Source: a virus (taxonomy: Duplodnaviria > Caudoviricetes). Taken from it: DNA of 55,532 bases. The notes below the pieces were generated by a model. It was not told the origin of the DNA and searched no databases. It was given only the letters and a program-made list of their open reading frames with translations. The stretch spans positions 1 to 55,532 of IMG/VR virus record IMGVR_UViG_3300015241_000005; one strand, given 5' to 3'. Position 1 is the first letter of the stretch, and each line of letters begins with the position of its first letter. The position numbers and the translations under genes were made by a program. Shown here in pieces: positions 1-55,532 of this stretch.

Positions 1-77
1 TACATTATCAAGTTGCTTCTGGACATAGAAAGCGATGTGTCGCCCTTGCATGTCCATTTCGATTCCGTGAATGATAA
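1..77. repeat. Terminal direct repeat (assembly overlap), copy 1
   Basis: Bases 1-77 are identical to 55456-55532. 77 is a common assembler k-mer, and the portal ORF reads through the junction. Confidence 0.97.
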
Positions 78-786
78 TATTACCACGGGTTTTAGCATCG
101 CGTATCATTACGCTATCCGAAAACGGAGTTTGGACATGTTGCCCATCAATTATCTGAGTAGAGAGATTATAGTTCTCATCTACCCGGCAAACCGTTAACG
201 CATCCCCGCCAAGAAATTTAGTTTCTTTATTTTTAAGCGCATTAGTATGGAGGTTTCCCATACCTGTGTAATCGCTTCTGGGACTTTCAGCCCATTGCGC
301 AAAATAAGCTTCAACGTTTTTTACAAAAGCTTTGAAATCCTCATTAACGCCTTCTAATTTCAAAATGTCAATATCCGGAATAGATTGCATTTTTAAACCA
401 TTGCCGATTTCCCATTTGAAAACCTTGCCGACGATCATGCGGACTATATCACTCTTGCCGAACGACTCATAAGCCCTGGCCCGGATGGCCCGATAATCCA
501 TTAACAGATTCTTAGGCGAACCTAATTCTCCCTTGTTCTTTTCGCCGTTGAAAACCGTAGTGAAGATTGGAACATATCCGGTATTGGTGAAAATGCCGTT
601 ATCATACCCCCCTGAAAAAGCCATAGGCGCAGATTGGCGTTGTTCGGAATCGGGCTCAGGGAGATCCTCTGCGGAGATATGTTTGATAACAGTGGGCAGA
701 TTTGATATAGCAACTTCAATTACTTTCTCTGCTGTTACTTCAGTAACGGGCGTTTTTTTACTTGCAAAAAATTCGTTCCAATTCAT
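1..786 (-). CDS. Lambda-like portal protein, N-terminal part (continues across the junction into 55455-54502; about 579 aa in total)
   Basis: Manual translation from ATG 786 is open to base 1 (MNWNEFF...IRARAYE...IGNGLKMQ...GIEMDMQGRHIAFYV) and in frame with ORF 54502..55512. The ORF track missed it. Confidence 0.92.
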   Translation of the reverse strand, partial: MNWNEFFASKKTPVTEVTAEKVIEVAISNLPTVIKHISAEDLPEPDSEQRQSAPMAFSGGYDNGIFTNTGYVPIFTTVFNGEKNKGELGSPKNLLMDYRAIRARAYESFGKSDIVRMIVGKVFKWEIGNGLKMQSIPDIDILKLEGVNEDFKAFVKNVEAYFAQWAESPRSDYTGMGNLHTNALKNKETKFLGGDALTVCRVDENYNLSTQIIDGQHVQTPFSDSVMIRDAKTRGNIIIHGIEMDMQGRHIAFYVQKQLDNV

Positions 787-790
787 AATG

Positions 791-1111
791 CTAAATAAAA
801 GATCGCTTGTCCTGGGCTACCGAGCAGCGGCCATTATAATCGTTGATATATTTATTCTTTTCCAGCCTGAGCAGATAAAGAGCGGTTTTCATTTCATTGA
901 TACTTCGAAAAGCTGTTTTGATCCTAACCTGCCCATCGTCAAGTTCGTAGGATTGAGTGCCTGCAGCGGGACCGCTGAAAGAGTCCAGCATTGAAGTTAA
1001 GAAAACATTCATCAGGTTATCGATGGCCGCAATTTTAGCAAGCATATCGGTTTTACTGGCTATATACCCCGATATCGTATATTCAGACCATGGTAAGCAG
1101 TAAGTGCCCAT
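791..1111 (-). CDS. gpW-like head-tail joining protein
   Basis: Small gene between TerL and portal with a QSYELDDGQ beta-hairpin motif. Start moved to ATG 1111, downstream of the promoter at 1126-1133. Confidence 0.65.
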   Translation of the reverse strand: MGTYCLPWSEYTISGYIASKTDMLAKIAAIDNLMNVFLTSMLDSFSGPAAGTQSYELDDGQVRIKTAFRSINEMKTALYLLRLEKNKYINDYNGRCSVAQDKRSFI

Positions 1112-1125
1112 TGATTTCTTTTTAA

Positions 1126-1133
1126 CAAATATA
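1126..1133 (-). promoter_or_regulatory. Bacteroidota -7 promoter element (TATATTTG) for gpW/portal
   Basis: Exact TAnnTTTG just downstream of a terminator. Confidence 0.55.
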
Positions 1134-1163
1134 GAATATTTTTGAATACAAAGTATTTTAAAT

Positions 1164-1194
1164 AAAAAACGTAGTTCCATTCCTGAAACTACGC
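1164..1194 (-). terminator. Intrinsic terminator after TerL
   Basis: GCGTAGTTTC...GGAACTACGT stem followed by a T run on the minus strand. Confidence 0.65.
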
Positions 1195-1242
1195 TCCCCT
1201 AATCATGAAAACTAAATCCTTCCGAGATCGGGCTAAAGATAA

Positions 1243-3342
1243 TCATTCAGTTACCATAATTACAAATTCTTCCCAAGTTAAATTTTTATATTTCGGATCA
1301 GACTGACGCACCAAGTCAAGATATATCTCAACAGCGGCTAAAACGTACACCCGAACATCCCAAAAGTGATTGACGGAATTTGAGTGCTTTTTCTTCCAAG
1401 CATAACCTAAAATGGTTTCTCCCTCTTTGACGATAATCTTCTGTTCCTGCTCAAATTGCGAGAAATACCCGTTGTAACTATACTTGCCATCGTTCTGCTG
1501 CGGGAAATTCATAAACCCGGATGGCTGAGCCCCATCCTGCCCTTTTTGGAGTGCCATGTTTTCCGAAAGGTCGTCTTTCAACTGGTTTACTTCCAGATTA
1601 TAAAGTTTCTTTGGTTGTTCTGCTGATCGGCGTACTGGTTTTGTATCCCGCTGTATTGGTCGGTATTTCAAATCCGTTCTACCCTTAACTCCATAGACCC
1701 GGTACCCCTGATCCTGCATATTAATGATAAATTGCGTAGCAGATTTCTCGAAAAACCCAGTATCGACAGTAGCAAGGGAGATCTCCCGTTCCAAATCCTC
1801 GCCGGCGTCTGACAAATATCTGGCTTTTATAATCTGTTCATATTCAGGCCATACGCAATTGTTTTCTGCAAGTCCCGTTTCGGGATTCATCCAGACAGAT
1901 CCATGTGTATAAGTCCATTTTTTGCGATTAGGATTTTCCGGATCTGTTTTCTTTTTCTCAAACGCCCGTTTGAAAGTTCCTATGCTGCCCTGGTCGATTG
2001 AATAAGTGGCCCCGGTCTGCGCGTGAGCCACGATTTCATAATCCAAACGGACGTCCTCGTTATCCTTCTCCATCAAACCGCCTAAATCGCAACAAACAGT
2101 CACCAGGATTATTTTACCATTACCGTCAGCTTCGCATGTTTTATCCGGAATTATACCATGGTGATATTCTCCGATATTAGCCATCAAAGCATTGGCCTTT
2201 GGCGAGTCTCCCTGCTCTTCGAAAGGCAAGCCCAGACGGAGATTGATAAACCCCTTCAGCAGAACAACATTTGGCCGCCTGCTCTCTGGATTGGCTTTCA
2301 GCCATTGTTTTACGAGCGCCTCCCATCCTGTAAATCCGATCGGCTGGATGATCGCATTCGTTGAATAGCTTTCATGGTACTCTTCGATAGGCTCGGCGAC
2401 AGTTGGCTGCCATATCCCGTTTAAGTTTCTCTCATGTTTATCTACTTCATGCGTTAATTCTCCGCAGTGCATGCATCTGAAAGCGACGGAACCTTTCGTA
2501 AGTTTGCCCCTGCTATCGGTCGTCCAGACGATACCTGCATACGATTTATCTTCCAGTTCTACTTTCCAATCCATCACCATAAAAGCGCCGCATTTATAGC
2601 ACGGCCAATGCCATTTCTTTTGAGTACCGAGTTGATATTGATCCCAAATATTTGAAGATGCCGAAAATGTAGGTGTAGATATTAGAAAGGATTTTGCAGA
2701 ATCTCCAAAAGAGTTTTGCCGACCCTCGATCAAATCCCGAACGGTACCCTCGCCGCCTACATCCCTGGGTGCGGTATCGAAATCATCAACAAAAGCGTAT
2801 TTAGCGGAAAAGTATCGAAACGAATCAGCTGACCTGGTACCTAATGCTGTTAGCGTGCCTCCAGCATATTCTTTTGAGGCTGCGGTATCGCCTGTTCGTT
2901 GATTTCCTTTTTTGATGGCGTGTGGCCTGATCAGAGAATCTAATTTACTTTCCCGGAGAATTGTATCCAGCCTTTCTTCAATAGTTTTCTTGGCTAAGGT
3001 TAAATCGCCGGCAGTGAAAAGCGTATTATCCGGATCAACTGCTATGATGTAAAGAATACCGGGTATAACTATCCCGGCTGTGGCCCCGATCTGTACAGAT
3101 TTTAAAATTGTGATGTATCTAACTGGGCTGGATTCGTGGAGATGGTTTATCGGTTCTCGCCAATATGGTGTGAAATCATAAGAAAAACGACCTGGATATC
3201 GTGAGGTATTGTCCGGCAAGATCATATTCTGTTCAACCCACGTAGCTGGAAGAGGTTTAACCATGCTATATTTGAAAACATCAGCATTGATCCCTTGCAG
3301 TGTTTCGGCCCAGGCGTTAGCTACTACATCATTCGGCCTCAT
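1243..3342 (-). CDS. terL: Terminase large subunit, lambda gpA family
   Basis: Walker A-like KSVQIGAT, Walker B FVDDFD, ISTPT coupling motif, CxxC pairs, nuclease motifs VDTG and NHFWDVRVY. Confidence 0.95.
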   Translation of the reverse strand: MRPNDVVANAWAETLQGINADVFKYSMVKPLPATWVEQNMILPDNTSRYPGRFSYDFTPYWREPINHLHESSPVRYITILKSVQIGATAGIVIPGILYIIAVDPDNTLFTAGDLTLAKKTIEERLDTILRESKLDSLIRPHAIKKGNQRTGDTAASKEYAGGTLTALGTRSADSFRYFSAKYAFVDDFDTAPRDVGGEGTVRDLIEGRQNSFGDSAKSFLISTPTFSASSNIWDQYQLGTQKKWHWPCYKCGAFMVMDWKVELEDKSYAGIVWTTDSRGKLTKGSVAFRCMHCGELTHEVDKHERNLNGIWQPTVAEPIEEYHESYSTNAIIQPIGFTGWEALVKQWLKANPESRRPNVVLLKGFINLRLGLPFEEQGDSPKANALMANIGEYHHGIIPDKTCEADGNGKIILVTVCCDLGGLMEKDNEDVRLDYEIVAHAQTGATYSIDQGSIGTFKRAFEKKKTDPENPNRKKWTYTHGSVWMNPETGLAENNCVWPEYEQIIKARYLSDAGEDLEREISLATVDTGFFEKSATQFIINMQDQGYRVYGVKGRTDLKYRPIQRDTKPVRRSAEQPKKLYNLEVNQLKDDLSENMALQKGQDGAQPSGFMNFPQQNDGKYSYNGYFSQFEQEQKIIVKEGETILGYAWKKKHSNSVNHFWDVRVYVLAAVEIYLDLVRQSDPKYKNLTWEEFVIMVTE

Positions 3343-4058
3343 ATCTTCTTTTGCCCTCTCGATAGTGTTTCGGAATAATCGTTTACCAGAATTACTATTT
3401 CTTCATCGGCCTGCCTGCCTGCCTCAATGATGGTTTTGCTTAGGATATCTTTTACATTCGCTAAATGCTTAACGTAAAGCACCTGATCAGATCCGGCGAT
3501 AATTGAAATGAACCTTTCTATACTTTTCTCAAAGGATTTGAAGAAAACATCCCCGTGACGCTTTAAAACACCTTTTACCAAATCAACCGGCAATAGATTA
3601 CCCGCCGATTTGTTGAGTTGAAGTACTTTTTGTTGCTTTGCAAGCTCTAAATTCTCTATTTCAAGTCCCTTTTTAACCATATCCTGATCGACACGGCGTT
3701 CATCCCGAGCCGATTGTTCGGCTATTTTGCGTTCAAATACCTTGATTTCTTTAGGTTCAGGTGGTTTTGGGGCCGGTTTTACCGGCTCCGGCTTGGGTGT
3801 GAGAAGCGGTTTTAGCGGTATTTTGGTTGATTTTTTCTCAAATACTTTCGGTTCGGGCAGGTCAAAACCGATTAATGGCTCCATATCGTTTAGCCTCCTG
3901 CGCTGGCTTATGAATGCCAGGTTGATGGCGTTATCTGTATCAATAAATTTCTTATCGCCAGCCACAGGGCTAACCTTTAGCCTGGAAATATAAACATTCA
4001 ATGCCTTTTCGGTTTCTCCGCAGAGTTCAGCAAAAGCTTTTCGGGTTACTTGTGGCAT
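3339..4058 (-). CDS. terS: Terminase small subunit (Nu1-like)
   Basis: Directly upstream of TerL with a 4-nt overlap. N-terminal wHTH-like TRKAFAELCG, Pro-rich linker, coiled coil and GNLLPVD. Start moved to ATG 4058. Confidence 0.8.
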   Translation of the reverse strand: MPQVTRKAFAELCGETEKALNVYISRLKVSPVAGDKKFIDTDNAINLAFISQRRRLNDMEPLIGFDLPEPKVFEKKSTKIPLKPLLTPKPEPVKPAPKPPEPKEIKVFERKIAEQSARDERRVDQDMVKKGLEIENLELAKQQKVLQLNKSAGNLLPVDLVKGVLKRHGDVFFKSFEKSIERFISIIAGSDQVLYVKHLANVKDILSKTIIEAGRQADEEIVILVNDYSETLSRGQKKI

Positions 4059-4059
4059 A

Positions 4060-4263
4060 TCAATATTCGTTATCCGATTGGGTTTCGTGTTTCGGTAATT
4101 TCTGCGCATCGCAAAAATTGAATGTCTTATCGCAGACTGAGCAATTATTCGTATCCCGGATTGTTCCGATTATATATCCGTTCCTGATAGTGCTGGTTGT
4201 AATAACCACAATTCCTTCAGGGCACGAATCACATTCATAGAAAACACTTTTGTGGCTTGCCAT
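4060..4263 (-). CDS. Small zinc-ribbon protein
   Basis: CDSC...CSVC. Tightly packed between the J-domain gene and terS. Confidence 0.6.
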   Translation of the reverse strand: MASHKSVFYECDSCPEGIVVITTSTIRNGYIIGTIRDTNNCSVCDKTFNFCDAQKLPKHETQSDNEY

Positions 4264-4862
4264 TATACGCGATTTAAAGATTCGGCCTTATCGTAAGCCT
4301 GTTTAACAATTCGGAACATATCAATATTTCCGGTTTTAAGATTATCCGGGTGGAACCGTTTAGCTTTATCCCGATATGCCGTTTTTATCTCGTTCGAATC
4401 GGCCCATACGTCGACTTCTAATATTTCCCACCAATATTTAACTGTTTCGGGTGTTTTGTTTTCCAGAGATTTAAAACCGGTAAAGGCGGCTTTCAGCATA
4501 TTTGAAACTTTCCATCTACCGAGTCCACGCATCGCATCAATGCTTTTTTCGATGGCTCGCAGGTTCTCCCAAATATTGTAGTATGCATCGCAAGCTAATA
4601 CCCGTTGCTCTTTATCCCAAATAAAATAAACCGCGACTCCATGATCATTATCGATTGGTTTCTGCCCGGCATACATTTGACCGTCTTTCTTTATCGGAAT
4701 ATTGCTGGAGATGATTACTGATCGGGCACCCAATAAATCGAGTTCTCTTAAAATACCATCTCTGGCTTGCACCAGGGTGCATTTAAAATTCGAATAGGTT
4801 TTCACCTTTGATCGCTCAAAGTGTGCGGGCCAGCAAAGAGGGAAGGCATCTACAGTTTCCAT
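4263..4862 (-). CDS. Phage J-domain (DnaJ-like) protein
   Basis: C-terminal WWEILEV...IKTAYRDKAKRFHPD with intact HPD. N-terminal FPLCWP...GVAVYF...ACD domain seen in phage J-proteins. Confidence 0.85.
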   Translation of the reverse strand: METVDAFPLCWPAHFERSKVKTYSNFKCTLVQARDGILRELDLLGARSVIISSNIPIKKDGQMYAGQKPIDNDHGVAVYFIWDKEQRVLACDAYYNIWENLRAIEKSIDAMRGLGRWKVSNMLKAAFTGFKSLENKTPETVKYWWEILEVDVWADSNEIKTAYRDKAKRFHPDNLKTGNIDMFRIVKQAYDKAESLNRV

Positions 4863-5026
4863 ATTTATAACAATCAGGTTTACAAGGTTACGTAAAAAAT
4901 ATAACAAGTACCAAAAAATTTTTCAGAAAAATAAAATTGTCCGACCCCTGAAAAATTTTTCCAATAAAAAACCCGAGGTGGTATAACAGGGGTCAAATTT
5001 ATGGCGAGCCAAAATAATTTGGCATG

Positions 5027-5068
5027 CGTAACGTATTGCTCTTAAAGCCAAAACGTTTTACAGTACCT
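5027..5068 (-). other. Candidate cosQ/cosN packaging site
   Basis: Minus strand reads AGGTACT, 23 nt ending in G, a 12-mer, then C. Lambda has the same geometry (GGGTCCT, 23 nt, GGGCGGCGACCT). It lies upstream of the terS operon. Confidence 0.4.
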
Positions 5069-6063
5069 TTTATTCAAAATTCCAGCCCACCGTAAAACCA
5101 AAACGTTTTATATCGAAATCATTTCATACCGGCATACTTGAAACGTTAATACAGCCTCTCAGAGACACGATCAGCCGGCCAAACGTATCAATACACCAGA
5201 CAATATACTATAATCGTTTCTACCCACCTCAAATCAAGCCACACAGCCTATCAGGCGTATCCGAACACCTGTCTGAGAGCGTTTAAAGTATCAAAACATA
5301 GGATTTTAAACCTAATCCCCTATGGAACATGGGCATAGAACACCTAACACACTGATAACAAGCTATTTACAACTTCAGAGAAACGCAAGCTATTTCACAT
5401 TAACTAACAGGTAATCAAGCTATTATGCTATTACCAAACACACAAACAGAAAACAGCAGAACACTAAAAAGTTTGCGTTCCATCTCTTAATTAACTCTAC
5501 TACAGCTACTTACTACTATTAAAGATACGGAAACGCTAAAAGTACTATATAATATAAGGGAAAATAATAAATGTAAATTAATAATCGCAGAAGGGAATGG
5601 TTTTGTACGCATATGCGCGTACGCGTGAGCGTGCAGCCCCGCACATATAAGAGACTTTTCTTTGGGTAAAACACCTATTTGCGTGTATGTCGGTATGTAG
5701 ATCTATTGATTATCAAATAGTTATCTATGGGAACGCAATAAAAAGGCGTTTCGAAACCGTTTCCCGATATTATGTAATTAGTTGATTATTAGCTATTTAA
5801 TAAAACTGCCAAAAGGAACGCTAAAATATTTGCGTATCCTTAGCATACCTAACTTATTGATTATCAACAAGTTTTGCGTTTCTTTTAGCCGGCTAAATGC
5901 TCGATTTGAGCCTGGTTTTTGCCCGATTTTATGTTAAAAAGAGACTAAAACCAAAACGTTTTATGTAAAATTGTGTGAAAACCGCTTTGTCACGAATTTG
6001 TAAAACCAAAACGTTTTATAAATTATTTTAAAATAAATTTGGATATAAAACCAAAACGTTTTA
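5048..6063 (+). repeat. Five copies of (TAAAA)CCAAAACGTTTTA, with palindromic core AAAACGTTTT
   Basis: Copies at 5048-5060, 5093-5110, 5946-5963, 6001-6018 and 6046-6063. Confidence 0.9.
5330..5900. promoter_or_regulatory. Non-coding control region with IHF-consensus sites; candidate origin
   Basis: WATCAANNNNTTR matches at 5413-5425 (+), 5711-5723 (+), 5775-5787 (-) and 5850-5862 (-). GAA(A)CGC/GCGTT(T)C repeats occur in both orientations. Alternating purine/pyrimidine tract at 5604-5627. Confidence 0.5.
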
Positions 6064-6069
6064 TATTTG
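6038..6069 (+). promoter_or_regulatory. Early Bacteroidota primary-sigma promoter
   Basis: TTTG (6038-6041), 20 nt, TATATTTG (6062-6069). Confidence 0.8.
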
Positions 6070-6103
6070 TTCTGTCAATAAGGACAAACAAAACTTGCAA
6101 ATC

Positions 6104-6325
6104 ATGAAAGCAGAAAAATTAATATTTAATTCAAGCTACGACGCTGAGAAAATATTGCGTATCAAATATCCCGATTTAAAATGTGTAATGGTTGTTGCAT
6201 TTAGCATATCACACGCATATTATATGAATGATACATTGACTGAAAAAATAGCTGAAACGCGATATACAAATATTAAAAACACTACCTTTTTAGGGGTTAA
6301 GGTTGAATTAATTTATTTTAAATAA
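6104..6325 (+). CDS. Early hypothetical protein
   Basis: ATG within the shared leader AAAACTTGCAAATCATG. First gene after the promoter. Confidence 0.7.
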   Translation: MKAEKLIFNSSYDAEKILRIKYPDLKCVMVVAFSISHAYYMNDTLTEKIAETRYTNIKNTTFLGVKVELIYFK

Positions 6326-6327
6326 TC

Positions 6328-6480
6328 ATGAAAACTACGGATCAATTGCTTATCGAATTAAGCACACTAAAAGCAAAATTTGAAGCTTACCCGGATCGCC
6401 GATCTGGTGATCTATTAAAAGAAAAAATCCGAAATAAAGAAGCTGAGATTATGAAACGTTTATTAAAAGAAACCTTTTAA
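6328..6480 (+). CDS. Small helical hypothetical protein (50 aa)
   Basis: Manual translation MKTTDQLLIELSTLKAKF...KETF. AAATAATC leader; below the ORF-track cutoff. Confidence 0.6.
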   Translation: MKTTDQLLIELSTLKAKFEAYPDRRSGDLLKEKIRNKEAEIMKRLLKETF

Positions 6481-6534
6481 CTTTTTGAATTACTAATTGT
6501 TATATTTATCTAATTAAACAAACACATAGCAGTT

Positions 6535-6843
6535 ATGAAAACTTCACCTATAGAAATAAAATCGTTTATAAAAACATGCAATGCTTTGACTAAGGCATTT
6601 GAAACACCTTACTGGTCAATGGGCGATATATCATTTAAAGAAGAGCTTTGCATTACATTCATTGAAGAGAATAATGTACCCATACCATTGGCTGAAAAAA
6701 TGCTTTATAGAATTGGAATAACAAAGCGCAAAAGTCCTTTTGTTCATCTTTGGCTTAATAAACATATAGAATCAAGCATGGGTATGTTTATCGGTATAAC
6801 AGAATATGGTAATCGTAAACTTGAATTAATAAGAGGATTTTAA
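6535..6843 (+). CDS. Early hypothetical protein
   Basis: 102-aa ORF with an A-rich leader, co-oriented in the operon. Confidence 0.7.
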   Translation: MKTSPIEIKSFIKTCNALTKAFETPYWSMGDISFKEELCITFIEENNVPIPLAEKMLYRIGITKRKSPFVHLWLNKHIESSMGMFIGITEYGNRKLELIRGF

Positions 6844-6878
6844 CCAACCCACTACACAACATTAAAAATCAAAACGAT

Positions 6879-7010
6879 ATGAAAACTTTAAATCTAATCA
6901 AAGAATACGCAATCCCGGTAATAGTTTCTATTATCCTATTAGTCGCCGCAGGCATAGCTATCCACGAAATAGCAAATGGGCACTTCCACTCCGTTGCAGC
7001 GTTCCAATAA
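6879..7010 (+). CDS. Small single-TM membrane protein (43 aa)
   Basis: Manual translation MKTLNLIKEYAIPVIVSIILLVAAGIAIHEIANGHFHSVAAFQ. Confidence 0.65.
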   Translation: MKTLNLIKEYAIPVIVSIILLVAAGIAIHEIANGHFHSVAAFQ

Positions 7011-7014
7011 CAAA

Positions 7015-7066
7015 GGTTAACTGAAGAGCTGTAAATCAGCGAAACGGCTTAATAGCCGTCTTAATC
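7015..7066 (+). ncRNA. Type I hammerhead ribozyme
   Basis: Stem I GGUUAA/UUAAUC; core CUGAAGA; stem II GCUG-UAAAU-CAGC; GAAAC; stem III GGCU-UAAU-AGCC; GUC cleavage triplet at 7058-7060. Intergenic. Confidence 0.93.
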
Positions 7067-7088
7067 AAACATTAAAAACTTGCAAATC

Positions 7089-7403
7089 ATGAAAAATATA
7101 AAAACGTTAGATATCAAAGCCAAAGAATGGTTTGATAAATCAGCTGGAAACAGCTATTTCAGTGCTCAAATCACTATTGATTTTGCTTTAGATTCTGAAA
7201 AGACAATATACGTACCCATCCAATACGGGTACGGAGATCAATATCTTTATGAAGCATTGCGGCAATTGCAAACAGCTGGATTATTAGACGACAAGCCTAT
7301 TTACAGCCCTTCTCGATATTGCAGAGAACACAACATAATACTACGCGCATCTCTTACAGATAAATGCCTTAAAAGCGTTGTAAAACAATGGGGAAACAAT
7401 TAA
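7089..7403 (+). CDS. Early hypothetical protein
   Basis: WFDKSAGNSYFS...QYGYGDQY motifs; shared 17-nt leader. Confidence 0.8.
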   Translation: MKNIKTLDIKAKEWFDKSAGNSYFSAQITIDFALDSEKTIYVPIQYGYGDQYLYEALRQLQTAGLLDDKPIYSPSRYCREHNIILRASLTDKCLKSVVKQWGNN

Positions 7404-7406
7404 ACT

Positions 7407-7628
7407 ATGACTAACTGGCAAATCATATCAGCCGCCCAGCACAACGCTAATCAGGATAAAGCGTACACCCTTTACCTGCAAACAACTACAGAAACACCCA
7501 AAAAGAAACAATCCGAAATCGCGCCCTGCCTATCAGTCAATTACGGTTATGTGAAACAAACTGATCAGGGCATTACCTGGAGACCATTTAAAAGAGACTT
7601 AACAATTTATAAAACTTGCAAATCATGA
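7407..7628 (+). CDS. Early hypothetical protein
   Basis: 73-aa ORF packed between its neighbours, with an ATGA overlap. Confidence 0.6.
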   Translation: MTNWQIISAAQHNANQDKAYTLYLQTTTETPKKKQSEIAPCLSVNYGYVKQTDQGITWRPFKRDLTIYKTCKS

Positions 7629-8209
7629 AAACAATAGAAATTCAATTATTCAAATTCGCTGAATTATCAAGCGAAGCACAACAAAACGCAATACAAAAAG
7701 AGCGTGAATGTATGTACGAGACCGGCGAAGTTTTATATAACTTTTATGAATATTGCGTAGAAAAATTAACGGAATGTGGCTTTGTAAATCCTAAAATCGA
7801 ATATTCGTTATCCTATTCGCAGGGAGACGGACTAAGCTTTTGGGCTGATAGCTATACGATTTTAAATGATATTATTTTACGCACTGTGGGCGTTCACCAC
7901 CCCAAAATTACCGCCTTTTTATCGAACAATTTAGCATTAAAGATAAAGGGTAATAAAGGGCGTTATTGCTTTGCCTCAGAATCGGACATTGAAATGGAAT
8001 TGAGCTTTTACCCAAATAATGTTTGTCCGCAGGTTATTAGCCTTTTAGATAAGATATTAGAAAATATTCAAAGCGTGTATATGGCAACCTGTAAAGCGTT
8101 AGAGAACGACGGCTATGCCGAAATAGAATACCTGCAATCAGATAAAGCTATAATTGAAACCCTGGAAGCTAACGACTACGATTTTACCGCTAACGGTAAA
8201 ATATATTAA
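7625..8209 (+). CDS. Acidic protein of a family often annotated as antitoxin of toxin-antitoxin stability system (function unverified)
   Basis: LFKFAELSSEAQ...YSQGDGLSF...EYLQSDKAIIETLEANDYDFTANG pattern, recognised by eye. Confidence 0.65.
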   Translation: MKTIEIQLFKFAELSSEAQQNAIQKERECMYETGEVLYNFYEYCVEKLTECGFVNPKIEYSLSYSQGDGLSFWADSYTILNDIILRTVGVHHPKITAFLSNNLALKIKGNKGRYCFASESDIEMELSFYPNNVCPQVISLLDKILENIQSVYMATCKALENDGYAEIEYLQSDKAIIETLEANDYDFTANGKIY

Positions 8210-8242
8210 ACAATTTATAAATCACAAAAAAAACTTACGATC

Positions 8243-8437
8243 ATGACAACTACAGAATTAACCGAATTAATTACAGATATTTCTCTGTATGGATATGACT
8301 CTATCCGCGACATTGTGGACTACTCTGAAACAATAGGCGAAGTAGCGAGTTTACTTACCTCTTTCAAAGAGAGTATTGATAAGGCTTTACTAAATCTTGA
8401 TACGCTTAATCACGACGAAGAGTTAATCATTGAATAA
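8243..8437 (+). CDS. Small, highly acidic protein
   Basis: 64 aa, D/E-rich. Variant leader AAAACTTACGATCATG. Confidence 0.7.
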   Translation: MTTTELTELITDISLYGYDSIRDIVDYSETIGEVASLLTSFKESIDKALLNLDTLNHDEELIIE

Positions 8438-8487
8438 TATTGCCTGTAAAGGTTGATTGCAAGTTATCCAATAACAGAGCAATCAGT
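8429..8487 (+). ncRNA. Structured RNA, possible degenerate twister ribozyme
   Basis: P1 AUUGA/UCAGU, L1 AUAA, GC, loop UUGCAAG and GA-GCAA pseudoknot partner. P2 has one mismatch and P4 is weak. Confidence 0.35.
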
Positions 8488-8519
8488 ACCCTGCTTAGCT
8501 CAGCTACAGCGGGGTTTTT
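8488..8519 (+). terminator. Terminator-like hairpin inside the early operon
   Basis: ACCCTGCT-TAGCT-C-AGCTA-C-AGCGGGGT followed by TTTT. Confidence 0.55.
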
Positions 8520-8561
8520 GGGTGCCGGATAAATGGTTTATTCGGTTAAAACTTGCAAATC

Positions 8562-9032
8562 ATGTCAACATTAGTAAAATTCTACATCGACCAGGATATT
8601 TATAAAGGCGAAATATTCGCTTATTTTCCACAATTAAATTATAATAAGCACCTATATGGCAATACGGTTAAAACCGGATATGCTCATATCGGGCAACATA
8701 CCAGCATTAATGCTGATTATATTAAAAATTGTAAATCTGCAACCCCTTCTGAATACGAGGATCTTAAAATGGAACTTGAAGGTTTGGATTATAAACTTAA
8801 GATTTTAAATAAAGGTTGCAGGATATCTAAATATATTATCCCTTCTTATTGGACCTCAGCTTTATACGATGCTGATTATTCAAATATGCTGGATACAGAA
8901 ATTGATCAGCTTAATGATTGGTTAGCTAAAAATGATCCTGGTAATATAATAGATATTGATTATCGGGAAACCTATATGCAGTTTGAGAATTTGGGGCATA
9001 CGGTTGTTGAATGCACATTTATAAAATTTTAA
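8562..9032 (+). CDS. Early hypothetical protein, apparent two-domain fusion
   Basis: N-terminal YAHIGQH...ATPSEYEDLK-ELE module followed by an IPSYWTSALYDADYS module. Shared leader. Confidence 0.75.
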   Translation: MSTLVKFYIDQDIYKGEIFAYFPQLNYNKHLYGNTVKTGYAHIGQHTSINADYIKNCKSATPSEYEDLKMELEGLDYKLKILNKGCRISKYIIPSYWTSALYDADYSNMLDTEIDQLNDWLAKNDPGNIIDIDYRETYMQFENLGHTVVECTFIKF

Positions 9033-9036
9033 CATC

Positions 9037-9222
9037 ATGAACATTTACGGAGTATTAGACAGAAATGATTGCCACATTGATCTTACGCAATCATTAAAAG
9101 GCGCAAAGCGTTTCGCAACCCTTAACGGGTACGATAAAGTAAGTTGCCGAAATAGTAATAGCTATAATGTTACAATCCTTTTCGAGAAAATTAACAATAA
9201 ATGGAAACCTTTTCAATATTAA
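9037..9222 (+). CDS. Early hypothetical protein
   Basis: 61 aa with SLKGAKRFAT; tightly packed. Confidence 0.65.
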   Translation: MNIYGVLDRNDCHIDLTQSLKGAKRFATLNGYDKVSCRNSNSYNVTILFEKINNKWKPFQY

Positions 9223-9226
9223 AATC

Positions 9227-9478
9227 ATGAAATATTATTTTGTTTATTACAGCTGTTACCGTATTAATTGGCCTGCTAATCTGCCTGCCAATTCAAACAC
9301 AACATTCAATCAAGCATTAACCGTTGAACATCCCATTTCGTGGCAAATTGGATCTAATGAGCTTTACGATAAACGAATGTCGCTTGGCTCTGGAGAGTAC
9401 AGCGAGCACTATCAAGTTATCAGTTGGCAGGAATTGACTGAAGCGGAATATATTAAATTCAACGGATTAATAGGTTAG
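9227..9478 (+). CDS. Early hypothetical protein
   Basis: Start moved to AAAATCATG at 9227. Confidence 0.65.
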   Translation: MKYYFVYYSCYRINWPANLPANSNTTFNQALTVEHPISWQIGSNELYDKRMSLGSGEYSEHYQVISWQELTEAEYIKFNGLIG

Positions 9479-9482
9479 CATC

Positions 9483-9575
9483 ATGAAACAAGTCGCACTA
9501 CAATTTTTAGGCATGATAACCGGGTTTATCTTAGCCGCTGGTCTAACTACATTAGCTTACTTAATCTTTAAATAA
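9483..9575 (+). CDS. Small TM peptide (30 aa)
   Basis: Manual translation MKQVALQFLGMITGFILAAGLTTLAYLIFK. Fills the gap between its neighbours. Confidence 0.55.
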   Translation: MKQVALQFLGMITGFILAAGLTTLAYLIFK

Positions 9576-9577
9576 TT

Positions 9578-9787
9578 ATGAGCCTGATAGACGGACTAAT
9601 CATTCACACAATCGTTAACCCCGATAAACGTAGTCAACATTCTATGCTTATGGAGTTTTACCAGTTAGACGCTGAAATTGAACATGCTTACAACACTAAA
9701 AGCTATAAAGAATTATTTCATGACCTGAATTTCTACTTTAAGCAGGTAAAAGCCAAAGCACTATTAAAAGCCTTAAACATCATTTAA
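9578..9787 (+). CDS. Early hypothetical protein
   Basis: Co-oriented 69-aa ORF. Confidence 0.65.
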   Translation: MSLIDGLIIHTIVNPDKRSQHSMLMEFYQLDAEIEHAYNTKSYKELFHDLNFYFKQVKAKALLKALNII

Positions 9788-9802
9788 ATAATCCTCAACA
9801 AC

Positions 9803-9994
9803 ATGAAAACCTTCCTTCCAAAACTATTCACACCCTGCAGCCCTGCAAGCTTTACAGAACGCCGTCAGATCATTTTAAATAATTGGCAGCGTTACGGTTA
9901 CCAACGACGACCGCGCATGCCTCTCAGCCCGGCTAATAGCCTGTCAGAGCGAATTAACCAACTAATGTTTTGTCAAATTATTAAACCCGCTTAG
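9803..9994 (+). CDS. Small basic hypothetical protein
   Basis: Co-oriented 63-aa ORF. Confidence 0.5.
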   Translation: MKTFLPKLFTPCSPASFTERRQIILNNWQRYGYQRRPRMPLSPANSLSERINQLMFCQIIKPA

Positions 9995-9996
9995 CT

Positions 9997-10236
9997 ATGG
10001 AACATATAAGACAATTAATCCTTTTAGATAAGCTCGAAAGTGATTTGATAACGCTAAGAGCTGAATATGCAGCTTTGACACATTTAAACAACTGTTATGC
10101 AGATCCCGCGCGCTTGAAAACGGAAATAATTATCTGCGATGCTAAAATAGAAGCTATTGAGCAACAAATTGATGATATCTATACTATTATGAAAAAATCG
10201 GGTATCCTGGAAAATCTTACTAATTTGAAAAGATAA
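9997..10236 (+). CDS. Coiled-coil hypothetical protein
   Basis: 79 aa with heptad pattern. Confidence 0.65.
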   Translation: MEHIRQLILLDKLESDLITLRAEYAALTHLNNCYADPARLKTEIIICDAKIEAIEQQIDDIYTIMKKSGILENLTNLKR

Positions 10237-10255
10237 GAGCTTTGATATTCCTTTC

Positions 10256-10282
10256 AGCCTGCTAAGCGATTAGCGGGCTTTT
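10256..10282 (+). terminator. Terminator-like hairpin
   Basis: AGCCTGCTAA-GCGA-TTAGCGGGCT followed by TTT; GNRA loop. Confidence 0.6.
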
Positions 10283-10304
10283 CCGGCTAAAAACTAATCA
10301 TATT

Positions 10305-10559
10305 ATGGAAAAGGAATTTATATCGTGCATATTACCTCAATCGAAAATAAACGCTTCGATCATTGAGGGCAAAGGATTGCACTATTTTAAAGCTTTAGAA
10401 GCTTCAAATGGCAATACTGCTATACTCATAAAGGCTTTAATAATAGAGCTTACCAGGATTGAGCAAAAGTCTATTAATGAGCAATTTTTAAACGATTTAC
10501 ATATTCGGGACGTAATTAGATTAACAGATATTATAAACTTAATGGTGAGTGAACTATGA
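10305..10559 (+). CDS. Hypothetical protein
   Basis: 84-aa ORF with an A-rich leader. Confidence 0.7.
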   Translation: MEKEFISCILPQSKINASIIEGKGLHYFKALEASNGNTAILIKALIIELTRIEQKSINEQFLNDLHIRDVIRLTDIINLMVSEL

Positions 10560-10819
10560 AACAAAACAAAGAAGCAATCTACTTACACCCTGCGGATTTT
10601 AAAAAGCTTATAGAGCACCTAATTAAAGAATCAGACGAAACGTTTATAACAAATCCGCAATTTGTTATAAACGGCATTGAAATACACACGGACAATATTA
10701 TGCCCATAGATACATTCTTTATCTGTGAACCGGGCTTATTCGAGCTTTATAAACAAATTAAGTTACACCATTGGGTTGATAAATCCTATACGGACGATCA
10801 GCTGCAAAAGATAGCATAG
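10556..10819 (+). CDS. Hypothetical protein
   Basis: 87 aa with an ATGA overlap. Confidence 0.65.
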   Translation: MKQNKEAIYLHPADFKKLIEHLIKESDETFITNPQFVINGIEIHTDNIMPIDTFFICEPGLFELYKQIKLHHWVDKSYTDDQLQKIA

Positions 10820-10868
10820 AGCGTTTACGATCAGAAATTGACCTAAAATTCAGATTTTGAGGTCATTT

Positions 10869-10945
10869 TTAGCCCGATCCAGTTTTCCTGAGTTTTCACC
10901 AAGGGGTCAAAAATCTGAATGAAAATTCCGGCTGACAAAATTATA
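10869..10945 (+). repeat. 77-nt structured direct repeat, copy 1
   Basis: 66/77 identical to 11676-11752; folds as a long hairpin. Confidence 0.9.
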
Positions 10946-10970
10946 ATTTTTAAACTTAAAAACTAATAAC

Positions 10971-11414
10971 ATGAGCTTAAAATCAGAAAATCACAGAATA
11001 GGATCTTTTATAAAATACAATCCGATAATCAAAATAATTTTATCCGAAAAACTCGGAATATCTTTATATGAATTCAATAGAAAACTAAAAGCTAAGACTA
11101 CTAAAGGCGCTTTTTCAGAAAAGGAATTATCAGCAATAATCAATAAGATAATGGAAATTCTATCAGTCAGGATTCAAGATATATTGCAATCCAGGAAACC
11201 TAATTTTACAAAAACTTATCCCGAAAAGTTTCAAAATAGTTTGGAAAAATCAAAGGGGGTGGTATCGCCGGAAGCGCGGAAAAAGGAATTTCCTGGAGGT
11301 TCATTTGCGAACTCAGGCACAAACAATCCTGAAGTTTTCAGGCCTTTCGGCCTACAGCATATATGGTTTGATTGCGACGAAGAAGGTAATCCATTAACAA
11401 ATAAGCCAGAATAA
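10971..11414 (+). CDS. HTH-like DNA-binding protein
   Basis: LSEKLGISLYEFNRKLK...AFSEKEL is an XRE-like pattern. Confidence 0.65.
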   Translation: MSLKSENHRIGSFIKYNPIIKIILSEKLGISLYEFNRKLKAKTTKGAFSEKELSAIINKIMEILSVRIQDILQSRKPNFTKTYPEKFQNSLEKSKGVVSPEARKKEFPGGSFANSGTNNPEVFRPFGLQHIWFDCDEEGNPLTNKPE

Positions 11415-11416
11415 CC

Positions 11417-11674
11417 ATGGAAAACAAACAACTAAACCAACACCGGAAAGCCTTAATAGACATAATCCGGAAATGGAAACTAAATCAACCTATTATGGCT
11501 GCACAAATGAAAATGCCTGCAGGCACCTTCAAAAATAAAATGCTGGAAACTGCCGGCAAGTACGCATTCACCGACCAAGAGTTTTTAGAGCTCGCTAATG
11601 TCATAGACCGGCTATTGGGGGATCTAAAGCGGTTCTGTGATCAACTGGATTCAAAAACAGATTATTTAATATAA
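11417..11674 (+). CDS. HTH-like DNA-binding protein (paralog of 10971)
   Basis: MAAQMKMPAGTFKNKM...AFTDQEF. Confidence 0.65.
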   Translation: MENKQLNQHRKALIDIIRKWKLNQPIMAAQMKMPAGTFKNKMLETAGKYAFTDQEFLELANVIDRLLGDLKRFCDQLDSKTDYLI

Positions 11675-11675
11675 A

Positions 11676-11752
11676 TTAGCCTGATCCGGTTTTCCTGAGT
11701 TTTCACCATAGAGTCAAAAATCTGAGTGAAAATTCTGACCGGCAAAATCATA
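11676..11752 (+). repeat. 77-nt structured direct repeat, copy 2
   Basis: See copy 1. Confidence 0.9.
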
Positions 11753-11762
11753 TTTAAATTAA

Positions 11763-11794
11763 TTTGCATTTCCGAAAAACAATACTTAACATTG
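11763..11794 (+). promoter_or_regulatory. Probable promoter for the primase operon
   Basis: TTTG, 20 nt, TAACATTG (one mismatch to TAnnTTTG). Confidence 0.5.
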
Positions 11795-11813
11795 TTCACC
11801 TCAAAATTAATCC

Positions 11814-12017
11814 ATGACACTAAACTACTTTCCGAAATCGAAAAGCTGGACCACATTAATCTGTGAACTCGAAATTGGTCCTGAATTAAACTTTCCGGCA
11901 TATAAAGCCGAATCCATCAGAGCGCTGATCAGCGGGAGGATTAAAAAGAAATTTCCTTTGTTAACATTTTCTGCCATAGTCACGGGAGAATACATTGTTG
12001 TTAAACGTACAAAGTAA
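11814..12017 (+). CDS. Small basic, putative DNA-binding protein
   Basis: 67 aa; resembles 24226..24405 in pattern. Confidence 0.6.
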   Translation: MTLNYFPKSKSWTTLICELEIGPELNFPAYKAESIRALISGRIKKKFPLLTFSAIVTGEYIVVKRTK

Positions 12018-12035
12018 ATTCTTTATCCTCCTGTT

Positions 12036-14429
12036 ATGTCAGAACTATCTATAGCGATCGGCAAGAGCCGTAAAACAAAAATTTGGAAAAATACCAAGAT
12101 TTCCTGGAATGATCTTGTAGACAAATTCCGGGAAACCACGAGAACGGGGGAAACTTATAAAGATTATATTTCTTCCAGCAAAGAAATGCAGGCGACGACT
12201 AAGGACCGCGGGGGTTTTGTCGGGGGGTTTTTAGACGAAGGTCAGCGTTCACCAGCCAATGTCGCATTCCGGCAAATACTTACACTCGATCTTGACTTTG
12301 CCGAAATTTCCTTTTGGCGCGACTTCAAACTATTCTTTGACTGCGAAGCAATCCTACATACAACCCACAAGCATAGCACAAAGTCCCCCAGATACCGAAT
12401 TATTATCCCACTGGCAGCTAAGGTCACCAAAGAACAATATGAGGCCATAGGCCGTAAAATAGCCGGAATACTGGACATCGAACTATTCGACCCTACCACA
12501 TTCCAGCCATCCCGTCTCATGTACTGGCCCACCAGCGCTAAAGATGGTCAATACATCTTCCACCACCAAGAGGGGACCTGGCTGGACCCACAGACGATCT
12601 TGAACCGTTATGAAAAGTGGGAGGATATAAGTTCCTGGCCTTTCCACGCCGATGAGATTGATCCAATGCGCATATTCGGTAAACAGGCTGGTGATCCAAA
12701 CACAAAACCCGGATTGATCGGAGCGTTTTGCAGGACCTACAATATACACGATGCTATTGCTAATTTCTTGGGTGATGTTTACAAACCTACAGATAATTCA
12801 AATAGATATACCTATGCCGGAAGTGAAGGTTTTGCCGGGGCTGTCGTATACGATGATAAATTCATATATAGTAATCACGGATCTGATCCGACCCAAGGCA
12901 GGCTCTTAAACTCTTGGGATTTAGTTCGACTGCATAAATACGGATTCGAAGATGCCGGAAACGCTGAAACGGAGATCAACAAGAAAAAGAGCCAAAAGCT
13001 CATGCAGGACTTAGCCAGTTCTGATGACGAAGTAATAGGTGAGTTGGGATTACACCGACTTTCGGATTCGGATTTCAATGACGGCTATATTTTTGATGAA
13101 GAAGATATAAACTGGATCAAGAAACTGGAAATCAATCGGAATGGTGATTACGAAGAAACCATTAACAATTTTAAACTGATCATTAAGCATGATCATAACT
13201 TAAAAGGCCGATTGATGTACAACGAGTTCAGTCACCGGGAGACAACATTACTACCCCTCCCATGGCGAGCAGGTACCGGTCTTGTGGATTTCGTAGACAG
13301 TGACGATAGCGGTTTACGTCATTACATGGAACAGACTTATGGGCTATATCACGTAGCTAAGTCCCAGGATGCCATGAGGATTATCTTCATAGAGAATGCT
13401 TTCCATCCAGTGCGTGAATACCTGGAAAGCCTGACATGGGATGGCCGGGAACGGATAGAGCGGTTAATGGTTAACCATCTCGGGGCTGAGGATACACACT
13501 TTAACCGATCGGCTACACGCAAAGCGCTGGTAGCTGCAGTCGCACGGGTGTTCATACCTGGATGTAAGTTCGATTACATGCCCATCCTGATAGGCCCACA
13601 GGGCATCGGGAAAAGCCGGATCATAGATAAACTCGGGATGGAATGGTATTCAGATAGTTTCTTGGGCGTGGAAGGCACGCAGGCATACGAACAGCTGCAG
13701 GGGATTTGGTTAATGGAAGTGGCCGAACTTGCTGGTATGAAGAAAGCTGATGTCGACTCTGTTAAGCATTTTGTGAGTAAACGCGTAGACCGGTTCCGGG
13801 TAGCTTATGGCAAACGATCGATGCCCTTCCCGAGGCAAGGCACCTTTTGGGGCACAGATAACCGGCCCTACCCGTTAAAAGATGATACAGGTGGCCGCCG
13901 ATTTTGGCCGATACCAGTGACCGGTTACGGCGTATTCGATGTGGATGAGGTAGATGTTGACCAAGTGTGGGCCGAAGCTAAGGTTTACTTTGACGAAGGA
14001 GAGCAATTGTACTTCGATACAGTAACAGAGCAAGAGGCGCGGGAAGTACAAGCCAGTCACACAGAACAGGATGATCGCGCCGGCATGATCGCTAATTATC
14101 TCTCTGTTCAATTGCCGGTAGTTTGGCCGACCATGGGACTTTACGAACGGCAGGCATATGTAGGTAACTCAGTCGAACAGTCGGAAGCGGGTGAGCTTGA
14201 TCGATTGTCCGTCTGTGCCGCTGAGATTTGGTGCGAGTTGTTCAAAGGAACGCTGAAGGACATGGGTAGCCATAATACGAAATACATACACCAGATCATG
14301 GCTAATATGCCAGGATGGGAGAAAGCGGAAAATGCGTTAACGTTCCCGATGTATGGGAAACAGCGCGCTTATGTGTTGAAAGGGAAAACATTAACAAGGA
14401 ATGGTAAACGTAAAGCAGATAGAATATGA
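12036..14429 (+). CDS. Primase-helicase (AEP-like N-terminus plus VapE/VirE P-loop domain)
   Basis: LTLDLD, HTTHKH and PRYRIIIPL primase motifs; Walker A GPQGIGKS; LMEVAEL; GGRRFWP. Confidence 0.92.
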   Translation: MSELSIAIGKSRKTKIWKNTKISWNDLVDKFRETTRTGETYKDYISSSKEMQATTKDRGGFVGGFLDEGQRSPANVAFRQILTLDLDFAEISFWRDFKLFFDCEAILHTTHKHSTKSPRYRIIIPLAAKVTKEQYEAIGRKIAGILDIELFDPTTFQPSRLMYWPTSAKDGQYIFHHQEGTWLDPQTILNRYEKWEDISSWPFHADEIDPMRIFGKQAGDPNTKPGLIGAFCRTYNIHDAIANFLGDVYKPTDNSNRYTYAGSEGFAGAVVYDDKFIYSNHGSDPTQGRLLNSWDLVRLHKYGFEDAGNAETEINKKKSQKLMQDLASSDDEVIGELGLHRLSDSDFNDGYIFDEEDINWIKKLEINRNGDYEETINNFKLIIKHDHNLKGRLMYNEFSHRETTLLPLPWRAGTGLVDFVDSDDSGLRHYMEQTYGLYHVAKSQDAMRIIFIENAFHPVREYLESLTWDGRERIERLMVNHLGAEDTHFNRSATRKALVAAVARVFIPGCKFDYMPILIGPQGIGKSRIIDKLGMEWYSDSFLGVEGTQAYEQLQGIWLMEVAELAGMKKADVDSVKHFVSKRVDRFRVAYGKRSMPFPRQGTFWGTDNRPYPLKDDTGGRRFWPIPVTGYGVFDVDEVDVDQVWAEAKVYFDEGEQLYFDTVTEQEAREVQASHTEQDDRAGMIANYLSVQLPVVWPTMGLYERQAYVGNSVEQSEAGELDRLSVCAAEIWCELFKGTLKDMGSHNTKYIHQIMANMPGWEKAENALTFPMYGKQRAYVLKGKTLTRNGKRKADRI

Positions 14430-14719
14430 TGGATTTATCAAAATACAGTTTCCTGGATCTCGTAGAGTTACGGAGTGATCTTGATAAAGCTTTTAAGGAG
14501 TTTGATAAAAGATCTAAAACGCAAGTTTTTGCTATATTTTTACCTTATGACAAATGGCATTATTTTCTCAAAAAGGAAAATGCAGAAGCATATATTCAAA
14601 CAGCAATTACCGAGAATGAGATTTTCTTAGCTGAAGAGTTTAAAGCAAAAATAGAATTTCTTGATGAAGCTGGATTACAATATTGCGAAGATAAAGAAAC
14701 AATTATAAGCAGGGAGTAA
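14426..14719 (+). CDS. Hypothetical protein
   Basis: 97 aa, ATGA overlap with the primase gene. Confidence 0.7.
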   Translation: MMDLSKYSFLDLVELRSDLDKAFKEFDKRSKTQVFAIFLPYDKWHYFLKKENAEAYIQTAITENEIFLAEEFKAKIEFLDEAGLQYCEDKETIISRE

Positions 14720-14798
14720 AGCCTACAGCCGGGTAATAATTACGTAATAAAACCGGACGAGCTTGCAATGCAGTGACGACGGTAAAGCTACTCCCTGC
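14709..14798 (+). ncRNA. Candidate multi-stem structured RNA
   Basis: 10-bp closing stem GCAGGGAGTA/TACTCCCTGC enclosing a CCGG...CCGG arm. Confidence 0.4.
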
Positions 14799-14832
14799 AT
14801 ATAAAATTTAAAACAATTAAACCCTTAATATC

Positions 14833-15075
14833 ATGAAAGAACCTATCGGGATAGATGCCCAATTCCAAAACTACCTTACACGGGTGAAACTGGATAAAAA
14901 CAAAATAACGCTTACGCAATACGATGAAACTAAAAAGGCATTCTTTGCCGGCGCTTCGTCAATGCTCGTTTTATTCAGGAATGAGATACCTGAGTTATCT
15001 GATAAAGAAGCTATTTTAGCTATAGAAAAACTGTTTCAAGAAGCTTCTTTTTACTGGAGCATTAATTTATATTAA
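14833..15075 (+). CDS. Hypothetical protein flanked by 20-bp direct repeats
   Basis: Q...KKAFFAGA motif. ATTAAACCCTTAATATCATG at 14816-14835 and 15071-15090. Confidence 0.75.
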   Translation: MKEPIGIDAQFQNYLTRVKLDKNKITLTQYDETKKAFFAGASSMLVLFRNEIPELSDKEAILAIEKLFQEASFYWSINLY

Positions 15076-15087
15076 ACCCTTAATATC

Positions 15088-15540
15088 ATGGAAAATCAAA
15101 CCAATACTCCGAATGCATTAAGCATTTTTACTTGTAAAGAATGCAAACTGCAATATCACCTAAGTTATTCTGAAGAAATCGCGGATGAACTTTATTGCGG
15201 TGAATGCTATGAAAAACTGATCAACGTCAAAATCAGAAATTACGAAGTTTCATACAGCTACAAAACATTCTTTGGTAAAATCGGTGCCGGCGTTCTTACT
15301 TTTGAATCGGATAATTTAGAATTATTGCAGCAGAATATCTTTAAAGCCGTAATAGATCATATTAAAGAACATGGATCGTCTGAAGGATTGCAGAATTTGC
15401 AGATAACCATACACGAAAATGATGAAAACATAATTACGTGTTCTTATTGCAAAAATGCCTTTGCAGAAAATGAACTAAGCACAGGGCCTCATGGAGATGT
15501 TATTTGTGAAAATTGTATAACTGAGCATTATAAAGATTAA
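15088..15540 (+). CDS. Double zinc-ribbon protein
   Basis: Four CxxC motifs (CKEC/CGEC and CSYC/CENC). Confidence 0.7.
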   Translation: MENQTNTPNALSIFTCKECKLQYHLSYSEEIADELYCGECYEKLINVKIRNYEVSYSYKTFFGKIGAGVLTFESDNLELLQQNIFKAVIDHIKEHGSSEGLQNLQITIHENDENIITCSYCKNAFAENELSTGPHGDVICENCITEHYKD

Positions 15541-15541
15541 T

Positions 15542-15826
15542 ATGAATAAATCCGAATCAGCTATCGAACGTAAACTCGGCAGAGAGATCAAGAAACTCGG
15601 CGGTTTATCCATCAAGCTTGTCTCTCCAACAATGCCGGGTGCGCCTGATCGCTTGATCTTCTTACCCTGGCGCCGGCTTTACCTGGTAGAACTCAAATCG
15701 GCTATCGGCGTATTATCAAAGCTGCAGGTTGTTGTGCATAAGATGTTCGCAGCAATCGGTTGGCCTGTGTATATCGTGAGTAATGATCAGGAATTAAATG
15801 ATTTTATAGAAGATGTGAGTATATGA
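15542..15826 (+). CDS. VRR-NUC domain nuclease
   Basis: ESAIE...GAPDRL...VELKS...GVLSKLQ PD-(D/E)xK pattern. Confidence 0.9.
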   Translation: MNKSESAIERKLGREIKKLGGLSIKLVSPTMPGAPDRLIFLPWRRLYLVELKSAIGVLSKLQVVVHKMFAAIGWPVYIVSNDQELNDFIEDVSI

Positions 15827-17112
15827 ATGTATTAAGTTTGTTCGATGGAATGTCATGCGGCAGAATTGCTTTAGAGAGAGCAGGAGTTACCGTGACCAAT
15901 TATTTCGCTTCTGAGATTGATAAATACGCTATCCAGGTATCTAAAGCCAACTGGCCGGATATCAAACATGTCGGTTCCGTAACATCTTTGGAGATAATTT
16001 TTGATAACGGTTATACAACTATCCTGAACTACATATCCGGAGAAACTTTTACTTTTGAAGGTAAAATAGATCTGATAGTCGGCGGATCTCCTTGCCAGGG
16101 TTTCAGCTTTGCGGGTAAACAACTGAATTTCAAAGACGCTCGATCAGCGTTATTCTTTGAATATGTCCGATTAAAAGAAGAAAGCCAAGCAACTTATTTC
16201 TTTTTAGAGAATGTCGTAATGAAGCAGGAATATCAGGATGTGATATCCGGTTTTATGGGTGTTCAACCAATTAAGTTAAATGCTGCTTTAGTATCTGCGC
16301 AGAATAGGAAACGATTATATTGGACTAACATACCTTATTTTGGGGCACCAGCTGACCGGGGTATTTTATTGAAGCATATTTTAGTTAAAGATTTTGCTAA
16401 CGATATAGAACTTAAAAGCTTATGTTTATCTGCGGGTTATTCTAATAATCCTTCTCTCCGGGATTACAATAAAAGTCAAAAGCAATTAATAAGATTAGGT
16501 AATAGCCATCCTTCTTCTTCTGGAATGAACGGAGAAGTTTATAGCATCGAAGGAAAAGCCCCTACAGTAACCACAAATAAGGGTGAAGGATCTAAAATCG
16601 GAATGCTTCAGGTAGGTTTAGCTGACGACATAAAAGGTTTTGATGCGAACAGGCGAATCTATTCGCCTGAAGGAAAAGGACCTACGCTAATAAGTTCAAC
16701 AGGGGGCCATAAAGCGCCAAAAGTCGAATTAATTCCCGAAGATTTGTATTTATCAGAAGAAGAAGTCCTTCGGGGCCAGCACCAAGCATCCGCTAAAGTT
16801 TGGCATACGGGCAATAAGATAGGTAAAATGGATTTCCCGAATAACCCTGATAAGAAAGCCAAAACCCTAACTGTTGTACAAACTAAAGGCGGTAGAGAGA
16901 CAAACCATTTCCATAATGGAGTTACTTACCGCAAGCTAACAGTTACCGAGTGCGAACGTTTACAAAATGTAGGTGATGGATACGTACAACGATTAGCACC
17001 CGCAGCAAAACAGATTAGTAACACACAAGCATACAAAATGCTCGGTAACGGCTGGGAGTGCAATACAATAACCTACCTGTTCACGCCTTTATCGATCATA
17101 GACCTCCTATGA
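15823..17112 (+). CDS. DNA (cytosine-5) methyltransferase
   Basis: LSLFDG, GGSPCQ, ENV, QNRKR and LGNGW motifs. Confidence 0.93.
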   Translation: MNVLSLFDGMSCGRIALERAGVTVTNYFASEIDKYAIQVSKANWPDIKHVGSVTSLEIIFDNGYTTILNYISGETFTFEGKIDLIVGGSPCQGFSFAGKQLNFKDARSALFFEYVRLKEESQATYFFLENVVMKQEYQDVISGFMGVQPIKLNAALVSAQNRKRLYWTNIPYFGAPADRGILLKHILVKDFANDIELKSLCLSAGYSNNPSLRDYNKSQKQLIRLGNSHPSSSGMNGEVYSIEGKAPTVTTNKGEGSKIGMLQVGLADDIKGFDANRRIYSPEGKGPTLISSTGGHKAPKVELIPEDLYLSEEEVLRGQHQASAKVWHTGNKIGKMDFPNNPDKKAKTLTVVQTKGGRETNHFHNGVTYRKLTVTECERLQNVGDGYVQRLAPAAKQISNTQAYKMLGNGWECNTITYLFTPLSIIDLL

Positions 17113-18461
17113 CCCGCATCCCCTACAATCCCAAGAAACATCAGGAAATCGCTTTTAACTTTGCTTTAAACAGACATTTCGTGGCATTGTTCCTGGATAT
17201 GGGCCTCGGGAAAACAGTAACAACCCTCACCTTAATCAAGCATCTCCTGTACTCCTTCGAGATCAACAAACCCCTGATCATAGCCCCCAAATTCGTAACC
17301 GAACAGACCTGGCCCGAAGAGCTGGATAAATGGGCGCATCTTGAAGGGCTCACCTACTCTGTGATCATGGGCAATCCTGAAAAGCGCCTGAGAGCTCTCC
17401 GGGCACCTGCAGATATGTATATCATCAGCTGGGATAACATCGATTGGCTGGTAAGCCTTAAAAAGTTCAAACACCTCTGGCCATTTGATATGATGGTTCT
17501 GGATGAAAGTACCAAAGTTAAATCGCGAGATAGCGCCCGGTTCAAAGCCGTTCAACGAGTACGGCCGCGCCTTAAACGACTGATCGAACTTTCCGGTACG
17601 CCAGCGTCAAACGGATTGATGGACATCTGGTCGCAAATGAAACTGCTTGATCATGGCGAAGCATTGTTCGCTTTCATCGAGAAATTCCGGGCTACCTACT
17701 TCAGCGCACGAGGTTTATCTCATGGTGGTAAAGTGTATGATATTTTACCTGGTGTTGATGAAATCATTTTCGATAAGATCAAACATCAGGTGTTATCCAT
17801 GAAAGCAGTGGATTGGTTGACCCTCCCAAAACGGCAGGATATCATCCGCATGGTAGAGCTTGATGATTATACCGAGTTCAAGAAATTCAAAGCTGAAAAG
17901 ATTTTAGAATTACCCGAGGGTGAGATCACTGCATTAAACGCATCCGCATTATATAATAAGTTACTCCAGTACGCGAACGGAGCCGTCTACGACAATGAGT
18001 TACGCCGGGAATGGCACGAAGTACATACCAAAACTTTAGACGTCCTGGAAGAGATGCTGGATGCCCTGCAAGGCAAACCGGTTATTATCTTCTACCAGTT
18101 TCAGGCAGATGTTGACCGGATTAAAAAACGTATCCCTAAAGCTGTTAAAATGGATAACGCCAAGTACGTGGACCGCTGGAACAAGGGAGAATTTCCTGTA
18201 TTGCTTCTGCATGGTGCAGGGGCCAGCCATGGCCTTAACATGCAATATGGAGGTCATTATATCATTCATTATGGTGTAGGCGATAACATGGAGTGGTACT
18301 GGCAGGGGGTGAAGCGCTTAGATCGACAGGGTCAAGAGTTCCCGGTGTTTAATTACCATATCATGGTTAAAGGCACCGGCCAACAGAAAGTATGGCGCGG
18401 GTTGGTGAGCAAGACTTTGACTAATGATAAATTGATGGAGGCTTGTAAAGGGGATTATTAA
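17109..18461 (+). CDS. SNF2-family helicase/ATPase
   Basis: LDMGLGKT, LDES, SGTP, HGLNMQ and RLDRQGQ. Start moved to ATG 17109 (ATGA overlap). Confidence 0.92.
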   Translation: MTRIPYNPKKHQEIAFNFALNRHFVALFLDMGLGKTVTTLTLIKHLLYSFEINKPLIIAPKFVTEQTWPEELDKWAHLEGLTYSVIMGNPEKRLRALRAPADMYIISWDNIDWLVSLKKFKHLWPFDMMVLDESTKVKSRDSARFKAVQRVRPRLKRLIELSGTPASNGLMDIWSQMKLLDHGEALFAFIEKFRATYFSARGLSHGGKVYDILPGVDEIIFDKIKHQVLSMKAVDWLTLPKRQDIIRMVELDDYTEFKKFKAEKILELPEGEITALNASALYNKLLQYANGAVYDNELRREWHEVHTKTLDVLEEMLDALQGKPVIIFYQFQADVDRIKKRIPKAVKMDNAKYVDRWNKGEFPVLLLHGAGASHGLNMQYGGHYIIHYGVGDNMEWYWQGVKRLDRQGQEFPVFNYHIMVKGTGQQKVWRGLVSKTLTNDKLMEACKGDY

Positions 18462-19723
18462 AGTAAGTCTTTGATATAATTTCTATTCCAATGCAGCAAC
18501 CGATCTGTAGCCTCTTGGTGCGAAATATGGTCATTATCAATCCCGATATACCGCATGCCATTATTAAGAGCAGCTTCGCAAGTTGGACCCGAACCCGAGT
18601 GTGGATCTAACACAAGACCACCAGGTGGCGTATACATCTTTACCAAATAATTCATCAATTTTATAGGCTTTATCGTAGGGTGCGTCATTCCGGCTCTTTC
18701 TGCGGTACTGGTTTTAGCGCAAAAGAAAAACCTGCTTGCACCTCCTGTATCGCCATATCCCGTTACTGGAATACCTCCAGCATATTGACCAAAAATATTG
18801 TTATTATTTCCAGCTTTTACTCCGGCAGGTTTTCCGCTTGTTAAAGTTCCTGATTGTTGATCGAGTTTTAAGGCCATGAAATCATCAAATATTACGTTAG
18901 CCGGCCAGCGGCCTTTATCATCAGCGGGTATATCTTTTATTTCTGTTTGCAAATATCCCTCTTTAAAAGAACCATTTTTAATATTAATTCCTGTCCCAAA
19001 AGTTGCTGATTTTTTATCCTTTTCATCTGTAAAAGCTATCCGGCAGCCATCGATATTAATGCCGCCTGTACCCCATTTTAAAATATTCTCAATTGTAGTA
19101 CCTTCCAAAGGTTTACGAGCGATACAGATGGGTTCCGTAGCTGGTTTTAAAGCATTTCCCCAGCCGTCCCACTTTTTGGCATCATCCGTATTGGCTTGCG
19201 TAATAAAGTTTTCTTCGCGAGTATGAGATCCGTCAACAGATACGCTATTAAATTTACCTCCTTTATGGTTTGGAATAGAACCGTTTGTTCCTATGATTAT
19301 GCGTTTAGCACCTGCAGCTTTATCGATTTCTTTGCCGATATCCAAGTTCTTAGGAAACCCTGAGGCATAGTGCCAACAGATCATATCCCGAATCTCGAAA
19401 CCCGCTATCTCGATCGCCAGCGTACCAAGTTGATAAGTCCGGGTACCAAAAAAGCTTAACAGATAACCACCCGGTTTAAGGACCCGTAAACATTCTTTCC
19501 AGAGAATAGGTTGTGGCACAAATGCGTCCCATTTCTTACCCATGAAACCGGAACCTTTGATTTCCAGATACCCATGATCAAGCCACGCTTGTAATATTTT
19601 AAGCAAATATTGCTTTTTACTTAAACCGTAGGGGCTATCTGTTATAATAGAATCTATGCTATTATCAGGTAAGGTTTTAATGTATTCGAGATTGTCGGAG
19701 AGAACGAGTATGTTTACTTTCAT
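18458..19723 (-). CDS. N6-adenine/N4-cytosine DNA methyltransferase, beta class
   Basis: Motif IV TDSPY near the N-terminus, RVLKPGG, HPTIKP, and motif I DPHSGSG near the C-terminus. Confidence 0.88.
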   Translation of the reverse strand: MKVNILVLSDNLEYIKTLPDNSIDSIITDSPYGLSKKQYLLKILQAWLDHGYLEIKGSGFMGKKWDAFVPQPILWKECLRVLKPGGYLLSFFGTRTYQLGTLAIEIAGFEIRDMICWHYASGFPKNLDIGKEIDKAAGAKRIIIGTNGSIPNHKGGKFNSVSVDGSHTREENFITQANTDDAKKWDGWGNALKPATEPICIARKPLEGTTIENILKWGTGGINIDGCRIAFTDEKDKKSATFGTGINIKNGSFKEGYLQTEIKDIPADDKGRWPANVIFDDFMALKLDQQSGTLTSGKPAGVKAGNNNNIFGQYAGGIPVTGYGDTGGASRFFFCAKTSTAERAGMTHPTIKPIKLMNYLVKMYTPPGGLVLDPHSGSGPTCEAALNNGMRYIGIDNDHISHQEATDRLLHWNRNYIKDLL

Positions 19724-19902
19724 TATTTACAGGTAATAATTAAGCTTAATTTGTTACTTTTATTTATAGATTTTCTTTTAATCATGTTATGCATGCTGCC
19801 ACCAGGTAATCCTAAAAACTTCTCAGCCTCTTCCATAGAATCATGAGTAGCGATTAGTTTTTCAATCACTATTACTTCGTATATTTTAACTTGCTTACTC
19901 AT
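19723..19902 (-). CDS. Small NUMOD1-like HTH protein (59 aa)
   Basis: Manual translation ...HDSMEEAEKFLGLPGGSMHNMIK... It overlaps both neighbours (ATGA and TAATG). Confidence 0.55.
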   Translation of the reverse strand: MSKQVKIYEVIVIEKLIATHDSMEEAEKFLGLPGGSMHNMIKRKSINKSNKLSLIITCK

Positions 19903-20447
19903 AAAATATAAAATCTTTCTATAAATTTATCCTTATCACAAACATCAACACCGGTTACATCCCGGAACATCCAACCTTTCGGAAAACAGCAAATCGTTTC
20001 GTAGCCAAAATCGTTACCGAACTTAACCCCCGCTTCGTCTACGCCTGTTTGGCCACCACTCCGGATATACTTTACCTGAATGCCACCTAAAGCTATCGCC
20101 AGATATTCAGCTATGTAGTCATCAACATCTTTCTGCGTATAATGGGGTAGATAATTTTCCAAAGTATAAATACCATTACCGGCGATATTCAAATTAAATG
20201 GTACGCCTCTCATCAGTAACTTTATAGATGAGTTCATTGAATCAGCTGATCGTTTAAGGCTTATGGTATCCATCCTGATCTCAACCGGAATGAAAAGCTT
20301 TTCGAGCTCTACGGTTGCTTTCTTGGTCAACCGTTCGCCTGCAGTCGTGAAATCTATAGCAAAGGCGATCGTTAAATCGCTTTCACGTACATTAGCGTAA
20401 GTCCTGGCCGCATATCCTGCGGTTGGGTGTTCGATGAAGTTGATCAT
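19899..20447 (-). CDS. SLOG-superfamily (putative molybdenum carrier-like) protein
   Basis: YAARTYANVRESDLT, LNIAGN, SGGQTGVD and PKGW motifs. Confidence 0.8.
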   Translation of the reverse strand: MINFIEHPTAGYAARTYANVRESDLTIAFAIDFTTAGERLTKKATVELEKLFIPVEIRMDTISLKRSADSMNSSIKLLMRGVPFNLNIAGNGIYTLENYLPHYTQKDVDDYIAEYLAIALGGIQVKYIRSGGQTGVDEAGVKFGNDFGYETICCFPKGWMFRDVTGVDVCDKDKFIERFYIL

Positions 20448-20458
20448 AAAGAATTTTG

Positions 20459-21076
20459 TTATAAGAAATCTACAATACTGCCTTTGAGCAATTTTTCGAC
20501 AGGCCATCCATTTTTATGTCTCGATTTTACTGTTCCATAATTCATATAAAATCTATCCGATGCCTGCTTCATGGTCATTAAACCTAATGGCGTAGGAACC
20601 ATAACGTTATTGCTTTTATTAGACCCTTGTTCTTTTTTAGTAGCCCATCGGCAATTATCTTTATAATAGTTTAAATCACCGTTAATCCGATCTATGGATA
20701 AATCTTCTGCATAGGTATCGCCCATATCGGCATAAAAATTATCAAATAGCCCCCACTCCGCGCATACTGAAATACCTTTACCTCCGTAATATGAATAAAA
20801 CATATGGTTAGGATTGGTACATCTCTGCCACATTCCTGACCAAACTCTGTATATTTTAGTTTGACCCATACCGTGACGGAAACTTAGATTCGGAGCGCAC
20901 CCGCATGATGGCCTTTTACATATTTTTAAAATAGTACCTGTGGTTGTTCGCATCCTACCGCAATCACATAAACAGGTCCAGGTTGCATGATTTCCTTTAG
21001 TTCTGATTGGGCTTTCAGCTATAACAGTGAGCATGCCAAATTTCTTACCTACTAAATCCTCTTTAACTTTATACAT
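20459..21076 (-). CDS. Free-standing HNH-type homing endonuclease
   Basis: CLCDCG...SCGC, YYGGKGISVC, SIDRINGDLNYYKDNCRWAT, C-terminal HTH. Confidence 0.85.
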   Translation of the reverse strand: MYKVKEDLVGKKFGMLTVIAESPIRTKGNHATWTCLCDCGRMRTTTGTILKICKRPSCGCAPNLSFRHGMGQTKIYRVWSGMWQRCTNPNHMFYSYYGGKGISVCAEWGLFDNFYADMGDTYAEDLSIDRINGDLNYYKDNCRWATKKEQGSNKSNNVMVPTPLGLMTMKQASDRFYMNYGTVKSRHKNGWPVEKLLKGSIVDFL

Positions 21077-21077
21077 C

Positions 21078-23516
21078 TTAGCTTTCTTTTTTATAATAAA
21101 TTCCGGTATACCCATCAGCGTCCAAAGGTAAATCTTTCATCCACCGAACTTTTTTACACATTAATTCGTTTATTCGTTGCAACGTAATTGAGCCTTTCCT
21201 AATCTCCGGAACAGCTTCATCATGCACATGCGCTGGTATTCTAATACCGGCTCTGTGGAGATTGATCAGGCCGGAAGCTAAGCAGTCCCTTGCAATTGCT
21301 TGGGTAAAATTTTCACAAATTTTCGCGCCATATGTGCGCTGTTTGCACCACTGTTTAGTTACTTGGTTAAGCCCATAATAGATTACCTCTTTACCAAACT
21401 TGCCATCTTCTAAGCCAGCATTCCAATAACATAAGCGCCGCCCTGAGGGTAGTCTGATCAACATATGGCCTTTTACAAATTCAAAAGCTATACCTCGCTC
21501 AGTATCAACCAAGATATTTCCATCATAATCTCGTATATCGGTAAGCATTATTCGCGCACCGGTCTCAATACATATAACAGCTGCTCTCTGCGCAGCTTTC
21601 CACATCTTAACTATCTTAGGATTAGCTTTTCGCCAATTTATATGTATATCGCCTAATATGTCTTCAGGTATTTCAATCTTTTGGCTAAGCGACATTCTTA
21701 TGATTGCATCAACTCCGCCGCCAAATCCGCAATTATGAACAAGTTTATCCGATACTGTGAATCGGTTATTTGGTCCACAGTTTAAAAGATCAAAAGTATC
21801 TCTCACGCCTATATCATGCCAATCTCCTCCTCTCGAAAAAGGAAGTCCCCCATGTTCTATTTTAATAGGTTTCTCGTTTTCGGCGGTTTGAGTTAATAGC
21901 CAACCTTCCGTATACGCTTCTTTAAAATCTATAGGTTTAGTTAATCCATCTACCCAAACTCGATGATCGGGGGTTGCAGTTAATCCTTCATAGTTTACAA
22001 CATGTTTTCTACCGCGCCATATTAAACCACCATGATTAACCCAATTTTCACCATCCCAAACTTTATGCTCAGGAAGTATATATTCAATTCTGACTAAACC
22101 TTGGTCGGTTAAAACCAATTCCCCAAATGCAATACAGCTCAATTCTCCTATTTTACCGCCATCTCGGTAAACAGATCCCTTTGTCACGGCTGCTATAGGA
22201 ACATTGAACATACGGGCTGCAGTAGCCTCATAAATCTTACCGTCACCGGCGAACACATCTAATCTCCAGGTCTCATTCGCCAACCAGGATATTACCCGTG
22301 CCTCTATCGACTTGAAATCAGATACCGGGAACTCATACCCCTCTTCGGCTATGAACGCCGTACGGATCAGCTGTGAAAGTGTATCGGGTATTGCGCCGAA
22401 TATGATCTCCAGTAACTCGCCGTCAGCATTCAAAACCATTTCCCTGGCTGCATTTAATAGATAATCGCTTAACTTGCTTTTTGGTAGGTTATGGAACTGC
22501 AAACCCCGGCCAGCCCATCTACCGGTACGGTTAGCGCCAAGGAACTGGAACAAACCCCGAATCCGGCCATCCTTACAAACGTAAGCCAGCATCGTTGAAT
22601 ATTTCTTAACCGAGGTCTTGGACATTTGCTGCCTGATCTCTAAAACCCGTTTCGATTTATCGGAAGTTAGTTTCCTCAGAACAGCGGGTATGTTATCCTT
22701 TTTAAGACTTACAATCTCACCTTCAATATCCTCTTCTTCTTCCAACCATTTGATAATTTGCTTAACAGCATTAGGCTTGGTAATGCCGGTCATATCAAAT
22801 AACTCCTTAGTAAGCCGTTCCCGAAAATCGAAATTAAGCTTTAAAGCATTATGTATTAAATTCAAATCAATTTTAATACCGGTGCTGTTGATCACATAAT
22901 CCAGGCACCATAGTTCATGTTCAAAATCTGGCTGAACCAGGAAATCAACTTCTTTAGCCACTGATATTTCAGATCGCACATCCTGATCACAATATCGTTT
23001 GAATTGATCCCATTTAACTCTATCGTGTTCCGGCAGATTACGGGTACGACCACCATTCACAATAGTAGGTGCGCATGGCATGCAGAAATATTTGATCAGT
23101 GCATAACCGTTTCCGTCCTTCTGTTCATTTATTTTTAATATCCGGCCAACAGCTTCCAAAGCAAAGGGGAGTCCGCAGGAGCCGGCTTGAATCATGGTGC
23201 ATTTCCAGCATCTCGGATCGATATCGATCTCGAAAAATATTTTAGAAGCATTCATCTCAAAAGGAGCATTCTGAGCCCGTTTTAAGCAAGTAGGATCTTC
23301 AAGAGCTTGTAATAGTTCTGCAGGTATTCGTTGTCTGGGCGGTAAATGCCGCTTTTGCATAAGATCAACAGATTTTACCGGGCCTCCATCGAATGAATAA
23401 GATACCAACATGATCTCAAATTGGGGGTCCTCCATATAGCGATACATACCGTGTTTTAGAAGATCAGTTGCCGAGTATGTCTCAAAATCGAGGTTTATTG
23501 TGCGAGTGAAAGTCAT
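21078..23516 (-). CDS. polA: Family A DNA polymerase containing a mini-intein
   Basis: ExoI DFET, RTGRWAG, motif A DFKSIEARV, motif B R..GKIGEL, motif C HVHDE. Confidence 0.95.
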   Translation of the reverse strand: MTFTRTINLDFETYSATDLLKHGMYRYMEDPQFEIMLVSYSFDGGPVKSVDLMQKRHLPPRQRIPAELLQALEDPTCLKRAQNAPFEMNASKIFFEIDIDPRCWKCTMIQAGSCGLPFALEAVGRILKINEQKDGNGYALIKYFCMPCAPTIVNGGRTRNLPEHDRVKWDQFKRYCDQDVRSEISVAKEVDFLVQPDFEHELWCLDYVINSTGIKIDLNLIHNALKLNFDFRERLTKELFDMTGITKPNAVKQIIKWLEEEEDIEGEIVSLKKDNIPAVLRKLTSDKSKRVLEIRQQMSKTSVKKYSTMLAYVCKDGRIRGLFQFLGANRTGRWAGRGLQFHNLPKSKLSDYLLNAAREMVLNADGELLEIIFGAIPDTLSQLIRTAFIAEEGYEFPVSDFKSIEARVISWLANETWRLDVFAGDGKIYEATAARMFNVPIAAVTKGSVYRDGGKIGELSCIAFGELVLTDQGLVRIEYILPEHKVWDGENWVNHGGLIWRGRKHVVNYEGLTATPDHRVWVDGLTKPIDFKEAYTEGWLLTQTAENEKPIKIEHGGLPFSRGGDWHDIGVRDTFDLLNCGPNNRFTVSDKLVHNCGFGGGVDAIIRMSLSQKIEIPEDILGDIHINWRKANPKIVKMWKAAQRAAVICIETGARIMLTDIRDYDGNILVDTERGIAFEFVKGHMLIRLPSGRRLCYWNAGLEDGKFGKEVIYYGLNQVTKQWCKQRTYGAKICENFTQAIARDCLASGLINLHRAGIRIPAHVHDEAVPEIRKGSITLQRINELMCKKVRWMKDLPLDADGYTGIYYKKES
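21732..22136 (-). mobile_element. Mini-intein (135 aa) in PolA motif B
   Basis: Begins with Cys (CIAFGELVLT), has block B TPDH, and ends VHN followed by Cys+1. Too short to hold a homing endonuclease. Confidence 0.93.
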
Positions 23517-23827
23517 AGATTTTCTTCTAACTCCCGTAATTTATTAATAGCGATATCCAAAGAATTTTCATATTCATCGATTTGCTGTTTGCAATCTGAT
23601 ATAATAGAGTTTTGCTCATCTATCGCATCTTCTAATTCTGAAATCTCATTTTTAAGATTGTATATTTCATCTTCTAAATCCAATTCCTTTTGCTCGTCGT
23701 CAAAACACGAGGCGCAGATAACGATATTAGGAAACCATTTTTTAGATCCATATCCATCATTTAAATCAAACCATTCGCCGCATTTTTGGCAAGGAACCGG
23801 CATTTCCATTTCTTCAAAATTTTCCAT
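23513..23827 (-). CDS. Zinc-finger plus acidic coiled-coil protein
   Basis: CQKC...CASC followed by heptad repeats. Confidence 0.7.
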   Translation of the reverse strand: MENFEEMEMPVPCQKCGEWFDLNDGYGSKKWFPNIVICASCFDDEQKELDLEDEIYNLKNEISELEDAIDEQNSIISDCKQQIDEYENSLDIAINKLRELEENL

Positions 23828-23829
23828 AA

Positions 23830-24033
23830 TTAATTCTGATCAAAGTTTTCATTAATATGAGCCGCACGCAAAGCTGAACAAGCTGTATCGCGAAAATTAG
23901 ATAATTCGCCTATAATGTTTTGAGTATCCTCGCTCATAATATGTAAATCGCTACCGTAGATTAAATCTTTAATCTTTTCATAGCTATCAGATAATTGCTC
24001 AATATAATTTATGAATTGTTCGTCGCTTATCAT
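23830..24033 (-). CDS. Hypothetical protein
   Basis: Start moved to ATG 24033 after an A-rich leader. Confidence 0.6.
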   Translation of the reverse strand: MISDEQFINYIEQLSDSYEKIKDLIYGSDLHIMSEDTQNIIGELSNFRDTACSALRAAHINENFDQN

Positions 24034-24143
24034 ATGTTTTTGAATTTTGTTTGTTAAAATAAAAGCCGGGTCACTCTCGCAGCTCACCGGCTTTAACCTA
24101 AACCTTTATCACAATGGGATACGTCGTTCATCCATATCCCATA

Positions 24144-24220
24144 CAAACATAAAAACATTTTTCGGTTATTAAAAATTATTACGAATTATTTTTTATTATC
24201 AAATCTTCTTTTTATGTTTG
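24144..24220. promoter_or_regulatory. Divergent promoter pair
   Basis: TATGTTTG on minus (24144-24151) and on plus (24213-24220) at the strand switch. Confidence 0.7.
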
Positions 24221-24225
24221 TCACC

Positions 24226-24405
24226 ATGGAAGAAGAATTACAAACTTGGTTTGAGCGTTTAGACGCTTTAAAGAAAGGCGATAAAAAAGAAGTTGATAAC
24301 GCTGCCAGTGTTTACTCAGCTATCCGTAAGTTTGACCCAAAGAAAAAGAAGTTTACTATTCGTAGTAACAAAAACAAAGTTAAATTTGTTGTTCGTATCA
24401 AATAA
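24226..24405 (+). CDS. Small basic, putative DNA-binding protein
   Basis: Lys-rich, 59 aa from ATG 24226. Confidence 0.6.
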   Translation: MEEELQTWFERLDALKKGDKKEVDNAASVYSAIRKFDPKKKKFTIRSNKNKVKFVVRIK

Positions 24406-24430
24406 TTATTCACACATAAAAACCAAAAAC

Positions 24431-24757
24431 ATGTTAAAATTGACCATTGAAGGCGAAAACCTTTCCGAATTGAAAAACAATGTAAACTCTCTTGCTGAAG
24501 AACTGAACTCAGGCGGAACACCTGCCGGAGTTGCCAGCAACAAAAAAGATCCAAAACCTGAAAAGGAGAAAATCAAAAAGATCGAACTGAAAGACATTCA
24601 GGACGCCCTCGTTAAATTCCAGGATGCTGCTGCTGATAAAAAGGTAGGCCGCGAAACTGTAAAAGAGCTTATGGGCCGTTTCAGTGTGAAATCTTCTGCT
24701 GAACTCCCTGAAGCTGAATATGCCGACTTCTTAGCAGAAATAGCCGGACTTAGCTAA
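24431..24757 (+). CDS. Conserved small protein preceding DUF2800
   Basis: MLKLTIEG...VKELMGRFSVKSSAELPEAEYADF. Typical first gene of this replication cassette. Confidence 0.75.
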   Translation: MLKLTIEGENLSELKNNVNSLAEELNSGGTPAGVASNKKDPKPEKEKIKKIELKDIQDALVKFQDAAADKKVGRETVKELMGRFSVKSSAELPEAEYADFLAEIAGLS

Positions 24758-25944
24758 TGGCTCATGCAATCTTAGCACCTTCATCATCGGAGCGCTGGTT
24801 ACATTGTACCCGGGCGCCCCGATTGGAGCAATCCGTAACGGATGAAGGCTCTGATTTTGCTTTGGAAGGAACGATAGCCCATGCGGTGGCCGAATGCATC
24901 CACAGAAGTGATAACGGTAAATTTAATCCGGCGTCCAAACAACTCCTTCAAAAAGAGTTCGGAAAGGATTTTGATCGTTTATACGAAAAGGAGATGCTCA
25001 GACATGCGGAAGAATTTGTAATTTATTGCAGGAAAAATCTTCCAGAGATAAATTATACTTTCATCGAGCAGAGACTGGATATCACGAGCCATATTCAAGA
25101 AGGTTTCGGTACTATAGATTTCGGGGCAATCTACCTACGATCTGACGACGAAGGTAAAACCTGGTATTGGGTACTGGAAACATTCGATCTGAAATACGGC
25201 AAAGGAGTTCCGGTTTCTGCCATTGAAAATACGCAGCAGATGATCTATGCTATCGGCGTTCTTAATGAATATCTTCATATTTTCCCTATTGAAAAAGTGA
25301 TCATGCATATCTACCAACCCCGGATACAAAATAATTCGGATTGGGAGATATCGACAGAAGCGCTACTAAAATGGGGGGAAGAAACGCTTAGACCCCAAGC
25401 TGCGTTGGCTTTCGCCGGTGAAGGCGAATTTGCACCCGGTGATCATTGTACCTTTTGCAAGGTTAAATACAATTGCCGGGCCTTAGCTGATTATAATATG
25501 GAATTAGCCAAATTCGCTTTTGAGATCCCAGCTTTGCTCTCCGATGAAGAAATCCTTGAAATCTATGCTAAAGAGAATTTATTTTCTAAATGGTTAAACT
25601 CCGTTAACGATTATGTACTCTCTTCGGCGATAAAAGGTAAAGAGTGGGCAGGTTATAAGTTGGTTCATGGCCGGTCTAACCGGGTTTATACCGATGTAGA
25701 TAAACTCTCTTACGAGTTATTGCGAGCCGGGTTCTCTCCGCATCTGTTATTCAAAGAGAGAGCATTAAAGGGTTTGGAAGATCTCGAAAAAAGCATCGGT
25801 ACCGAAGCATTCATAAAGCATGTTATTCCTTTTGTCAGGAAACCACCAGGTGCGCCAACGCTGGCACCGGAGTCCAGTACTAAAGCTAAATTCGTAAAAG
25901 GTGCATCCGATTTTGCGGATGATTTTGTTTACACAGAAAATTAA
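24757..25944 (+). CDS. Cas4-like PD-(D/E)xK exonuclease (DUF2800)
   Basis: HAILAPSSSERWLHC, EGTIAH, FGTIDF, DLKYGKG, CTFC...C. Confidence 0.9.
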   Translation: MAHAILAPSSSERWLHCTRAPRLEQSVTDEGSDFALEGTIAHAVAECIHRSDNGKFNPASKQLLQKEFGKDFDRLYEKEMLRHAEEFVIYCRKNLPEINYTFIEQRLDITSHIQEGFGTIDFGAIYLRSDDEGKTWYWVLETFDLKYGKGVPVSAIENTQQMIYAIGVLNEYLHIFPIEKVIMHIYQPRIQNNSDWEISTEALLKWGEETLRPQAALAFAGEGEFAPGDHCTFCKVKYNCRALADYNMELAKFAFEIPALLSDEEILEIYAKENLFSKWLNSVNDYVLSSAIKGKEWAGYKLVHGRSNRVYTDVDKLSYELLRAGFSPHLLFKERALKGLEDLEKSIGTEAFIKHVIPFVRKPPGAPTLAPESSTKAKFVKGASDFADDFVYTEN

Positions 25945-25956
25945 AAAATAAAAATT

Positions 25957-26541
25957 ATGTCAGTAAAAGTTATTACAGGGGTTGTTCGCCTCAGCTACGC
26001 TTGGCTAAACGAACCACGAGCAAATAAGAAAGGAGTGCTTAAATATGGGGCACAACTGATCATCCCGAAAGATGATACCAAAACCATTGCAGATATTGAT
26101 AAAGCAATCGAAGAAGAGTTTGCCGCCAATTTCGCTAAGCTTGGTTTTAAAACAGCAAAACTTCCGAAATCTTCTCCTTCATTTAAACTGCCTTGGCGCG
26201 ATGGCGATGAAGAACGCGACGACGATTCGGTAGCCGGTTGCATGTTTATCAACACGACCAGTGATTCCAGGCCGAGTGTTGTTAACCTAAAATTACAAGA
26301 GATCATTGATCCCCATGAAATTTATTCGGGCATGTATGCCCGGGTAAGTATCACAGTGAAAGAGTTCACCGGCGAAGCTAAAGGAATTACATGCTATCTG
26401 AACCATGTTCAAAAGGTGAAAGAAGGAGATAGGCTGGATGGCCGCGCAAGCGCCGTTTCTGACTTCAAGGATTTCGGAGGCGATGAGTGGGAAGATCCTA
26501 ATGCCCCGGATGGAGACGACGAAGATGATTACGTAATGTAA
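25957..26541 (+). CDS. ssb: Single-stranded DNA-binding protein (DUF2815, gp2.5-like)
   Basis: VRLSYA, WRDGD, IYSGMYAR, LNHVQKV, acidic C-terminal tail. Confidence 0.9.
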   Translation: MSVKVITGVVRLSYAWLNEPRANKKGVLKYGAQLIIPKDDTKTIADIDKAIEEEFAANFAKLGFKTAKLPKSSPSFKLPWRDGDEERDDDSVAGCMFINTTSDSRPSVVNLKLQEIIDPHEIYSGMYARVSITVKEFTGEAKGITCYLNHVQKVKEGDRLDGRASAVSDFKDFGGDEWEDPNAPDGDDEDDYVM

Positions 26542-26545
26542 AACA

Positions 26546-26577
26546 GAAAAAGCCTCTTTAGATTAAGAGGCTTTTTC
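26546..26577. terminator. Bidirectional intrinsic terminator
   Basis: GAAAAAGCCTCTT-N6-AAGAGGCTTTTTC between convergent genes. Confidence 0.85.
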
Positions 26578-26770
26578 ATTTAGCATAACCGATAACCGCA
26601 CCTTTCAAGTTATTCTTGCTTATATAACTCCTGCAGATAGCAGCAGAAGCATTCCAATAACATGCTTTACCGCAATGGTAAACAGCGAATCCTTTAGTCT
26701 TATCTGCCGGTCGTTGATTAACTGAATGCTGATGAAAAACATAACGATCAAGAGCTGTGTGCTTTTTCAT
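26576..26770 (-). CDS. Hypothetical protein
   Basis: 64-aa ORF ending at the terminator. Confidence 0.55.
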   Translation of the reverse strand: MKKHTALDRYVFHQHSVNQRPADKTKGFAVYHCGKACYWNASAAICRSYISKNNLKGAVIGYAK

Positions 26771-27386
26771 GGGGTGAATAATTAGGTTTCATTAAATCTT
26801 TATTCCGAATCTTATCAATAGCTGACCAGATTCTATCTAACTCCTTCTCGCCGTTCTCGTACATATCTAAGTCGTTAGCAAGACATAAAGCAGCAAGAGT
26901 GACCATTACGCCACCTACCTCCTGAAAAGGCTCTCCCGTGGGCCTATTGAACACCCAATCAACGAGCATATGCGCTTCTTCAGCGCAGAGCCCGGTAGAT
27001 TGCACCAATTCAAGACTTTCTTCAAGGAAACGAGAATTACGCGTAGCTATATTAAAAGCTACCTTATCTCCGAAAGTTTGCAATAACCAAGGTAATACCC
27101 GATTTTGAAAATTAGGTAGTACTTCAGGTATTTGAGTTACTTTGGTAATTGCCCTAATTAATAACCGAATTGAATATCGGCTTTTAATGTGTTCATCAGG
27201 TTCGCCAGCTAAATTATCCCACCACTCGGATTTATCAGGTTTGTATTGCCAAACAGGTTCTACTTTATTCCCCTTATATTTTCCAGGATTCATAAAGCAA
27301 ATAAATTTTACCAACAATAACCCTACAGGTTGCGCAAATCCATTTTCCACCACCCAATCATAACTTTGTACTTCATGCCTATTCAT
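26748..27386 (-). CDS. MazG-like all-alpha nucleotide pyrophosphohydrolase domain protein
   Basis: RFLEESLELVQ...GEPFQEVGGVMVTLAALC; extra N-terminal domain. Confidence 0.65.
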   Translation of the reverse strand: MNRHEVQSYDWVVENGFAQPVGLLLVKFICFMNPGKYKGNKVEPVWQYKPDKSEWWDNLAGEPDEHIKSRYSIRLLIRAITKVTQIPEVLPNFQNRVLPWLLQTFGDKVAFNIATRNSRFLEESLELVQSTGLCAEEAHMLVDWVFNRPTGEPFQEVGGVMVTLAALCLANDLDMYENGEKELDRIWSAIDKIRNKDLMKPNYSPHEKAHSS

Positions 27387-27664
27387 ATATGTAAACATAA
27401 AGCGGTTAAACCAACGGCCAGTAGTCCGATAATAATTTCTAACCATGTAACACCTTCATAGTCTTGTTCGATATGTTCTTTGAAGGTGTTTAAGCGCATC
27501 GCTTCTGAGTTAGCGCTGACCCGCAGATCCCATGTTGCGGGGAATCGCTGATTAGGTATTTTAGCTTGTTCAGGAAAAACGCTGGTTTCGCAATTACGGG
27601 AGCGGATCTGGCCATTAGGATATTGCACGATAATGGTTTTGTTCGGATGGATTAGAGTTTTCAT
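27383..27664 (-). CDS. Hypothetical protein with C-terminal TM helix
   Basis: WLEIIIGLLAVGLTALCLHI. Confidence 0.6.
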   Translation of the reverse strand: MKTLIHPNKTIIVQYPNGQIRSRNCETSVFPEQAKIPNQRFPATWDLRVSANSEAMRLNTFKEHIEQDYEGVTWLEIIIGLLAVGLTALCLHI

Positions 27665-27801
27665 ATTTTGCTGATTAGTTTATCAAGTAAATGATAGCAT
27701 CCTGCCAACACCTTATAAAATACATAAACTGGAAGTGCTGTCATGATGATCAGGGAACTCCAGAGAAAGCAGGATATTAGAAACCCTTTGATTATTTTCA
27801 T
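27661..27801 (-). CDS. Small membrane protein (46 aa)
   Basis: Manual translation MKIIKGFLISCFLWSSLIIMTALPVYVFY...; ATGA overlap. Confidence 0.55.
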   Translation of the reverse strand: MKIIKGFLISCFLWSSLIIMTALPVYVFYKVLAGCYHLLDKLISKI

Positions 27802-27819
27802 AATGGATTTAATTTTAAA

Positions 27820-27899
27820 CAAATATAGATGTTAATAATTAAAATGCAAATTATTTCTGTAAAAAATGTTTGAATTACGAAATATATGTATTACGTTTG
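27820..27899. promoter_or_regulatory. Divergent promoter pair
   Basis: TATATTTG on minus (27820-27827). On plus, TTTG (27869-27872), 19 nt, TACGTTTG (27892-27899). Confidence 0.75.
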
Positions 27900-27903
27900 T
27901 ATC

Positions 27904-28128
27904 ATGATATTACTTACAGAATCAGCAATTGGTTTGATCAGATCGAACAAAGCTTTGAAAAAGGAACTATTAGATGAGTTCGGTTATAGCGAACGTATCC
28001 TATATCGGGACCTGAAAAATAACAATGCCAGGTTTACACAGTATGGTGCTTTATGCATTATAGTAAAACATACAAACCTGAGATTGGTTGATATTTTATC
28101 GGCAGATCCTTTACTGAGATTATCGTGA
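27904..28128 (+). CDS. HTH-like regulator
   Basis: LLDEFGYSERILYRDLK helix-turn-helix pattern. Confidence 0.6.
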   Translation: MILLTESAIGLIRSNKALKKELLDEFGYSERILYRDLKNNNARFTQYGALCIIVKHTNLRLVDILSADPLLRLS

Positions 28129-28298
28129 AAGAAACACTTAATAAATTATGGATATTGGCTACTGCATCTTGTCGCATATTTTTATTTATATTCATGTGTA
28201 ATATTTTTTATGCTAATAAATCAAGTTTTTCAATAGCTGGAATAACAATATTATTTGGTATGGCTGCATTATCTTCAATTAAAACATATTTTAAATAA
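28125..28298 (+). CDS. Small two-TM membrane protein (57 aa)
   Basis: Manual translation from GTG (GTGA overlap); two hydrophobic segments. Confidence 0.5.
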   Translation: MKETLNKLWILATASCRIFLFIFMCNIFYANKSSFSIAGITILFGMAALSSIKTYFK

Positions 28299-28300
28299 TC

Positions 28301-28657
28301 ATGAACCAAGAAAACAAACAGCCGGAGACGATAGAACAGGCAGCAAAGAAATATTGCAAGGGGTTAATACCGTACGATCAACGACATGAAATTTTCTTAG
28401 CCGGTGCTAACTGGCAAGCCTCCCAACACAGCTATACAGAACAGAAATGGATAAGTGTGGAAGATCATTTACCTGAATTAGGGACAAAAGTAATAGTTTA
28501 CTTTGGAGAAATTGACAATCAGCTAATGGCTATTACAAAATGCAACAATGAATATAAAACCGTTTTTTGTGTTTATTATGCTGATAAATATAGCATTGAT
28601 CATTGCGAATTAATTACCCACTGGATGCCATTACCTAAATCACCAATAGCGATATGA
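28301..28657 (+). CDS. DUF551-like protein
   Basis: WISVEDHLPE...ITHWMPLP. Confidence 0.85.
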   Translation: MNQENKQPETIEQAAKKYCKGLIPYDQRHEIFLAGANWQASQHSYTEQKWISVEDHLPELGTKVIVYFGEIDNQLMAITKCNNEYKTVFCVYYADKYSIDHCELITHWMPLPKSPIAI

Positions 28658-29004
28658 AAACACCACAAGAGATATTGACAGATTATATAATCATGAAACA
28701 CATTATAAATGATGATCATATCATTCATGTACAGGCCGATTTTGCTATCGAGGCTATGGAAACATATGCCAAGCAATTTTACACCCAAGAGCAATTGCTT
28801 GCTTTCGGGGATAGCTTGACTAAAAGGTTTAATGAACTTGCCTTGCATGAAAGGTCTTGGGCTGATAATGAACGTAAAACAATATACAAAGATTCTGACG
28901 GTACACAAGAGGCATGGTTTCATGCCTATGGTTTGGGAATCACTAAAGCGCAAAAATTACTTGAACAAACATTAATTGATATTAGTAAACTTTTAAATAA
29001 ATGA
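28654..29004 (+). CDS. Hypothetical protein
   Basis: IEAMETYAKQF motif; ATGA overlap. Confidence 0.7.
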   Translation: MKTPQEILTDYIIMKHIINDDHIIHVQADFAIEAMETYAKQFYTQEQLLAFGDSLTKRFNELALHERSWADNERKTIYKDSDGTQEAWFHAYGLGITKAQKLLEQTLIDISKLLNK

Positions 29005-29081
29005 AAATACTAAAAATACTCGTAGGCTGCGAAAAAAGAACTGCAAAAGTAAGAATTGAACACTTTTATAATTAAATAATC

Positions 29082-29501
29082 ATGCCAAAATCACAAATTA
29101 TACAAATAGACGTTTTAAATGGGCCATCAACCATAGTATTACCTGATGGGAGAGAATTGATTATAACGCCCAAGCCCGAGATAGAAATAACCTTAGAAGA
29201 ACTTTACGAAGTGATAGTGAAAAACGGACTGGCTGCATTTGATGAATATGGCGATCATTTACAATTAGCTACTAAAATACTATTAAAATCATTTTTAACC
29301 GATCTTAACAAATTAGGGTATAAAATAGTAAAGCAATGGCTAAAACTATCGGATAAATATAATGCCTGCCAGAAATTACTTATCTATATCCAAGTCGGAG
29401 CTGGTATTAATCCAAAAGATAAAAAGGCATATAAAATAGCCTTAATAAATTACTATAAGGCTACAGGTCAAGAAAATAGGATTAAAAAATTACATCCATG
29501 A
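29082..29501 (+). CDS. Hypothetical protein
   Basis: 139 aa with a TAAATAATC leader. Confidence 0.6.
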   Translation: MPKSQIIQIDVLNGPSTIVLPDGRELIITPKPEIEITLEELYEVIVKNGLAAFDEYGDHLQLATKILLKSFLTDLNKLGYKIVKQWLKLSDKYNACQKLLIYIQVGAGINPKDKKAYKIALINYYKATGQENRIKKLHP

Positions 29502-29607
29502 GCCTACCAAACAAAGAACAATCAACCAAAGAGATATTAATCATAACCGGGTGCCTTTTGGCTTTCAGGGCGATTATTTTGAAATTAATAATTAAACACT
29601 GGTAAAT

Positions 29608-29799
29608 ATGAGAAAATATATCACAGAGCAAACAATAAATGGCATCCTATACCACGGAGAGCCAATAGAGGCCATTAACCATGAAGATGCATGTTCCCGA
29701 TGCCCAATTGGATGGACGATATCAGAATGGTGGATAGTGGCTGAAATTGATGAGGACACCGATAAACGAGTGGATTATGATTTATGTTCATTAAATTAA
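29608..29799 (+). CDS. Hypothetical protein
   Basis: 63-aa acidic ORF. Confidence 0.55.
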   Translation: MRKYITEQTINGILYHGEPIEAINHEDACSRCPIGWTISEWWIVAEIDEDTDKRVDYDLCSLN

Positions 29800-29855
29800 C
29801 TAACTTTATAAAGTGAATCAACCCTAAATTAATATGTTAAATAGGAATTTGAGAA

Positions 29856-29888
29856 AAAGTCCCGATACTTTGATTAGTTCGGGACTTT
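29856..29888. terminator. Terminator between convergent middle and lysis transcripts
   Basis: AAAGTCCCGA...TCGGGACTTT, with an A run on the left. Confidence 0.75.
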
Positions 29889-29911
29889 CAATTTTAATAA
29901 GCGCCGGTTAG

Positions 29912-30193
29912 CTATTTCACAGCATCTTTAATCTTATCAGCGGCATTCTCTGCCTTTAAGTTGGTTGTGGTCACAGCGGTCACCTTTGGAGGCTCTATAG
30001 CGAAATTCTTGAACATATAGGTTATACCAGAAGCGATAGCCATCTTTACCATTAGATGCCAGTTTAAATCATGATCGCCGGATGCCCAATCATATAGATA
30101 AACCAAAATCGGAGAGATAATTGCCATAAATGCAGCACGCCAAGCATCGCTAATTTGAAGCGTCCAGCGTTTAGATAATGTTACATTTGCCAT
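29912..30193 (-). CDS. Putative holin
   Basis: 93 aa, two hydrophobic segments and a charged tail. Directly after the endolysin. Confidence 0.65.
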   Translation of the reverse strand: MANVTLSKRWTLQISDAWRAAFMAIISPILVYLYDWASGDHDLNWHLMVKMAIASGITYMFKNFAIEPPKVTAVTTTNLKAENAADKIKDAVK

Positions 30194-30202
30194 TGTTTTT
30201 AA

Positions 30203-30772
30203 TTAAGTTAAACTTTGAAATATTTGTTTATAATATCCTGCTATTAATTCAGCCTTATCCAATCCATTAACAATTTTACGCGCATTAAATGGATCTGTTA
30301 AAATATCATTGAAATATTTATTTAATCCTACACCGGTAAACATGCCTCTTTTCATACCAATAACAATTATCTCAGCTGCATAATTGGGCTGTAGCGCCAT
30401 CTCAGGCCGATTCAATAGATCAATTCCTAATACTTTTGCAAAGGATTGGTAATTCTCATACCATGTTAATTGCACAAAACCGCGTCCGTAATATAATTTA
30501 TTCGGAGCAATATAAGGTATTCGTTTACCCGGTCCATCGCCCATCTTTAATTTTTTACCATAATCATGCGTTAAACCAAGCCCTATTTCAACAATAGGCT
30601 TTAAACGGGCCTCGTGGTAAGCCGTTGCGAGCACGTAGGTTACCTGGCGTTGATCCGTTACTCCGTATTGCATGCAGGCATTTAAAATAGCATGAGTGCT
30701 ATCGACCTGTATCTGGGTTAAAGATATGTTATTTATACCGCGTATGGCATCGAACAGAACTGTCTCATTCAT
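30203..30772 (-). CDS. Endolysin, glycoside hydrolase family 19
   Basis: YVLATAYHE, YYGRGFVQLTWYENY, ARKIVNG. Confidence 0.92.
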   Translation of the reverse strand: MNETVLFDAIRGINNISLTQIQVDSTHAILNACMQYGVTDQRQVTYVLATAYHEARLKPIVEIGLGLTHDYGKKLKMGDGPGKRIPYIAPNKLYYGRGFVQLTWYENYQSFAKVLGIDLLNRPEMALQPNYAAEIIVIGMKRGMFTGVGLNKYFNDILTDPFNARKIVNGLDKAELIAGYYKQIFQSLT

Positions 30773-30852
30773 GGGTTCTTATTTGAAATAGGTAAACACA
30801 TAGCTAATAAAACTCCGAAAAGTATAATTATGAATGCAATCCATATTATCAT
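30769..30852 (-). CDS. Small TM peptide (27 aa) coupled to the endolysin
   Basis: MIIWIAFIIILFGVLLAMCLPISNKNP; its stop overlaps the endolysin ATG. Confidence 0.4.
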   Translation of the reverse strand: MIIWIAFIIILFGVLLAMCLPISNKNP

Positions 30853-30883
30853 GTAATAAAGTTAGGAAATTATTATCATAAAT

Positions 30884-30917
30884 AAAAAAGCCCCGATAAA
30901 TCAAAACTTACCGGAGC
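30884..30917 (-). terminator. Intrinsic terminator upstream of the endolysin
   Basis: GCTCCGGTAAG...TTTATCGGGGC followed by TTTTTT. Confidence 0.7.
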
Positions 30918-30968
30918 CGAAAGATATAATTGAATTGAGACAATAAACACAATCAAATTTTATGCCAA

Positions 30969-31343
30969 TTATGAGCCTAAACGTCTTATATTATTAAGCC
31001 GATCATTTTCCAGTTTTAGATTAGCATTTTCAAGCTTTAAATTTTTATTTTCCAATTCCAGATTTTCAATTCGGAGCATATATTCCTTTTCTTTCAATTG
31101 AAATTTCTTTTCCAGGTTCACAATTCTCAACTCATAATCTTCAGACATTTTACGAATATCCTTTTGCAGATTTTCATTTGATCTGGCTAAATAATTACCA
31201 GCTCTTTCAATAGCTTCAATTAAAGTATTTTCAGTTTGTTGCTTTTGCTTTTTATAGCCGCCTCCAAATACAAATACTAAGCTTGTTACTATTGCGCCAC
31301 CGGCAGCGGTTAATATTGAGTTGAGCAGGCTCTGTGATTCCAT
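30969..31343 (-). CDS. TM plus coiled-coil protein (lysis-associated; holin- or spanin-like)
   Basis: N-terminal TM, long coiled coil. Start moved to ATG 31343. Confidence 0.6.
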   Translation of the reverse strand: MESQSLLNSILTAAGGAIVTSLVFVFGGGYKKQKQQTENTLIEAIERAGNYLARSNENLQKDIRKMSEDYELRIVNLEKKFQLKEKEYMLRIENLELENKNLKLENANLKLENDRLNNIRRLGS

Positions 31344-31344
31344 T

Positions 31345-31692
31345 TTATATTTTAATATATAAATATATACAATAAATCGCCAATATGCTAAATGTGATTG
31401 CATATAATATTGTGAACCATAACGTATGCTCATAAATCCATCCTTTGGGTTGAAATACACAAATTTCTGTATATACACTTCTTACAATTAACGCGCCAAT
31501 AGTATAATTAAGTAATAGATCATCTATAGAGGTTGATTTTTGTCTACTTTTGCTTACAATTATATAGGCAGCAAAACATAATAGGTCTATTCCAATTCTG
31601 AATCCGAACCATCCAGTAGTATTATATGATTGAATAAAATAAATAACAATCCCTAAATTGTATATAAAACATATTAAACTTCGAAGTTTCAT
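31345..31692 (-). CDS. Multi-TM membrane protein
   Basis: 115 aa with 3-4 hydrophobic segments. Confidence 0.6.
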   Translation of the reverse strand: MKLRSLICFIYNLGIVIYFIQSYNTTGWFGFRIGIDLLCFAAYIIVSKSRQKSTSIDDLLLNYTIGALIVRSVYTEICVFQPKGWIYEHTLWFTILYAITFSILAIYCIYLYIKI

Positions 31693-31694
31693 AA

Positions 31695-32201
31695 TTATGG
31701 AGTATGTGGTTTTGTTGGATCTCCGCCTACCGGATCACCAACTGGCGCCAGTTTATGAACAATTTGAGAATTAGCCAAAGCATTTTCAATCGGCAATATC
31801 TCTCCCTGATTATCAGCTAAAAACTTTTGAATCCAAGCGTTAAGCGTGGTTAATGTTCCGGCATATAAATTAGGATCAGAAGTTTTAAGTCCGGTTAGCC
31901 ATGCTAAAAAAGCTTGTTCAATTTCAGCCTGTGTTTTTCCATCTTCGATATTTGCAAGTTGTTGTTGAACTTTAGGGAATGCAAGTTTTAAGGCACCAAT
32001 TAGGCCCGTAGAAGATGGAATAATTAGTTCAATGATATTTTCTATGGCTTGCCCGGTTTCGCTTGCTTCAGCGGTCTTTAGTGCATTAACAAACCTATCC
32101 GCAATAGAGGCAATTTCTTTTAATGCATCATTTGATTTTGAAAAGATGCTTGCTATAGCATCCCAGATTTTCTGTAAAAAGCTTTCGTGTTCTGTTGACA
32201 T
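31695..32201 (-). CDS. Helical hypothetical protein
   Basis: 168 aa with an amphipathic N-terminus. Confidence 0.75.
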   Translation of the reverse strand: MSTEHESFLQKIWDAIASIFSKSNDALKEIASIADRFVNALKTAEASETGQAIENIIELIIPSSTGLIGALKLAFPKVQQQLANIEDGKTQAEIEQAFLAWLTGLKTSDPNLYAGTLTTLNAWIQKFLADNQGEILPIENALANSQIVHKLAPVGDPVGGDPTKPHTP

Positions 32202-32212
32202 TGTTTTTAAAT

Positions 32213-32383
32213 TTAATTATTGTTAATGATATCGTGATGTTTTTTATGGAGATTATAAAGGCTATCAGTTATCATGCCTTGTTTATTGGCCCATTCCATA
32301 TTATGCAAAGCAGTTAAAGCTTGTCTTTTTGAATAACAGGAACAGAATAAAAATAATGCTAAAATAATGATTAAATTTTTCAT
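32213..32383 (-). CDS. Small lipoprotein (56 aa)
   Basis: Manual translation MKNLIIILALFLFCSCYSKR...; lipobox-like FCSC. Confidence 0.6.
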   Translation of the reverse strand: MKNLIIILALFLFCSCYSKRQALTALHNMEWANKQGMITDSLYNLHKKHHDIINNN

Positions 32384-32826
32384 AACGATACCTCAATTCC
32401 CTTTTGCCACGAAGACGTAGCAGTGCCGCTTGATAATAATTTAACATAATATCCAGATTTTACAAAACCAGTTAATGGGGCAGCCTCTATGTGTGTCATA
32501 TTGCTTAAAGATAATGCCCCAGTTACATTATTTATTAAAATAGCCTGTGTAGTCCATGTTACATTATCTGGCGATGTTTGTAGTTCTATTGAGCCACTTT
32601 GACCAGTTGTTAAGTTAAGTATGGCTGAAATTTGAACGGAATAACTAACCATTACATCACGATACATACTTAATTGGTAAGATGTATTCAATGATTTAGT
32701 TACAATAGTTGCGGTAGGTTGCCGATATTCAAATGCACAAAGCGACCAAATAACAATCATCATAAAAATTATTAATGATTTTGAGTATTCAGATAAATTT
32801 AATATTCCATTTACTGCTTTTTTCAT
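32380..32826 (-). CDS. Beta-rich, virion-associated hypothetical protein
   Basis: S/T-rich beta domain after a hydrophobic segment. Confidence 0.65.
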   Translation of the reverse strand: MKKAVNGILNLSEYSKSLIIFMMIVIWSLCAFEYRQPTATIVTKSLNTSYQLSMYRDVMVSYSVQISAILNLTTGQSGSIELQTSPDNVTWTTQAILINNVTGALSLSNMTHIEAAPLTGFVKSGYYVKLLSSGTATSSWQKGIEVSL

Positions 32827-32835
32827 AATTTCATA

Positions 32836-34473
32836 TTATTGCGGCCTCCATACTGCACCATCACTATAATAATTTAGTGATTGGTTGGTAGTCACTAAAA
32901 CACCAGCACCAATAACACTTGTTGGAGTTACTGTGTTTACTGATGCATCTATTTTAGTCACATAAATTACATATCCAGTTAAAGACGCTGCCGATGGAAA
33001 AGTTATGGTAACATTTCCAGATGTAGCATCAACAGCCATTCTTAATACATTTGTTTTCCCTGCTATCCAATCAGTAGTTAAAATAGTATAATTAGCCGCT
33101 TGGTTTGCAACATTATCTGGCTTCACACGATCAACATAGGCCGTAGTAGATATTTTAGTGCTATTATCGTATTGTGCTTGTGATGTCGTTGTGGGCGAAC
33201 CTGATATGTTAGGATTTGTTGACCATGAAGGCAATACTCCTATGCCGCCAGAGGTTAATACAGCTCCCGTAGCTATATCTGCAATCTTTGATAAGACATT
33301 AGAGGTTGTTGTTACGTGTAAGTCTCCTACAGCATCGCTACCTATGCTCATAGTCACACCGCCTAATGTATTTGTTGATGAAGTAATAGTTTTATTGGTT
33401 AATGTTTGCGTTGTTGCGGTGCCTACTAAGGTAGCGGTTGCACTCGGTAACGTATAAACAGCATCAGCGATGTTGGCAGTTGCATCAAAAGTATATGCAA
33501 ATCCATTACTACCTATCCATGAGGGACGTGCAGATGCATCGAAATAGCTTTTTAGTGACCCAGAAGCGGGTGTACTTGGTTTCGAACTTTGCGCTACTCC
33601 TAAAATAAATCCCAATCCTCCGGTTTGTATTAATGATATAGCACCCCCCACTGTTACAACTCCGATTCTATCTATGCTGAATTTACTCACTGATCCGACC
33701 TGAAAATCAGCTAATAATTGACTACCCGAGCCTATCGATGTTTCTGTCCTATTAATTTTAAAATCAGTAGCTCCAGCAGTGCTCGTTTGGGTATAGGTGG
33801 GTGTTATATTGACCCCGACAAAAACACCCGAGCTATTCGAGACAGCTAAGGCGGCCATAGCAATAGCCGTACCCGCTGATGTGAATGGGCGGTTGTTTAT
33901 GCCAATACCAACATTCGTTCCTGTACTGGTTAGTCCACTCGCTATGAATGAACCCCCGGTAGAAGTTATGTTGCCAGAGAACGAAGCTGAATTATTGCTT
34001 GTAAGAGCACCTGTTAACGCACCGCCTGTTAATTGAAGATATCGGGCATCCCCAGTAGAATTAAAATCGGTTATACCATACCCCGATATGGTTGTAGGCT
34101 TTGTACCTATTTGGGCAAATGTATAGTCGTTGGATGCAGCAACTACGGCCCCGGTTCTACTAAATACTGAACTCACTGACCCACCACCTCCTGCTACTGC
34201 CGCTACTACATAGGCAGTACTCGCAGCTTGTGTGGTATTTGTGCCCGGCGAGGCAGTAGGTACCGTTGGTACTCCTATAAATGCGGGACTTGCCAAAGAC
34301 GCAAAAATTAAAGCAGCGCTATCTTTATCTAAAACTAAATGCCGGGTTCCCCCATTCCATAATCGATATGTTAATGATGGCACACTCAATCTTGGCATAA
34401 GTTCAAACCCTGATATTTGTGCCTTACTAAATAGCGACAAAAGTAACAAAGGAATTATTAATAATTTTTTCAT
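32836..34473 (-). CDS. Tail-fibre-like protein with a signal-peptide-like N-terminus
   Basis: Fibre repeats SPAFIGVPTVPTASPGTNTTQAASTAYV, KPTTISGYGITD and DNSTKISTTAYV. Begins MKKLLIIPLLLLSLFSKA-Q. Confidence 0.75.
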   Translation of the reverse strand: MKKLLIIPLLLLSLFSKAQISGFELMPRLSVPSLTYRLWNGGTRHLVLDKDSAALIFASLASPAFIGVPTVPTASPGTNTTQAASTAYVVAAVAGGGGSVSSVFSRTGAVVAASNDYTFAQIGTKPTTISGYGITDFNSTGDARYLQLTGGALTGALTSNNSASFSGNITSTGGSFIASGLTSTGTNVGIGINNRPFTSAGTAIAMAALAVSNSSGVFVGVNITPTYTQTSTAGATDFKINRTETSIGSGSQLLADFQVGSVSKFSIDRIGVVTVGGAISLIQTGGLGFILGVAQSSKPSTPASGSLKSYFDASARPSWIGSNGFAYTFDATANIADAVYTLPSATATLVGTATTQTLTNKTITSSTNTLGGVTMSIGSDAVGDLHVTTTSNVLSKIADIATGAVLTSGGIGVLPSWSTNPNISGSPTTTSQAQYDNSTKISTTAYVDRVKPDNVANQAANYTILTTDWIAGKTNVLRMAVDATSGNVTITFPSAASLTGYVIYVTKIDASVNTVTPTSVIGAGVLVTTNQSLNYYSDGAVWRPQ

Positions 34474-35588
34474 TACGATAGTTTATTTAAGGTAGTAATG
34501 AATGCCAATCCAGGTGTAGATGCCAAATAAGGAACTATGCAGTTATTGAAAATAGCCAGATTACCAATGTCTGAAGGGTGAATGCGCGAACCTGCTGTAT
34601 CTGTAGACATATAATTGGTAGAATTGGTTCTGTCAAAAGAGCCCGTTCCTAAATCAATCCCAAATACAACATTTGGTTTTATAGAAGCGCTCGCTGTGAT
34701 AATTTCTGCTATTGCTGCCCTATATTGCACATTCAAAGCCTCTGTAGTGTTATTCTCATTTAATGTAGGCGCAAGTAATAAAATAGGAGCATTACTTTCA
34801 TTGTAAAACAATAAGTCTACAATTTCATTAATATTAGCTTTATAAGCAGCTTTTGAATTACCTATAATTGCAGAATCATTAGCCCCCAAAGCTATTACAT
34901 ATAAATTTGTTTTACTATCTAAATAAGTTCCGTTTCTAAAATAGGGCATATGGTCGTTGGTTGAAGAACCTGAAACTGACCTATTTGTTGGTATTGAAAT
35001 ACTTACGCCTTGTTTTCTGAGTTGATTTTTCATCAACTGGATATACATATTTTCAATTCTGGTCCCCGATGATCCATTATTTATGGAATCACCAACCATT
35101 TTAGTACGTATTTTGGTATTCTTAATAACCTCATCCTGCATGGTATATCCAGTATAATAAGCTGTTATAGCTGCATCGGTTGTTGCTGCATCTAACCATT
35201 TATAAGTATATATACCAATGGTATCTGCATTTCTAACTACCAATCCTATTTTAATATAAAAAGATTGATTTGCTGCAATTACAATAAATTGATTAAACTG
35301 CGGGAAATTGTTAGTTGCTGTCTGTAATGAAATCCTGAGCAATAGGGATATATTTGAGGTTATCCAAATCCCTCCAACATAATTAGAATATGGAAATGAT
35401 GGGGATAAAACAGAAAACCTATATCCCGATACTGTATTTGCATCTACAGTTGCTTTAGTTATTGTTGTTGCTACAGCAACAGGTTGTAGACCACTTCTTA
35501 TGATTGAATAGTCTGACATCGATTGATTTAATTCTGATTTAAATATATCCCCATCTGGATTATTTACTGCTAATGCTGCTAATGCCAT
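34473..35588 (-). CDS. SGNH/GDSL esterase domain protein
   Basis: GDS, SGS, GAND and IHP blocks in the C-terminal half. Confidence 0.85.
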   Translation of the reverse strand: MALAALAVNNPDGDIFKSELNQSMSDYSIIRSGLQPVAVATTITKATVDANTVSGYRFSVLSPSFPYSNYVGGIWITSNISLLLRISLQTATNNFPQFNQFIVIAANQSFYIKIGLVVRNADTIGIYTYKWLDAATTDAAITAYYTGYTMQDEVIKNTKIRTKMVGDSINNGSSGTRIENMYIQLMKNQLRKQGVSISIPTNRSVSGSSTNDHMPYFRNGTYLDSKTNLYVIALGANDSAIIGNSKAAYKANINEIVDLLFYNESNAPILLLAPTLNENNTTEALNVQYRAAIAEIITASASIKPNVVFGIDLGTGSFDRTNSTNYMSTDTAGSRIHPSDIGNLAIFNNCIVPYLASTPGLAFITTLNKLS

Positions 35589-35591
35589 GAT

Positions 35592-37268
35592 TTAATTTGC
35601 TTGTTGAGGTACGTTTCTAATTAATATTCCATTATAAAATAAATACTCTGTTGGATTTCCACCACCATTGACTTCATCAGCCTTTACATAAAATATCTTA
35701 TATGCTGATCCGGATAACTGTGAAGCCATTTCCGAATAACTATTTACAGTTATGAGTTGAGTGCTTCCGCCTCCCGATGATATCCCTGAAATGCCTCGAT
35801 ATCTTATTTTTATATATTCTCCTGTATTTATATTATCTTGAAATACTACAACACCTGTTGTAGTATTTACTGTTACTTGATTACCAATAGGCGTTCCTGA
35901 TGTTACGAAGTATTCTATTCCATCGCGCCAAACGCCGTCTATATATTTATTAACAATATTAGCACTTGTAAACGTGGCGCTCGTTCCGTTCCCCGAATTA
36001 TATGTAATACTGCCTGGGGAAAGTTGTCCTATGAGTTGATGCAGCAATGCCGTAGAGGCTAATTTTGTAGTACTATCAGTTTGTAACTCGGTTACCCCCG
36101 ATATAGATCCATTAATTAAGCCCGGAGCAGTTCCCGTAAATTTAAATGCATATCCTTTATCCGAATTAATATCTGTTCTAAAACTCGCATAATCTGTAGC
36201 CGTTGTTATGGTATGCTTATCCCAAAATGCAGATGTCTGTCCGGTCGATAACCCTGTTTGATTTATATTACCTTCTACATTTATAGTAGCATATTTTACT
36301 TGATTTGTATCTGAAACTATTAAAGAATCCTTAAGCTTTAATAATGCTGTTATTTTCCCATTTATAAATCGTCTTTGACTTGTATCTGATCCGGGAGCGG
36401 CTGGCAGAAGTGCTACAGAATATAATAGGTTAGATCCCGATGGTGCTGTAATTAATATGGGTTGTGTATTATTAAATCGACTAATTCTATTTATATTTAA
36501 ACCGCCTGCGTGTAAGGAGGCTACGCCGCTGAATCCAATTAATGCAGAAAAATTTACATTCCCTTTAACAGTTTGCGTTGGCCCATTTAAATGCAATAAC
36601 TTCGCGAATGCAGCTGCAGTATCCGCAATGTTAACTTTTTTTCCCATAAGGCTATCCACATATCCCCAATTAGGTATCCATAAAGAATCAAGATGGCCTA
36701 CTGCTGAATAACTTCCCCCATATGAGACTCCTTTATTACCTTTACTGTCTTTTAAAATAATCGAATTTGTAGTATAACCAATCGATGCATTATCTCCAAA
36801 AGAAATAAATTGATCATTATTTGTATTGTTTTGTAATCCAAAAAGTGTCCTGGATGGTGTTATTGCAAAACCAGCAGCAAAGTTATTAGCAGTATTACTT
36901 AAAGTCACACCAAATGCTGAACCATTAATTAGCATTTGTGAAACAGTATTAATAGAGTTATCTGTTAAGGAAAAAATAACTGCTTTTTGATCGCCAGAAA
37001 ATATAGTGAATGGGTTGGTTAATAGGCCTCCCCAATCAATGGTTCCTGAATTATTGGTTAATCCATTACCTGGTATAAGCCTATATTTTGCTAAACTATC
37101 ATCTAAACTATAAAGTGTATTCGATCCCCATAACCATCTTATCTGTTTAGCCCCAGAAAAAGATCTTGTCTGCGGGGTAACTGGCGGCGAACTCGACCAA
37201 GGCGTAGTCTGAGAAAAAGCTTGTATAGAAAAAAGTAAAACGCAAAATATCAAATAAATTCGTTTCAT
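35592..37268 (-). CDS. Fibre/adhesin-like protein with a signal-peptide-like N-terminus
   Basis: MKRIYLIFCVLLFSIQAFS-Q. N/S/T/G-rich, with a DSTTKLASTA fibre motif. Confidence 0.65.
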   Translation of the reverse strand: MKRIYLIFCVLLFSIQAFSQTTPWSSSPPVTPQTRSFSGAKQIRWLWGSNTLYSLDDSLAKYRLIPGNGLTNNSGTIDWGGLLTNPFTIFSGDQKAVIFSLTDNSINTVSQMLINGSAFGVTLSNTANNFAAGFAITPSRTLFGLQNNTNNDQFISFGDNASIGYTTNSIILKDSKGNKGVSYGGSYSAVGHLDSLWIPNWGYVDSLMGKKVNIADTAAAFAKLLHLNGPTQTVKGNVNFSALIGFSGVASLHAGGLNINRISRFNNTQPILITAPSGSNLLYSVALLPAAPGSDTSQRRFINGKITALLKLKDSLIVSDTNQVKYATINVEGNINQTGLSTGQTSAFWDKHTITTATDYASFRTDINSDKGYAFKFTGTAPGLINGSISGVTELQTDSTTKLASTALLHQLIGQLSPGSITYNSGNGTSATFTSANIVNKYIDGVWRDGIEYFVTSGTPIGNQVTVNTTTGVVVFQDNINTGEYIKIRYRGISGISSGGGSTQLITVNSYSEMASQLSGSAYKIFYVKADEVNGGGNPTEYLFYNGILIRNVPQQAN

Positions 37269-37286
37269 AATGCTAAAGATAATTAT

Positions 37287-37796
37287 TTATAATGTTTTTA
37301 TTTCATTAATTTTTGCGCTTGTTATATTTAAACTTATATCACCCGGAGTATATGCGCCACCCACAGCAGCAATCGCAGCAGCAATCGCAATTAATTGGTC
37401 TTGCATTTTTACAATTTGAGCCTGCAATCCGGCATTAAGAGCAGCATACCTAACCGCGTTATCCGCGTTACCACCTATCTCATAGGTACCATCCGCTTTC
37501 ATCCAGGTGTAAAAAACTTGTGAATAAGTTTTACCATCGGGATTAAGTTTCATTGCAAACATGCGCTTTTCTCCAGGGGCGGCAAGCAAATTTATATTAA
37601 GGCATCCTATTATTATCGGCTGTTCATCTGATTCAGTCTCGGCATAGATCACGTCCATACCTTTAAGTGGTACACTATCGTCTCCAAAAGGCGATATCTG
37701 TTCCGCTGTGGATGCCCCATTTATCGTAAAAGCTTTAACCAGGCGCTGCCCAATTGAATTTAAGGTGCTATCAAAAAATTTACCTAATGTGATCAT
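37287..37796 (-). CDS. Baseplate spike (Mu gp45-like)
   Basis: PFGDDSVP...PGEKRMF pattern; follows the hub gene. Confidence 0.7.
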   Translation of the reverse strand: MITLGKFFDSTLNSIGQRLVKAFTINGASTAEQISPFGDDSVPLKGMDVIYAETESDEQPIIIGCLNINLLAAPGEKRMFAMKLNPDGKTYSQVFYTWMKADGTYEIGGNADNAVRYAALNAGLQAQIVKMQDQLIAIAAAIAAVGGAYTPGDISLNITSAKINEIKTL

Positions 37797-38887
37797 CCGA
37801 ATATATTTTGAGGCTCATCGCCAGTAAATGTTTCTGCCAATACTAATACCCCTGTCATGGTTTTACGTTCTGAGCTTTGTTGTATCACCGTGCTTTCCAA
37901 TACCATACGGGCGGTATTATTTATGAATATTTCCGGATTAAGCACTTCTATGATATCACCCACACTTATCTTTTCCCAATGATCAAGCGCGAATAAAACC
38001 CTGATATTTTTAAGTTCTGCGGCCCGCATATTAAGCGCGGCCCTGTTAGTATCGTAAAATGACAGTTTTGTTAAACGTCGAACCAGAGGGCGGTAAGCCA
38101 AGACCAAAGGATTTTTAACAGTATTAATTGATTCTATCTTAAAGATTCTACCCTGCCCATTCGATTCTGCATCAGGATTTGTTATTTGGCCATTATCCTC
38201 TTCGCCTTCAAATGAATTTTCACCTTTACTTCGGGAGGGTTGCCTGAGGCAAGTAATATCACTATGTATCTTGGTACCATCTATAGCTAACTCCATTTCG
38301 AGAGTATTCTCGCCGGTAAGCGTAAGTTTAGTCGGCGCGGAAATATCGGGTCTGAACAAAATCACATTACCGTGGATATCGTGACTGATCACAACATTCT
38401 TTTGATTAGCTACTTTACATAAATAATCTTTTATAGTTTCATCAACTTTAGCTACTGTCTTGGCGATTAACTGCAATGATTCTTTTGCCACAACGGGATA
38501 AGTAATCGCATTCAAATGGAAAGGAGTAATTAGCCGGGCCACAATCTGCGCTAAGGTTCTATTATTGCTTTCGAGAGGGTATAGTGAATACGGAATTTGA
38601 CAATCATCCAAAACGCCAGGTAAGCTATACCCTGATATCTGTACAAGATTATTTTCTTTAGAAGATTTAAAACTATGGTGAGTGATAGTTCCAGTCATGA
38701 TCAAGCCATCATCATGAAAAAATTCTATTTTATAATAACTGAGCGGTTTAAAAAGTACTTTATGATCAGGATTATTTTGATCATAGAAAGCTGTAAAAGT
38801 AAAAACGCTGGCAATCGTATCCAGGGTCGTACTGATTACGACAGCATTAAAATAATTATAAAATTTATCGTTTACTTTAATGGTCAT
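37793..38887 (-). CDS. Baseplate hub (Mu gp44/gpP-like)
   Basis: LIMTG...ISGYSLPGVLDDC...SHDIHGNVIL pattern and size. Confidence 0.8.
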   Translation of the reverse strand: MTIKVNDKFYNYFNAVVISTTLDTIASVFTFTAFYDQNNPDHKVLFKPLSYYKIEFFHDDGLIMTGTITHHSFKSSKENNLVQISGYSLPGVLDDCQIPYSLYPLESNNRTLAQIVARLITPFHLNAITYPVVAKESLQLIAKTVAKVDETIKDYLCKVANQKNVVISHDIHGNVILFRPDISAPTKLTLTGENTLEMELAIDGTKIHSDITCLRQPSRSKGENSFEGEEDNGQITNPDAESNGQGRIFKIESINTVKNPLVLAYRPLVRRLTKLSFYDTNRAALNMRAAELKNIRVLFALDHWEKISVGDIIEVLNPEIFINNTARMVLESTVIQQSSERKTMTGVLVLAETFTGDEPQNIFG

Positions 38888-40113
38888 ATGTAATATTTTA
38901 TCTGTGTTCCCTTTGGCACCAAAAATACGCTACTATTTTTCAGATTATTAATTGTTCGAAACGTTTCGATATTTGCATCGGCAACATCCAGACCCATATA
39001 TTTATGTGTCAGCACTACTAATTGCGCATCTACAGTAAGCAATACCAATCGTTCTACTTTTGCGTTAAATGCTACTGTATTTAAATTATAAAGTGCTTGC
39101 AATACAACATCCTGCAAAGCGGTTTGAGTTTCTTGGCTGGCACTGAAGGAGTTATTGATATCACCAATCTCTACATAAGAGACATCAAGAATAATGAGAT
39201 AATCTGCATACATATCTTGCAAATTATTTGCTACAGCTACGACCTGATCCCGGGTAATATAATCACCCGGAAGTGGAGTTGTTATAGCCTGAGCCAAAGA
39301 ACATACAGAGATACCGGCAATTGTCTCAAAGAAAGCTTTATTATTTTTTGTATTAGCATCAGTTAATAGTCTAACCGCGCTGTTATAAATGGCTCCGATC
39401 ATTTGAATACGCAAACCTACGGAGAGCTCAAATTTAGATGGTTGCAATATTACATTGTGCACAGCTGTAATAGCATCAACCGGGGCCAGTATCAAATTGT
39501 TAACCGTATCCATCATGGTATTCACATCAGTAATAAAACTGGTGTAATTTATCTGGTCAACTGATTTCTTGATAATAGCTGTAATATCAGTAGCAAAGTC
39601 TGTAGCCATTGAAACATCAGCTGGCTTCAAATTTACTTTGGAAGCATAATTAATAGGAGATATGGTGTGAAAGATAGTTTGTAGCTTAACTACCTGATCA
39701 GCTGTAGCAATAAATACTACTGGAAAAGTTGTCGTAATAGTTTCCCAAAAATCTATGGTTATCTCAGTAGCATTTAATTTAGCATCATTACGCCGGATAC
39801 TGATAGGTTGCCCGGTAATGTCTCCATATTGAGGATGCCTTACTACCCAAGCCCGCGGGTCATTAGCTGACTTATCAAAAGCATCTGCAGTTTCAATATT
39901 TTGCGCACCCTGGAAATAAAATATCAACTCGAACTTGCGGGCTCTAACTAATTTACGGGTAATAAGCGCCCCTGGCTGATCTATAAATTCAAAAGTTGCC
40001 GCGTTAAATTCTTTTATAGTTTCATAGTTGACTGGTAGGTCGGGGGTATATAGCTTACCGTCACCAGTCCGGATAGTAAAAATGGTATTTTCAACATTAT
40101 CTTGCCAGCCCAT
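38884..40113 (-). CDS. Mu gp43/gpN-like DNA circularisation (tail) protein
   Basis: FEFIDQPG...VRHPQYG N-terminal domain and a LysM-like C-terminus (VPKGTQI). Confidence 0.75.
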   Translation of the reverse strand: MGWQDNVENTIFTIRTGDGKLYTPDLPVNYETIKEFNAATFEFIDQPGALITRKLVRARKFELIFYFQGAQNIETADAFDKSANDPRAWVVRHPQYGDITGQPISIRRNDAKLNATEITIDFWETITTTFPVVFIATADQVVKLQTIFHTISPINYASKVNLKPADVSMATDFATDITAIIKKSVDQINYTSFITDVNTMMDTVNNLILAPVDAITAVHNVILQPSKFELSVGLRIQMIGAIYNSAVRLLTDANTKNNKAFFETIAGISVCSLAQAITTPLPGDYITRDQVVAVANNLQDMYADYLIILDVSYVEIGDINNSFSASQETQTALQDVVLQALYNLNTVAFNAKVERLVLLTVDAQLVVLTHKYMGLDVADANIETFRTINNLKNSSVFLVPKGTQIKYYI

Positions 40114-40171
40114 AATTTAATTGAATCTTATACAATTATAAGTATAATAAATGCTAATGCGATTACCTTTC

Positions 40172-40930
40172 TTATCTCCAAAGACGGTTAATTTGTTTTT
40201 GCGCTTCTATATTAAAATACATGGGTATTCTTATAGTAGTTTTTTCGGCAGCTTCCCGGCTAAAATGTGTAGCTGATATTTCTTTATTGCTTCCAGATCT
40301 GCTAACATAAATAAGTTTGGACCTGATTTTAATTTTACCTTTTTTAGATTTAGAAATGCCTGTAACCAATCGATAGAAATTACGGCCATTAATTTTTACT
40401 TTTTGAAGCTTTCCCATACTAAGCGCCATATATGCTGCCGCTACAATTCTGCTTTTTGCAGTACCATTATGGGTAAAAACACCTTTGATCGTATTGGCGT
40501 TCTTCCAGCGTCTTTTACCAGCTACAGTATTATCCAGACTACCTCCTGTACGAGCTGCTTTCAAATAATCTAAACCTTTATCTATTTTGCCTCCTTCTTC
40601 CTGGATTTCCATATTAGCAACCGCTGTACGAGCCTTCAGTTCGTTCTTACCGCCTCCTTCCGCAGTCATGCCTACTTCGGCCTGCATGGAATTTATATTC
40701 CATCCTGTGGCCCTATTGACCCCTGAGAACCTTTTAAAGAATGTAGGGGACCGCCTGATAAAGTTTTTAGTAGCTGATTCGTCGAGCGTACGTGTCTTAA
40801 CATCAAAAGCCGCGGCATTAAGTGTACCTCGGATTGCCAGAGGTAATGCCGATTTATGTAGTTGTTCCAGTTTATTCACCAGCACTACACAAGCCTGTGT
40901 ATTAACATTAAAAACATTTTGCATTGCCAT
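40172..40930 (-). CDS. Basic minor tail/neck protein (gpZ or HK97 gp10-like)
   Basis: Highly basic, AIRGTLNAAAF; within the structural operon. Confidence 0.5.
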   Translation of the reverse strand: MAMQNVFNVNTQACVVLVNKLEQLHKSALPLAIRGTLNAAAFDVKTRTLDESATKNFIRRSPTFFKRFSGVNRATGWNINSMQAEVGMTAEGGGKNELKARTAVANMEIQEEGGKIDKGLDYLKAARTGGSLDNTVAGKRRWKNANTIKGVFTHNGTAKSRIVAAAYMALSMGKLQKVKINGRNFYRLVTGISKSKKGKIKIRSKLIYVSRSGSNKEISATHFSREAAEKTTIRIPMYFNIEAQKQINRLWR

Positions 40931-41685
40931 TATACAAAATATAAATCAATAATTTGAGAAGGCCAATCAGTTGGTGATGACATTCCCGATATTATGCGCG
41001 TATCGGCAATATATGCCGGCATAATCATTTTCTGCTGATTATCACCATCACCATTAGTCACATACATTGTTAAATATTTTGGAACTGTAGGAACCACGGT
41101 GGTAGTTAACGGTAAATAAAAGAATGGGTCTGATCCTAAAATATCACTCGCTGAAAAAGATAAATGCCCAGAAGCCGGAGTACCACCTCCAAAACTATAT
41201 GCTTTTACGCCAACTTGATTTAAAATTAATAACAGTTCATCACCCGAATTAAATCCAGTAGGCGAGGTAAATGGATAAGAAGGAGAAGATGTTGAGCCTT
41301 TAAAAGTATAGGTTACCGCCGGGTTATATGTACCTGCTACTTTTGCAAATATAAAATATTTATCCGGTAGCTTTGTAATATCCAAGTTAAGCCCAAATGT
41401 AGTGCTGGCAAGCGTTAAATTCTGTTCAATATCATTTTGAATATTAGGCAATTTTTGTAAAGCGGAAAGAAATTGATAGGTTGTAGCTTCATTATCTGGA
41501 ATACCATTAGTACCTCCCAATACTACATCTATTATTTTAAAAATATTTACCAGTACATCATTATAAACCTGTTCTACAACGGCTGTGCCTTGTTGAGATC
41601 CTGTCTCATTAATAATAGAGCCATCTGGATAGTCAGCATTTATTAATATAGGAGTTAATAACTGATTATCTTTTAGTGATCTCAT
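40930..41685 (-). CDS. Tail fibre/baseplate-anchored protein 2
   Basis: N-terminus paralogous to that of 41682..42734 (YPDG...DNE...YQF). Confidence 0.65.
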   Translation of the reverse strand: MRSLKDNQLLTPILINADYPDGSIINETGSQQGTAVVEQVYNDVLVNIFKIIDVVLGGTNGIPDNEATTYQFLSALQKLPNIQNDIEQNLTLASTTFGLNLDITKLPDKYFIFAKVAGTYNPAVTYTFKGSTSSPSYPFTSPTGFNSGDELLLILNQVGVKAYSFGGGTPASGHLSFSASDILGSDPFFYLPLTTTVVPTVPKYLTMYVTNGDGDNQQKMIMPAYIADTRIISGMSSPTDWPSQIIDLYFV

Positions 41686-42734
41686 AATTGAACTACCTCC
41701 AAGTGTACTTTTAAATTTTGAATAGAAGAAGTTATTTCAACAATTGACCAGGAAAAAGTAGTTGATGTTAACGGTTTAAAAACCGGAGAACCTATATCAT
41801 TGTCGAAATTGATATTACCCGCTGATTCAATTGATGAGTTGACCTTAAAATTTACACCGGTCATAGCGTGCGCAAATGTAACCAATACTATACTTTCGCC
41901 GGTAGCTGTTAATGTAACCTGCGCCGAAATTATATCTCCTGAGCAAGTTAAAAAGGTGCCAACGGGCGTTCCATTCACATCTAATCCTGTAAACCAACCT
42001 ATGTTCTTTATGGGACTTGAAAACCCATCAAGTGCGGTTTTATCAGCAGCGGACATTAGTCCTGGCGTACTATGCGTAGCAAAATAAGGAATCGCTGCGG
42101 TAGAATCTGTTACGCGTTTCGTAAAAATGTATTTATTACTTGCGGGAGTTGTAGCCAATGTAACTGAAGTTCCGGTATCCTCAGCTGCGTTGTTCGCTGC
42201 TTTCAGATAGGCATTTTCATTAACTACAACGTTTATATTATCCGCTGTAACAAGCCTGATCAGCTGTACTCCACCGGAAGTACGAACCAGCATTACATAA
42301 TCTCCGTTTTTATACTGGCTTGTAAGCGCTATATTCAGCGCGGTAGGTCCGGTACCTTTAATTTGGGTTTCTGTGGCATAATCCGCACCCGCTTTGCAAA
42401 TTAGTTTTTCATTAAGTTGCAATATCTGCAATGCTGTAGGTATTTGTAGAACACCAGTAGTCGTAGTAAGCGGTAATATAAAATCTGATTTTGAAGCCAG
42501 CGCTTTACAAGCTTGTACAAATTGATAACCATTAACTTCATTATCAAAGTCAGCGTTAAAGGTAAGACCAGCTAAACGCATCAGTTTATCAAAAAATTCA
42601 TAAATATCACTGGTTGTAACCTGTATAAGCGGAAAACCGTCACCAGTACCCGAATCATCTTTAACCTGCCCATTCGGGTAAGCTGTAAGATTTGAATCAT
42701 CAATATTCGCCTGGGTATTTTTACTGATTGCCAT
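41682..42734 (-). CDS. Tail fibre protein 1
   Basis: Follows the gp48-like gene; GLMSAADKTALDG fibre motif. Confidence 0.75.
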   Translation of the reverse strand: MAISKNTQANIDDSNLTAYPNGQVKDDSGTGDGFPLIQVTTSDIYEFFDKLMRLAGLTFNADFDNEVNGYQFVQACKALASKSDFILPLTTTTGVLQIPTALQILQLNEKLICKAGADYATETQIKGTGPTALNIALTSQYKNGDYVMLVRTSGGVQLIRLVTADNINVVVNENAYLKAANNAAEDTGTSVTLATTPASNKYIFTKRVTDSTAAIPYFATHSTPGLMSAADKTALDGFSSPIKNIGWFTGLDVNGTPVGTFLTCSGDIISAQVTLTATGESIVLVTFAHAMTGVNFKVNSSIESAGNINFDNDIGSPVFKPLTSTTFSWSIVEITSSIQNLKVHLEVVQL

Positions 42735-42743
42735 GCCTTAAAT

Positions 42744-43541
42744 TTAAGTAAAATTTACAATTAAAAAAGCAACTGTATGCGCAGGTTTTAATTTTAATAT
42801 TAAACGCCTGAACTCTGTCTGCCTGTATTGACTTACATTAGCTAATGTACTTATAGTTTCCCCTGAAATAAAAAAAGTAGGCCATAAATTACCACCTAAA
42901 TTATATTGCTCTGGTCTTTCCTCATTAGCTACTACTTGGTAAGAAGCGCCGCCTAATTGCGTTTGTGATCCTAATTGCGTTTGTGGCGCTATAAATCGTA
43001 ATTGCGTTGTTGCAGTAACTGTCCCTAATATATCAGCAGGTGTTTTCTGATAAAGATTGCCCCCACCATCAAAAAAAATATTTTGATAAACACGCACATC
43101 AAATCCGGCCTGCCTGAGCATTCCTTCTATGTACGTAGGTGATTGCCGGCCCAATAAGTTTTGCGGAAACGCCATGGCCTGATAAATATTAGCCATGCGC
43201 TGTTGCAGAGTAAGCGAAGCATTAAAAGGTATTCCGTACCTGTATTCCCACAAATCTGCGTCTCCCGAATCGAAATTTATATTATCGGGGAATGTCGCAT
43301 CTATAGAAGCCGCAGCATCTAAAGCCATTTGTACCAACGAAAGATTTATACCGGCATGTAGCGCTGCAAACTTACCTCCTTCCGGGAGATTCCATGCCCG
43401 TCCGGTAGGATAAAGGAGAGCCACCATCTTAAAGAAATCTACCTGAGTAATAGTGGTAGTTTGTGGGAGACGATGCGGCGTACTGAGCCCGTGTGGGGTG
43501 TTTAAACCATGTTGCGTGCTATCGTCAGTTACCTGATACAT
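42744..43541 (-). CDS. Baseplate wedge (Mu gp48-like)
   Basis: LYPTGRAW, WEYRYGI and LKPAHT motifs. Confidence 0.85.
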   Translation of the reverse strand: MYQVTDDSTQHGLNTPHGLSTPHRLPQTTTITQVDFFKMVALLYPTGRAWNLPEGGKFAALHAGINLSLVQMALDAAASIDATFPDNINFDSGDADLWEYRYGIPFNASLTLQQRMANIYQAMAFPQNLLGRQSPTYIEGMLRQAGFDVRVYQNIFFDGGGNLYQKTPADILGTVTATTQLRFIAPQTQLGSQTQLGGASYQVVANEERPEQYNLGGNLWPTFFISGETISTLANVSQYRQTEFRRLILKLKPAHTVAFLIVNFT

Positions 43542-43542
43542 C

Positions 43543-44721
43543 TTAATTGTAAGTTACATTTCTTAAATAAGGAATATTAGCCAGAGAAAAAGTAAATATA
43601 TTTATTGGTACCCCATTCACAGACATGGTAAAAGCTAAAAATGTATTTGAATTACCTATCGTATCATTAACCACCGACTGTAACCGTACCGCTGTCAATG
43701 CATTATTTTGATCTCGCGGTAAATCGGCGCCGGCTATATAAGGCCGAATAGCATAAAGATAAGTTTGCAAATTAGTTGATATAGCCGCAGTTATTGATGG
43801 GCTGGTAGTTTGTAATCCTGTAATTATAACATCAACCGGTATCGGATTAATAGGCAATACTTCCAAATTAGCCTGAATAGGTAAACGCGCTCTTCCGATT
43901 GTTGGTACCGTCGTATCTGGATTAAAACGGATAACTGCGTCAACGTCGGTTAATAAACCCGCTGACGGCGTACCGTGGCCGTCTGTACTGTCCGCTGTAA
44001 CAGCCTCTACATAAACTTGTACCGTTCCGGCTTCCCCGTTTTTAACATAAGGAAAAACCCGGCGTACCCCATTAGCATCAGAACTCCATAACATATAATC
44101 TGTTTTAGAACCGCCCTGGGGTTGTAACCTGATCGCATTTAATATAGCTTGCCGGTAAACCTCTGTGGGCTCAGCATCAACCGGAGACTGCGTAACATCT
44201 GTAATCGTGATGCTGCTATTTACCCCGAGTATCGGAGCTGTAGGGGTTAGCGTATCTCCTATGTTTAATAGGTAAACCAAGCCATTGTTTAATGATCGAA
44301 TAGTAATGGCACCGGTACCAGCTGGCAACGTATAGGCGTTATCAATAATGAAAAGATTACCCGGCGCATTGCTGCCACCATCCGATAAGAAAGTAGTACC
44401 GGCATCAATAACGCTTCCGGCTATGCCCGTAACTTCGGCTAAGTAAATACCCTCTGTCGCAGGGAAAGGTTGTCTGTTTAAGTATATCTGTCCTTGGCGT
44501 TCTAACGTGCCGCCATTAACTGCGGTATCCGCTGTATCTGGAAACTGGTTATTTTGAATATCGTTGAGATACAGATATAGTAATTTCAACTGCGCAGCCA
44601 ATACAGAACTCATTGCATTAATAACAAATTTTATTAATGCAGATAAAATACCTAAACTGGTTTTAATATCCGTTACCAATTTGGTATAAAGCTGCTGTAT
44701 GGATGGGATAGGTTTGCTCAT
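43543..44721 (-). CDS. Baseplate J-like protein (Mu gp47)
   Basis: FPDTAD, DAEPTEVYR, PQGGSKTDY, GTVQVY. Confidence 0.9.
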   Translation of the reverse strand: MSKPIPSIQQLYTKLVTDIKTSLGILSALIKFVINAMSSVLAAQLKLLYLYLNDIQNNQFPDTADTAVNGGTLERQGQIYLNRQPFPATEGIYLAEVTGIAGSVIDAGTTFLSDGGSNAPGNLFIIDNAYTLPAGTGAITIRSLNNGLVYLLNIGDTLTPTAPILGVNSSITITDVTQSPVDAEPTEVYRQAILNAIRLQPQGGSKTDYMLWSSDANGVRRVFPYVKNGEAGTVQVYVEAVTADSTDGHGTPSAGLLTDVDAVIRFNPDTTVPTIGRARLPIQANLEVLPINPIPVDVIITGLQTTSPSITAAISTNLQTYLYAIRPYIAGADLPRDQNNALTAVRLQSVVNDTIGNSNTFLAFTMSVNGVPINIFTFSLANIPYLRNVTYN

Positions 44722-45194
44722 ATCGTTTGGTTACTGATTAATTCGCCCGAGGCATTGTTCCAAATAAAACTCACAGTTACATCTTGGTTATTAGGTTGCG
44801 TAAGCGTTGCTGTCAGTTGTATTTTATTAGTAGCTAAAATTACAACATTTGTAGTTATGTTGGCTATTGATTTTAAATATTGTAAATCAGCATCAAAAGC
44901 CCGTTGAATAGCTACTCTACCTGAGCTGTTAAGCACATTTTGTCGCAACGCTAATTCGGTTTGCGAGTTAAACTGGCTTCCCGGATCATTAGGGAAGAGC
45001 AATGGATTGGCCCACCAATCTTCGCGGATAGTTCCGGCTGGTTCATTTCCTAACGTAGAGGCTTCTATATTCCCCCCAAATGCCGCAAGATAAACCTGGT
45101 TATACAGATATTCAATTAAAGCAATATCATCGCTCTGCACCGCTAATTCACCGCCTGAGCCTGCTTCGTAAATAAGTATGTCTTGCGTTATCAT
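44718..45194 (-). CDS. Baseplate protein (Mu gp46-like)
   Basis: WWAN...DLQYL pattern; precedes the gp47-like gene. Confidence 0.75.
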   Translation of the reverse strand: MITQDILIYEAGSGGELAVQSDDIALIEYLYNQVYLAAFGGNIEASTLGNEPAGTIREDWWANPLLFPNDPGSQFNSQTELALRQNVLNSSGRVAIQRAFDADLQYLKSIANITTNVVILATNKIQLTATLTQPNNQDVTVSFIWNNASGELISNQTI

Positions 45195-47074
45195 TGTTTC
45201 CCTGTTGTTGAGCCTTGGTGAAGCGATACTGGTATATGTGCCGGTGTTATTGTTTTTGAATTATCAATATGTCCGCCTGGATCATTGATGTGCAAATCGA
45301 TACGATTATTCGTCTTAGTTGTATCTGATTTAAGTGTAGCATCTTTTTCCGTTAACTGCGGATAAGTTTTAGCGTCTGGATTAGCCCCATACATTTTCGC
45401 AAAGCGAGTAGCCAGTGCGTTATCCGAATAATCAACTCCTGGAATATATTTTTTTTGATCAGCTACCCATTTTTCATAGGCCTTTTCTTCTTTCATATCC
45501 CCAACTCCGCCATTAAAAAATGGAGTTTTATTTGAATCACCACCATAGTGGTGTTGGCCAGCCTCGTATTCTTTAAATGCTCCCCATAATGACCATCCTG
45601 CCATAGCTGCTAATGCCGCTGGAATCACAAAAGTAGCTAAGGTCGCAAAGAATCCAGAAGCTGCGGTTTCGGCTAATGCAAACTCGGCTGTAACACCAGA
45701 AAGCGCACCCCCAAAACCCGTTACGGTAACAGCTTCGGTAGCTAAAGAAGTCGTGGCCACCGCAGCACTTTCAGCAAGCATTAGTTGATATCCGGCCCAT
45801 AATTTCATAACCGATGCTATCCCGGATACCGCAAACGCTAAAGGCGCTATGATTACCAATAAAGAACCAATCGCGCCTACCGTTAATAAAATAACCTTAG
45901 CTAATGTTGGATTATTATCTATCCATTTACCAAACCATTCGACTACGGGCTGTAACATTTTAGCGAGATTTACCAACACCGGCAATAGCGCTGCGCCTAC
46001 TTTTATGCCGAAATATTCCATCTCGTTTTTTAAAAGCTGTGATTGCGCTTTCATGGTATTAAGTTTATCTGCATATGCAGCCGCAAGATCAATTTCACTA
46101 TTTGCCATCCCCGCAAGATTGTTATTATAGGCTGCTTTACCGTTGCCGGTTAGCGAAATAACCGCAGCGAACGCTTGTACTTTACCCCACGCCTTAGCTA
46201 AGTTAACCCCGCGTTTTGTGCCCATATCCTCTACGGCTTTCATGGCATTTCCGAGATTTCCAAATTTGATAATCAATTCTCTTACATCCTTAACTCCCAA
46301 TTCGTGAAACAAATATTTCATACGGGTAGTTGGTTTTTCTAAAGCAAATACCGATGATCTCACCTGATTCATAGCTTGCGAGGCTGGTTCGCCCATTACC
46401 GTCATAGCTGCAGTGGCCGCTAAAAAGTCATTCAATTTTACACCCCCTGCATGTACCACATTAGCTGTTGCGCCAAAGGACTCCGACATTCCATCGATAG
46501 TTGTCTTACCAAGACGTACGGTTTCGAAAAGCATTGATGCAATCTTATTGGTGCTTAACCCTTCATCCCGGAAAACATTGATAGCACTGGTAAGCGCATC
46601 AGCTGCCTGGGTGGCTGTTCCGCGACCTGCTGTACCTAATATCGCGGATTTATTTAAAACATCCAAAGCCTGAGCTGCCGGGACGCCTGCGGATCTTATC
46701 TTATAAAGTGCATCGGTTAAATCGTGCAAAGGCATCGGAACTTTTACGAATACGTCCAACACTTCTTTACCCATCGATACCATACTTTCTTTAGTAGTAT
46801 CAACCAAAGTAGCAACAGTAGCCATCTGATCTTCAAAATCAATGGCCTCCTGCACCGCGCGATGTAGCGGAATCATGATAGCTGCGCCCATAACCCCGGC
46901 GGCTATTCCTATCTGAGAAGCGTTTGTTTGGATATTCTGCATACTGCGGGACATTGCAGCATATTTTTTTTGAGTTTCAGTGGCAAACTTAGAAACATTG
47001 CCACCCATTTTTGATACTACAGAACTTAATCTGTCAACGGCAGTAAATATAGTGGGTACGGTTAATGCTGCCAT
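45191..47074 (-). CDS. Tape measure protein (TP901-type core)
   Basis: Ala-rich helical protein with AIDFEDQM and GKTTIDGM-type core plus hydrophobic segments; follows the chaperone gene. Confidence 0.9.
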   Translation of the reverse strand: MAALTVPTIFTAVDRLSSVVSKMGGNVSKFATETQKKYAAMSRSMQNIQTNASQIGIAAGVMGAAIMIPLHRAVQEAIDFEDQMATVATLVDTTKESMVSMGKEVLDVFVKVPMPLHDLTDALYKIRSAGVPAAQALDVLNKSAILGTAGRGTATQAADALTSAINVFRDEGLSTNKIASMLFETVRLGKTTIDGMSESFGATANVVHAGGVKLNDFLAATAAMTVMGEPASQAMNQVRSSVFALEKPTTRMKYLFHELGVKDVRELIIKFGNLGNAMKAVEDMGTKRGVNLAKAWGKVQAFAAVISLTGNGKAAYNNNLAGMANSEIDLAAAYADKLNTMKAQSQLLKNEMEYFGIKVGAALLPVLVNLAKMLQPVVEWFGKWIDNNPTLAKVILLTVGAIGSLLVIIAPLAFAVSGIASVMKLWAGYQLMLAESAAVATTSLATEAVTVTGFGGALSGVTAEFALAETAASGFFATLATFVIPAALAAMAGWSLWGAFKEYEAGQHHYGGDSNKTPFFNGGVGDMKEEKAYEKWVADQKKYIPGVDYSDNALATRFAKMYGANPDAKTYPQLTEKDATLKSDTTKTNNRIDLHINDPGGHIDNSKTITPAHIPVSLHQGSTTGKQ

Positions 47075-47267
47075 TATTTTTTATTTAACGCCTTGATGGC
47101 CTCCTGCTGTCTTTCTATTTCATTATACCAAAATATAATACCATGATAGTCTTTAGCATCAACAAACATACCTTCGATATACTGAGGCGATGCCCAACTA
47201 TAATTACTGCACAAAGGCAATATAGCATTGTCCAGGCTTGCAGCCTCGCCGGGACCTACTGAAAAAG
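47074..47267 (-). CDS. Frameshift extension of the tail assembly chaperone (gpGT-like)
   Basis: The -1 frame is open from GGGCTTTTTC to a TAA overlapping the TMP ATG: FSVGPGEAASLDNAILPLCSNYSWASPQYIEGM...FWYNEIERQQ. Confidence 0.7.
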
Positions 47268-47729
47268 CCCCACTACCTCATCGATAGTTTGAATATCTGT
47301 CTTACACTCGCTGATCTTATCCAATAAAGCTACCGAGCCTATGCCCGTATAATAAGTACTTAGGATATTAGCAAAACCAATCGGGTTTTTACCAATATCA
47401 AACCCCTTTGTTAGTTGGGCCAGTGTGCTTTTCGTGATACGGGTTTTAAAAACGATCTTCTCCGTATTGAAATTACCACCTTCACTTAACAAAGGTTTTT
47501 TCAAAGTTAAAACAGGCGCATCCAAATCGGATAGATCAAGTAGCCCGCGTTTAACCGCTTTAAGGATATTTCTAAAATCCTTTGGGATGTCCAAATACTG
47601 ATCAGATGCACGATCATCGGATATCACGATATCCTGATGATATTCAATAAAAGCCTTGATCTCGGGAATTGCGGCTTCTTCGGCTACTAAAAATTGTTCG
47701 CCTTGTACTTTTTCGATTTCTTTAGTCAT
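47256..47729 (-). CDS. Tail assembly chaperone
   Basis: Position between tube and TMP; slippery site at its 3' end. Confidence 0.75.
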   Translation of the reverse strand: MTKEIEKVQGEQFLVAEEAAIPEIKAFIEYHQDIVISDDRASDQYLDIPKDFRNILKAVKRGLLDLSDLDAPVLTLKKPLLSEGGNFNTEKIVFKTRITKSTLAQLTKGFDIGKNPIGFANILSTYYTGIGSVALLDKISECKTDIQTIDEVVGLFQ

Positions 47730-47747
47730 GAGGGTTTTTATTGGGTA

Positions 47748-48149
47748 TTATGATATTAATTCCAGCTGTCCGCTGCCTTGTACTTTTAAAGGCATTGTGC
47801 CGGTATTACTGTCAAATTTAAGTTCACCTATAGGAGTTCCTAAGCCTTTATAGATAGCACCGGAAATCATCTCCCAGGTCCAGGTAGAAAGTTGAGGTTG
47901 GGCTGCGAGGGCTGCAGTTCCATCAAATTCATTCCCGCTAACCATATCTACGGCCACGGGGCCATCACAACTCCAGGGTTCTACCGATTTCACGATTATA
48001 GCCTGGCCGTTACCGGTCATGGTTATCTCATTACGGATACCGCCTTTATCCAAGTTAAATGATTCTTTGGCTTTTGGAGAAAACCTGAAAGATCCTAATA
48101 CAGGATCGGTACAGGTTATTGTTTTTACGTCACCGGCTATGAAACTCAT
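47748..48149 (-). CDS. Tail tube protein
   Basis: 133 aa, beta-rich, directly after the sheath. Confidence 0.8.
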   Translation of the reverse strand: MSFIAGDVKTITCTDPVLGSFRFSPKAKESFNLDKGGIRNEITMTGNGQAIIVKSVEPWSCDGPVAVDMVSGNEFDGTAALAAQPQLSTWTWEMISGAIYKGLGTPIGELKFDSNTGTMPLKVQGSGQLELIS

Positions 48150-48180
48150 CGTTTGATTTTTTAAGTTTTAAATATTTTTG

Positions 48181-50025
48181 TTAAAAACCAACAGTTACGG
48201 TAGTCGATTCTATTTCGCTCGTACCTGTACGTTTATAGCTAAAGGTAGTATTAAATCGATTAGGATTTACCGAATCAATTTCAACTGCCAATGATTTCTT
48301 ACTGAAAGCCGGATCGGTGATCAAACCTAAAATAGCCAGCGTATCGAAATAGGTGAAAAGAACCGCTTTCCAATCGGACGGCCTGATCACATCCTGCACT
48401 GAAGTATATTGCCCATCGGCGATAATAGTTTTATCGCGAAGCGTGCTTATCTCCAGCAAGGTGTACCCATATTTCACATTCCAATCAATGTTCAGGTACC
48501 TGGCCTCGTTAAATACCAAAGGTACTTCACCAGTAGGATGGTATGTGGTAACCAAATCCTGTACCTGATAAGCACCGTTTATTAATGTTACCGTGCTGCA
48601 GCCTTTTGTTTTTAAAAGATTACGATTTGTATAATTAGCGAGATCCCCGATCAAATTACTCGCTGGAGCTGTAATATCTGCGTATGAAAGTCCCGCTACC
48701 GTAAGATGCGGTGTTGATTGGGCTACTACAGCAAATAGCAAGCACATAGCTGCTGCCACCTCATAAGGCATATTGCCACTTGAAGGAGCCGGGCATAGTA
48801 TGTTGGTTACTTGGGCTATCCTGCCAACTGCATCCGTGATGGCTACTAAATCTGAAGCTACCGGATCTGTCGAACCGAAGAATGCCATAAAAGGCATAAA
48901 TACCATTGGCTGATATTGCCCGGTAGGGTTGATAGGATCAGGTACTCCGTTAAAAGCTTCCAAAGCAGCGACTTGCGCTACTCCATAGCTGTTAACAACC
49001 AGGGTGTACCATTTTGCCTGAAACTGTGTTAATGCAGTCGCTATTGATGGTGATCCGCTGCCTGCTGTAGTTGAAGTGTTGGTATAAGTCAAACCAATAG
49101 ATCCGCCATTAACATCTATTATTGCTGTTAGGTCTGCCGAAGTTAATCCAACCCATTTTGAAGTAAGTGTTAGTGTACCTACGGGATAAGTTCCTGGGGT
49201 ATTGGTGATAACCGCAGATGCACCGGTACCTGTCTGTACAACCGGTGTGGTCACGCCAACAGAAGTAGAAGTAAACACTACGGTATTTGAGGTCACAGTG
49301 CCTGTGGCAAAACCAGTTAAAGTTCCTGAGTAAGTTCCTGTGCCTGTTCCCGGGCCGGTAGCCGCACCATTAGCCAAACTGGCGAATGCTGACGCTAATT
49401 GAGCTTGCGTAGTCGTGCCTGTAGAGGTGTAGGTTAGCCCCCCAAGAGTAACTGTTTGCCCGGCTGTCAATGACGTAGCTGAAAAAGCAACGGATGAAGT
49501 GCCTGCAGTTCCAGAGGTACTCGATTGTGTTGCAACAACCGGCGACCCTAATACCGCATTGATCGCATTAAAATATTTAACTACAATAGTGTTACCGAAC
49601 TCGCCGGCAACGATATTTATAGCATAAGGCGCAAAATCAACAGATTCGCGACCAGCAATATTGATATAATGGGTTTTAGCAGTTGATGCTACTCCGGTAA
49701 TTGTCCAAACAATAACAGTTCCGGTTCCACCTGGCGCAGCTAATTGGGCCATTATCCAAACAGGGATACCTCCGATATTTGGAAACAACTGGCGAGCAAT
49801 AGCGTGTATGGGGCTTCCGTAACCATAGGTAGCACCAGCTTGCGCAGCAGATGTTATCTGGACTGGTGTGGTTACAATAGTGCTCTGATTAGCGGTATTC
49901 GCCTCTGCCAGTACAACTATTTGCTGTGGCAAATAGGGAGTAGCTGAGCTAAAGTTTCCCTTGTTTATCTGATATCCAGATGTACGGCTCACATCGTTTG
50001 ATGGCACTGCTGTCGAGATTCCCAT
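48181..50025 (-). CDS. Contractile tail sheath protein (Mu gpL-like)
   Basis: YGYGSPIH, DLVTTY and NPNRFN motifs; Thr/Gly-rich insertion. Confidence 0.9.
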   Translation of the reverse strand: MGISTAVPSNDVSRTSGYQINKGNFSSATPYLPQQIVVLAEANTANQSTIVTTPVQITSAAQAGATYGYGSPIHAIARQLFPNIGGIPVWIMAQLAAPGGTGTVIVWTITGVASTAKTHYINIAGRESVDFAPYAINIVAGEFGNTIVVKYFNAINAVLGSPVVATQSSTSGTAGTSSVAFSATSLTAGQTVTLGGLTYTSTGTTTQAQLASAFASLANGAATGPGTGTGTYSGTLTGFATGTVTSNTVVFTSTSVGVTTPVVQTGTGASAVITNTPGTYPVGTLTLTSKWVGLTSADLTAIIDVNGGSIGLTYTNTSTTAGSGSPSIATALTQFQAKWYTLVVNSYGVAQVAALEAFNGVPDPINPTGQYQPMVFMPFMAFFGSTDPVASDLVAITDAVGRIAQVTNILCPAPSSGNMPYEVAAAMCLLFAVVAQSTPHLTVAGLSYADITAPASNLIGDLANYTNRNLLKTKGCSTVTLINGAYQVQDLVTTYHPTGEVPLVFNEARYLNIDWNVKYGYTLLEISTLRDKTIIADGQYTSVQDVIRPSDWKAVLFTYFDTLAILGLITDPAFSKKSLAVEIDSVNPNRFNTTFSYKRTGTSEIESTTVTVGF

Positions 50026-50035
50026 TTTTAATATT

Positions 50036-50635
50036 TTAACTGTTTATAAAAACGTATTGATAACCTTTATCTGTTAATGCTATAGTAACAGAACTATTAT
50101 TTTCTTCTAAAGGTACCCCGGTCCATTCCTGGGCGGTTTCCTGAATCCTAACCGCGATTTGCAATTGCGCAAAACTGGTATATCCGGAATCCTCCTTTTT
50201 AGATTGAACTGCTTCACCTATGGTAAACTTCTCTACATAAGTACCGCCAACAAGACCTTTGAGCCCCAAATCCCGGTATTGCGCTGATCTGAATATATAA
50301 CCAACCATACCGATAAATTTTTGCAACCTGAAAGACGATTCTGCTGAATTTTTACCAGATGAGTAAAAATCAACTAAGTAAATAGTATTTCCTTCAGCTT
50401 CTGATTGCGTCATTTCACTATATGTTGCTCCTGATGTCATAACATTTATAGACATGTAATCAACATAATTCGCAGGTATCAAACTTTCCGATAGCACAAT
50501 TACGTCCTCTGGAAAAACTATATTTCCTTGCCTGGTTTTCTGAGCGGTAAGCTCAGTCAATATAATGGCCCCAATAGTATCTCGGCAAATCTCAAAGCCT
50601 TGTTTAGGTATGATACCCGCGAGTAGTGATGCCAT
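50036..50635 (-). CDS. Putative tail terminator/neck protein
   Basis: Position just before the sheath; size. Confidence 0.5.
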   Translation of the reverse strand: MASLLAGIIPKQGFEICRDTIGAIILTELTAQKTRQGNIVFPEDVIVLSESLIPANYVDYMSINVMTSGATYSEMTQSEAEGNTIYLVDFYSSGKNSAESSFRLQKFIGMVGYIFRSAQYRDLGLKGLVGGTYVEKFTIGEAVQSKKEDSGYTSFAQLQIAVRIQETAQEWTGVPLEENNSSVTIALTDKGYQYVFINS

Positions 50636-51027
50636 TATAGTTGTTTACCAAGTATTAAAACTACCAATCCTAATGTTGCATTCGGATGATCTTCTGTTAT
50701 TTCAAAGACTCCTGCCATCCCGGCAGTGTCTGATACTATCACTTTATGCCCTATCAAGCTTATTAAACCCCTGGTATTTTTATAAGGGTAAGCTCCGGCT
50801 ATTAATTGGCTTTCTGGTATGTCGAATGAATTTGAACTACTATTAACCGGTTTGTTATTCCGTAAATCCTCAAACACCATCCAGGTGCCGGTTCCTAAAC
50901 CTGTTATAGCAAGCGTGGTTGAATTATCCGGAGTAGATAGCGTTGCGGTAACGGAAAATCCGTTTATCGCATTGCCAGCTATACTCGCCGCTAATCCCCG
51001 CGCGTGCTGTAACAGTCCTCCTACCAT
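50635..51027 (-). CDS. Putative head-tail adaptor/closure protein
   Basis: Position and beta-barrel-like pattern. Confidence 0.5.
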   Translation of the reverse strand: MVGGLLQHARGLAASIAGNAINGFSVTATLSTPDNSTTLAITGLGTGTWMVFEDLRNNKPVNSSSNSFDIPESQLIAGAYPYKNTRGLISLIGHKVIVSDTAGMAGVFEITEDHPNATLGLVVLILGKQL

Positions 51028-51294
51028 TTAGATAAGCGGTTTCATTTTTTTCTCTTTGGCGGTTTCTACCTCTTCGGATGCTGACTCGCCTTCGCTATCA
51101 TCTACCTCTTCGACAGGTGCCTCAACCTTAGCTTTAGCATTTGTCTTAGTTTTCGGATCTTCATATGATTCAATATACCCCTCCTTAAGAGAAGCATTTG
51201 AATCTATTAGATCGGCATCTTCCAAAATATCTCCATAATTGGCTAACTGACCGTTAGCCTTTAGGATGCCTACTACTTTTACTTTATAACTCAT
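51028..51294 (-). CDS. Small protein after the capsid gene (gpFI-like position)
   Basis: 88 aa with a low-complexity charged tail. Confidence 0.5.
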   Translation of the reverse strand: MSYKVKVVGILKANGQLANYGDILEDADLIDSNASLKEGYIESYEDPKTKTNAKAKVEAPVEEVDDSEGESASEEVETAKEKKMKPLI

Positions 51295-51296
51295 GA

Positions 51297-52379
51297 TTAC
51301 TGGGTTTGAATTGTGTACAAACGGTCAACAGACTTCGGAATCGGAAGCGGGGCTGATTCGATATGAAATTCCCATGATTTTTTGATCGGGTCGATAATAT
51401 CATAAATCATGAACTCACCTTCCATTGGCGCGATGTATTGACCTGTGAAACTATTGCCCATAACTGTAGGCAATCCTGCAAATGTGGTATTACCCACAAA
51501 ATCCTGGGGTATTAAAATAACCAGGTTAGGATTTATATAATCAGTTTTAGTTCCGTTATCTGCTTCGTAAAAATCTACATAAGTCCAGATATTAAAGTTA
51601 AAATAACCTGCAGCTACGCGGCCATGGAATGCCATACCGGTAACTTCGTTCAATATCGGGCGACCGATATCAGCTAACCTGAATTGGCTGAATATCTGAC
51701 GTTCAGTTTGAACTTTGGTTGATAATGTGAAATTTGCGAATGCTGTTGCACCCATGATCACATCGATCTCGTTTCCACGGGAAAGACCTTGTTTTTTCAT
51801 GAAATCGCCACCAGCAGCAAGATCAGCAAGCGGGTCTGCCGTAGGAGTTGCACCGGTTAGATTAGCTGCTAACCAACGAGTACCGCCGGATAATACCGGC
51901 ATACTGCCTGCCTGGCGTTTGTAATCGATGCTATCACCGTTTACCATAGAAACGGTACCGGTCTGCAAAACAGAAGCACGGTATTGTTCGGTAGCACGAC
52001 GGATCTTATTTTTGCAATCTTCCAGATATTCAACTGTGGCATCGATCAACCCATTAGCCTGTGGGCCTACCGGAGCAACACCCATACCGAAAGTTACTTT
52101 GTAAATATCAGTAGCGGTGAAATTGAATGCCTCAGAGAAAAATGGATTTTTGAAAATCTTCTGAGTGTAATTGTTAAAGGTGTTCATGTTCGACTGAGTG
52201 CCGCGTAAAACATCTTTAGCAACAAGTAACCTGGCACGTTGCGCTTTATAGGTTACTTCAAAACCGGGATAGGTTAAGGCCGGGAAAAATGCAGAGAGGC
52301 CCATTGCTGGTTCCTTGCTGTCACTGAACGACTCGATAACCGATTGGGTTACGCCGTATGCTGCTTGGTTTAAATCCAT
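51297..52379 (-). CDS. Major capsid protein (lambda gpE family)
   Basis: 360 aa, C-terminal ESAPLPIP, DPLADL; gene order. Confidence 0.9.
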   Translation of the reverse strand: MDLNQAAYGVTQSVIESFSDSKEPAMGLSAFFPALTYPGFEVTYKAQRARLLVAKDVLRGTQSNMNTFNNYTQKIFKNPFFSEAFNFTATDIYKVTFGMGVAPVGPQANGLIDATVEYLEDCKNKIRRATEQYRASVLQTGTVSMVNGDSIDYKRQAGSMPVLSGGTRWLAANLTGATPTADPLADLAAGGDFMKKQGLSRGNEIDVIMGATAFANFTLSTKVQTERQIFSQFRLADIGRPILNEVTGMAFHGRVAAGYFNFNIWTYVDFYEADNGTKTDYINPNLVILIPQDFVGNTTFAGLPTVMGNSFTGQYIAPMEGEFMIYDIIDPIKKSWEFHIESAPLPIPKSVDRLYTIQTQ

Positions 52380-52381
52380 TT

Positions 52382-53143
52382 TTAGTTATCGATTTTTGTG
52401 TTGTCAATTCCGGTGCGATCCATTGTGAATCCTATCCCGTTTAATACATCCTGAAATGCCTTGTTACCTACTACCGTGTCAAAGGTGGTATTTGGCGACA
52501 AAATAATGTAGTTAGCATCAATATTGCCGTGAATTACCACGCTGATAGCTGAAGTTCCATTATTAGCCAAAACTACTGTTCCTTCTACGATAGTAAAACC
52601 GATCACATTCGCCAGATTACCTGTAGTATCGCTGGTTGGCACGGTACCTGAAGTACCGGTTGCTGTAGTCAGCGTAATATTTGGTGTTGCAGATGCAAAA
52701 TATTGACCCTCAGCATTGGTAGTAGTACCAATATAAGTTCTATAGCTTAAAGCTCCCGGTACCGCGGTACCTGCAACAGCTATACTTGATGTTGAACCGG
52801 TAGTAGTTACGCTTGCTTCAGCTGACCCGGTAGTTTCGCCATAGACTGTAAGTGCAGTTTGTTTAACAAAATAAGTGTTAGCTGCTAAAGTACCTCCTGT
52901 GGTCGAGCCGGTAAGTACCGGAAGCGCCGGAGCGCCAACAGGACCGAGTACCGGAATCACCTGATTAGGCGTGGTTGTATCGCGGGCAACAGGAATAGCT
53001 CCTGTTAAACTAAATGATAAACCAGTATTGTTTTTGAAAGTAGCCGGTATGAACCTGTTATCAAACAGGCAAAAGTGGCTTAACAGGAAATCAACGGTAA
53101 GCTGATTGCGTGTATTTGTGCGGGTAGTGATTTGTACTGCCAT
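52382..53143 (-). CDS. Head decoration protein with an inserted Ig/FN3-like domain
   Basis: Between protease and capsid; central Thr-rich insert (GGTLAANTYFVKQTA...GETTGS...SYRTYIGT). Confidence 0.7.
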   Translation of the reverse strand: MAVQITTRTNTRNQLTVDFLLSHFCLFDNRFIPATFKNNTGLSFSLTGAIPVARDTTTPNQVIPVLGPVGAPALPVLTGSTTGGTLAANTYFVKQTALTVYGETTGSAEASVTTTGSTSSIAVAGTAVPGALSYRTYIGTTTNAEGQYFASATPNITLTTATGTSGTVPTSDTTGNLANVIGFTIVEGTVVLANNGTSAISVVIHGNIDANYIILSPNTTFDTVVGNKAFQDVLNGIGFTMDRTGIDNTKIDN

Positions 53144-53146
53144 GGC

Positions 53147-53566
53147 TTAGTTTGCGTTAATTTTTGAGGCATTATACTTTTCAAGAGTGATGCCTTTTTT
53201 AACCAACGCCGGGAAGGTTAAAGAAAACTCTTTCTCATCTGCGATTTGTTTTGCTGTTTTTTCAACAGCGATTTCAGTTACGGCCTCTGCAGGTATGATA
53301 GCCCCTGTGCTGTCGCGTTTGATAGCTTCAAGGCTTGAACCTTTAGCAGCTTTAACTAAAAACTGAGCTTGTTCAGCAGAACTTACAGTTTTGCCAGAAG
53401 CAATGCCTTTTGTCACAGCTTCAGAATCAATTTCATGATAAGCCATCCAGGTATTAACGCGATCCTGCTCCGCTTCGATGCCTGCGGTAACGCCGGCTGT
53501 TCTGCCAGCAGCCAATATCTCGGCATGAACCGTTGGGTGCTGTGCTAATAATTCTGCTGCTGTCAT
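53147..53566 (-). CDS. Nested scaffold protein (Nu3-like) from an internal start
   Basis: In-frame ATG 53566 (MTAAELLAQHP) preceded by an A-rich leader encoding KQKNNFNPLNNNQNKA. Confidence 0.6.
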   Translation of the reverse strand: MTAAELLAQHPTVHAEILAAGRTAGVTAGIEAEQDRVNTWMAYHEIDSEAVTKGIASGKTVSSAEQAQFLVKAAKGSSLEAIKRDSTGAIIPAEAVTEIAVEKTAKQIADEKEFSLTFPALVKKGITLEKYNASKINAN

Positions 53567-54463
53567 AGCTTTGTTTTGATTGTTATTTAATGGGTTAAAG
53601 TTATTTTTTTGTTTTGACAATTCCAAAATTTTATTTATGGCGTCATTTTTAGAACCGATAGCGTCAACCATGGTACCTATAACTTCGCTTGCCGGATACA
53701 TCTTTCCAGTCATTTGAGAGTCCATTATCAGGGGGCGACTGGCCCTTGTAGATGCTTTAAACTCCGCATGTAAACTGTTAGCGCGTTTCTGTAATCCGGA
53801 AGTATCCGCATTATTGATCGCATCTTCTTCGGCTTTGTTTTTGTCCGGAGCTGTAGAAGCATATATTAAATACTCCACTTCACCGTTGCCGTTTTTCTTA
53901 CCATTTGGAACTCCGGCAGCCCCGGAAATTACACCAATGCTGCCCATTTGTGAATTAGCATCCTCTGCAAATATATAGTTAGTAGATGCTGCTATCCCAT
54001 AAGCTGCGGATGCGGCCATTCCGGAACGCTCTATAATTGCGACTGTTGGTTTCTTCAAACTTCCGATCGTTTGTTGCATATATTGCATCCCGCTAACTGA
54101 ACCGCCTGGTGAATCGACAATAAAAAAATGCCCTAAAACACTTTCATCATTATCGGCTGACATTAAATTATCAGATAATTCCTTCATCCCAAAAGAACTT
54201 TCACCACCGTTTTTAGTGATAGGGCCGTCTATATTGGTAATAGATATGGTTTTTTCTTTTTTAGAAGATGCGTTCGGCGATGAAGTTTTAGCTAATGTTA
54301 TGCCTGAATCGAATACTTTAGCAAGCATAAACTTATTAGCTTTATCTTCTGATATGTGCGATGCGGAACGGATATTACGAAGTAAATTTTTAAAGGTTGA
54401 GATAGATCCAAAATCTATACACCATGCCTCATTGTAAATTTCTTTCGCTAATCCGTAGTTCAT
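53147..54463 (-). CDS. Prohead protease S49 family (gpC-like) with C-terminal scaffold
   Basis: DSPGG, AASAAY and GSIGV motifs. Confidence 0.92.
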   Translation of the reverse strand: MNYGLAKEIYNEAWCIDFGSISTFKNLLRNIRSASHISEDKANKFMLAKVFDSGITLAKTSSPNASSKKEKTISITNIDGPITKNGGESSFGMKELSDNLMSADNDESVLGHFFIVDSPGGSVSGMQYMQQTIGSLKKPTVAIIERSGMAASAAYGIAASTNYIFAEDANSQMGSIGVISGAAGVPNGKKNGNGEVEYLIYASTAPDKNKAEEDAINNADTSGLQKRANSLHAEFKASTRASRPLIMDSQMTGKMYPASEVIGTMVDAIGSKNDAINKILELSKQKNNFNPLNNNQNKAMTAAELLAQHPTVHAEILAAGRTAGVTAGIEAEQDRVNTWMAYHEIDSEAVTKGIASGKTVSSAEQAQFLVKAAKGSSLEAIKRDSTGAIIPAEAVTEIAVEKTAKQIADEKEFSLTFPALVKKGITLEKYNASKINAN

Positions 54464-54468
54464 GGTCT

Positions 54469-54476
54469 CAAATATA
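54469..54476 (-). promoter_or_regulatory. -7 promoter element for the head operon
   Basis: TATATTTG 5 nt upstream of the protease ATG. Confidence 0.6.
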
Positions 54477-54501
54477 ATAATTTATATTACAAAATTTATT
54501 T

Positions 54502-55532
54502 TTAATCTTTCACATCTTTATTCACTGGTGTAACCGGTGGTAGCGGTACGATATCAGGCAGCCCGGCTGCTTTTATCTGCGCCATCTCGTCTTTTATCTT
54601 TTCCAGATTAGCATCAAACTCGCCATTGCCTAATTGTTCAACAGCATCTTCGTGCGTAATAAGTGGGGTTTGGTCATTGATACCGAGCATAATCCTGATA
54701 GCATCCGCCTCTTTTTTAGGATCAATATGCGGCATATTCACACCGGTAAACTTAGCGCGGGTATAAGCCTCAACAATATCCATATTGTCGGACGCTTTCG
54801 CTTCCAGATATTTTTTAGCGCTAACTTTATTTTTCAGTACGTGCAAATAAAACCAAAGATTATAAACTTTTTGGTAAAAATCCCGGGATTCTGTCTTTCT
54901 GCCGATATCAACAATGTAACCCCACATATTTATAGCAGCCCGGCTGGCTGAGTAATTCGAATTGTATTTTTGGGTAACGATTTCGGGTGGGGCGTCCATA
55001 GATGCGCAAAGTTGCTCTAATACCGGCCTGAAAAAAGGTTCGTAATTTACCTGGCCTTGATTACTAACTGCTTTTAGTTCACTATCAACCGGCATATTGT
55101 ATGCCATTTTATTTTCAGTGGCTTGTATATTTTTGCTTACTAATTCTGCCTGATCAAAAGGTAGCATCGGGTCGTTCATACCTACCCGTCGTTTGAGGGG
55201 GGCCACCAACGGATTTTCGCCGTCACTGGTTTTACCATGGACAATCTGCAGGTATATCTTTGCAATCTCTTCTGCATTGGATACGGCGGCCTCGGTGAAA
55301 CGATCTACTTTCGCAATTTTTTCAATGATAGCCGTAAGTGCAGATACCCCTCTATGGTGATCAATGCGGTGTTTAGCATTATACCCCATCCAAGCCATCA
55401 AACAACCAGACTCCCGGCCTACAGCTTCAATCCGCTCCCACGATCCTACAAGAGGTACATTATCAAGTTGCTTCTGGACATAGAAAGCGATGTGTCGCCC
55501 TTGCATGTCCATTTCGATTCCGTGAATGATAA
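54502..55532 (-). CDS. Lambda-like portal protein, C-terminal part
   Basis: RGVS, NYSASRA and HIDPKKE motifs typical of gpB-family portals. Lies between the gpW-like gene and the S49 protease. Confidence 0.92.
   Translation of the reverse strand, partial: IIHGIEMDMQGRHIAFYVQKQLDNVPLVGSWERIEAVGRESGCLMAWMGYNAKHRIDHHRGVSALTAIIEKIAKVDRFTEAAVSNAEEIAKIYLQIVHGKTSDGENPLVAPLKRRVGMNDPMLPFDQAELVSKNIQATENKMAYNMPVDSELKAVSNQGQVNYEPFFRPVLEQLCASMDAPPEIVTQKYNSNYSASRAAINMWGYIVDIGRKTESRDFYQKVYNLWFYLHVLKNKVSAKKYLEAKASDNMDIVEAYTRAKFTGVNMPHIDPKKEADAIRIMLGINDQTPLITHEDAVEQLGNGEFDANLEKIKDEMAQIKAAGLPDIVPLPPVTPVNKDVKD
55456..55532. repeat. Terminal direct repeat (assembly overlap), copy 2
   Basis: Identical to 1-77. 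Confidence 0.97.

What the first reader, a model, noticed from the sequence alone, without database searches (positions are those of the whole stretch)
7015..7066. Canonical hammerhead ribozyme inside the early operon
Seen: all conserved core nucleotides (CUGAAGA, GAAA, GUC) and three paired stems. The element starts 4 nt after the stop of a small TM gene. The predicted cut after C7060 lies 28 nt before the next ATG (7089). Known: hammerheads occur between small phage genes and leave 5'-OH and 2',3'-cyclic phosphate ends, but their role there is largely unresolved. Inference: it splits the early transcript and sets the stability or translation of downstream cistrons. Stem I is only 6 bp and I see no obvious tertiary loop contact.
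Basis: partly seen in the sequence, partly recalled or inferred. Interest (0 to 1): 0.85.

Follow-up and report, generated by a model that had tools for sequence, protein, structure and literature searches.

The report
Hammerhead ribozyme between phage early genes
The flagged 52 bases are a genuine-looking self-cutting hammerhead RNA sitting between two small genes of an uncultured phage, an ordinary new example of a ribozyme class already known to be common in phages and whose purpose there is still untested.

Summary
Window 7015-7066 (+) is a complete type I hammerhead: 6-bp stem I, CUGAAGA, 4-bp stem II, GAAA, 6-bp stem III, GUC, with the cut predicted at 7060/7061. It starts 4 nt after a stop codon, and the cut lies 28 nt before the next ATG. 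It is the only such motif in the 55.5-kb phage genome. In 1000 dinucleotide shuffles, 5 loose matches arose and none as good. Other uncultured phages carry the same core and stem II with different, still-pairing stems I and III: 109 of 127 pattern occurrences form a full hammerhead, against 41 of 2540 with shuffled flanks. Rfam thresholds are not reached. Cleavage and transcription are untested. Most likely it cuts a polycistronic early mRNA into two parts. Phage hammerheads in this position are published (PMC3088659), and this scan already holds 120 notes matching hammerhead, ribozyme and intergenic. New member of a known kind. A side observation is a 17-nt leader shared by four early genes, one copy starting 14 nt after the cut.

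The parts
7015..7066 (+). Complete type I hammerhead ribozyme motif (stem I open, stems II and III capped)
   Evidence: Sequence; MFE fold; only descriptor hit in the window; 0 of 1000 shuffles as good; own covariance model 51 bits with next best 9.7 bits (the window sequence was 1 of the 40 used to build the model)
7015..7020 (+). Stem I, 5' arm (GGUUAA), pairs with 7061-7066
   Evidence: All 6 stem I pairs show changes on both sides among 40 aligned phage hammerheads
7021..7027 (+). Catalytic core C3-A9 (CUGAAGA)
   Evidence: matches the consensus CUGANGA used in PMC3088659 (methods passage read)
7028..7040 (+). Stem II hairpin GCUG-UAAAU-CAGC (G10.1-C11.1 next to the core)
   Evidence: Identical in an unrelated phage contig, L007
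7041..7044 (+). Core G12 A13 A14 and A15.1 (GAAA)
7044..7059 (+). Stem III hairpin (A15.1-U16.1 plus CGGCU/AGCCG, loop UAAU)
   Evidence: base-pair probability 0.96-0.97 in every sequence context tried
7060..7061 (+). Predicted scissile bond, after C17 (7060) and before U1.1 (7061)
   Evidence: Follows from the hammerhead numbering applied; not tested
7061..7066 (+). Stem I, 3' arm (UUAAUC); would be the first 6 nt of the 3' product
7014..7014 (+). Unpaired A just 5' of stem I. Together with A7067 it is invariant in the sub-group
   Evidence: 19 of 19 unique sub-group members have A/A flanks and a 6-bp stem I; 2 Bacteroidota genome copies have the same
7067..7067 (+). Unpaired A just 3' of stem I
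6879..7010 (+). Upstream ORF, 43 aa, one hydrophobic segment, no family match
7089..7403 (+). Downstream ORF, 104 aa, phrog_6246 (unknown function)
7075..7091 (+). One of four exact copies of the leader AAAACTTGCAAATCATG, ending in the start codon; begins 14 nt after the predicted cut
6062..6069 (+). TATATTTG, candidate promoter box for the plus-strand block (the consensus TAnnTTTG for Bacteroidota is recalled, not from a call)
   Evidence: plus-strand matches at 6034 and 6062, then none until 13088. The scan overall is hardly above chance (83 matches against 68.8 expected)
8488..8519 (+). Terminator-like hairpin plus U run, possible end of the transcript that holds the ribozyme
   Evidence: 88-nt fold, z -3.09, 0 of 200 shuffles as good

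Best explanation
A constitutive, self-cleaving type I hammerhead ribozyme lies in the 78-nt gap between two small plus-strand genes of a complete 55.5-kb contractile-tailed phage, probably of a Bacteroidota (Flavobacteriia-like) host. Once transcribed as part of a multi-gene early mRNA, stems I-III fold around the CUGAAGA/GAAA core. The 2'-OH of C7060 then attacks its own 3' phosphate. This gives an upstream RNA that ends in the stem II and stem III hairpins with a 2',3'-cyclic phosphate. It also gives a downstream RNA that begins with 5'-OH U7061 and a 28-nt unstructured A-rich leader before the ATG at 7089. The cut uncouples the fates (stability and/or translation) of the four ORFs upstream from those downstream. 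Shown here: the motif, its improbability by chance, covariation in relatives, and the recurrent position between same-strand ORFs. Inferred: transcription, cleavage, and every consequence for expression.
For: The motif is complete with all core positions canonical. It is the minimum-energy fold of the isolated element. There is one site per genome, with 5 loose and 0 equal hits in 1000 shuffles. An unrelated phage contig (L007) has an identical core and stem II, but stem I is GUCUAU/AUAGAC and stem III is CGCC/GGCG, and the flanks are unalignable. Of 127 occurrences of the core+stem II pattern in IMG/VR loci, 109 have correctly placed stems I and III and UH, against 41 of 2540 with shuffled flanks. 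In an alignment of 40 sequences, 9 of 13 pairs change on both sides, and the covariation score is 0.595 against 0.121 in shuffles and 0.03-0.07 when partners are slid. Those 40 were chosen by a descriptor that demands pairing, so the 100% paired figure is by construction; one search is the uncircular test. Position: 60 of 91 unique phage hammerheads have a same-strand ATG-ORF starting within 50 nt after the element, against 8 of 91 on the antisense strand and 392 of 1820 at random positions. Also, 55 of 91 have an ORF stop within -6 to 30 nt before the element, against 25 of 91 and 334 of 1820. The predicted 3' product leader is unstructured. All neighbouring ORFs are on the + strand and upstream of the primase-helicase. 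Published precedent: hammerheads flank genes in prophages and may process long phage transcripts (PMC3088659, passages read).
Against: There is no RNA or biochemical evidence. Rfam models do not call it. With 25 nt or more of upstream coding sequence, the thermodynamic model prefers another hairpin (6992-7041) by 2.3-6.4 kcal/mol. The probability of stem II then falls from 0.99 to 0.00-0.09. No close relative of this phage was available, so conservation at the same locus could not be checked. Six distant loci found through the two neighbouring proteins (26-47% identity) have no hammerhead. Stem I is AU-rich and has low predicted probability even in isolation (0.31-0.40).
Confidence: 0.78

Rival explanations
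1. Conditional ribozyme. The last codons of the upstream ORF (6992-7004) pair with the stem I 5' arm, the core and both arms of stem II. The ribozyme would then fold and cut only when a ribosome translating the upstream ORF, or co-transcriptional timing, keeps that competitor open. Cleavage would be coupled to upstream translation.
For: The MFE of 6940-7140 uses the competitor hairpin. Native P(stem II) is 0.018, against a median of 0.96 when the 55 upstream nt are shuffled; 1.7% of 300 shuffles are as low. PMC3088659 (discussion passage) raises regulated cleavage for phage hammerheads.
Against: It is not a family trait. Among 79 unique type I contexts, 8 have native P(stem II) below 0.1, and 12 fall at or below 5% of their 20 shuffles, where about 7-8 are expected by chance. 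Nearest-neighbour energies ignore the tertiary contacts that stabilise the active fold. This is a single-sequence prediction found after looking.
Confidence: 0.1
2. The ribozyme is a way to make a new 5' end without a promoter. The cut places the shared early-gene leader AAAACUUGCAAAUC-AUG near a 5'-OH end (28-nt leader). This mimics the short leader of the promoter-proximal gene at 6104, so that gene 7089 is translated or stabilised like a first cistron in a host that does not use Shine-Dalgarno pairing.
For: There are four exact copies of the 17-mer, each ending in an ORF's ATG. Copy 1 follows a TATATTTG box by about 20 nt. The same 17-mer in 39 other phage loci is followed by an ORF of 40 or more codons in 32 of 39. 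By my reading of the printout, in about 23 it is preceded by a conserved TATATTTG box and a hairpin. A second phage fragment (L185) has a sub-group hammerhead followed by AAAACTTGCAATTATG. In the sub-group the cut-to-ATG distance is 19-41 nt in 15 of the 16 distinct downstream ORFs found in other loci; the one outlier, at 7 nt, has an ambiguous start. The window's own distance is 28 nt. No ORF in the block has a GGAGG-type site.
Against: Leader copy 3 (7611) lies inside the end of another ORF with no processing element seen, and copy 4 follows a plain hairpin, so the leader does not need a nearby 5' end. None of the 39 other leader loci has a hammerhead within 300 nt. Most sub-group hammerheads precede other leaders. 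The promoter consensus and the start-site distance are recalled, not tested.
Confidence: 0.2
3. A chance or decayed look-alike that folds but does not cut, acting at most as a plain 3' stabilising hairpin or a weak terminator.
For: Rfam scores are far below threshold. Stem III alone is the only helix predicted stable in every context. PMC3088659 lists hammerhead-like sequences that were inactive in vitro (passages read).
Against: There were 0 of 1000 shuffles as good. Every core position is canonical, with no mispair next to the core. The same build recurs with compensatory changes. The stem III hairpin is not followed by a U run and is not listed by the terminator scan.
Confidence: 0.05

Closest known systems
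Type I hammerhead ribozymes of bacteria, prophages and phages (Perreault et al. 2011, PMC3088659; Rfam RF00163, clan CL00010)
   Same: The 13 core positions are identical to the published consensus. There is no mispair next to the core. The topology is open stem I with capped stems II and III, and helix III is long. It lies between same-strand genes of unknown and variable identity in a phage (paper passages read).
   Different: It scores below Rfam gathering thresholds: best match is HH9 at 15.5 bits against 52. None of 20 related loci reached a threshold either. No Watson-Crick pseudoknot of the kind that paper describes is evident. Instead the sub-group keeps a 6-bp stem I bounded by A/A and a UNNNU loop II.
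Clustered hammerheads flanking genes in prophages (Perreault et al. 2011, Figure 3 legend and text passage)
   Same: The proposed role is the same: processing long phage transcripts into shorter mRNAs.
   Different: Here there is a single copy per genome, so excision or circularisation of a gene-length RNA between two ribozymes does not apply. Some related contigs do hold two or three.
Type I hammerheads in intergenic UTRs of chrysoviruses and fusariviruses, placed just upstream of ORFs (de la Pena and co-workers, NAR 2026, PMC13725137, passages read)
   Same: A type I hammerhead with a long helix III fills a short intergenic gap a few to tens of nt before the next start codon, so cleavage yields an RNA whose 5' end lies just before the ORF.
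   Different: Those are RNA viruses of eukaryotes, where the paper links cleavage to translation initiation. This is a DNA phage of bacteria, and nothing has been tested.

Membership tests
Hammerhead ribozyme (criteria of Perreault et al. 2011, PMC3088659, methods passage) | Core C3 U4 G5 A6 N7 G8 A9 | tested here: met
   CUGAAGA at 7021-7027
Hammerhead ribozyme (criteria of Perreault et al. 2011) | Core G12 A13 A14 A15.1, U16.1, H17 | tested here: met
   GAAA at 7041-7044, U7059, C7060
Hammerhead ribozyme (criteria of Perreault et al. 2011) | No mispair directly next to the core (10.1-11.1, 1.1-2.1, 15.1-16.1) | tested here: met
   G7028-C7040, U7061-A7020, A7044-U7059
Hammerhead ribozyme | Three helices supported by compensatory change in relatives | tested here: met
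   109 of 127 pattern occurrences complete against 41 of 2540 with shuffled flanks. 9 of 13 pairs change on both sides. L007 has different stems I and III. No same-locus relatives were available.
Hammerhead ribozyme | Site-specific self-cleavage giving 2',3'-cyclic phosphate and 5'-OH ends | not testable with these tools
   No RNA run was listed for this DNA
Hammerhead ribozyme | Tertiary contact between stem I and loop II needed for speed at cellular Mg2+ (established knowledge, recalled; also stated in a PMC13725137 passage) | tested here: inconclusive
   No base-paired pseudoknot was found by eye in the flanks. The sub-group has invariant geometry: stem I is 6 bp and flanks are A/A in 19 of 19. 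The sister group with a 5-bp stem II and 7-nt loop mostly has a 5-bp stem I (24 of 39).
Rfam hammerhead families (RF00163, RF00008, RF02275, RF02276, RF02277) | Covariance-model score at or above the curated gathering score | tested here: not met
   0 matches at gathering. HH9 scores 15.5 bits against 52. 0 matches at E<=5 over the whole window.
Type I topology | 5' and 3' ends leave through stem I; stems II and III closed by loops | tested here: met

The most novel reading that the evidence does not exclude
In a group of Bacteroidota phages, a compact hammerhead sub-family (A / 6-bp stem I / A, 4-bp stem II, UNNNU loop) acts as a promoter-independent generator of 5' ends. In this phage it hands an internal early gene the same short leader, AAAACUUGCAAAUC-AUG, that promoter-proximal genes carry. 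In a host without Shine-Dalgarno-led initiation, the gene would then be translated and protected (5'-OH) as if it were a first cistron. That would give phage hammerheads a concrete, testable job.
Probability: 0.2. Interest if true: 0.6.

Novelty: new member of a known kind. Interest (0 to 1): 0.3.

Why it matters
On its own it adds one more phage hammerhead to thousands. Modest value lies in three points. First, the standard Rfam models miss this compact sub-family: neither the window nor any of 20 related loci reached a threshold, so such sites go unannotated. Second, the fixed 6-bp stem I with A/A flanks and a UNNNU loop II is a simple, testable candidate for a tertiary contact in an open-ended type I ribozyme. 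Third, the element sits next to a short leader shared by four early genes and by dozens of other phage contigs. That gives a clean reporter design for the long-open question of what intergenic ribozymes do for phages (stated as open in PMC6765202, passage read).

Tried and rejected
- **RNA evidence.** The look-up of sequencing runs listed no RNA holder for 5700-8700. No read-level test was possible.
- **Close relatives.**
  - megablast of 6000-9000 against phage records gave no match.
  - Loci found through the downstream ORF (3 loci, 39-47% identity) and through ORF 7616-8206 (3 loci, 26-33%) have no hammerhead. They are too distant to count as loss at the same site.
  - The exact 25-mer in metagenome contigs found only the contig already seen as L007.
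- **Other ribozymes or a second hammerhead in the window.** None was found by Rfam, by my descriptor, or by the model R1 with filters off, where the next best hit was 9.7 bits, E 1.1.
- **Minus-strand reading.** An STnc50 match of 16.7 bits against a gathering score of 55, E 3, is just the stem III hairpin read backwards. Rejected.
- **Terminator reading of stem III.** No U run follows it, and it is not in the terminator scan.
- **Competitor-helix switch.** It looks notable for this sequence but is not a property of the family. Kept only as a low-odds rival.
- **A shared downstream gene as the ribozyme's client.** Rejected. Downstream ORFs of sub-group members differ: ArdC-N in L007, Kyano_Gp96 in L050, and no Pfam family in 12 of 14.
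- **Function of neighbouring ORFs.** 9 of 10 have no Pfam match; the tenth has only a sub-threshold DUF6926 hit, 16.8 bits against a cutoff of 27. PHROGs gives only families of unknown function.
- **Earlier notes of this scan.** There are none on this genome or on look-alike sequence, and none for the shared leader by words.

Full report
**What is there**

The window is a whole IMG/VR virus record of 55,532 bases with direct terminal repeats and 39% G+C. At 7015-7066 on the plus strand the sequence reads GGUUAA / CUGAAGA / GCUG-UAAAU-CAGC / GAAA / CGGCU-UAAU-AGCCG / U C / UUAAUC. In hammerhead numbering every core position is canonical:
- C3-A9 is CUGAAGA.
- G12 A13 A14 A15.1 is GAAA.
- U16.1 is U7059 and C17 is C7060.
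- The three pairs next to the core are standard: G10.1-C11.1, U1.1-A2.1 and A15.1-U16.1.

Stems II and III are capped and stem I is open, so this is a type I hammerhead with the scissile bond between 7060 and 7061. The upstream ORF (6879-7010, 43 aa with one hydrophobic segment) stops 4 nt before the element. The next ATG (7089, a 104-aa ORF) lies 28 nt after the cut.

**Is it more than chance?**

- The isolated element (7005-7076) has the three-way junction as its minimum-energy fold: -14.9 kcal/mol, z -3.24, 1 of 200 shuffles as good.
- A descriptor I wrote asks for the core, stem I of at least 4 bp, stem II of at least 3 bp, and stem III of at least 4 bp including A15.1-U16.1. It finds this one site on both strands.
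- In 1000 dinucleotide-preserving shuffles of the whole genome it found 5 hits at these loose settings and none with stems as long as the real ones.
- Rfam does not call the element. There are 0 matches at gathering scores and 0 at E<=5 over the whole window. On 6900-7200 alone, Hammerhead_HH9 scores 15.5 bits against a gathering score of 52, E 0.38.
- This is a general weakness of the Rfam models for these compact phage hammerheads. In 20 related loci no match reached a gathering score; the best were RF00008 at 44.4 against 48.5 and RF00163 at 28.4 against 34.

**Relatives and covariation**

- The exact core-stem II-GAAAC 25-mer occurs in one other viral contig (L007). Its flanks do not align with the window. 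Stem I there is GUCUAU/AUAGAC and stem III is CGCC/GGCG, and both still pair.
A complete type I or type III hammerhead was found in 104 of the 122 loci examined; 18 had none.
- The uncircular test selected sites only by core plus stem II. Of 127 sites, 109 have stems I and III and UH in the right places, against 41 of 2540 when the 100-nt flanks are shuffled.
- I aligned the window with 39 unique short type I members, those of 58 nt or less out of the roughly 74 type I found.
  - In that alignment 9 of 13 scored pairs change on both sides.
  - There are 120 doubly changed cells, against 31 expected.
  - The covariation score is 0.595, against 0.121 in shuffles and 0.03-0.07 with partners slid.
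  - The 100% pairing in this alignment is by construction, because the descriptor chose the rows.
- A covariance model built from the alignment hits the window once: 51 bits (the window is 1 of the 40 training rows), with the next best at 9.7 bits, E 1.1, filters off. It hits one or two sites in each of five other phage records.

**The closest sub-group and the tertiary-contact question**

Restricting to a 4-bp stem II with a UNNNU loop gave 26 viral loci. All 27 occurrences, window included, are complete hammerheads.

Among 19 unique sequences of this build, stem I is exactly 6 bp in 19 of 19. The bases just outside it are A (5') and A (3') in 19 of 19, although there are 6 different stem I sequences and 18 different stem I/stem III combinations. 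The sister group, with a 5-bp stem II and a 7-nt loop (39 unique), mostly has a 5-bp stem I (24 of 39) and A/A (23) or A/C (10) flanks.

Stem lengths that change together, and invariant unpaired A's where a capping loop would sit in other hammerheads, are what one expects if the end of stem I docks on loop II. That contact is known to be needed for fast cleavage at cellular Mg2+. This last point is established knowledge that I recall; it is also stated in a passage of PMC13725137.

Two genome copies of the sub-group pattern exist in the species-representative genome set, in MAGs labelled Agriterribacter and Pedobacter. Both are Bacteroidota by my recall of taxonomy; I made no look-up. Both have the same build.

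**Context**

PHROGs places the following on the minus strand: terminase, portal, protease, major head protein, tail sheath, tape measure and tail fibre. It places a primase-helicase at 12036-14429 on the plus strand. The ribozyme lies in a run of small plus-strand ORFs (6104-11674) with no Pfam function, upstream of the replication genes. This supports 'early operon' as an inference from gene order.

The nearest terminases are those of Cellulophaga phage phiSM (45.7%) and Flavobacterium phages (about 39%). No start codon in the block has a GGAGG-type site; the leaders are A-rich. Both points suggest a Flavobacteriia-like host.

A TAnnTTTG box (consensus recalled) occurs on the plus strand at 6034 and 6062 and then not again until 13088. 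That motif overall is hardly above chance (83 matches against 68.8 expected). A terminator-like hairpin with a U run lies at 8488-8519. A transcript from about 6074 to about 8519, with four ORFs before and four after the ribozyme, is a reasonable guess and no more.

Across 91 unique phage hammerheads from the fetched loci, the window's arrangement is typical:
- A same-strand ATG-ORF starts within 50 nt after the element in 60 of 91, against 8 of 91 on the antisense strand and 392 of 1820 at random positions.
- An ORF stop lies within -6 to 30 nt before the element in 55 of 91, against 25 of 91 and 334 of 1820.
- For type I members the median distance from cut to ATG is 31 nt.
- Downstream genes differ: ArdC-N in L007, Kyano_Gp96 in L050, and no Pfam family in 12 of 14.

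This agrees with the published statement that the flanked genes are not constant (PMC3088659, passage read).

**How it most likely works**

The chemistry follows from class membership. The 2'-OH of C7060 attacks its phosphate and leaves a 2',3'-cyclic phosphate on the upstream RNA and a 5'-OH on U7061. The upstream product ends in two stable hairpins. The downstream product starts with a leader predicted to be unstructured up to and beyond the ATG.

The likely effect is to uncouple the stability or translation of the two halves of the message. Perreault et al. 2011 and the review PMC6765202 propose this and describe it as unproven (passages read). Nothing here shows transcription or cleavage. 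No RNA run was listed.

**A complication**

With 25 nt or more of upstream coding sequence, the nearest-neighbour model prefers a hairpin pairing 6992-7004 with the stem I arm, the core and stem II.
- The MFE is 2.3-6.4 kcal/mol below the hammerhead-constrained fold.
- P(stem II) falls from 0.99 to 0.00-0.09.
- Shuffling the 55 upstream nt restores stem II in most cases (median 0.96), and only 1.7% of 300 shuffles are as low as the native sequence.

This could mean translation-coupled or timed cleavage. But among 79 unique type I contexts only 8 have P(stem II) below 0.1. Twelve fall beyond their shuffles, where about 7-8 are expected by chance. So it is not a family trait, and I keep it as a low-odds rival.

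**Side observation bearing on function**

The 17-mer AAAACTTGCAAATCATG occurs four times, always on the plus strand (6090, 7075, 7611, 8548). Each copy ends in the ATG of an ORF, and the flanks are unrelated (shuffles give a mean of 0.41). The copy at 7075 begins 14 nt after the cut. The copy at 6090 follows the TATATTTG box by about 20 nt.

The same 17-mer is in 39 other viral loci. In 32 of 39 it opens an ORF of 40 or more codons. In about 23, by my reading of the printout, it is preceded by a conserved TATATTTG box and a GCAAUUC...GGGUUGC hairpin, while the ORFs differ. None of these loci has a hammerhead within 300 nt.

One other phage fragment (L185) has a sub-group hammerhead whose core TGA is the stop codon of the upstream ORF. 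It is followed by AAAACTTGCAATTATG.

This suggests, without showing, that the ribozyme gives an internal gene a first-cistron-like short leader. Against this, leader copies 3 and 4 have no processing element that I could see.

**Comparison with what is known, and novelty**

This meets every sequence criterion of the published hammerhead definition and the type I topology. It fails only the Rfam score thresholds. Intergenic hammerheads in phages and prophages have been described since 2011 (PMC3088659), and their role is still called open (PMC6765202). This scan already holds 120 notes that match hammerhead, ribozyme and intergenic, in at least 115 genomes.

It is therefore a new member of a known kind. 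The sub-group's fixed geometry and the adjacent shared leader are small additions that would make good bench tests.

Noticed in passing
window 6090-6106, 7075-7091, 7611-7627, 8548-8564 (+): There are four exact copies of AAAACTTGCAAATCATG, each ending in an ORF start codon, with unrelated flanks (shuffles give a mean of 0.41 matches). The same 17-mer heads unrelated ORFs in 39 other IMG/VR loci. About 23 of those have a conserved TATATTTG box plus a GCAATTC..GGGTTGC hairpin upstream. It looks like a promoter-leader cassette shared by a phage group.
   Followed up: partly
window 5045-5061, 5095-5111, 5948-5964, 6003-6019, 6048-6064 (+): There are five copies (four exact, one with 2 mismatches) of AAACCAAAACGTTTTAT, with the palindromic core AAAACGTTTT. 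They lie in the divergent region between the minus-strand terminase block and the plus-strand small-ORF block, and the last copy abuts the TATATTTG box. They look like operators or iterons (shuffles give a mean of 0.01).
   Followed up: no
window 8488-8546 (+): A terminator-like hairpin with a U run (8488-8519) is followed at once by a 10-bp hairpin (8524-8546), just before leader copy 4. The fold has z -3.09, with 0 of 200 shuffles as good.
   Followed up: no
L027 / L047 / L072 (IMG/VR loci), positions 14-69, 396-455, 703-763: Three type I hammerheads lie about 350 nt apart and share the same stem I sequence (ACCGC/GCGGT). This is the clustered arrangement described for prophages. Identical stem I arms would allow the excised pieces to pair end to end.
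   Followed up: no
L185 295-352: In this phage fragment the TGA inside the hammerhead core CUGAUGA is the stop codon of the upstream 90-aa ORF, so the ribozyme overlaps the end of a coding region.
   Followed up: partly
window 6992-7041 (+): An alternative hairpin between the last codons of ORF 6879-7010 and the 5' half of the ribozyme is predicted more stable than the active fold. It is not seen as a family trait.
   Followed up: yes
20 related loci (L007, L050, L087 and others): Rfam release 15 hammerhead models reach their gathering score in none of 20 phage loci that hold descriptor-perfect hammerheads. This compact phage group is under-detected by standard annotation.
   Followed up: partly
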